The position numbers and the translations under genes are program-made. DNA of 59,954 nt, counting the filler, from Sphacelaria rigidula (lineage: Eukaryota), in assembly GCA_964200075.2 (NCBI GenBank). It is 8 parts of 8 records of this genome, joined end to end, with 100 filler letters (N's around TTAATTAATTAA, not from the genome) between each part and the next. Parts side by side here need not be neighbours in the genome. Positions count along the whole stretch, not along the records: positions 22,523 to 29,929 come from CAXNAA020015066.1; 7 more parts are not named here. One strand, 5' to 3'. The notes under the pieces are model-generated. The model saw only the letters and a list, made by a program, of their open reading frames with translations, made no database searches and was not told where the DNA came from. This document shows positions 1 to 59,954 of this stretch, in pieces; the stretch's first letter is position 1; each line of letters starts with the position of its first letter.

Positions 1-12851: not shown

Positions 12852-13205
12852 CAGCCCGGTTATCGAGATTCAGGATGGAGCTTTTCATTAGGGATGATAA
12901 CCCGGAAAATTAAAATCCTCGTATCCACACCAATTCTTCGAATCATGGTTGCATTCCTTCACCTACCGGTAGCTACTGACACATCGGGTCGCCTAAATTC
13001 CCCATAATTATTCTTTCATCTTGGGACCCCAATATTTCTGTCATCGGGATCCAAATGTGTATGGCGTCTAGTGATTGTCAATAGCTACCCGTAGGCGAAG
13101 GAATGAAACCATTAGGTCGTGAAAGTAGTGTGGATACGATTTTTTTTAATTCCCGGACCATCACCCTCAATGGAATGCTCCATCCTCAATTTCGATGATC
13201 GGCTG
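12852..13205. mobile_element. Foldback/MITE-like element with ~130-140 bp imperfect inverted arms, intronic
   Basis: Left arm CAGCC...AGGATGGAGC...CGTATCCACAC...CATTCCTTC.CCTAC.GGTAGCTA.TGACA is mirrored in 13075-13205. Confidence 0.8.
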
Positions 13206-14146
13206 TTTATCCATGTTTTTACAACAACAAAAAACACTATTATACCAGACAACTTTTTCTCTTCTTTTCTCTTCGTGGTATGTATACTCTGTTCGTCTCT
13301 ACTAACTTTTACGTTTCTTCACTTTTCTTCAGCGAGTGATCCCCTTGCATTGTAATCTCGGGTACATGTTTCATGCGGTCCGGCTGGATCCCTGCCGAAC
13401 AAGTTGAGGTGCGACAATCAATCGATTGATCAAATCAACACATGTGTGTACAACGTAAAGCATGGCTGTGCGTGCCTACCCGAATATTTTCCTGATTTCC
13501 CTATGTGCCAAGCTTCTTGCTGAACAATGAACTGCGAGCGTGGAGAAGAAAAACAAAAAACAACTAACGGGCCCAAATCGTGTATGTAGCCCTTCAACAG
13601 TGACACCAACACCAACTTTCCCGCCACTTCCTTGGGGGCAACTCGTTCGATGTTTGGGTCAAAGAAAAAAATACATACATGCACATGCACGTGCACATGC
13701 ACATGCACATGCAAATGCACATGCAAATGCAAACGCAAACGCAAACGCAAATACAAATGCAAACGAAAACGCAAAAAAAAATAAAAACGTCGATTTCTCA
13801 TGTCAAACAGAATGGACTCGACAAGTTGGGTTCTGGAAGAATCGAAAAGGTTAAAAAGAGGAAAAAAAATAATAATAATGAAACGATTCGTGTACTTGAT
13901 AGATTGATTCCACACTGATACGTAATTTGCGCTTGTCCTTTTGTTTTTTCGGGTGGTCGAGCGGAAAATCGACCAGAGAGCTGTACCCAATAATATATGT
14001 AAAGGATGGGCGAAGATTCTTCGCTAGTTATCTTTTGACAAAGAGTGTCAGCAACAACCTTTACACTATATAACAGTAGCGATAAGACAAAACAATCGCA
14101 CACACGCACACGCAACGAACCGAGGGAGCAATCGTTGGATAGTAAG

Positions 14147-14191
14147 AGCAGCAGCAGCAGCAGCAGCAGCAACGATAACAACAACAACGAT

Positions 14192-14222
<31 letters not shown>

Positions 14223-14240
14223 ACAACAACAACGACAACG

Positions 14241-14337
<97 letters not shown>

Positions 14338-14338
14338 C
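14147..14338. repeat. Long (CAG)n/(CAA)n microsatellite in the carrier intron
   Basis: Seen directly; accounts for the poly-L/V/N ORFs. Confidence 0.95.
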
Positions 14339-14394
14339 GGTAAAGACCACGCTATTAATACATACTTCAATCATCTTTTAGCGGAAACGCTCAC

Positions 14395-14589
14395 ATCTTG
14401 CAATGCATCGGAGAAGGTGCGATGCAGGCCGATGCGCGCCGTTCCGTAGATAGCTTGTCGCATGATCGCCGCAGAAAGCCCGGCGTAGACGGAAGATATG
14501 CCCTCCGTCCTCACCATGTGCACAATCAGGGAAGCGAACGTCGGCTTCGTGGTGCCTGGAGACATGGTGGCCAGCAGTTGAATTCGTAC
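14395..14589 (-). CDS. Mitochondrial carrier gene, 1st visible exon (N-terminal exon lies outside the contig)
   Basis: ccag|VRIQL...EGISSVYAGLSAAIMRQAIYGTARIGLH...ALQD|gtgagc; 195 nt; GLSAxxxRQxxYxTARxG motif of SLC25A11/DTC-type carriers. Confidence 0.92.
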
Positions 14590-14858
14590 CTGGCGCCGGC
14601 GTCGGATGCGGGAGGAACAAACACGTCTTGACAAATGTTTTTTATTATTTTGTTCTCGTTCTGTCTTTTTTTATTCTATATTTTTCATCATTTGACGGCA
14701 CGAACAATACCCTAGTCCGTAGCTCAAGCCCATATATTAGCCTTGGTTATATGAAGGAAATATCAACAACAAATCGGTTTGCAGGTACAGGTACCCTGTC
14801 GGTTGTTCAGTTATTTCTTCTTCATCCTCCACCCCCTCCCCCCATCAGTGTGTAAACT

Positions 14859-14915
14859 GTGGCTGTCTCAGGCAGTGGCGATACCAGAAAATAAAGCAAC
14901 TCATTGTAGGCTGTC
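14859..14915 (+). repeat. Dispersed repeat fragment (also at ~52337-52392)
   Basis: Shared AGTGGCGATACCA..AATAAAGC.ACT.ATTGTAGGCTGT. Confidence 0.7.
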
Positions 14916-15015
14916 NNNNNNNNNNNNNNNNNNNNNNNNNNNNNNNNNNNNNNNNNNNNTTAATTAATTAANNNNNNNNNNNNNNNNNNNNNNNNNNNNN
15001 NNNNNNNNNNNNNNN
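14916..15015. other. Artificial contig spacer
   Basis: N44-TTAATTAATTAA-N44. Confidence 0.99.
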
Positions 15016-18000
15016 TGTTTTGCATGAGAAAAAGGGCTCCTAACAATTCGAACCTCAGAAAATATTTCTGCACCCCTACCGTAGCATCACTCATGCCAAA
15101 CAACCCTCGGCCCGTAGCACCACCACTACTGCTACGTTATCAAAATTCACTGACAAGGTGAAGAAAATACAAACGCAATGATGAGGACGTCAAAAAGCGG
15201 TCTGCAGTCTTTCTCTAAACCAGAAAGTCATACTTTTGTTGTGAAAAGCCGTGCGGTCATCTGGTCATGACGTACCATTGGGCTAGCGAAATGCTTACAC
15301 AAACGAACCCATATACATATATTTTTCTCTCACCAAGCCTGATTAGACCTGCAACCCTAGCGCAACATATCCATACCTCTGGACAGACTCAAGTTCGAAG
15401 GTCTCCAGCAAGTACAAATCCACGGGCCCGAGAAGGCAAAGCGATAAACGCCTTTCAACTTCATGACAAAAAATGGGACGAAGGGCCACGTCTCATGTAG
15501 AAGTTCATCATTGTAAGAGCGATACGGGTTTGACAAACTGATCGTACGTTTTGCCAACACTTGGTTCGGCGACGCCCCGCTTTTTTTGGCTAGACTGTAA
15601 CAGTATTAAGTTTCCGATCCCCCCCACGCCCCGAAAATACAAGGGTCTCACAAAAATACTAAAATCTACCGCGCGTGACGCCACCCAAATCAGAAGTTCC
15701 CCCAGCCCGACGGGGTGGTTGATGGACGACACCAGCCGTCGGCGAAAGAGTATTGGCCAATCATCGTTCCTGAGGATTTTGACCAACCACGAAACTTCGC
15801 GCCACTTCACTCCTCCAGTCTGTTAAACCCCTGCAGCAAAAACCTAGGGGTGACGTTCAGGTCCCACAGTATATCGTACCTGCTTTTTGCTTGCCGACAA
15901 CCACCCACCATGGCGATACAGACCCGACCCGCTATGAAATACCTGAGGATCAGAATGAAAAGGCTTCGTTTTTACACAATTCGAAATGTTGTGTGAGTGA
16001 GGAGCGGATCTCGGAATCCGTCACAACAAGGCAACAGCCAAGCCAGAAACAGACGGGCCCTGACTGTATGCACTCGGGTAAATAAAACGACACAGCTGCA
16101 CGCAAGGTACGAAAGGAAGGTTTCCTTGGGACAGAGAAAAATTTCGTTGGCGCACATTGTACGCACCCAGTGCCGACGGGGCGACGCTACGCGCGGACCG
16201 TTACAGCGATTGGCGCCATGAATATAAAAAACCCGACGACGGAGCAAGATATATCCGGTAGCCGCTGTTCGACAGTGGGAACTCAAAAAAAAGGAAACTG
16301 AGCTCGCCAATTCTCACGTCTTATAATGAATGGGCGAATAGCAAAAACAGCATTAGGTGGTTAAAACGTTAAGCCAATACGCCTCAGCCCGATGTCATGT
16401 CTAGCTAGAACGAGTCGGTTCTGAGCAAAATCGGTGATCCTCCGCCCCTTGATGGAACACGGCAATGCGATTTAATGGCGAGGCAGTTGCCCATCACGCA
16501 TATATATGTAGTTGTTGATGCCAGGTCGATCTCTACCATCTCATGCCCAAGGGATTCATCCATCACACAAAGCCTGTTTTTGACGGCGGAGAGACTTGAA
16601 GCCTTGCGTTTTCCTGTTGACAAAGAAAACGAAGACAACACATCCTTCAAAAACATAATCAAAGTAAACGGCAGAAGATACGCGAGTATTCCTTGAACAG
16701 TGTGCGCTTTCTCCTTCACGCCAAATTCATATTTGTTCTTTCTCTGTCGTTTACCGTTCATCCGCTCTACGAAAAGGATCGGGCAAAGCAGAAAGGCGCC
16801 CAAATAACGCAAGCAACCCCCAAGGGCGCGGGCGGGCAAGGGTTGAGTGCACAACGGAATATCGAAATACGAACATGCAATTTCCAATCAAGATTCTATC
16901 TGCGCTGCGACGCGGTGAACAAAAACGATCTCACACACTAAAGAATACAATTGACGAAAACATTATCCTGCCCTCCCCTTCCTCCTCCCAACATCCCACC
17001 CCGCTTGCACTCAAAGGAGGTGAAAATACATACCACAGGAAGTGATACACGGGGTACGTCGCTCAGGGTTGGAAAAAGTCCCAAGTTCGACTCCCTCAAC
17101 AAACAAGACCCCCCCCTCCGCGCTCCTCGCTCCCACCCGTCATTGCTGCCGGCCACGAAGTATACCATAGGTGATACATGGATTATACCATCCAGGCGAC
17201 AACGGATCTCAAGACCTATTTCCTCACTAAGCAAGCCCTCTCCGTATTCGTCTGCTTTCTCATGCATATACCACGCGAGGCGAAAGTAAATCCCAAGGTC
17301 GACTTTCTGTACGAGCGAACTTCTCCCCTCCCCATCCTCCATCTACGCAACTTCAGCCTGAAACAAAGCATGCCGTAGGCAACATACGCACTGCCACACT
17401 CAGAGCGGTAAAACAAACAAGGTCTGCCTCCTCAAGAAGCAAGCTTTATCCTTCCCCCGTTTGCCCTCTCATGCGCATGTCACGCAGGGCCAAAAAAAAA
17501 TCAAGGTCAACTTTCTCAACGAGCACACCTCTCCCCTCCCCGTCGCCCGCGTACGCAACTTCCGCAGGAAATGAAGAATTACACGTGCGATATACGCAGT
17601 ATCCCACCGAGGGCGATGAACGATCACAACGTCGGCTCCTCCATCAGCCGGCTCTCTGCCTTTCCCACCTGCCACCTCACGCACACATTACCCAGGGCAA
17701 CAACAAATCCCAATCTTCACTTCATCAACAAGAGAGCCACTCCCTCACTGCCCCGTTCTGAGCGAATTCCGCCTGTCAAGGGTCATGCCGTACGTGATAC
17801 ACAGGGTGTCCCACGCAGGCCAAAAGCAAATCCGAACCTTGATTTCCCTTACAAGTACGCTCTCCTGTCTCCCCGCCCCCTCTTCCATGCGTATACCACC
17901 CAGGCCATTCCCGGCTTCAACGTCGACTGCCTATCCACAATCAAGTCCTCACCCTTCCCCGCCCCCGTCTCCACTTCCCCGCGTATGCCACCGAGGCGAC

Positions 18001-18679
18001 AAGAAATCTCGGCTCGACTCCCTCAACAAGCCAGCCCCGACCCCAATGGTCAGCCCTCCTTCACCACGGTCCTTTGATCCCCTCCGATGCAAACCTCTCA
18101 TGCCACCACGTATTCAGTATATGATATACGTGGTACACCACCCAGGGCGATAACAACAAACCCTAACCTCGACTTCCTCAACAAGCATGCCCTTCTTCCC
18201 CTTCCCCATCCGCGTACTTTATTTCTGCCTGCCGCAAGACATACCACAGGCAGCATCCCACCGAGAGCAATGACCCATCGCAACGTCGACGTCTTCTTCA
18301 GCCAGGTCTCTGCCTTTCCCACCTGCCCTCTCTTTCGTACTCTACCCAGGGCGACAACAACAAATCCCAACTCCCCCGCTGTCTCTTTCTCCGCCTGTCA
18401 AGGGTCACGCCGTACGTGGTACACAGGGTGTCCCACGCAGGCCAAAAGCAAATCCGAACCTTGACTTCCCTTACAAGTACGATCTCCTGTCTCTCCGCCC
18501 TCTCTTCCATGCGTATACCACCCAGGCCATTCCCGGCTTCAACGTCGACTACCTATCCACAATCAAGTCCTCACCCTTCCCCGCCCCCGTCTCCACTTCC
18601 CCGCGTATGCCACCGAGGCGACAAGAAATCTCGGCTCGACTCCCTCAACAGGCCAGCCCCCTCCCCTGCCCCGACTCTA

Positions 18680-18750
18680 GCTCCCTCTCGAAAGGGATGC
18701 GTGGTCAATGGTCAAACGACTAAGGCAAGCAACACATAAGCACGCCCCCC
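18680..18750 (+). mobile_element. 5'-truncated LINE 3' end (C-tail family), copy 1
   Basis: GCTCC.TCTCGAAAGGGATGCGTGGTCAATGGTCAAACGACTAAGGCAAGCAAC...ACG then C6; flanked by duplicated CTCCCC(C)TGCCCCGACTC. Confidence 0.85.
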
Positions 18751-19686
18751 TCCCTCCCCCTGCCCCGACTCCAATGGTTAGGCCTTCCTCACCATGGTCA
18801 TTTGACCCCCTATGATGCAATCATGCCACCACGTATACAGTTTCTGATATACGTGGTACACCACCCGGGGCGATAACAAATCCCCACTCCCTCATTGCCC
18901 TATTCTGAGCGAATTCCACCGACCAACGGGCATACCATTCGTGATACACGGAATATCCCACGCAGGCCAAAAGTGAATCCGAAGCTTACTTCCATTACAA
19001 GTACGCCCTCCTGTATCTTGGCCTTCTCTTTCATCTCTTTATATAATCAAGGCGACGATAAATCTCCAGGTCTACTTTCCAAACAGACAGTCCCTTCTCC
19101 ACCCCCTGCCCCGACTTCAACGCATACGCCACCAGGGCGCCAGCAATTCTCAAATTCGACTTTCTCAGCAGGCCAGCCCTCCCCCCTCGGCCCTCCGGCC
19201 TCCTCCGATGCAAGTCTTGCCTGCCACGAGGCACGAAATATCCGATATACGAAGTACACCACCCAGGGCGACAACAATCGCCAATGTCGACTTCCTCGAA
19301 AAGCAAGCTGTCCGCCGTTTCCACCCGTAATATCACGCGTGTATCACCCAAGGCGACAACAACTCCCGAGCTCGACTCCTCCATAGGCGAGCTTTTTCCT
19401 TCCCGCCCCCCCGGCAACAAAGAATATTACAGGTAGATGATAAACGAAGTGTCCGACTCAGGTCGACAACAACCCTCAAACACGAATCTCTGCATGGACA
19501 AGCTCTCCTCCGCCCCCGCCGCCACTCCTACGCGTATACCCCCAGGCCGACAACAAATATGATACTCGTTCTTTTCCACAAGCAAGCCCATTCCCCGACG
19601 CTTCCACTTCCACGCCTATGCCACCAGGGTCACGTCAAACCCCAAGCTCCACGTCCTCAACGAATCATCCCCCTCCCTCAGACCCT

Positions 19687-19890
19687 GCTCCGTCTCGAAA
19701 GGGATGCATGACCAATGGTCAAACGACTAAGGCAAGCAACAAATGAAAACACACCAAACAAAAAAAAAACCAACAAAANNNNNNNNNNCCCCCCCCCCCC
19801 ACCCCCCCCCCCCCCCGCAAAGGGGAGCGACCCAAAAGCAAAAAACACAAAAACAAAAAAAAACAGGGCCCCCCCCCCCCCCCCCCCCCC
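19687..19890 (+). mobile_element. C-tail LINE 3' end, copy 2 (tail region low quality, contains a gap)
   Basis: Same core 19687-19746; CCCTCCCTCAG(A/G)CCC duplicated at ~19671 and ~19888 after poly-C. Confidence 0.75.
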
Positions 19891-21540
19891 TCCCTCAGGC
19901 CCCTTGACCCCATTCTACGCAAATTCCGCCGGCCACGAGGCACACCATAGGGACAACATTTGCAAGTACACGAAACGGAGATACACCAAGACCAACAAGA
20001 TTTCGCGAGCTAGGCCCTCTCTTTAAGCAAGCCGTCACCCTCCTGCTCCCCGCACCTCCACAGTAGCTCCACCCACCACAATGCTCACCACAGACGATGT
20101 GTGTTGTATACCGAACAGGGCGAAACGAGTTCCCTAATTCGACTCCGTCTTTACAAAAAAATTCCTTCTCCTCCGTCCCTCTCTCCCGTTCCTACACAAA
20201 TTCCGCCAGCCGCCAGATACACCATAAATTACAGACGTACTGTAGCATATCACCCAGGGTGTACACATTATCCTAGCCCAGCTTCCTCTACAGGCAAAGC
20301 CTCATCCTCTTGCTCCCCGCACCTACACAGTAATGTTGCCTGCAACAAGACTTGCCATAGATGGCATGTGTTTCACACCACCTCGGACGAAACCAACTCC
20401 CTAATTCGACAGAAACCAACTCCCTACCTTGACCCCCTCTCCATAATCAAGTCCTGCTCCCCCCGTTCCCCTCCCCTGCTCCTAAACAAACTCCGCCCGC
20501 CACAAGGTATACCATAAATGACACATGTATTGCAGTATATCACCCAGGGCGTAACCATTCTCCGAGCCCAACTTCCTCCACGGCCAAAGCCTCATCCTCT
20601 TGCTCCCCGCACCTACACGTCGATTTTCCCTACCGCGAGGCGTACCATGGATACCATGCGCAACTTACCATCCACGGCAACATGAATTTCCTACCTCGAC
20701 CCCATCTCCACAAGCGATCCCTTCCACCCTGTTCCCCCTCCCCCCCCATGCGAATTTCGCCTCTCATGAGGCATATCATAGATGATAGATGTATGTCATC
20801 CAGGGCGAAAACATTCCTCGAGCTCGCCGCTTTTTTGCCGACTCGAGATTCAAACTCAAGAACAACACACACATACCGATGCATATGTATTTCACGCAAA
20901 ATTGGTTTCCAACGGCTTCTGCTTCCAAGTTTCCTTTTCTACCACCATGTCATAAAGTGACGGGCATATCGAAGGGCATCCACCACCAATGATTATTTTC
21001 ATGAGAACCCCGGCTTCTCAACAAAGACGGTGAGTGAGTGCCGCGGCTTGTGAAACGCTCAAGACCACCTCGGTGGCCATTACAAGCGCCAGTATCGCAC
21101 CGCCCACCGTAGGAGACAGGGCATCACGCGCGATCTCCAGAAACGAGCTGAACATCAACCAGCGACAAGGTAGGGCGGCGGTGCGGGGAGGCGTTTAGCT
21201 TGCTTGGGTTTGATATCTTTTCTCTTCATCATACGTGAATTTCGGTCTCTTGACAGCGCAGATGTGTACATATTTTGAATCAGTATCACGTTTACTTGAA
21301 AACTCCATCAGTGAGCGCCGAATGGAGTAGCTCCTCCGCCGCTTTTCTCGGTAAGCATTCGTTGTCTCAAGGGTTAGTCCATCCGCCCGACTCCCCCCCA
21401 ACCGGGTAGGACGAGGGGCGGGCATTAAGTTTTTGTTTCCTTCAGGGTATGGGGAAGGGTAGCATTTCTCTACTTACAGCGTACTATTGACTACGGACTT
21501 TTACTGGCAAGTGGTGCTTGTTTTTAGTCCCAGTTGTGCC

Positions 21541-21890
21541 GGTCGCCCCGGTGGCTCAGGTGATAACCTCGAAACCTTTTGACGGTTGGGTTGTGGGTTC
21601 AAACCTCGGAGCGATCTGGGACTTTTTCTCAAACAATGCCCAACAGTAGAGGGTGACTATGCAGTGGGTACACAAAATTCGATTTTATAATCGACAAGGG
21701 AAAGAGACTACTGAACCCCTCTCGCGATAAAAATAATGACAAGCACCGCAGAAGGAAGGTGGAGAACGAAAACAAACGAAAAAGGAAAAACTCCTGTGTT
21801 GGCCTTCCTCCTGTGTGGCCCCGGCTGGTGCACCCATATATAACGAAAGGTGTAGACTGGCGTCCAGAATAGATGGGTCAACGACACAAC
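21541..21890 (+). mobile_element. tRNA-derived SINE, copy 1
   Basis: A-box-like TGGCTCAGGTG and B-box-like GGTTCAAACC; colinear with 53861-54222. Confidence 0.8.
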
Positions 21891-22318
21891 ACAGTTGTGC
21901 CAATGCTACAACAAAAATTGACTTTCAATTCTGATGCAGGAATGCTTCTGCAATAAAAAGACCTCAAAAGATCTCCGGTAAAAATCGCAAAATAATTTAA
22001 ATAGAGATTAACATCCCAGTAGGTACCAAGTAAACTTCCCGCCCGTAAGTGTATAACATATCTGTTGGCAGTTGGTAGTCACAGCTGACGTGAATATCAA
22101 GATTATTTGACGCCTGAGCATACCACAATTACACCTTTTCACGCGTTCCATATTTTCGTATTGTCGTCACGTGTATTCGAACCTATGTAATGTGTCTTCA
22201 CAACATATGCTGAAAAATGTACAACCGGCATTAACTCCCCCGGGACTTGCCCTGCACTTTGCTCGATCCGAAGAGAATTCGATTAGCACTCCCTGTAGCT
22301 CATCTACTTTCACTGACG

Positions 22319-22371
<53 letters not shown>

Positions 22372-22422
22372 CCCGACCCCCCCCCGCCCCCCTCTCTACC
22401 CCCTCCTCGCTGTGAGTGCTCG

Positions 22423-22522
22423 NNNNNNNNNNNNNNNNNNNNNNNNNNNNNNNNNNNNNNNNNNNNTTAATTAATTAANNNNNNNNNNNNNNNNNNNNNN
22501 NNNNNNNNNNNNNNNNNNNNNN
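22423..22522. other. Artificial contig spacer
   Basis: N44-TTAATTAATTAA-N44. Confidence 0.99.
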
Positions 22523-24579
22523 CACTGTTTTGGGCTTGAGCCTCATCTCGAAGTTAAATCTCAATTCGCACAATTTGTTGTTCCTTGGATATTTTCTTAG
22601 GTTTTTGCTACGTGGGCCCCCCAACAGCGGCAGTGTACGACTGCAACGATGGGTACAGTGATCCTACGGCGAAGGAGTACCATCATCACAAGTCCAAAAC
22701 AAAAACGTAAACAGTAGCCACAAGGCCCCTGCCATCAAATCAACGATCACTGATGTCACACCAGACACGCTACGCATACCGTTTTTGACATATTTGTAAT
22801 GAACCATGCACAACGAACAGCACGGACTTGGGCAACGGTAGTCACTGCTCCGAACTAGCTTTCACCATGAAACTGCAGTGGCTGTTGGTATGAAAGGAAG
22901 AGACGGGGAACAAGTAAAAAACCATTTGCCTAGGGTTAGTCCGATGCTCTGGAGTGTGATATGTTGAATCGTTTCATTATTTCACGGAATAAAAAAGGTG
23001 CTCTTGGGTGCGGGGGAATTCTGCAACGCTCATCGTGTAAATTTTGTGCCACAAGACCCACTAGCATTGCCTGGGGAGAAATGGTCATCGCCCATGTTTC
23101 TTCACACTCCGACCAAAAACTGCAACTAACGATTTGTCGCAGCCCATCCATGACTACGACAGCCACAGCATAGATACACATGCATATAGGGAATTCACTT
23201 ATTCACGCATCTTGCACATATCATATTTTCAAGGTATTCTCCCGATTAAGGATTTTGCAGACACCATCCGCGACCTTCACTCGAGTATATCGCTCGAAAT
23301 AAAAACATCGTAGTGAGGAATTTTCCTCGTCACGAGATATCTTGCGATTCGCTACAGAGACTGGAGCGATACGAAACGGCCGAGCTTCAAGACCTGAGGT
23401 ACGGCATCCTCGGGAAAGCGGTGTACTGGAAGCCAGCGAATTTTCGACATATCATGTAGTATCTGATGGAGATAGGTGACCACTTTGGGACAAACAGAAC
23501 CGTTGTGCATAGATAACGCACTCTACCAATGCACGTGACACAAAAGAAGACACGTAATCGCCGACAACTTCCTCCTACTCCCGCACCACATCCTCCATCA
23601 CTCACGAGTACTCCATGGCCTGGTGGTGTTCCTCATACACGTGGGCAGTCGACGATAGGAGCAAGGGGACGGAATGGATCCAGGACACGAACGACAGCTG
23701 TCCACAGCGCGCGAAAATCATATCCCCTCGCTTCTTCGCTTCCAACCCGCGGCTCTGCCAAAAATTTAACGCGCCAGCCACTCCCGCCCTGTTCTTCCGA
23801 ACAGTCCCCACGCTGAAAATGCCGTGCATGAGGAGGCACAGCTGGAGCATGGGGGAGGTGAAGAAGTTGTTCATGGCAACATGCACCCCAGTGTGCTCGA
23901 GCTGCGGCCCGAACTTATCACAGGCTTTTAGAAGGACGTACAGAACCATTCGGGTTGTGCGACCGAGAGGGCAGTTGGCCCATTCGCTGAGGTGGCAGTC
24001 TCCTTCGAAGCCAGCGTGCACGACGCTCACGAAACAATATCCTGTCCGGCAACATACCGCCCACACCTTGATACCTGCCAGACGCGCGAGGGTAGCACAC
24101 CGGCATTTTGGACTATTCTGTGTCAATCACTTTCTTGTGTGCCAACAAGCTCTGTCCGCGAATATTCGCCGAATGTTAAGCAGAATCATGAGCACCCGAC
24201 CTTACACCGCGTTCAGTAGAGGACGATGGCATGCCGAGGTGTTGGCGTCGTTGTGCCCGGCGCAGACATGCGGCGCACATACTGACCCCGCACTCAATCG
24301 AATGTCGGGTCTAAATCGGTCAGGGGTCCTCGGGGATTACTTGTGACATAAACACGCAACATTCATGCGAACACAGCTGTTCTAAACTTCAAATTCCGTC
24401 ATCTGCGATGTCTGTCCACCTCACGTTGACTTCATCCCATGTTCCAGTCCATGGCGGTTCGGCAAAACAAAAATAAATGATGCGGTGGTTGGAAGATGGA
24501 AATGAGTGCGGCGGCGGTGTGAATGACTGTACCAAGACATCTCCACATCCGTCCTGTAACCCCCCCCCCCTCACCTTGT

Positions 24580-24658
24580 GCTCCGTCTCGAAAGGGATGC
24601 GTGGTCAATGGTCAAATGACTAAGGCAAGCAACAAATGAGTACGCCCCCCCGCCCCCC
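24580..24658 (+). mobile_element. C-tail LINE 3' end, copy 3 (in piggyBac intron)
   Basis: Core ends GAGTACG then C7GC6; preceded by C11-TCACCTTG, an imperfect TSD with the downstream CCCCCCTTG. Confidence 0.85.
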
Positions 24659-25582
24659 TTGACGGCAGCAATTACGTTTTGGGAGCCACTGTGGAAATGT
24701 CGCCTACTATTGCCGACTACGAGCCGTATGAAGCGACATGCGTTCATTTTTGCCTCGGATTTTTTCGGCTCCCCCCCCCTCCGATCACCCGCCATCGGTG
24801 TCAATACTACGGCACGAAACATCACGAGCACACAACCCGGCAGCCGTCTCCATCCTCCAAAATATTGTTTGACATGGTGTGAAGCGTTTTGCCAGCGACG
24901 AAAACAGGCGAGCAGCGATGTCGCGGCGTCAGCTGCAGTCACACGGATGGGCTAAATCACAAGGAGGGAGGTTCCCCGGAAAGATGAGAAGATCCCCTAC
25001 TCAGGAGTTGCGGTGTACATAATGCTGAGAAAGCCTTCTTCGGGCGACTGCACATGAACGTGAGCTTGTCGGGCTGCTCTATGCGCAATAAAGGCCACAC
25101 GATGTCATATTTATCTCGCTCTCGCGAACGGAGACCAACACACGTCATCTTTGCTCGATCACCTCCCCGTTGTGCGAGCTTCTTGCACGAAACGAGACCG
25201 TAATCGTTATTGCAAACAAAACATGCAGCACTTGCCGTGTTTGATGGGCTTGTTCTTGTTAAACCTGATGAGAAAGTGGGCAACCCTTGCAGTGCACTTC
25301 ACCATCTGCTCGTCGAAGGCTATCCACAACCCGACCTCGGCAGCCTCACTCCACTCCCCATTCAGTATTTCCTCCCGTCTCCTGTGGAGCGAAAGAGGGT
25401 TAGGAGGGGGTGTTCTGTGCTACGGTGGGGGATGCGAGCGTCCGGGTTCTGCGCACAGACATCCTCGCATTCAAAACGATCAGAGGCCGGTGGTGGCAAC
25501 CCCACACAGATGTGATATCAAGTCTGGTTCTCGGTCATGTTTGGGCTGTTTTACCACGAAATCGAGGGGGGAACGGGAGACG

Positions 25583-25665
25583 CGTACTCGCTTGTTGCTT
25601 GCCTTAGTCGTTTGACCATTGACCACGAATCCCTTTCGAGATGGAGCACCGGTCCTACTCCTAAT
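25583..25665 (-). mobile_element. C-tail LINE 3' end, copy 4 (in piggyBac intron)
   Basis: Reverse complement of the same core; followed on its own strand by C-rich CGTCTCCCGTTCCCCCC. Confidence 0.8.
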
Positions 25666-26629
25666 GAAGCCACGTTCGATACTCGGTTCTTCCATACATT
25701 ACAAAACCCTTGACATATCTAATGCCCGTCCTGTTTCGCCGTCTGAGCCAAACATGGAAACACGCTGTCGCGCCCCCCTCCCCCCCATACATGTACCCAC
25801 CCACGCTCTCTGGAAGTATGTATACCTGATATGTGCTTTTCCGTCGTAGCCCTTCTCCCCTCTCTGTGAAAGGCCCCCATGTGCGAGGTGGAAGAAGCGC
25901 AACATGAGGAGGAGAAAAAAATCGCGCGGCATGGTCTTTCGGACATGCGGAAAGTTGTGCTTCCCCCCCCTCCCCCAATGCATGGTCATCCGCGGGAGCC
26001 TCGTGATCCCCATCTCGAGTTTAATTCCTAGCGCTCTATATATAGACATGTTCTTTCCGGAACCCGCCTTCTGGTACTCTGGTGTTGCCAAGCATTCTGG
26101 TTTTCCGGCGGTGTCGCTGTTCTCGTTTTTGCTGCTTGCCGTCATGCCCGGTCGGTTCCTCCTCCGCCGTGCACAAGGCGACGTAGTCATTCGTCTGCAA
26201 GCCGAGAACGGCAGCAGTGGCAAACATCCATGGAGGTCTTGCATCATAAATGAGGCGGCAGAGACACATCCCATGGATTCACTGGTTGCAAAAGCCGCCC
26301 GGAAAAACGGTGGCGGCATGCCAAACATTGATATGACCGCCGTGCAGAGATCGCCAGGAATCACATCACGAACGTGTATGAAGGGCAACAACGACGCCCG
26401 GAAGGTTGTACGTGTTGCGTGATGTGGATAACAGATCAATGGAGGGGGCGCCCGATAAATAGCAGAGGTGCATCGCGCAAGTCGCTTCGGTACTTTTCCC
26501 GACGTACCAGGATCGGGATACCCGACCGACGGCGATGAATCCCAGTTGCCATTAACGAGCCGAAGCGTTGTCAAACACATCAACTTGTCCAGTCTCCAAC
26601 CAGAGAGTTTCAGTGTCAATCATAAAATC

Positions 26630-26838
26630 CAAGTGCAGGTCGAGTAGAGTATACTCAATTACGGGGTAGTTTTAAAGTCGTACTTGAGGTGCACAAATTG
26701 GGGGGAAGATTTTAGGGATCGCTTTCCAGTTTCTTTTTTAGGTACGACTCCCAACACTATACGCCAATTTGAGTACCTCTTCTAGTACGTCTTCCAAAAT
26801 ACCCCGCAAATGAGTATACTCTACTCGACCTGCACTTG
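26630..26838. mobile_element. MITE of the same family as 10588-10792, opposite orientation, in piggyBac intron
   Basis: TIR CAAGTGCAGGTCGAGTAGAGTATACTCA; interior colinear with the reverse complement of 10588-10792; TSD not recognisable. Confidence 0.88.
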
Positions 26839-28429
26839 ACATAATAACATGGCGGTTCAACACGTGCCCAGGCAAACGCTGGGTACCGCTATGATTTTGA
26901 GGCGTCATCGGGGGCGATAACGCGCGAGTGCATTGGTCACAAATACTACATATTTTGCATACATCTATCCTCACGTATTTCACGATGAGATCGATCGCCT
27001 CCGGCGGGAACATGATGTCGAAGAATGACAGCACGAGATCCTCCACGCTCCCTTCGACCACGGCTTTATACTCCGCGCGGTCCACCTTCGGCAGGCGCTC
27101 CAGGGTTTTCTCCGATAGGGTGAACTCCGCGCTTCGACGCCGCCCCGCTTCGCGTTTGGGGCATGTTTCGTCTACTTTCAACCCCTCTGTGGTCCAGTTC
27201 GCCGAACCCACACCATCGGAATCGCCATCAGGGTCCACGCTCCTGTCCCCGTCGTCGTCGGGACGCTCGTCGTCGGCGTCGCCCTGGTGTTAGCGGATAT
27301 TGCGTGTGTCACGCACACGGGGGAGAGAGAAAGGGAATATCGCTGATGGACTCGAAAACACTCGAGACAGAGTGCATCGTACCTGTATTCCCACCGCGCG
27401 CGATGGAAAACGAAACTCGTGCTGTACAGTCCACACATACGCGCAAGTCATACACAATTCACAGTAGAAAGCTCCATGTGGCCCAAGCCTTTTTCATGTC
27501 GCATTGGAAGCAAGGAGAACAGGCAGTCCCGCGCTATTTGTACTTCATATGGCCCTCACCTCTTTCACATCATACTGCATAAAGCACGCACTCACGGACA
27601 CGCGCGCACACACTCTCAAGGCACGGTACATGCAGACAGTGCGGACAACACAGGCCGCCGGTACTGCACTCAAGCGAACTGTGACTCTTGACGAACTTCA
27701 CTGTCTTGCTGCGATCGCAACCTCGGCTTCTCCGTATTGTGCTATCAAAATTTCTGGCATAATTCCATCTTACCGTAAATACCATAGTGTTTCAGGAAGT
27801 AGCGTACAGCAGATCCGTGCTGGCTCAGTTTGGTTGGCCCAACCTGCACGCACCCGCCTTGCGTGTCTTGCCCCGATCACAGCACCCGACTATTACTGAA
27901 GTACATGGGAGGACGCAGTACACAGCTACACAGCCGTCCCTTGGCGATTTTTACAACCTTTCTTGGTTTCGACAGCACTTTGATCCCACCCCGAATCTGT
28001 GAAGACCGTTTCACTCGAGACGAAACAGCCAAAACACCATGAAGCGCTTCGCGAGGAGATATATTTCTTTACCTTGAGTTACCCCCCATCTGTGGGAGGT
28101 GAATCTAAATGCTGGCCTACTGCAATGTTTTGGGCGAAACACTCTTTTATCACCGACCGCCTGTCTGAAATACGTGAATGCTGTGGAATTAGTCGTTCGC
28201 CGATAGTGATCACAATATAAAACCGGCAGTCTGATCGATGCTAGCATCATAAGTATAGATCTGAATACCACCATCAACACCACAAACATAGAGTGGCGGG
28301 TGGGTCTGTATCCGATAAAACATTGTAATGCTCCGAAAAGTGTGGATTTCTCAACTGCTCCGGAAAGTGCGGGTGCCTCGTTTTCGAGGTTTCTGCCAGT
28401 ACAAAACTACGCCAGAGATGTTCGAAGAC

Positions 28430-29500
28430 ATCAACTATGTAGCGAACACCCTACAGCCGTATCGAATACTCGTATCCTTCAATCTCACCTCTACCGGTGT
28501 GTTCTTCGAAGGCTTCATCCTGGCGACCGTCTTGTATACTTCTTGGTACAGCTTCTCGGCAATTTTTTATGCATCCTTCAACACTGCCGCCCACGTTTTA
28601 GGGATCGATGCCTGCCCGCCTCGCGTCTCCAGTTCGTCCTTCCCACCCTTCAACTCACCGTCAGACCCGTAATACGGTTCGGCCTCTCCATCATCGGCTT
28701 CTTCACCTCTGCCTCTATTTTCTTCGGCTTTCCCTGACGTTCCAGTCCCAACCCGCCGACACCCCAGTTCTTGTGCTTACCATAAAAAAACTTGCCGGCC
28801 TTGCGACGGGCCCCCTGTTGAATTTCAACCACTCGTCGTTCGGGTATCTCGCGCGCTCGTATGAATCAAAGAAATCATATAGCTCGCCTGTCTCAACTCT
28901 ATTGCCGACGTTTCCGAGACGTGTCCTATGATGCTTGCACTCCGTCTCTTGTTTCCCTGTTTATCTAATAGGACTACCCTAACCTGATCTGGTTCGTGTT
29001 TCAATGTTTGTTTCACAAAATTGTCCAGACATAGCGCGGTGTCAGTGCCGCTTATTTGTCGTCCACGCGTGTTTAGGGCAGCCGGGAGAGTGCGGTTAAA
29101 GAATATTTGAAATAAGGCATATTGGAAGGAACGGATGGATCTGGGGGTGTACGTTTGGTCCAACACGTTGAGTCTACGGCCCCGTCCCACTTGTCCGTAC
29201 CCTTTCAACGGTACTTTGACATCCTCGGTGGTTTGCGGGACGGTAGTCCATCGATACCTTAAGTCATCTACATAAATACCTCACTCATGCTGCTGCGGGC
29301 TCCACCCTTTTTGGCTGCAAATTAGTCTGGGCATAACGGAGGTTCGACACAGGACCAAGAGTAGGATGCGGGCCACCGGTATCGACTCTTTCGTCGGTCG
29401 GGGGTAGGCAGGATATTTCAGTGCACAGTCGATGACCTGTGGTATGGATAACGGATGTACATATGCAGTGAGTGTGATGGAAGTCAATCTCCAAATCAGG
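28430..29500 (-). pseudogene. Decayed coding-like sequence of unknown family
   Basis: Chain of protein-like fragments (IYVDDLRY...KGYGQ...LNTRG; ELYDFFDSYE...KPKKIEAEVKK; KIAEKLYQEVYK) broken by stops and frameshifts; no family recognised. Confidence 0.3.
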
Positions 29501-29929
29501 ACTACAAAAGGCAACTCTTTACCGTCGTCGTAAGTTGAGACCGGCCTTTTCCCAGCGTCTACACCCGTATAATCGAGCGAACTCGAGGTAGTCTTTGTTC
29601 GTAATGTCCAGGCAGAAATGATCCTGCAAAATAGCATGGTGTGTGTTAGTTCAATGTGCGCGTATTTAGTGTGTATCAGTGTTGTCAGGTCACAAATCAG
29701 TTGTCGCTGGATAACTAAAGTTGACATATGCTCATCACTGGTACCCACAACAGACACTAATAATCGTCCCTGATGTAGCACTCCGAAAAACGTTCTTCGA
29801 GTCTTCCCTCTTTGTGTATCGTTGAATAGAGCAGCTCGTGTTCGGTTCAGTCGGCGACTGTTGTTTCTTTTCTTCCCCCCCCCCCTATTTTTTTGCCACT
29901 AAATTTCAACAACTGCAGACACTTTCTAC

Positions 29930-30029
29930 NNNNNNNNNNNNNNNNNNNNNNNNNNNNNNNNNNNNNNNNNNNNTTAATTAATTAANNNNNNNNNNNNNNN
30001 NNNNNNNNNNNNNNNNNNNNNNNNNNNNN
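29930..30029. other. Artificial contig spacer
   Basis: N44-TTAATTAATTAA-N44. Confidence 0.99.
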
Positions 30030-31852
30030 GTGCTTTTCATCGTCTCATCATTGCCATGTGCTCATAGCTACACGTTGATATCCTACTCAGGGGGATCGAG
30101 GGCCTCAGTGGCAAGCTACTACAGAGAGAATATTGGACCTGGTAGAGGTGCAATTCGGAACTGAAACGGCTTATTCACTTATTGACCGCTTTTCACTCTC
30201 AATCGTACCTTCAATTATCAATTTCACGAAAACGTTGTCAATGCGCTTTCATTTTTTTTTTAAAGGTAAAGGCGTTCTCGTGAGAATACGGTATTCACTA
30301 GACTAAAACGTCCTAAACCAGTGAAAGAAATAGAAACAAACATGTCCTACTTTGTTTGGTTCATTATGCCTTAGCGAGGTCTCAAAAAAATCAAAACACA
30401 AGTAATAAACCTGGGGCAGTGAGTGGCTTGCGAAATACTGTACCGAATTTCAACCGGCCCGGTCTGCATCGCCCCGCCTCCCCTCTATTTCGAGAGTTGG
30501 ACTTTGAAATTTGATACGGAGAATGAATATGGCACAAGAAAAAATAGTATCCATGGGTTTTATCTTTTATATCATGCTCTACTCAGACTCATTTTTATGG
30601 CCACGAATCTCAATTTTTTTGGGACCCCAATTTTGCACAGACGGTCATTTTCTGCATGAGTGCGGTACTGCGTACTCATGCATGAAGCCGAAGAGCAGGC
30701 AGGCGGTAAACAATCCTTCGAGTACAGTGTCGCACCTTGATACCCTAGGGTAATACAGTGCAGGACACTACAATAATACAGTACATGATAATGCCGTATG
30801 GTGGTACATGATGGCACAGCCGGTATTGCGAGAACAGAGAACAAACTGTGCGCGAGCAAAGTTCTGTAGTATAGTGCCGTACATCACCCCTCAAGTACAG
30901 CGACAATAGCTAGGAGAGTACAGTAGCGTTCGTGATGGTGATGCATATGGCAGCGCAGCGCAGCACTTAATATCACCATCGCCGTAGGGTACGGCGTCAG
31001 CACTCATTATCCGCTTGTCAAACCCCGTGCGAAGTTGCTTCAGCAGCTGGGGCGGGCAGTAGGCACGCCCTGTGCTGTCACGTGACCGTCTTCTGCTGCC
31101 GTGGCAAAATTATTAAACGCCTCGTACCCTAGCATTGTACGTCAACGCACGTGAGTCACCTCAGAAAAATGGGGGGAAGTCACGATCTCGGAACGATTTC
31201 CCCCAATTTTTTCGAAAAATCGGGAGAAGTTTTCGCCCCCGATTTGGTCCAAATCGGTGTCCATAAAATGCGTTCCCCGATTTTTTTCCCCGATGCTCGA
31301 AAAAATCGAGATTCGTATCTACCATGAAAGTGAGTCTCTGATAAGACGTGCGGTCGACTCAAATTCGTATAAACGTGCGGTCGACTCAAATTCGCTCGTT
31401 TCTGATTCGTCCACGCTACTATTTTTTTCAGATGGCTGAGAACATGAATGCCGTGGACGTATCAGGTACAAGCAAATTCGATTCCACCGTACGTTTTCGT
31501 TCTCCGTACCAAACGTTGCAGTAATATTTTTCATGAGTAAACTTAGAGTGCATACGACCGTAAATATTTTGTTTCTATCATGGCCTATTCACTCGAAGTT
31601 CTTTAGTTAACTATTAAAAAAAAATTGGGGTTCAATAAGGCTAGGGTTAGGGTTAGTATCCCTGGGTACGACTGTGAAAGTACTCAGAATTCCAGGGCAC
31701 CTCTGGTATCAACAACCAAAAATACTCAGTCTGCAGTTACCGAGAACGCAAAGTCATCACTTTGTCGACTCCCGAACATGCCCAATATTACGAGGGATCC
31801 CCGCCATGTTGTAGAGACCGTCGAACTACACCAACCTTGCACATGAACATAC

Positions 31853-32410
31853 CAGTGAGCAGGAAGCTTCTCATCAGGTCGCCGTTGCCCCCATCGGCCG
31901 CTGTGCTGGAACCGCCACGAAGAGGACGTTGTAGCACGCTAGCGCCATCACCGTCAACGTTTTCTTTCAACGCCGCAGTAGAGTTGCTCCTCCTACCGCT
32001 GTTGGCACCAACTGTGCTCCTCCTGCTGCTTCGAGCGGAGTCGCCAATGTTACCACCGCAACCACGGCTACTAACACCACCACCACCATGTCTGATGCTA
32101 AATAAGTCGCCGCAGCTGCCTCTAGCGGCCCTCCGGCGTCGCGCTATTGGTCCTCGTTCGCTGTGATAGCTTGACCAGTTACAGATGCTACAAGGTCGCG
32201 GCTGAGAGTGGAGGGAGCCAACGACTCTGGTGGTGGTGTTGATGGATCCTGTTCGTAGCAGTAGCCTTGCGCCGCCGGCGTCGCAGGCAGAAAAATCGGC
32301 GACTGATGGTGGGACCGCCGCAGTGTGACAGCATTGCAGCACTGATGCGAAGGTGGCTTGCCTTTGCGCACCGCGGTTGTAGTGGGCTAGCTTGGTGGAA
32401 GATCGCTGTA

Positions 32411-32414
<4 letters not shown>
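31853..32414 (-). CDS. Candidate first exon of an unknown gene
   Basis: ATG immediately after an (AG)n tract, 187 open codons (MLQRSSTKLAH...RSFLLT), strong donor TG|GTATGT; no downstream exon or domain identified. Confidence 0.35.
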
Positions 32415-32449
<35 letters not shown>

Positions 32450-35400
32450 GGGGGGTTGTGTGTATGTGTGTCGCTCGATCCAGCGTGGAGCAGACTATTT
32501 CTTGGCTGGGAAGTTCGAGCACCTGGAGGCGGGCCAATCGAGATTGATAGCCACTGCAGTACTTCGGCTGACTCTCTCCCTCTCTAGCCTGTCCTGTGTT
32601 GAGCTCTTTTCCGCCGGGTAGGTATTCTGGTTCTACCTGACTTTTAATTTTGGGTCAGCCTGTGTGTGTGAAGGCGCGGCGGGAAGGGCGGGGATGCGGA
32701 CCCGTGAAGAGATTTGTACAGATCCCACATCATGCAGAGGGACGTGGTGAGCACATGTTGGCCGTTCTTGGGAACGGAGGGGTCGGTGGGTGTATAACTC
32801 GTTGTTCAAAGAGGGGGGGGGGAAACGGACGCTTTTACCAAGACTCCAAAATTTCACACTGTTCAAGACTTCGTGTGGACCGCGGTTCGTGAGAGCGAAA
32901 ACACCCCCACCTCCCCGTAATAGATCCTATAGCCATGGGAATTCTCTTCTCTCCAAACCATTGTACCTCAGCTCTTGCTGCATCTGTATAATACAGGCCA
33001 CATCATGATAGAGCGGAACAGTGCTGTGTTGTCAAGTGTGAGCGTCTGTTCTTCAAGTTGCGGTGCCTTGAGAATTGCAGCATCACAATCCATACAGTAT
33101 TCCTACACTCAGTACGCAGACAGTTGTGCGCTACTAGTTGTAGTTCAAGTCAGTGTCCGAAGCTGTGCTCTGATGTCTCAGAACCATATTGCCACTGACA
33201 ACAGAACAAACCCTCAAAATACATAGCTCAACGACAAATTACCAGAAAGTTCGGGCTCAAGTATTCGCGCTACTCTTTTCACCTACGGCTTACCGACATA
33301 CAACCTTAGTCCGTGCTCGCGCTTCCTGTCGCTCACAAACTCCTTAGTACCGCTGTTCTGTCCCTCAGCACATAACCCTCGAAACTTGAAATTGGAGAAC
33401 ATTCAGGCACCGGACATATGCGGGGCAACTAAGAAGCCAATCAGCACCTTCGCAGAAGTTGAACAGGGAAAAGAAAGTTTGCTTCAAATTTGAATTTTCA
33501 CATCCCTCTGAAATGAAAAGTTTGCTTCAAATTTGAATTTCTGCACCTCGCTCGCTCTCAGGAACTTACTTTCCCGTCCCACCCAGTCCCACCTGTACAA
33601 AATAAGGCTGTGTTTTCACGAAAGGAGGAAGATGATTATCATTTCGTGATAGAGATAATGAAGTGACAATTCACAACTTCATTATCACGAGCAATCACGC
33701 GCGGTTCTAATCTAGGGTGGGAAACAAGTGATGCAAAAGTGAAGGCAACAGCACACGAACAGACCAGCGACTTCAAGCAGGGCGGCAGTCACGCGTAAAG
33801 GGGTATGGGTATTGTCGAAGGTCGAAACGCGGACCGCCTCCCACACGAGGAGGAGAAGGGGCAATAGCAGCAGCATCATCAGCATCTTTGCTACCAGTAT
33901 ATGTACGCGGCTGGGAGTGGGTCTGAATCGGCCGGTGCCGATACTGCTGCCGATGCTGCTGCTCGGTTGTGGCCATGCAGTGTGCCACTGCAAAGTCCCT
34001 TCCAGCTTTGAACCTCGTACAGTATCGTTCTATATTTAGAAATAGATAATGACGAGAAAGGGCAGGCGGAGACTTTCATTAGATGATGACCAGGGCGATA
34101 TAAATGGACAAACGCCCCCAGCGACCTAGGTGGCAATTGTTTCCACTCTCCGCAACTTTGACTTTAGTGGCCCCTTGCTTACCTGATATCGTGACGTAAC
34201 CTGTGCCGATAGGACATCGCAAGGCAACGTGCGCATCGAGCTCGGTGAAGACAACACAAGGTCAGCAATCCCAACCAACGTTCATCCACACGTGAAGCTA
34301 AATGGTTCCGAGTGAAGAACAACACCCGATAACATGAGTTCCGCTCGGCGGAACAAGTTCTAATAGCTGGCGCTGAGCTGCTTGAGTGCGGGAGGAGAAA
34401 CCTTGATGATACGGTACTCGACTTTTGACTGCAACATAGGTTCTTTATTTACCCCATTGTATATACTTGGACACTGCCGGAGCAACTCGAAGCGGCCTTT
34501 AAATTAACAAACAGCCAGCGTTCCGGGGTTGAACATCGGTTTTGGTTGAACCTCACTCCTGAAAAAAAATCCAATGTCGGTCGCACTGAACTGCGGTCAG
34601 TTGTACTACACCACGGATTGCTACGAGTACGCCTTCTCAGCCTCTAATTTGACCTCGTCGCGGAAGGCGGGGAGGGTTGCTGCTGCAACCACAGATAGCC
34701 TGTTTAGCTGGGTGGCCTAATGGACAGTTCATGTTATGCGCCAGATAGCATCGAGATCTCCAGTACGATCAGAGAACAAGGCGTTGAGAACGTTAGCGAG
34801 CGGATGCATGCTGCTTCGAGGAGCCCAAGTATTATGCGCTTGACTCCCGAAAAGCCTCATCCAACTCGAGTCGGAAATATTCGTTTAACGTGTCAGTGAC
34901 GACACTCACCGACTCCTGACTCTTAATGAAAGTCATCATCAGCATCCTAACAGATTCCACAGAATACGACATAACGCTTTATTTGTCCTCTCGTACAACT
35001 GAGCGCGTGTCTTGTCCCGCTTCTGATGTGTCAAAAAAAAGTATTGTTGAAAAGTCAGAGCCTTTTCGGCGCTTCACCGTCGGTTTGTGCGCGACACCTC
35101 GGAATGACTTGCTCTGCTTGTTGAGACCGTTCCAGGGCACCTTTGCGCTTCCCGTAGGTCAGGCGGGGTATTATCGAAAGCGATCATCACTTTTCGAAAA
35201 ATCACTCTCTTTTTTGAGGGGACCTGAGGATTTGTACGTAAACAGGTTGATCAGAAATATCACGGAATGCTCCACAATCTGCCACAATTACACGCTCTGC
35301 TTACAGGTTTGTGGTCTCATGTTTAGAATTTGTTCGTTCTGCCCACCTGCCGGGTTCAGAAATTTAGAACCTCTCCGGTTCGAGACTATAACGAAGGGTA

Positions 35401-35808
35401 CTTGCACATTTCGAGCTTGTTTTGCCGTGTTGCTGTAGCTAGTATTCTGTATGCACCTCAATCAGTGACCTGAGCAAGAACGCATGAGGTGGCTGAACAA
35501 ACGTCTGCTGATGTCTGATCGACACCGATGGAGAATTGCTACTGCATGCGTGAAGTTAGTAATTTGGAGGGAAGAACGACTGCTGTACAGCCCTGCCAGG
35601 AAGGCATTGAGGGGAAAGAGGGACAAGTTGTGAAGGCGTGGATTGCGAGGCCGTTTGGAGTACCGGGGAGAGCGATGACAGAGTGGAGGAGGGTGAAATA
35701 TTGGAGAAGAGAGAGGTTTTCTCCCGCTCTTTTCCCACGGGTTATGTGGTGCAAAATATCGCGGAAGAGATCGTTGTAGGGAGTATTATCTTACGTCACT
35801 CACGGTAC

Positions 35809-35875
35809 TATTATTATTTATTATTATATCCGTCACATTAACTCGCTCTCTCGAACCCGTGGTCACAGAGTGCGA
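35809..35875 (-). mobile_element. RTE-family 3' end fragment with (TAA)n tail
   Basis: TCTGTGACCACGGGTTCGAGAGA.CG...TAATGTG.CGGA matches the RTE 3' end at ~51005-51050. Confidence 0.75.
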
Positions 35876-36235
35876 GGAGCATACCACCAATATACCCTTG
35901 AACCTAAACAGCCCGCAGAAAGAGGCAAGAAACAAAACATTTACACGAAAAAAGGCCACCCACACTACGATAGATCCGTATGAGACTGATTGAACTACAG
36001 AAGACGTACTTGTACTGGAATCAGTCCCCGCGTGTGACCTCTCCGACTACTTTGCCACGTACTGGTGGTGACGATCGAAAATATTGAATTATTCAAGGGA
36101 GTGTTATATCGCGCCACTGATGCTACGTCTGAGAGCACGTCGAAAGGTTTTTGGGATGTCCGACCAGTGCCAGGACCCCATTGCTTGCACGAATTTGAAA
36201 GATATGTGCCCTTCCGCCGGACCAATATGTGCCGC

Positions 36236-36320
36236 CGCCCCGCGATGGTGTCATGGTGCGACTGTCGCCGTTAGGGTGGAGAAGACAAGGGTTCGATTCC
36301 CGATGCGTCAGTTTTTCTTT
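36236..36320 (+). mobile_element. tRNA-like head (SINE or tRNA pseudogene)
   Basis: A-box-like TGGTGTCATGG (36246-36256), B box GGTTCGATTCC (36290-36300), T-run downstream; no proper cloverleaf. Confidence 0.55.
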
Positions 36321-36536
36321 GTAGTATCTGATTTCCCAATCCGCGGTTGTTTGAGGAGAGTTAACGAGGAGCGGTGGTGCTAACCCAATCCGCGAGAGCA
36401 AAATGCAAGGCGTGTACCGGGGAGAGATGGGTTGATCGCTTGAGGCCACGGACTCGTTCCGAGGAAGGGGAGGGGTTCACGGTTAGGACAAATCATCACG
36501 ACTACGAATCATCAAATCCACGATTTCNNNNNNNNN

Positions 36537-36690
36537 TTTGCGCCATTCCACGTGTCTGGGCTGCGTGTGCCTGGGTTGCAACGCTGAAAACAAGCCTAGG
36601 GATTGATTCGTTATGATTCGAATCAAGTATAATGGAACCAAGTAATTTTCAGACGAATCGTTATTTGTCCGACCCTCGGAGGGGTTCAAA
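36537..36690. repeat. Dispersed repeat (inverted copy at ~59795-59918)
   Basis: TTTGCGCCATT.CA.GTGTCTGGGCTGCGTGT.CCTGGGTTGCAACGCTGAAA...GCCTAGG shared. Confidence 0.8.
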
Positions 36691-37436
36691 ATGCGACAAA
36701 TAAATAGGTGAAACTAAAATAATATATATGTACATTGCCCAGCTCACCATTGATTTACTTTTACACGTAGATAATCGTCGGGGCTTCTTACAGCAGGAGT
36801 CTTGCACAGTAAAGGGCGGCGGTTTTGAAGGTTTCTTCGCCTGCCCCGTCCATGACAGAGCTCTTTTGATCTCAAAGTCTCGGGAGCCGAGGGCCGTGGC
36901 GATAGGCAACTCAAAACCAGCCCCCAAACTATCACGCAGGAAATTGTTACCTTCCTGTACGGGGCTGCCGCGGCATCAGTGGTGATACGCCCAACATCCC
37001 AAAAACAAAACAATTCCTGCAAAACAACATGGAGTCCCTCCCCCGTCCGCAGCCACAGGCAGCAAAAATGCAAAAAAAAATCATGTACACACTCGCGAAA
37101 AAAACAGGAGTGTGATGAGGAATTCGAAGCCATAACTAGCCTGGCAGCCCACGTGCCCCAGTTAACTCGCCACCGTTTACACGCAGTATGTAGCCAAATG
37201 ATACCAAGCCGCAGGTTTGAGTATAATCGCGTGCATGATTGGAGCGGTGGCAGGGGACAGGTGATCCCGGATTGATGGCCCTTTTTCTGTGTGGCCCCTT
37301 GCTGCCTGACTTGTGATCTAATCTTTCGAGGATCACTTCGTGACAAAAACAAATTAGAAGAAAGGAACCAACGAAACCCAAATAGCACGGCAATGACGAC
37401 GATCCAGAGACGTGGGGGGTGGGGGGTGAACCCTCC

Positions 37437-37536
37437 NNNNNNNNNNNNNNNNNNNNNNNNNNNNNNNNNNNNNNNNNNNNTTAATTAATTAANNNNNNNN
37501 NNNNNNNNNNNNNNNNNNNNNNNNNNNNNNNNNNNN
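37437..37536. other. Artificial contig spacer
   Basis: N44-TTAATTAATTAA-N44. Confidence 0.99.
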
Positions 37537-37557
37537 CTTTTAGGCAATCGGGCCGAA

Positions 37558-37610
37558 GAAATCGTGAATTTGGTGAATTTGAGTCGTGATGATTTGCCCT
37601 AACCGTGAAA
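37558..37610. repeat. Dispersed repeat fragment (inverted copy at ~36476-36527)
   Basis: GAAATCGTG.ATTTG.TGA....AGTCGTGATGATTTG.CCTAACCGTGAA. Confidence 0.7.
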
Positions 37611-37970
37611 TGTTCCGCAATAGATTTATCTTCCTCTGCAGGTTACGTACATATGTTTCCTAATCCAACACAATGCACAGCGAACGTTTCTCCATCTGAG
37701 ATTATCGCAGCGGTATAAATCGCGCTGCTGCCCAGACCCAGTTCTTGCTGAAGTCACGTCAGTGGGTTTTTCGGGAATTTTTTTCCGACACATGTTCATC
37801 CGAGGTGCTTAGCTGACGAGCTTGAAATGAACCATGCAATGCGAAAGGTGATCTTGAGGTTATACTTGTTGCGTTGGGAACGTGGGAAGCGATGTATTTC
37901 TAGCGTAGAAGTCCCTCGCAACACCATTTCGTCGGTGCGTGCCCGCGCGGGGGGGGGAAGCGGGAAGTAC

Positions 37971-38155
37971 GCACGATTATGCATGCCGTAGTCGTCTGGC
38001 TATTGACCTCGCATCCCTACACAGCTGGGACGGAGCACGCCGGGTTTCCGCGAACCAGCTTCAGAATCACCATGCACGAAGCACCGTGATGTGTTCGTCG
38101 AGTCGCATGAAGGGCGAGTTGCATCCTGCAAAGATTGTTCGGCCCGAAGCGTGCT
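37971..38155 (+). repeat. Dispersed repeat (copy at ~53065-53245)
   Basis: GATTATGCATGCC...TTGACCTCGCATCCCTACA..GCTGGGAC.GAGCACGCCGGGTTTC...GCATCCTGC.AAGATT. Confidence 0.8.
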
Positions 38156-39174
38156 GCGAGGGGAGGGGGGAGGCGGTGAACACTAAATCACCGGCAAACT
38201 CTGTCTTCCCCAGTCTCACGCCAAATCATTTTGCTCCAAAACGTTAGATTACACTTTGCTCTCGATGTAATACATTTCGATTGTTTTCGCAATCGGTCAT
38301 GCTCGCTGCGTGCCGTAATCTGTCCTGGAGAAAATTAGTGTCAAGCGTGCAGCGTACAGCATCAAATATCGCGATATTCTTCATCGTCTACGGAAATACA
38401 GGGGCATCTAAACCGGTGTTTAAAAAAAGGGGAAGTGGCCGGCGACACACTGACGCGCGTTTTGGTCGTTCGTAACGGTGCAACCCTTCGACCGCGAGCA
38501 TAGATCATCGATTGAACCAGCATCAATTTCATGTCAAAATTACTGCACGACCAGATGATCTACCCTCGCGGTCAAAGGGTCAAGGCAGATTAGCTTTGCC
38601 CGCGCTCAATCGAGCCTACGGGTTGGGTGAGTGTTTTGGGGTTTCCACTACCTTACTCGTATACCGCCCGGACACCCCACACCATTCACTTATATACCTG
38701 TATCATCGTCACTAGCCTTGTCGTACCAGCAAGATATTTCTGCCTACTTGTCTCCCATGATTCACTCCGAGCGCCTGATTTGCTTAAAATATTGTTGGCA
38801 CGCAGTGCTCTTCACACACAGTTGAAACTTTCATGGGGTGTTGGCCGTTTCGTCTCAAGTCAAAGGAATAAGGCGCTCCCCAAACCCATCACCTCCCCCC
38901 TCAGATGGGGTTCGTGAAACACGGGCGAGGTCATGTTGGGACATACGCACCTCCTACAATACAGAGGATCGTCCCATTCTCGTAAAAGGCCACAGCGGAG
39001 GGAAAACCTTTCGAAATAAAATGTGGATGCCATCCCCCTCTCCACCAATAGTCTGATGATTCAATAGCCCAACCCCAACGCTACGTACGCAGACTGGGAA
39101 CCTAAGTTCACATTGGTGTGTAGAGGAAACACTTGGCATTTAGTTACATGGTACTTTTTGTTGTATGTGTACTA

Positions 39175-39677
39175 TTATATGAATGTAACATCAACGTGCA
39201 GGGATGTGTGGTCCGCCATCGCCGCAGCGCCTACTGGCTGCTCACCCTAGGAAGTTTCTCGGAATTTTCATGCCGAGTCCAGTTCGAACCAACAACAGCG
39301 CACGAAGTGAATCACACACAGACAGACTCCACAATTAGTATAGGAGACAGTACAGTCAGTCAGACCATGCGCTTTCTCACCCTGAGGGTCATCTTGACGA
39401 TATACACCATGGATAACGGTACCGAGTGCGGCAGGAACGGCATCAGAAGGAATGCTAGTAGCCATTGGTCGAGAACATAGCCGAGCACCAGAAACCGCAA
39501 TGTAGAAGCGTAGTACCCGGCGAGCAGAAAGACGAGCACCAAGTCGGCCACGATGGCCAGACCAAGGTGGAATATATCTATCCGAAATCTCGCCCGTGTT
39601 TCCTGTTTTGCCTGCTGTCTACGATGCTCCGCAGTCACGGGAGTGAACTGCGTGTAGGAATCCAGGAAGCGGAACAT
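39175..39677 (-). CDS. Candidate two-exon small membrane protein (122 aa); exons 39381-39677 and 39175-39246
   Basis: ATG at 39677; hydrophobic stretches IFHLGLAIVADLVLVFLLAGYY and FLVLGYVLDQWLLAFLLMPFL; donor AGG|GTGAGA; acceptor CCTAG|; in-phase second exon ends in TAA. Confidence 0.45.
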
Positions 39678-40375
39678 GGGATCCACCACTGGTGACCTCG
39701 TTGCTTGGTAAACACACAACAGCCCGAGAGAGTCGCACTAACTACAACTATGGAATAGACAGACGCCAATTCCAAAAACCCCACGAGCACCTTGCAAGTA
39801 CAGTACTCGTATTACAGAACATTTGTCACCAAGCGAACCGGTTCGTGAGAAAAGGTACTTGAGGTGTCATACTCCACTGTGTTCGCGGGAGGGGAACAGC
39901 TGGGAAGCCGAGCTGAAGCAGCATCGGCTTGTGAGTTGTGTGTTGCGGATATACCTCTAGTGCGGTATCTACCTTTTTCATACCTCAAGTGTCAAGAACA
40001 GGAGGATATTTTTTGTTACCAGTGGCAAACGTGAGTGCAGGGAGCGGGCAAGGGTCCCAAGTCGCAACTGGCGCACTTGTCACGACCTGCAGTCATAACA
40101 ACCCTCAACAACGACTACACAGGAGAGCCTTGGTCGGGTAGCCTTCCGCTGCAGGTTGAGTTGCAGGTAGTGATCTGGTTCGAGCACTGCACTCAAGCGT
40201 ATTTCAGGCGTCAACCTACGTAGGCTGGAGTTTTATTCGCTGGGGGCACGGCGACAGCTTCAACACTCCGGTAGCGAAGCGGCGCAACCTGGCTGCACCA
40301 GGCACAGCACATTACGATCAGAGTACAGTACAGCACGGCAACTGTTATACTCCGACATCTACAAGAGACGCAGTC

Positions 40376-41096
40376 ATGTCGAGCTCCAAGCCCAAGATGG
40401 GCTTCTCCATGTCCTTGTCAGGCGGTGGCGGCGGTGGCAAGCGTAAAGGGACGTTCAAAAAGAAAGGCTCGGATGACACCAAAAAGTCCCCTGCTGAAAT
40501 GGCCATGGGACAGAATGACGATGACGACAACGACGGCGACAGCAGCAGGGAGATGGTAACCGCTATCGGAGGAGGTAAGGTGGTAACTGCCGCGCCTGAA
40601 AAATATCGTGGTCCTCTCGTGATTGGTCTGACGCGTAATCACTGGGAAGACGACAACAAAAAAGCCGCCGCCGCCGCAGCAGCAGCAGCAGCAGCACGAG
40701 GTACTGCCGGGTCCTCGTCGCCATCATCAGGCACGACGGCCGTCCCCGCCGGAGCAGCCAAAGAAAAATCTCTGGATCAGCTGGCGGCGGAGGCAATCGC
40801 CCTCGAGTCGCGACCCGAGGCGTCGGAGCAAGGTACGAAGGATAACAATGATCGCTATGGGCTTGGCCTCAACTCGGATAGAGTCATCGGCATGGTACCA
40901 GTTGTCGGCAAGGATGGGCGTGGCGGCGGAGGTGGGCAAGGGAATGATGGTACGGGTGCTGGTGGGGCGGCAGCCTCTTTGCTGGCGCAGAGCATGATAC
41001 CGGGGATTGCGGAGATGGACGGGGACGATGCCAAGTTTAAGCATGACTTGGGGTACCGTGCAGAGGATTTGAGCGTGCGCAGTCAGGCCTATCAAG
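40376..41096 (+). CDS. GPKOW: GPKOW/Spp2/MOS2-like G-patch splicing factor, exon 1
   Basis: ATG at 40376; 721 nt ending ...AEDLSVRSQAYQ-G|GTGAT (phase 1); joins exon 2 as YQDVPIHEFG. Confidence 0.82.
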
Positions 41097-41123
41097 GTGA
41101 TGTAGTTGTGGGGGGTGCGTCCG

Positions 41124-43219
41124 GCGTATATTGCCGTCGCAGGCAGAGTAACAGAACCCGTCGGCAGAGTAGAACGAGTTCCGCCATACTTTTGTACAGA
41201 CCCGTCGGTCCAACCCAACACCATTTTTGGACCTACCCGCGCACAACAGGGCTGGCACACAAGTTTTGAACCCACCCCGCGAAATAGAGCTGGTTTGTAG
41301 CCCACGCCACGGCACGCACACCCACAATACCACAGCTCACACGCACACATACACAGACGAACCACCACCAGCTAGCCGCAAAACCAAAAGCAGCAGCAGC
41401 AGCAGGAGTACTGTAGAATGGACCCCGCTGCTGTCGCTCATGATGAGACCGTTGAGGGCATAGACGTTTGGCAGGCAGCCGAGCCAATCCACACTTGCCC
41501 ATTTTCACCACACATGATGGCACAAAATTGCGCGGAAGACATAAGATCGAACAGCAGGGAGATAAAAGTTCACGGCTCCCGCTCGACAAACGTATACAGA
41601 AGGAAAGTGTATCCAAATACCTACCTTGGAGGGAAATAAATTACGAACCCCATAACTCCTAATATTATTTTCATACGCACTACAAGGCTAGAGTGTGCTC
41701 ACTGTCGTCTCTCTTTCACCGTTTCATTGTGCTACTGGTGGCGGGGGACAACAACAACCGTCTCGAACTCCCGTTCGATGGCGACATCAGTGATCCATCT
41801 AATGTGCTGACGGGGAAAATTGCTTGTGACCATGGCTTTCAGTACAATAAGCGCTACCGTCATAACAATGTATCACAGTACCTCCCGCACAGTACTGTCT
41901 GTATTGGGAATGTGCTACGTGGTACTGCACTGTCCGTGGGGCATACATTTGCTGAAGACAATAAATCTAAACACACGAAATACGTAGGTCGGCTGCTTGC
42001 CAAGTGTGTGAAGCATGTGCGATAGCTTCAACGACGGTTTCCGTACTACAGTACTGCTGCTGCTGTTGCTTTTGCGGCTAGCTGGTTGTGATCTGTCTGT
42101 ATAGGTGTGCATGTGAGCTGTGGTATTGTGGGCGTGCGTGCCGTGGCGGGCGCTATACGCCGACTCTATTTTGCGCGGGTGGATTCAAAAATGGTGCCGG
42201 ACCGGCGGGTCTGCACAAATGTACTGTGCCGGCGGGTTCTGTTAGGTCGCTTCTCATAGTCTGAAAAAAGTCGCTCCAAAAAGTTTGGACGAACGACTGT
42301 TCTCAGTGACTTTTTTCAGAGAAGTCAGTATTCAAACTCCCACATTTTTGGTCTTGAAAAAAATCCTGGGGGTTTGTACATGCAAGGCCATCATCTAGCC
42401 TGCGTTCAGATGGTGGTGATGGACATCATTTTTATTTTTCACCTGTGCCACTTGCGTATCTGACACGCAATCTCATCCAGGCACAGAGAAGATGTGATGG
42501 CAACACAGCACACACAATACACACATGCAGTAGCTACTGGTATAATAGGGGTCGAAACGACTGGCGTACCAACCCTTACTTCAGCCGACCACCGCTTCGT
42601 ACAGACAGTAGTAGTGTCGCAACAGCTGAGCGGTGCAGTGTGCAGCAGTACTGTGTCTGCCATGCCGCACACAAAAAATTCACGCGACGGTCAGTAGTGC
42701 CGTAGAAATAGTCTCGGTACGCAGAATACTCCAGAGTTCACAATGGGTGGCGGGCACGACGAGTATGAAACGACACGGGCAGTGAATTCAGCCAGTAGGG
42801 GCGATACTGTGCTATTTTATAGTAGTAACGCTGCCGGCGAAAAAGCACTGTACTGACTGTCCCTGGCCCTATGGTCATACAGAGGATGCACGGAGTGCTG
42901 CAGCAGCTATGCTGCTGCTACGGCACTGTACATGCAAGATGCGTAGCTACTTTTGCACTGACTGTACTACACTTGTGTGTGAGGAGTGTGTGATGGACGG
43001 CCGCTTGTCAGAGAGTTTGATCTCACTTGAAACTGTCCGCTTTTCTCGGCCAGATTTGGCAAAATCTTGCAGTTTCCAGAGAGCTTTTCCATGAAAATTG
43101 ATCCTATCAGGTCGCGTTCTGCAAACAGTATCTGAAGACTGACCAAAACGACTTTTCCCAGGGACTTTTTTCAGACTATCAAAGGCGACCTTACTCTGCC
43201 TGCGCCGACAAATATACTC
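41124..43219. mobile_element. Long-TIR foldback element (MULE-like) in GPKOW intron 1
   Basis: Left arm ~41124-41417 is mirrored by 42046-42244 plus 43191-43219; TSD unclear. Confidence 0.8.
42245..43190. mobile_element. Non-autonomous PIF/Harbinger-type element nested in the foldback right arm
   Basis: TIRs GGTCGC....ATAGTCTGAAAAAAGTC; TTA TSD at 42242-42244 and 43191-43193; the empty site matches left-arm GGCAGAGTAACAG. Confidence 0.85.
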
Positions 43220-44006
43220 TTGCCTGTGTGGGGCGTTGGAAAAGGAAATATTTGGTGGTTGTGCTTCCAGGACGCTGTCCGTGTCGGCGAATCAAACCGT
43301 GCTGATTGTCACATTCGTCGAAGTCTGTGCTGTAGGTGTGTCGTAGTCTGCTGCTTGCTGCCGGAACAAGTGTTCGGCTATGCCAAGATGGGTTGCTTTC
43401 GCAGTCATGACGGCCGAGCTGAAAGGTTGACTGTTTGATATGGGACCAAGAGCCCATAGACTTGAATCGTTTCAGGTGTTGGATGCAAGAGATACGTACA
43501 TACACCTGAAAACAAAACGCCGTTACAGACGCCGGAATTCGGCAGCAAGCACCACTGACTCCGTTCACGTCTGACAAACGTGTTCGCGCCATTCTGTACA
43601 TGGTATATATTCCCCATTTTCTTCACAAGTGCGCCTGTCAACATTCAATAGTCCAGATGCATTTCATGGGCAGTTCCCGTACGCTGCCTGCTTGAGTCTT
43701 AACCCAGTCCTCAAGTGATGGGGAATGCCTAGAGAGGCTCCCTGTGGAGTGCAGAAAACCTTGCGCGTCCAATGTGACGCGAGCTGCGAATCGCGTTATC
43801 GTCGTTCTCCACAACATGATGCGAAAATATCAGGCTGTAGACCTTATCCATTGTTACTTCGTTGATGAGGCCACGGCGTCACAGGCAGTCCTGCACACAA
43901 ATGTAGGTAAAATGAATAAAACGCTCACTACTCCTGAATTTTTCATCGGAGTCCCGACCGTTTTCCCCTCGTCCCTGTCTTCGTCATGTGCTCGGTGGTG
44001 CTGCAG

Positions 44007-44167
44007 ATGTGCCGATTCACGAGTTCGGGGCGGCGTTGCTGCGAGGCATGGGGTGGAGTGGCCAGACGGGTAATGACGGAGACGCTGACGGGTCGAACAA
44101 CACCAGGGACGTCGTGCCAAGGCACCAGCGCCTGGGATTAGGGGCTCAACCGAAGCCACCCGAGGAG
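44007..44167 (+). CDS. GPKOW: GPKOW/Spp2/MOS2-like gene, exon 2 (G-patch_2 domain)
   Basis: tgcag|(D)VPIHEFGAALLRGMGW...PRHQRLGLGA...PEE|gtgtgg; classic Spp2/MOS2 G-patch; later exons not found in this contig. Confidence 0.9.
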
Positions 44168-44942
44168 GTGTGGTTATGATGATACGCTCTAGAGGTCGTC
44201 TTGTTATAAGTGTGAGGACAAAATACTTCCTCTGTCTCGTAAGTCTGGGCATTTATGGGCGTTTGGGTTTTCCAACGTTGATGATCATCCTATGGTTGGG
44301 TTCGTTAGAGAGGTGAAGCGCAGACGAAGCTGATGGAAAAGCTGATCCCGTAGCAAAGAGCCTCTGTGGGTCCATATTCGCATGTCCCCAGTCAAATGGT
44401 TGAACGGAGACTCGAGCAATGCGCCAACAAGTCTTGTCACTGCTGTACAATTGGGTTTACAAGAGAGTATGGTTTTCCTGTATGCAAGTGCTCCCCCGCT
44501 GTGAGGCGTTGATGTGATTGGTCTGTTGATTGATTGGTGGATGGATTGTGGCACATTTTTTTTTTCTTTTGCCCTTTTCTTTGCTCTTTTTTTATTTTAT
44601 GTTTTGAGTTTACTCTGGTGGTGTGTTGTACCTTTTTTCTGTTTCTTCTATCTTCTTCGGCGAGTGTTTGAAAAAAAAATCTCGGGTACGTCTACCATGT
44701 GACCACGGCTGGATCCTTGAGGGGTCGGTCAAAGTGCGACTATCAATCCATCTATCAATCGACATGGAATGGATTCCCAACGAAGCTAGCCATGGCACAA
44801 GTGTGAACATGAACAGGTATTCAGGTGTGTAGAGTAGAGATGTATGCCCCGATTGGAATGGTACCGTAGGTAGCGGAGAATATCCCCCCGCATCTTCCTT
44901 ATTTATTGAGTACGCTTTTTGTTTGTCGTGCTTGTTGTTTGT

Positions 44943-45042
44943 NNNNNNNNNNNNNNNNNNNNNNNNNNNNNNNNNNNNNNNNNNNNTTAATTAATTAANN
45001 NNNNNNNNNNNNNNNNNNNNNNNNNNNNNNNNNNNNNNNNNN
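44943..45042. other. Artificial contig spacer
   Basis: N44-TTAATTAATTAA-N44. Confidence 0.99.
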
Positions 45043-47109
45043 CGAAACTAGAAATAGCGAAGTGCATGGTTTAAGGTTCCTTCCTGTCCTCTGGGGACAA
45101 AAAATAAAAAAAAAACATACACCATACACGTTTTTTTTGCCTTTTCATACCGAGTGCGTTTGCACTGAATCTCGGGATGCTCCTCTGTATTCCTTGCGCA
45201 AAGAGCTCGACCAAGAATGATCGTGGGGAAAAGGCGAACCCCGGGACTCGCGTTTTGCTAGTACAGCGAGAGGAGCCTTGAGAATAGGGATGACAACCCT
45301 GAGGAGAAATTGGGTGTAATCATTTGTAGGTCAAGATATCGCAATGACCACTGAGGTAGCTAGTCAACGCTAACTGAGTAACTCAGTGGTTGTTGTGATA
45401 CCTTGATAAGAACTAACCTTGGGGCCTGTCCAAGCTGTTGAGCTCATATATTCGTGTTTCCTATTTAACCCCGGGGTTTTCATCACCCCTATATTCACCG
45501 TCACTAGTATGTAGGGTTTACTGTGCATATTCTGGCCCAGCGCGCTTGCAGCAAACGTCAGTGTATTCCACTTCATTTCTCGCGCGGAGAAGCCGGTCAA
45601 GTATAATCATTGGGTGAGTCGAATCCGGGGACCGGCTTATTTCAAGATATCACAATAACCACTGGGGTATCATATTCATCAAAGCTGACAGAGTAGCTCA
45701 GCGCTTGTTGCGATACCTCAACATTGCGCACCTTGCTGGGGTGGAGTAGACAAAGGATCTCCGTCGACTGATCTCAAGGCCGGCAGGAATTATACTGACA
45801 CTTCGGAGGCGAGGTTCGGTTCCTGCTGTCTTCTCATTACAAGATGGCGACGAGCAAGCGGTTGTCGACGGTTGATTGACGATCGTCGGAAATTCTTGCA
45901 GAAAAAAAAGGATGAAACGAAATATATAAGACATATATTTTGACACCCCCAAGAAATTATTCGGAATATCATCGTCCGTTCGGGGCAGTTTTTCGTAATA
46001 CTCTTTGTATCTAACTTCGACCAACCCCCGAATCTATTTCACGAAAAGACAAATTCAGCAGGCCGCGAAATTGGGGGCTAGGCGCGCAGGTTAGCCGGCC
46101 GTCATGATTTTTATCGCAACGCTTTTGCTCTTCCTTGCTGTTACGTTTGGCACCACGATCAGGACCCTGCGCCGGATCCAACCAACGCAAAATACAAGGA
46201 GGAGTTTGCGGAGTGGGCAGCGATGTTAATGGAAAAGAAACCGAAAAAAATGATCGAGTACTGGCGGTCAGAGAAGTACCGACCAAGTCGAGGCTTCACA
46301 GTCCACATCAGTGGCCTGAACAACATGAAATCGCCCGGCGCTTTCAAGCCCCCCAGGTTGTATAAGGTGAGTGTTACCTTTTCATCCTGAGGTCGCGTTT
46401 TCTCGTCTCGCGTACTCTAATTAATGGGGAGCTCCTCCTGTGCAGTCATTCTGCACAGCGAAGGCGCTGGCTTTCACTCACCCTTCGTTTGTTCGCTGGT
46501 GGGGTATCCAGAGAGTGTGCGGAAAGAACGCCTCCCCTGAGAATGGTGCATTTTCGGAACAGTTTCCGAAGGTCCTTCTCGACCATGACGCTAGAGCTCC
46601 TGTTCGTTGGGAAGCGATAGGGCTATTTTCTGCGGTGCTGTTCATCGCGTCCCATTTTATGTTGAGCGCGCTGCTTGTCCTTCAGCTAGGGGAAACGTAT
46701 CGGCTGATCCCACTACTTTAGACAAAATGGTGTCTCCGGAGCAAGTAACCCGAGAAGCAGCGAAACACAGTACAACAAGTAGGCTCTCTGCCATCGTACA
46801 ACCGCCCCGAAGTGCAGGGGGCGCTCTGGTCGATTATCCGGGCACTTTCATCATCTCGCACTCTGCCATCATATCCCGCACACCCTGGTGGTGACACATA
46901 GGGGACGGCGATACTGTAATCAACGTTACTTAGTTCTTGCTCGATTGGCATGAGGTTTGGTATGCGCGTTGATGACACCGAATGGAAACCAACGATACCT
47001 ATTATTTTGACACCCAAGCCGTCGTAGTTCGAACGCTATCCCCAGAACATACATGAGGGGAAATTTCTACAGTAACAAAGCTCGACGTGGTGGAAGTCGA
47101 CGTGCAGGA

Positions 47110-50100
47110 GAAACTAGACGGGAACTGGGGTAAGCGGAAGAGGGCGTGGGGACAGAGGGTTGCCCACGAGTATTGGGTCAGACACTAAGAGAAAAGGGGC
47201 ACACAGAGAAAAGAAAAAAAAGAAGGAGGGAAAGACCAGCTCGGCGAGCGGCCAAACCATATGCTCGCATGTATCATTCTGCTGTGAGGGCGGGCGCTCG
47301 ATCCAAAGAGGTGGTGGTTGCCACCTGGAATGTACGCACCATGGCTGAGAGAGGAACCAATGGTACAGGTCACGCGGAGCACCTGCTGCTCTTCGTCTGC
47401 AAGTACGCTTGTGACTTCATAAACCTATAAGAGACTTATCGCGATGGAAGAACCTTCCAAGTGCCAATCGCGGGGTATATAACCCACTGTAGTGGTCACT
47501 GCGATGGAGACCGGGGTAAACTGGAACGCTAGGAATCGACCTTGCAATATAGGAGTCTACCGCCAGCGCGCTAAGCCCAGGAGGTATCGTCCCCGGGTAT
47601 ATCAGTGCGAGGATGCTGAAGGTGCGAGCAGTTTTCTGACATAGAGTCGCCACGATCTTCATTGTGGGGTACGCACCTACTGAAACAGCAGCCATCTTTG
47701 CCAAGACGGAATTTTCGAGGATACCAAGCAGATCCATCGCCAAAGTGCCCGCCGACGAGCACCTGATACTCACGATGGATGCCAATGCTCGCTCCGGAAA
47801 GAGAGGAGGAAGGGGCCTGGGAGACGATCGGATCTTAGGAGGATATGGCAGAGACACCCCCAATGACAGCGGCATGCGACTCCTGACATACGTTGCGCAA
47901 CACAAAATGACGACCGTCGACACAATTTTTCGCACGTCAAGAAGCGGGGGAAGCTCAGCCGCGTACACATATAAGAGGTCGAAGGGAGTACATCGCTGGC
48001 GCCTGGACTACATCCTGGTACGTCAGCAAGACCGAGACACTCGTCCGGAACGTCACTTTGATCACTCTGCACCTCAAGCAAAAATCAGATCATCGATTGG
48101 TCTCAGCCTCCCTCCATCTCCTCGGACGGAGCGCACCCGACCGCCGTCCAAAAACGGGAGGTGGGGCCAGCGGAGCGTGCCTCGATGGGAAGCTCCTCAA
48201 ATCGGACCGACAATGGAGAGTGAATGTATTGCAGGCCATTGTCACCAAGCTGTCGATATGCCACCAACTCCACCGCAGTCCTGGACATCAATGACATGGC
48301 CTTTACCTTCGCCACCGCCCTGCCATAGACGGCCGCGGATACACTCCCTTGCTGCCCTAAGGAACCCCCATCTGGAGGCTTCTGTGAGTCGTTGCAGACT
48401 CAAGAAAGACTCCAAGAGGCGTGGAATGTTAAGGGGCGTGTATGGGAGAAGCTACGCGCCAGCACCAAAGACCCTGGCCTGAGAAAGGCGCTGCACGTGA
48501 CCGACAAGGCGTTCAAGCGGGTGAACAGCGCTGAACTGCAGAAACGGGTTCACCGGCAGGACAGCGGAGTTTACCAGAAAGAAGGACCAGGCAACGCTGT
48601 ATAGACACATCAAGTCCCTGGAATTGGAGGGGAAGAGAGGATGTGACTCAACCTAGATCAGGAGCGCGCCAGGCGGGTTGTTACGGGACAGGTACGCAAT
48701 TCTGCAGCTGTTGAAGGAGTGATTTGTAATGCTTCTGAACGCAATCTCGACTCCTCTGGCATCGATCTCACCGACCAGATGCCCGTGCACGCACCGCTCG
48801 CGGCCGAACCTTTAATGGAAGAAGTGAAGGGCGCAGTGAGAAAATCGGCGGACGGCAAGGCTGTTAGGACAGACAACGTGCGTGGTGAACTGTTGAAGCT
48901 CGGCCTTACGGAGGACTCTGGCATGCTGAAGTGCCTCCACAACATCGTGCTCACAGTGTAGCGTCGGCATGTAGTACCCCAGGAGCACCCCAGTAGTATC
49001 CCAGGAATGGAGAGATGCAGTCATCAAGGTATTATTCAAGAAGAAGGGTTCGCACGAATACGGTAGCTCCCGCGGTAGTTCGCTAGGGGACGCGGTCAAG
49101 GTGGTCTGACGATAGGTGCGACTCGCCTCAGCGCCTACTGCAAGTGGAAGAGAATCCCACCAGAAGCTCAGTGCGGCTTCGGGTCCGGCCGGTCGACAGT
49201 CGACATGGTGTACGTTATGCGCAGACCCCAAGGAGTGGCCAAGGAGAAGAATCTTACACACCCCGTGTGCTTCATCGATCTCCAGGACGCATATGACTCA
49301 GTTGACCGCTCTCTTCCCGGAAAGGCTCCGGCAAGATACGGCATCCCGGTCAAGATGATACCCATTTTCTGCCAGGTCTACGACGACATGCGGGTGTGCG
49401 TACGCCTCGACAGCGGCGAAACGTCTCAGTGATTTGACCTTGACCAGGGCATCCGCCGAGGCCGTGTGATTGCCCCCGGTTTGTTCAGCATCTTCGCGGC
49501 GGTGCTGACGGTGGCGCTCGATCGCTTCTCGATCAAGGAAGCGACGGCAAAGGACTTCACTTGCATCGCTACAAGGGGCGGGAGGGCCGGGGACGAACTG
49601 AGCAAAGAGTGCTTTGAGGTATGCTATACGCCGAAGTCGTTGGCATCGTCTCGCGATACATCTTTCCTCGGCTATGGGAGAGAAAGAAATAGCCGCGCCG
49701 AGAACCGAACTCGCACTTTTTTTGTTCGTCAAAACAAGGTCCACCATTGAACCACTTAGTCGGCGCCGACGAAAAGCCTTAGTGGTTGAGTTCCTTCTAA
49801 TAAGCACAGCTAAGCCTGACAAAGACGATGGCGGCCATCGTCGAAGTTTGTGCGGCGCTCGGCTCTGTCGTGACCGGAAAAAAGACGAAAGCCATACATA
49901 TGCGCTCCCTAGACATGAAGGCGGATGGGGTTGACGTGAAGGCGACAAAGTCAGTAGCATCGGCGATGTCATTCCTGAGGTCAGCAGCTGCATTGGCCAG
50001 GCCTGGAAGTGCTTCAACAAATACAGCAGAGTGGTATACGACGACCGGTAGATCGCCTAGGCCGCACAGGTTTGTCTCCTGAAGGCACGAATGATCGGGA

Positions 50101-51077
50101 TCATGAAATACGGCTGCGTGATCAGGATGATCGCGCCCAACAAGTTCGGCGCGTTGCTGGAAGCCCACCGCGGGTTCCTGCTTAGGTGCCTCAACAAGCA
50201 TACCTCAACCCGCAGCGGTCCTGGTTACCGTATGTTGCCATGCCACGAGGTCCTCGAGTGAACTGGCTGCGAGTGCATCGAGGCTACCGTGATGAGGCGA
50301 ATCCTGCCACACGCTGCCTACGTCGTGCGCATGCACGACGAACTCCTCCCGTACATCATCATGCGTGGAGAAATGGTCGGAGGGAGGAGAACGGCAGGTT
50401 GACCTGCGAAACGCCTTCAACACAGTGTTGGAGTTACGGAGTACTGCTTTGAGTTTGGAATAGACGCGACGACGTGGACGCGGGTTCCCCAAGATGTTCC
50501 CGAATGGTACTGGATCGTAGAGGAAGCGGCTAAGGTGTATGTGACAGCCTGGACCAAGGCGCGTCATGCAAAGGAACTGTTTACTAGGTTACCGCTAGAT
50601 TCCCCACCGTGTCTGTCGAAGGCCACCGAAGCGTAACGAGTAGACCGCCCCGTTATCTACTCGCTAGTACGTCTGCCGTCTTTCTAAGAACTTTGGTGTT
50701 CTTCTATGTGGGTTATGGGTACCTGCGGATGTCGTTTGGCTCTCGCTTGATATCTATGTTAATTCCTGATAACTGTGTTTTTTTTTCTTACTTTGGTTTT
50801 CCCTTCCTTGGCAGATTTGATTTGTTTGTTTTACCACACCCCGACCTACTCGGGGGGAGGTTTTTCCTCTTCTGTTTCCTCCATGCCTCTCCTTTTGTTT
50901 CATTTTGGGTTATTTTGCTTTGTGTTCGGAGTCTCAGAAGATACAATGAGCGCTCTATCTCGTGTAAGGAATCACAGCGACAGTACTGGCAAGGCGAGCG
51001 TACGTCTGTGACCAGGGGTTCGGGAGATCGGGTAAATGCGCGGAAATAACAACAACAACTACTACTACTACTACTAC
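47110..51077 (+). mobile_element. RTE-clade LINE (APE endonuclease plus RT), near full length, decayed
   Basis: APE motifs VATWNVRT, MDANAR, RLDYILVRQ and SDHRLV; RT motifs QCGF...RSTVDM, CFIDLQDAYDSVDR, QGIR.G..IAP.LF and MLYA; long 3' UTR ending in (AAC)n(TAC)n; many frameshifts; 5' boundary approximate. Confidence 0.9.
49660..49803 (-). mobile_element. ~140-bp tRNA-like insertion interrupting the RTE RT
   Basis: Separates GIVSR from the expected continuation LTKTMAAIVEVC; minus strand has A-box-like TGGTTCAATGG and B-box-like AGTTCGGTTC. Confidence 0.5.
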
Positions 51078-52448
51078 GTATGAGAATTCTAAGCCCCTGG
51101 GAAGGTGCACATCTTGCATGCTACTGTCGCGGATTGAGAGCTAGGACCTGAACATTTGAAGATGGGGGCGAATCGATCATTTGGAGAACATAACTGGGGG
51201 AGCTGTCTGCTTTTTGCATTCCAGAGATAAGGGCGAATCTTTATTCTGAGATATAGCCAAGTGGGCTCGATTCAATACAACGACAACAACAAATACGAAC
51301 GGCTCGAGCCATCGTGTTCGGATGGTCGTTTTCCAATTCCCAAACGTTTCCTCAAACTTCGAGCTAAACATCGCCGGTGACACTGGTGTGTGTCAAGTAG
51401 TGGGACCAGCCTATAGATCGGCGCAAAAATTACCGGACAACGTGCATGCGTCCAACCCTGCATCGTGTTGACGGCGACACTCCATGCATAGCCATGCTCA
51501 TCGCGTGATCACCGTACTTGCGTATGTAGCTAGTGGACGACTCCATAATTTCCTTCGTGTGGACGACTGCATCATTTTGCACGCACCAAAAGGTGATCTA
51601 CTCGCTCCTGAGGCCAGGACTATTCTACCAGGACCCTCCCGTGATCGACAAGGCTGTAAGGTTTACTCTTACATACGACGGTCATTCCCCCCAGGTGAGA
51701 CGGCGATAGATGAGCAACTTTTGTGAGAAATGACCCTTGTATTAAAAAAAATGGTCGAATATACATCCGTCATTGACCGATGTATAATATTGGCTGAACG
51801 AGCAGTGACCGCGTAAACCCTAAGATTATACATAGTGAATATGAGTGACACACACACATGTTATTTAGCAAGCCACCAGGGTAGGTGCCGAGCCCCTTGA
51901 TAATATTGACCGCTTTGTCGCGCAGAGGGTGACTTGAACGTCGCCTCACTTCCGTAGGTGGGTAATGGCGCTTTTTACCTACACAGCAATGCTAACTTCA
52001 TCATTTGCATGGAGAACGTAAAGTGCTCTTCGGTCTCTGACCCGGCTGGTTTTGGACTTGCTTGTTGGTTGGATACTGCTGCCTATCTCATGGGCGTGTG
52101 TGATGCATGTCGAGCAGGGCTGTGATATGTCTGAAATGTGTGCTCGCTATTGTGGAATTCACAAAAATCAGGTTGTCGCTCGTTCGACGTGCGACTTAGC
52201 GACGTCATCGCGCGGACGTGATTGATCGAGGAAAAACGTCGGAAAATGAAACTCGTAGCTATAAGAGCATTGAAGCGCATCGCTGACCCCCCCCCCCCCC
52301 CCCCAAAGTCTCACCCATGAGGCAGTGTAACAGCCATGGCTGGCTCTGAAAGTGGCGATACCACAGAATAAAGCGACTGATTGTAGGCTGTTATTCAAAT
52401 GCAAGATATTCAGTAGGCGTCGGGCCGAACAATCTTAGCAGGATGCAG

Positions 52449-52548
52449 NNNNNNNNNNNNNNNNNNNNNNNNNNNNNNNNNNNNNNNNNNNNTTAATTAA
52501 TTAANNNNNNNNNNNNNNNNNNNNNNNNNNNNNNNNNNNNNNNNNNNN
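52449..52548. other. Artificial contig spacer
   Basis: N44-TTAATTAATTAA-N44. Confidence 0.99.
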
Positions 52549-52612
<64 letters not shown>

Positions 52613-52618
52613 CAACAA
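52549..52618. repeat. (AAT)n(AAC)n microsatellite
   Basis: Seen directly. Confidence 0.95.
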
Positions 52619-52729
52619 TAGAACTTAACAAATGGCATAATGCAGTGTGAATACCACCACATGGAAGGGAAAAGCTTCCCACAGGTGTCCATCGAAGAAT
52701 CACCTTTTCACATTGGAAACACCAGTGAG

Positions 52730-52785
52730 ATGAGACGTGCGCCTCATAAACAGAACGTCCCGGGTTCGAATCTCGGCTCCCACCA
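52730..52785 (+). pseudogene. tRNA-Met-like 3' half (pseudogene or SINE head)
   Basis: CTCATAA anticodon-like loop, T-arm CCGGGTTCGAATCTCGG, ends CCACCA; no 5' half or A box. Confidence 0.5.
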
Positions 52786-53696
52786 ACAGCGACGAAAGAA
52801 GAAAAGTCTCGTCAAATTTAAGCGGTCATCAGGAGAGTCCGTGAAAATGATCAGGGATCAAACAACTGGTGGTAGACCTTCGAAGCAGAGTTCAGTCTCA
52901 GGGGAACTTTTCTCTGTGGAGATTATTTGATTGAGGACCGAACACACGGACAAGAATTGTGAAGAGAGGTGTATCCTCACCGCTAGCCGGCTAAAATGGT
53001 TACACCTACAAATCATCTTCTCTTTACAAGAACTCATGAAGAGGGTTACCAAAAGAGGGTGTATGCATGATTATGCATGCCATAGTCATGATATCGTTGA
53101 CCTCGCATCCCTACAATGCTGGGACAGAGCACGCCGGGTTTCGGCGGACCAGGCTCGCACTCAATCATCAAGCGTGAAGCGCCGCGATGTGTTCGGCAAG
53201 TGGCATAAGCCGCATCCTGCCAAGATTACTTCGCCTGAAACGTGCGAATTATCTTGCACATGGATGACAGCCTCCAGTGAGTTGCTTCATTTTCTGGCAT
53301 CGCCACTCCCAGGGACAGTCACGGCTTACACCACCTCATGGGTGTCTGACCACTTCAAAGCTGCATAGTATAATCATCCCCTTTGCACGGAGGTGAGGGC
53401 CTCCATCCCGCACTATACGACCTAGCTTGACCACCATCACAGCTACCGCAACAAATCACACGCGGAAAAATGTGGTAACCTGGTTGTCTAGCTTACGCAG
53501 TAAGTGGCATGTTTTACAGGCTCATGAAAGGGGAGCGGGGTGATGTGATGTGGGTACCATCAACATAGAAGGGACGGATTCCCACAAGTGTCAGTCGAGG
53601 GATCACCTTTTCACAATATTAATAATAGCGATAACAGCAACGAGAACGAGAACGAAGATGACCGTGTGCGAAAAATTAAAAGTAATCATAAAAAAG

Positions 53697-53775
53697 CAGG
53701 GACGGTATTGGAAAGACGAGCTCACGTCTGTCACCACGGGTTCGAGAGATCGGACTAATGTGCGGAAATAATAAT
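53697..53775 (+). mobile_element. RTE-family 3' end fragment with (AAT) tail
   Basis: Colinear with 50975-51050. Confidence 0.8.
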
Positions 53776-53860
53776 GAATAATAAAAAACAAGTGATGAAA
53801 AAGATAATGGGAATAACAAAACTATTTGATAATAATTATGGTCATAGTCATAATCATACC

Positions 53861-54222
53861 GGCCGCCTCGGTGGCTCAGTTGGTAACTCCAAATCTCCTG
53901 ACGGTTCGGTCGGGGGTTCGAATCTCGGTACAGAAACGACCTGGGGTTTTTTCTGACACAGTGCCCAATAGTGGAGAGCAACTATGTCGCGGGTACACAA
54001 AATTCGACTTCACGGTCAACGAGGGAGACGGTCCGCTGAACCCTTTTCGCGATAAAATGACGGCAGGCACCGCAGAAAGAAGGTGGAGTATCGAAACAAA
54101 ATAAAAAATAAAACAAAAGCTCTTGTGCTGGCCTTCCTCCTTTGTGACACCGGCTGGTGCGCCCACATGTATCTAAAGGTCTTGACTGGCGTCCAGAATA
54201 GACGGGATGACAGCACCCAACC
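53861..54222 (+). mobile_element. tRNA-derived SINE, copy 2
   Basis: A box TGGCTCAGTTGG, B box GGTTCGAATC; colinear with 21541-21890; flanked by CATAATCAT / CATTATCAT. Confidence 0.85.
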
Positions 54223-54559
54223 ATTATCATGATTATAGAACATGGAAGCACGAGCAATGAACACCACTTTGGAAACGTGTTGGACGTTGCCGACAGTTCC
54301 ACTTCTGCTGTCTCCTCCCACGAGATACAACACCGAATCTTCACTAGTAAACAACTCGGTCTGAGGCAGCTAACCGTACCGCAGCACGCGCTAACACCTG
54401 CATGCTTCTCGGAACAAAACTGTCATTTTTCAAATGGAGTAACTCAACCTGCGTTTCCTTGTCTCTATTGGGTAAAAATTGGTGAAAAGCTGGCAATCAT
54501 TTGGTTCTTTTGATGGGCTCCACCAGTTCCACGGTCAGCTGCCGCCGCAAACGGGTTAC

Positions 54560-54617
54560 CTGTGCAAGCTCGTTGATGCTGGAATAGCGAAGGATCTCGG
54601 CCAGCTCGTCCCTGGAC
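54560..54617 (-). CDS. Internal exon of an unknown gene
   Basis: tgcag|(R)SRDELAEILRYSSINELAQ|gtaacc; phase-2 start matches the end of exon 55732-56003. Confidence 0.55.
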
Positions 54618-55731
54618 CTGCAGTCAACGCGCTTTGTAGAACTGCAGGGTGAAAAAACAGCAACGCAACATAGACAGTAACCGACCACCAGGTCAAAGAA
54701 GGCAAGCAACAAGCGAAATCGACCGGCACCGTTGTATGTTTTTTACAGGATACATCCTCTTTACATTGCCCGATGACCAAACATTAGATATTGCTCGTTG
54801 GTTGCTCGCTATTTGTTTTCCCCCATGTATCTGGTAATATTGTACCGCGTACGCCCATGTTTCACTGCACCGACCAACACCTGCTCGCCTCGCATGTCAT
54901 GTGTCATGCTTACATAGAACGTGGCCCAATATGACTGCTTAGAGGCCAGCCAAAGTAGATGGAGGTTAGTCAGCCCTGTGGGCTTGGGTTGAGATGCCCA
55001 GCCCGTGTCTCTCAGTTCTCTCCCTCTCCCACATATTGCAGGGTGAAGCTCGACGCCTTGTCTCTCAAAAAAGGAACTCGACCTCTCGTCTGTTCGCTGT
55101 AGATTCGTGAGTTGACCACTCTCTATAGCGTAGAACGTTCATCACATTGTTTTTCGTTGAACAACGGAAGATATACATATGTGCATATCTACAAGTAGGA
55201 CCAAGATAAGCAAATAACGACTGGTCCAAGAGACAAGGGGAAATATGCAAACGCTGCAGGATACTGAATCAAAAAGCATTCACACGCGGCAGGACGGTAA
55301 ACGCGCGATTCACTGTTTTGGCGGAGAGAAGATCAAGGAACAATGGGATACACGATCGAAATCAACTTATCATGAACCGGGCAACACACCCACAGAGAGA
55401 CGACAGCGAGGAAACCACGGGTCATACACACTAGACGGGCACTGCAAGAGAGGGGGGCACGCACGCGGAACACCCGCACACGCACAAGACAGGGCGTACA
55501 CAGAAAATAACGCAAAAGCAACACTGGAACGCACAAAACGTTGATTCCGCTCCACACTAGCGCCGCCCCAACTCTCATATCCATGAAGAAAAACGCGCAC
55601 AGAGACCAAGCGATGAACGTACGCATCGCTTACTACTACAGGCGCTTCAAGCTCCATGAATATACATGTAAAAAATAAAACACACAACACAGTGTGACAG
55701 GAGATGAAGAATGGACATGAATTCAGCGTAC

Positions 55732-56003
55732 CTTGTAGGCGTCCCCACGTTCATATCCAGCGAAAACTGTTGCCGAACGCCTCGTGACGACGGGGCAGGG
55801 GATGGCTCCAAATCATCCCCGCCCTCCTCGGCCAGCTTCGTCGCCCTTCCCTGCGCCCTCGCCGGCGCAGACGCAAAGTTTCCGAACCCGAGATACGTGC
55901 CCGATTTGGACAGAGCGTCCCCTGCGGTTTGGGTAATTCCACGTCTTCCACGTTTTTGCGGGGTGACAGCTGGAGACACCGGAGCTGTTGACGCGGGGGA
56001 TAT
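55732..56003 (-). CDS. Internal exon of an unknown gene
   Basis: tttttccag|ISPASTAP...DMNVGTPT(R)|gtacgc; 272 nt open. Confidence 0.55.
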
Positions 56004-56029
56004 CTGGAAAAAGGCGTGGCAGTGCGTGG

Positions 56030-56460
56030 GGAGGGGGGTGGGGGGGTGGGGGGGGGGGGCGTACCCATTTGTTGCTTGCCCTAGTCGTTTGTCCATTGAC
56101 CACGCGCCTCTATCAAAACGGAGCGTCGCTCCCACTCCTTTAGAGACACCTCCAACATTTGGGAGTCCATGGCGTTTCTTCCATGCATTGCACAAAAAAC
56201 TTTTACGTATATTTTTCCCTTCCCGCTTCGCAGTCTGTAGCCACCACCTACCTCCCAGCATAGCGACCATTCCCTCGCAACAACCGAATGTACCAAACGA
56301 TTTTTTCATGTCAAATTCGTTTCGTTCCCACATTTCCCCCTCAAACACGTCCCGCCACCCCGTGTATACTTCACATTCTCCGACATAATGAGTTATACTC
56401 TGCATTTCTTCGCCACAGGGGCAATTTATTCTGCGCATATACTTTTTTCTCCCTTGCATG
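56030..56460 (-). mobile_element. C-tail LINE, longer 3' fragment with C-terminal zinc-knuckle-like region (copy 5)
   Basis: CPCGEEMQSITHYVGECEVY (CCHC-like LINE C-terminus), then the shared 3' core ending GGTACG and a long C-rich tract. Confidence 0.85.
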
Positions 56461-59400
56461 AGGATGAGGGAGGGGCATGAATTCGTGATTTTTATTCATA
56501 ACGAGGAGATCAGCTGCATACCACATGGTGTACCGGATTGTTCGCCTACAGAAAGGATGCAAGCTGCCACCTCAGCGCTTCTGCTGCATACTGGCCAAGA
56601 GTGACGTATCACAGTGTTACGCCGGGGAACTTTTTTTTTTTTATTGGAGTATTTTAAACGCATCCGCGAAAAACGGTGAAAAACGGTGGATAATGGCAAA
56701 TGTCCTGATTTCACAAGAATCGTCCGCACCAGCTGTGCATGCAGCAGCGGCCTAGACAGCATCGCCCAGGCGGAAGCAGCATGCCGGCATGGAGGATTAA
56801 GATATGTTGGTATATAGATGGGCAAAATCTCTTGCAGATTGCAATGACGAAAGTGCTCTATGCCGGAAGTTATAGCAGAAACCGTCCTGCCCAGGGTGAA
56901 CACCACCCCCCCCTGTGAAACCTGACCTCCGGTATTATGGGAGAGCACTGCGCTCGCGTAACACCACCGGCAGAGACACAGAGGACGGTTTGAGCATCTG
57001 CACAGAGCAGCAGTTCCAGTGCAAAAGGATTTACTGAAATCCATTCATGTAGCAGATGAAACGAGTTGACTAAAGTTTGAAAAGTTTTTATTTTGCTCCG
57101 CACCAGCATATGGGTGCTGCAGAGAGGCCCCTTTCCGTTGTACAAGCTGTTCATCCCAGTACAGTATAGCCCCGCGCAGTACAATACCATGCACCCCAGC
57201 GCAGCACAGTACATCACAACGCATGCAACGAAGTGCAGTGCAGTATACGGTATTGTACAGTCTGTGTAGTGTTATGTTCGGGCATGAACTGCGCCGGCTG
57301 GCGGAAGAAACACCGTATACAGTACTACTATAATACGTGATACGTAAATGGCGGCCGTGACCATGCATCAAGATTCACGACGTTGGGACATGCGGCCCTG
57401 GGAAATGTGTAATTCGGGGGATTGTGTGCTCGATGGAAAAGAGGTACCACACGCCCCTGGTGCCCTTTCAGGCGCGACGATCGCACGTTGAAAACGTGCA
57501 CCCGGGTTCCAACGACCACCAACGTGGAGGAAGATCAACGGAGTGTACAGAGCGCGGCAGGTGTCGAGAAATTCTTATCTAGAGCGAGGCTCGGCGTCTT
57601 CTTTTCTCTCCGAATCCAGCAGAGATGCTGGAATACATTTTTTTTTCGACGAGGTGCAAAACGCCGAATGCTTCACTTTGAAGTTCTTATTTTGCGCAGG
57701 CATAGGAGTAGCGGGCATCCAAGGTACTCCCCTACTCTCATCCTCTGCCAAAAGGGGCTGCAGGATCAGTACTGTACCGTGCGCTAGCAGTAAGCAAGCA
57801 GTACGTGAACCATTCTTGTTTCTTCAGACAAAATCGGAACAAAAACAGTACAGTATTATACAAGTTTGGTACAATTATCATTATCCATGGGGTGTCCCAG
57901 TAGAGATCAGTCATGTCTGCCAGTTTAACAGAGGAGTTAGCTTCGCTGGGGGGCTAATGTAGCCATGGCGGTTGTAAAGGCAGGTTCTTATTTATCCTGA
58001 GGTGCAGTTAATTATTGTATATTTTAACCTGCCGACCCCCTTGCACGTTCCGACTTCTTATTCTTATCTTCCCCTTGAGTACACCACGAATACTTACCAG
58101 TAAATTCCTGAATTCAAAAAAAAAAAACGAGCCTGAAATTATTACCTACTTCCTCTCGGCCATTAGATAAGCTCACTTTCAGGTTTTGGGGTATAACTCC
58201 TGCCTATCTTCGACTTTGTTGAAAGTTTTTTTTGCTGCACTCGTAGAGTTTTGGAGAAGAGCTCAAAAGCGAGGTCTTTGCTGAGTCCCCAGAAGATATT
58301 CACCTACACTCACGGCAACCAGAGGGTGTCGGTCGCGCAGAACGAAAATCCACTGGCTGACAGCCTTCCCATCAATTTTTGGAAAAACGATTCTGCTAAT
58401 GTTTTCATAGGCGTTTCGGGGAATCTCCCGAAACCGTTGTTTTGAAAATCGGGCCACCACAGCCTTATTTGAGCACCTCCGAATTCGGGGTATAATTACC
58501 CATCTCGGGGGGGGGGGGGCAATATCATGTTTTCCCCGGGCCTCCAAGGTTACTTTTTTCTCATAAACGTTCTCAATCACTTTAAAACACACAACGTGGG
58601 TCTGAACATCGACAATGAAGGTTCTTTGCGCCCGCCGTATCACACATTGGCGCAAAAGTTTTGCGAAAACCCGTGTCCTCCTGCGAAAAGGTCCATTAGA
58701 TGAGCTCACTTCGCGCTGTTTTCACGCCGGGGACGATAACTCGTCATCCCCGTATCATTTTTTTTTCAATGTGATGCCAGCCATATGTGGAACATATGTT
58801 GGCGGTTGGACGGTCAAACACATATGTTTGGCTGAGTTATCGCGATACAACCAAGTGAGCTTATCTTATGGTCTTTTGAAAGTGAGCTTATCTAATGGCC
58901 GAGAGGAGGTATGAAATTTCCAACATCGGTCGCTCCTGTAATCGTACATAAATTTCGAGTTGGGAAGTTGGAGGTTACAACAATACGATGCGATGATCGG
59001 ATGCGGCGACCATGACAGATGATGATGCAGCAAGGAAAACTCCGTTGTCGGTGGACCACGCAGCACGAGAACCGTAATGTTGGAGGTACCTGGAATCAAA
59101 GGCATTGGTGTGCAATCCTAGCCCACCCACCTCCCGGTTTATTTGCTGATCGTAGGTGCGGAAGATCCCCAAGACTCACACTTGGGATGCTACGTCTGGA
59201 GCACTTCTCAGACGCCAGTCGGGGCAGTCCGGACGTGAGATGCGGCACCGCAATCGATCTCGAGGTGAGAGCACCACAACGCACTTGATGCAGGAATACC
59301 GCGGGAAGAGAAGAGTAAGTGCTGAAGATCGTGGGCACCTGATTACATTATACTCGTTCCTGCTTATGATTGTGGGTGTTGAACGGAATTGAGTATGCAT

Positions 59401-59954
59401 ACATTTCGGATTGCCATCCTGCCCCATGAACCCGCGACTCCTACGCTCGCAAAAGAAAAGCCCACACGGCTAACACGTTGTGCCCATCTCTCGTTATTCC
59501 GTATCCTCCGGAAAGGTTGTGAAGTGCCTGCACCATTCCCAGCGCTATCCCGTCTCACATGTATCACATCCGCGGTTGACAGCGGATCTCGATCAGCACA
59601 CTCCGAACGTACAGCGCCGGTGGGAAATCTGAGGGACATTGCCGGGGGTCCCGCCGGCGAAGTGGGCACAGTGCGAGAGCGGTTGAGCCCCCCATCACAT
59701 GGAAAAGAGACGATGACTGTACTGTTCTCTGCCTCGGAGGCGTCAATAGCGTCTACCGATGGCGCATCAGTAGAAAATCAGGTGTCGGCGGAAGGGTGCA
59801 ACAACCGTCCAAGGGTCGGACACATAATGAATCGACTCATGAAGAATCAATGCCTAGGCTTTATTTCAGCGTTGCAACCCAGGTACACGCAGCCCAGACA
59901 CATGAAATGGCGCAAAATTTGCCTGCTTCCCCTTGGACCAGCGATCAACTTTTT

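What the first reader, a model, noticed from the sequence alone, without database searches (positions are those of the whole stretch)
22600..27283. piggyBac transposase gene split by at least four spliceosomal introns
Seen: exon joins fall inside conserved piggyBac motifs and are phase-compatible (IVKY|TNDY phase 0, HI-R phase 2, KPIKH-G-IKVW phase 1, then phase 2). The exon with the first catalytic Asp (IAFDEQM, 25236-25381) is missing from the ORF track. All three recognised secondary insertions (one MITE, two LINE ends) lie in introns, none in exons. A further exon may start at 22663, and an acceptor with a CTAAC branch point at 27284 implies an upstream exon. Canonical piggyBac transposases are mostly single-ORF, so this is either an intron-rich algal piggyBac lineage or a domesticated PGBD-like gene. 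No TTAA-bounded TIR was found.
Basis: partly seen in the sequence, partly recalled or inferred. Interest (0 to 1): 0.72.

Follow-up and report, generated by a model that had tools for sequence, protein, structure and literature searches.

The report
Broken, intron-split piggyBac transposase gene
This is a real piggyBac transposon gene split by true introns, as is usual in brown algae, but this copy is incomplete and disabled, and spliced piggyBac elements of this kind are already described in Ectocarpus.

Summary
The minus strand of 23606-27283 holds four exons (A-D) of a piggyBac (PF13843) transposase. They are separated by three complete introns of 780, 444 and 1161 bp, with an open splice site at each outer end. 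Gene models from Undaria, Pylaiella and Ectocarpus align without gap or overlap across the B/C and C/D joins. In 29 of 34 and 26 of 32 close relatives, similarity or the reading frame breaks exactly at exon D's two borders, so those two introns are old and shared.

Exon B carries a 4-bp insertion that shifts the frame into a stop. The second catalytic Asp is Asn, where 67 of 76 relatives have Asp. Intron 3 has a GC donor. The window is an artificial chain of about 7.4-kb unplaced contigs, so the gene runs off its contig at 22523. The third-Asp exon, the Cys-rich tail and both transposon ends are absent. The proposed exon at 22663 is unsupported.

A 2025 curated Ectocarpus library already lists PiggyBac-1_Ec32 (9969 bp, TTAA) with spliced genes, and most Ectocarpus DNA transposons have spliced transposase genes.

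Verdict: a defective, truncated copy from a known kind of element. Domestication is not excluded but has little support.

The parts
22423..22522 (.). Artificial 100-bp linker (44 N + TTAATTAATTAA + 44 N). It marks the left end of the 7407-bp contig 22523-29929 that carries the gene.
   Evidence: the same linker recurs every 7506-7507 bases across the window.
22523..23605 (-). Sequence downstream of exon D. It starts with the donor GTGAGT at 23605, holds no recognisable further exon, and its last ~60 bases (22523-22582) are high-copy repeat at the contig end.
   Evidence: no third-Asp exon found; very high depth in bin 22523-22695, and joints from 22582/22583 into the other repeat copies; donor sequence.
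23606..24074 (-). Exon D, 469 nt, entering in phase 1 and leaving in phase 2. It holds the second catalytic position, read here as Asn (VAMNNFFTS, codon 23869-23871).
   Evidence: PF13843 at E 1.2e-10; 67 of 76 close relatives have Asp; exon borders.
24075..25235 (-). Intron 3, 1161 nt, GCAAGT...CAG (GC-AG).
   Evidence: The join KPIKH-G-IKVW is contiguous in P0172, P0154 and P0025.
24578..24662 (+). High-copy ~85-bp unit ending in a C run, flanked by C runs. It has the features of a 5'-truncated RTE-X-type LINE 3' end.
   Evidence: copies and sequence; depth about 5x10^6 against about 10^3, with tandem 'goes back' joints. Features match RTEX entries ('(C)n 3'', 'C-rich', 'can be present in tandem') in PMC12477816 supplementary file 1. 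No sequence comparison with those entries was possible.
25236..25381 (-). Exon C, 146 nt, entering in phase 2 and leaving in phase 1. The first catalytic Asp is present (IAFDEQM).
   Evidence: It aligns at 54-58% identity to P0025, P0154 and P0172.
25382..25825 (-). Intron 2, 444 nt, GTATAC...CAG, with CTAAC about 20 nt before the AG.
25562..25649 (-). Second copy of the RTE-X-like unit, in the opposite orientation to the first.
   Evidence: arms 93% complementary..
25826..26194 (-). Exon B, 369 nt in the window. A 4-bp ATAT insertion at 26038-26041 shifts the frame into a stop (HVYI*). Without it the exon would be 365 nt and would end in phase 2.
   Evidence: Undaria P0172 aligns to the two halves in two different frames; all four laid runs leave these 4 letters out.
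26195..26974 (-). Intron 1, 780 nt, GTGAGG...CAG.
26630..26838 (.). 209-bp MITE-like element with 58-nt inverted ends, lying inside intron 1.
   Evidence: arms 88% complementary; a second copy at 84% identity at about 10589-10792 in another piece of the window.
26975..27283 (-). Exon A, 309 nt, ending in phase 0 at IVKY. It is preceded by CAG at 27286-27284. The only in-frame Met is in DIMFPP.
   Evidence: P0142 aligns over 20 residues (27037-26978). By eye, Undaria P0172 has a similar acidic region and further N-terminal residues upstream.

Best explanation
This is a relic, non-functional and assembly-truncated copy of a brown-algal piggyBac transposon whose transposase gene is split by spliceosomal introns.

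In an intact element of this kind the pre-mRNA is spliced to give a DDD transposase. That enzyme binds short terminal inverted repeats and cuts and pastes the element at TTAA. This part is inferred from what is known of the superfamily and from the Ectocarpus PiggyBac-1_Ec32 description.

Only exons A-D are present here, which is roughly Pfam positions 37-281 of 349.

Shown:
- A 4-bp insertion breaks exon B.
- The second catalytic Asp is Asn.
- The exon with the third Asp, the Cys-rich tail and both element ends are not on the contig.
- Later insertions (one MITE-like element and two RTE-X-like LINE ends) sit in the introns.

Inferred: this copy can neither make an active transposase nor be mobilised as it stands.

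A ~96% similar copy in another sampled alga lacks the 4-bp insertion and may be transcribed.
For: - Family: PF13843 on exon D at E 1.2e-10. 150 or more relatives were found by HMMER, the closest being P0167 at 77% identity.
- Exon structure: the Undaria, Pylaiella and Ectocarpus gene models P0172, P0154 and P0025 align contiguously across B/C and C/D.
- Shared intron before exon D: of 34 relatives >=38% identical that could be tested, 29 lose the conserved KPxxxG motif exactly at exon D's first residue. The 5 that keep it are all annotated spliced models.
- Shared intron after exon D: of 32 relatives that reach exon D's end, 26 stop within one residue of it. This is what a phase-2 GT(G/A)AG donor produces.
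- Contrast with distant relatives: below 38% identity, 40 of 48 keep the motif and only 2 of 11 stop at the exon end. Metagenome piggyBacs L001 and L002 align to P0120 as one HSP of 506-581 residues, so they have no introns.
- Transposon nature of the family: one 90% cluster has 11 members, one of them seen on 6 contigs. Ectocarpus has 4 piggyBac families with 1588 copies, and PiggyBac-1_Ec32 is autonomous with spliced genes and a TTAA duplication (PMC12477816 Table 1 and supplementary file 1).
- Defects: the frameshift, Asn at the second Asp, no third-Asp exon and no TTAA plus CCC terminus.
- Position: the contig ends in high-copy repeat.
Against: - The runs of 'organism A' carry a copy about 96% alike that lacks the 4-bp insertion. 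Among the 12 indels listed (5 more were not shown), none other lies in an exon. The break may therefore be recent, strain-specific or an assembly error.
- Exon D differs less than its flanking introns (11 of 470 against 56 of 1142, Fisher p = 0.019). Exon B shows 3.5-4.7% difference, within the intron range of 2.3-8.3%.
- In run X6 (RNA only by the tool's guess, one study) contigs over the four exons have depth 83-158, against 0-21 over introns and 1-3 upstream. One 470-nt contig spans exactly 23605-24074. By the tool's own caveats this is at most a weak hint of a spliced transcript.
- In DNA-like run X2 a single 1612-nt contig runs through exon D and both flanks. This does not look like a young high-copy family.
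- No second copy is available to define the element ends.
Confidence: 0.7

Rival explanations
1. It is a domesticated piggyBac-derived host gene (PGBD-like). The gene would be kept for a non-transposition role, be low-copy, be conserved between related algae, and be transcribed and spliced. The Asp-to-Asn change would reflect loss of catalysis that is tolerated.
For: - Organism A holds a ~96% similar copy with the same exon-intron layout and no frameshift.
- Exon D is less diverged than its flanking introns (p = 0.019).
- Depth in the possible RNA run X6 is enriched over exons.
- A 1612-nt unbranched contig in DNA-like run X2 suggests low copy number.
- No TTAA plus CCC terminus lies within 2.6 kb upstream of exon A.
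Against: - The window copy has a premature stop in exon B.
- Exon B diverges about as fast as the introns.
- The family is multi-copy in other assemblies, and 9 of 76 close relatives also carry substitutions at the second Asp, as decaying transposon copies do.
- The locus sits on a short unplaced contig bounded by repeats.
- Synteny and dN/dS could not be tested.
- Whether organism A also has Asn is unknown, because that position was not in the rows shown.
Confidence: 0.13
2. It is part of a still-functional autonomous piggyBac element. The frameshift would be an assembly or strain artefact, and the rest of the element (3' exons, second gene, ends) would lie on other contigs.
For: - The 4-bp difference lies in a (TA)n run and is absent from all four laid runs.
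- The first Asp and most motifs are intact.
- Splice sites are canonical or GC-AG.
- An autonomous spliced piggyBac exists in Ectocarpus.
Against: - Asn replaces the second catalytic Asp, whereas the closest relative P0167 has Asp. From recalled knowledge of piggyBac mutagenesis, this residue is essential.
- Three nested insertions and about 4% divergence from the nearest copy point to age.
- There is no sign of several near-identical copies in the laid DNA-like runs.
Confidence: 0.1
3. The gaps are not introns. On this view the copy is an originally intronless piggyBac broken up by later insertions.
For: - Each of the three gaps holds a recognisable repeat insertion.
- No spliced joint across the gaps was visible in the 15 joint rows shown, out of 147.
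Against: - The insertions account for only 209 of 780, 88 of 444 and 85 of 1161 bases.
- All gaps begin with GT or GC and end with CAG at positions that restore the protein exactly.
- Relatives break at the same two borders of exon D.
- A curated relative in Ectocarpus is described as spliced.
Confidence: 0.03

Closest known systems
PiggyBac-1_Ec32 of Ectocarpus (curated TE library, Genome Biol 2025, PMC12477816, supplementary file 1 row 113; seen as table rows)
   Same: Both are brown-algal piggyBac elements with a spliced, intron-containing transposase gene. Nested RTE-X and non-autonomous insertions in large DNA transposons are also noted in the same table.
   Different: The published element is complete: 9969 bp, CCCTT-AAGGG 13-bp inverted repeats, TTAA duplication and a second tail-to-tail gene. 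None of these is present on this contig. Ectocarpus gene models of the family are only about 34-55% identical to exons C and D here, so this is probably a different family.
Canonical single-ORF piggyBac transposases (PF13843), for example relatives P0070, P0072 and P0120 and metagenome loci L001 and L002
   Same: The domain is the same, and the conserved motifs run in the same order: TNxY, DEQM, KPxxxG-IKxW, DNFFTS.
   Different: Those are contiguous in genomic DNA. Here the gene is split into at least four exons. They are only about 30-35% identical over exon D.
Domesticated piggyBac-derived genes of animals (PGBD family; recalled, not tested in any call)
   Same: They are multi-exon or immobile piggyBac-derived genes without transposon ends, some with altered catalytic residues.
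   Different: Those are conserved single-copy host genes with intact reading frames. Here the frame is broken, and copy number, synteny and selection are untested.

Membership tests
piggyBac superfamily transposase (Pfam PF13843, DDE_Tnp_1_7) | Significant match to the family profile | tested here: met
   exon D scores 41.7 bits (cut-off 22.4), E 1.2e-10, profile positions 152-281 of 349. Exon B is sub-threshold at 16.2 bits.
piggyBac superfamily transposase (Pfam PF13843, DDE_Tnp_1_7) | First catalytic Asp (D in the DE[QS]M motif) | tested here: met
   IAFDEQM aligns with the DEQM/DESM motif of relatives.
piggyBac superfamily transposase (Pfam PF13843, DDE_Tnp_1_7) | Second catalytic Asp (D in the DNFFTS motif) | tested here: not met
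   the window has Asn (VAMNNFFTS). 67 of 76 relatives >=38% identical and 83 of 87 more distant ones have Asp.
piggyBac superfamily transposase (Pfam PF13843, DDE_Tnp_1_7) | Third catalytic Asp (GGVDxxDQ) and C-terminal Cys-rich domain | tested here: not met
   no match anywhere in the window. The contig ends 1083 bp after exon D, so the region may simply lie off the contig.
piggyBac transposon (mobile element) | Short terminal inverted repeats starting with CCC, flanked by a TTAA duplication | tested here: inconclusive
   the contig has no TTAACCC or GGGTTAA and only two TTAA sites upstream of the gene (29096, 29259). One end must lie beyond the contig, and no second copy is available to define the ends.
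Brown-algal spliced piggyBac (PiggyBac-1_Ec32 type) | Transposase gene interrupted by spliceosomal introns | tested here: met
   canonical or GC-AG borders, exact restoration of the protein, and borders of exon D shared by 29 of 34 and 26 of 32 close relatives. No direct spliced read was seen.
Brown-algal spliced piggyBac (PiggyBac-1_Ec32 type) | CCCTT-AAGGG termini and a tail-to-tail second gene | tested here: inconclusive
   no TTAACCCTT with up to 1 mismatch in 22523-29929. The tail side of the gene is cut off by the contig end.
Brown-algal spliced piggyBac (PiggyBac-1_Ec32 type) | Sequence similarity to the curated consensus | not testable with these tools
   The consensus sequence is not among the supplementary files held as text.
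Domesticated piggyBac-derived gene | Intact reading frame under purifying selection | tested here: not met
   there is a premature stop in exon B in the window. For organism A's copy the test is inconclusive: exon D 2.3% against introns 4.9%, p = 0.019, but exon B 3.5-4.7%.
Domesticated piggyBac-derived gene | Single-copy syntenic orthologues across species | not testable with these tools
   No whole genome is held for the window, and no eukaryotic genome DNA of relatives could be reached.

The most novel reading that the evidence does not exclude
The locus is a lineage-specific domesticated piggyBac gene of brown algae. It would be kept at one place in at least two related algae, be spliced and transcribed, and have its catalytic centre already disabled (Asp to Asn), so that it acts as a DNA-binding or regulatory protein. 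The frameshift in the window would be a strain polymorphism or an assembly error.
Probability: 0.1. Interest if true: 0.5.

Novelty: new member of a known kind. Interest (0 to 1): 0.17.

Why it matters
It matters mostly for annotation.
- In brown algae, transposase genes, piggyBac included, are split by introns. Single-ORF or unspliced protein searches therefore under-call them, a point the 2025 Ectocarpus TE paper also makes.
- The case shows how a chain of unplaced contigs can pass for a continuous locus and cut a gene without this being obvious.
- Two intron positions are shared down to about 38% identity, with a possible intron loss or shift in one sub-lineage. This gives a small handle on how old introns in mobile-element genes are.
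- It does not open a new biological question unless the domestication reading proves true.

Tried and rejected
- The whole genome of the window is not held, so copy number, other copies, element ends and synteny could not be examined.
- Word-index protein search among longer proteins found no hit. Among proteins of similar length it found only two.
- The metagenome contig scan gave 4 loci, all distant intronless piggyBacs and useful only as a contrast. The viral contig scan found none.
- Sequencing runs: no RNA holder is listed on record. The four laid runs are contigs about 95-97% alike, not the source strain.
- None of the 15 joint rows shown is a GT-AG or GC-AG joint across the three introns, and 132 rows were not shown. 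Direct splice evidence is therefore missing.
- X6 record 30 (289 nt, only 149 nt laid at 25830-25978) may continue into exon C, but this could not be seen.
- Whether organism A has Asp or Asn at 23869-23871 could not be read, because that row was not shown.
- A profile search for the third-Asp region found nothing in the contig. Relaxed tblastn with C-terminal pieces of relatives gave only noise. The weak likeness of 22611-22655 (...YTAAVGGPT*) to the PxxxxxYxxxxGGVD motif was rejected as unsupported.
- Searches for the terminus found nothing in the contig.
- Pfam on seven upstream ORFs (27124-29898) gave nothing above threshold, so the 5' exon with the start codon was not found.
- Rfam on the contig found nothing.
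- Earlier notes of this scan held nothing.
- The idea that insertions avoid exons was considered and rejected as not significant (0.27 by chance).

Full report
**What the window is.** The window is not one continuous locus. Linkers of 44 N + TTAATTAATTAA + 44 N recur at 7409, 14916, 22423, 29930, 37437, 44943 and 52449, so the six pieces between linkers measure 7407, 7407, 7407, 7407, 7406 and 7406 bp. This is the pattern of unplaced contigs sorted by size and strung together. The finding lies on the contig 22523-29929. Its gene runs on the minus strand towards 22523, so its 3' part is cut off by the contig end. No whole genome is held for the window.

**Check of the observation.** Three-frame translation, tblastn with relatives and a splice-site table give four exons on the minus strand:

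| Exon | Coordinates | Length | Notes |
|---|---|---|---|
| A | 27283-26975 | 309 nt | ends IVKY, phase 0 |
| B | 26194-25826 | 369 nt | starts TNDY |
| C | 25381-25236 | 146 nt | IAFDEQM, the first catalytic Asp |
| D | 24074-23606 | 469 nt | starts (G)IKVW |

- The introns are 780 nt (GTGAGG...CAG), 444 nt (GTATAC...CAG, with CTAAC about 20 nt before the AG) and 1161 nt (GCAAGT...CAG, a GC-AG intron).
- A GTGAGT donor follows exon D, and a CAG precedes exon A.
- Pfam PF13843 matches exon D at E 1.2e-10 and 41.7 bits, against a cut-off of 22.4. It matches the exon B frame weakly, at 16.2 bits. The frames holding exons A and C gave no family at E <= 0.1.

- Exon B is not in one frame. The TNDY frame ends in a stop (HVYI*) at 26036. 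The downstream homology (RALGIKLEMGIT...KAHI) lies in the next frame.
- Undaria model P0172 aligns to the two halves in the two frames and reads HVYGMLDVLITMGIT across the break.
- The cause is a 4-bp ATAT at 26038-26041 within a TA run. All four sequencing runs that I laid leave these four letters out.
- The stated phases 0, 2, 1, 2 hold only for the 365-nt version of exon B.
- The second catalytic position reads Asn (VAMNNFFTS). The closest relative, P0167 at 77% identity, has AMDNYFTS. 67 of 76 relatives >=38% identical have Asp there.
- A profile of the third-Asp region (PxxxxYNxxMGGVDxxDQ...) built from 12 relatives found nothing in the contig. The best E among 2466 six-frame pieces of the window was 1.7, in another piece. 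The suggested exon at 22663 is therefore unsupported.
- The CTAAC before 27284 is only about 7 nt from the AG.
- Three of three insertions lying in introns has a chance probability of about 0.27.

**Are the gaps introns?** Several lines say yes.
- The recognisable insertions fill only 209 of 780, 88 of 444 and 85 of 1161 bases.
- The joins restore the protein exactly. P0172, P0154 and P0025 align without gap or overlap across B/C (residue 247/248 of P0172) and C/D (residue 296).
- A full HMMER search with exon D listed the 150 best relatives. The close ones are mostly short proteins called on genomic contigs.
- Of 34 relatives >=38% identical that could be tested at exon D's start, 29 lose the conserved KPxxxG motif exactly there. 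The 5 that keep it are the annotated spliced models from Pylaiella, Ectocarpus and Undaria.
- Of 32 relatives that reach exon D's end, 26 stop within one residue of it. A phase-2 donor G|TGA or G|TAA produces exactly this. Two of the six exceptions whose sequences I printed, P0004 and P0168, also end in PYE or PYR, so their alignments were merely cut short.
- Below 38% identity, 40 of 48 keep the motif and only 2 of 11 stop at the exon end.
- Metagenome piggyBacs L001 and L002 align to P0120 in a single HSP of 506-581 residues.

The two introns around exon D are therefore old and shared within a brown-algal clade, and absent from canonical piggyBacs.

I did not see direct splice reads.
- No run is on record as RNA.
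- In X6, which is RNA only by the tool's guess and comes from one study, contigs over the exons have depth 83-158. Contigs over introns have depth 0-21, and depth upstream of exon A is 1-3.
- One 470-nt contig in X6 spans exactly 23605-24074, while a DNA-like contig (X2, 1612 nt) runs through both borders.
- By the tool's own caveats this is a weak hint only.

**What kind of thing it is.** Named relatives come from Ectocarpus sp. CCAP 1310/34, Pylaiella littoralis and Undaria pinnatifida. The source is therefore very probably a brown alga.

The family behaves as a transposon.
- One 90% cluster has 11 members, one of which was seen on 6 contigs.
- 9 of 76 close relatives carry substitutions at the second Asp.
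- Some gene models are visibly damaged. P0015 joins exon B directly to exon D, and P0025 loses similarity just after the DNFF motif.

The literature settles the novelty question.
- The 2025 Ectocarpus TE paper (PMC12477816; I read passages, Table 1 and rows of supplementary file 1) lists 4 piggyBac families with 1588 copies.
- It lists an autonomous PiggyBac-1_Ec32 of 9969 bp, with CCCTT-AAGGG 13-bp inverted repeats, a TTAA duplication and 'tail-to-tail spliced genes'.
- The word 'spliced' occurs in 23 rows of that table. They cover Tc1-mariner, EnSpm, Harbinger, P, hAT, KDZ, MuDR and Helitron entries.
- Two literature searches found no other paper on piggyBac in brown algae.

**State of this copy.** It lacks a start codon on the contig, and no upstream ORF had a family match. 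It has the exon B frameshift and the Asn. It lacks the third-Asp exon, the Cys-rich tail and any TTAA plus CCC terminus. It carries three nested insertions. Its contig ends in high-copy repeat. The most likely reading is an old, dead copy.

**Evidence against that reading.**
- Organism A's ~96% similar copy has no frameshift. None of the other 11 listed indels lies in an exon, though 5 more were not shown.
- Exon D differs at 11 of 470 positions, against 56 of 1142 in its flanking introns (p = 0.019). Exon B, at 3.5-4.7%, is within the intron range of 2.3-8.3%.
- A kept gene, either domesticated or recently active, is therefore not excluded. I give domestication about 0.1-0.13.

**The insertions.**
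- The element at 26630-26838 has 58-nt inverted ends that are 88% complementary. A second copy at 84% identity lies in another piece of the window.
- The ~85-bp units at 24578-24662 (+) and 25562-25649 (-) end in a C run and are flanked by C runs.
- In the laid runs these units reach depth up to about 5x10^6, against about 10^3 elsewhere, and they form tandem joints.
- These features match the RTE-X LINE entries of the Ectocarpus table: '(C)n 3'', C-rich target, 'can be present in tandem'. I could not compare sequences.

**Verdict.** It is an incomplete, disabled member of an already described kind of element, so interest is low.

Noticed in passing
window 7409-7508, 14916-15015, 22423-22522, 29930-30029, 37437-37536, 44943-45042, 52449-52548: The window is an artificial chain of eight pieces joined by identical 100-bp linkers (44 N + TTAATTAATTAA + 44 N). 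The six inner pieces measure 7407, 7407, 7407, 7407, 7406 and 7406 bp, which is the pattern of unplaced contigs sorted by size. Any feature that spans a linker is not real.
   Followed up: yes
window 24578-24662, 25562-25649, 18680-18761, 19686-19746, about 56048-56124, and 22523-22582: A very abundant ~70-85-bp unit ends in a C run. Depth in the laid runs is thousands of times that of the flanks, and many tandem joints are seen. The features fit the RTE-X LINE 3' ends described for Ectocarpus, but no sequence comparison was possible.
   Followed up: partly
window about 10589-10792: A second copy (84% over 210 bp) of the MITE-like element of intron 1 lies in another piece of the window. Its family and target duplication were not worked out.
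   Followed up: no
window 3649-4173 (-): This ORF matches the copia-type gag family PF14223 at E 7.8e-11, so it is a fragment of an LTR retrotransposon.
   Followed up: no
window about 22300-22420: A homopolymer-rich G/C run of roughly 60 bases or more lies at the end of the preceding piece, just before the linker. This may be why that contig ends there.
   Followed up: no
relatives P0010, P0156, P0047: These relatives read straight on past exon D's end (PYRCxGGxGxEMRF). The tail resembles the QPEMRKDY stretch that follows this boundary in P0017. One sub-lineage may therefore have lost or shifted this intron.
   Followed up: no
relative P0015 (Ectocarpus sp. CCAP 1310/34 gene model): This annotated model joins exon B directly to exon D and so lacks the exon with the first catalytic Asp. 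It is either a deleted copy or a mis-predicted model.
   Followed up: no
window 28825-29280 (-): This ORF begins with GIYVDDL, which recalls the reverse-transcriptase YxDD motif, but it has no Pfam match at E <= 0.1.
   Followed up: partly
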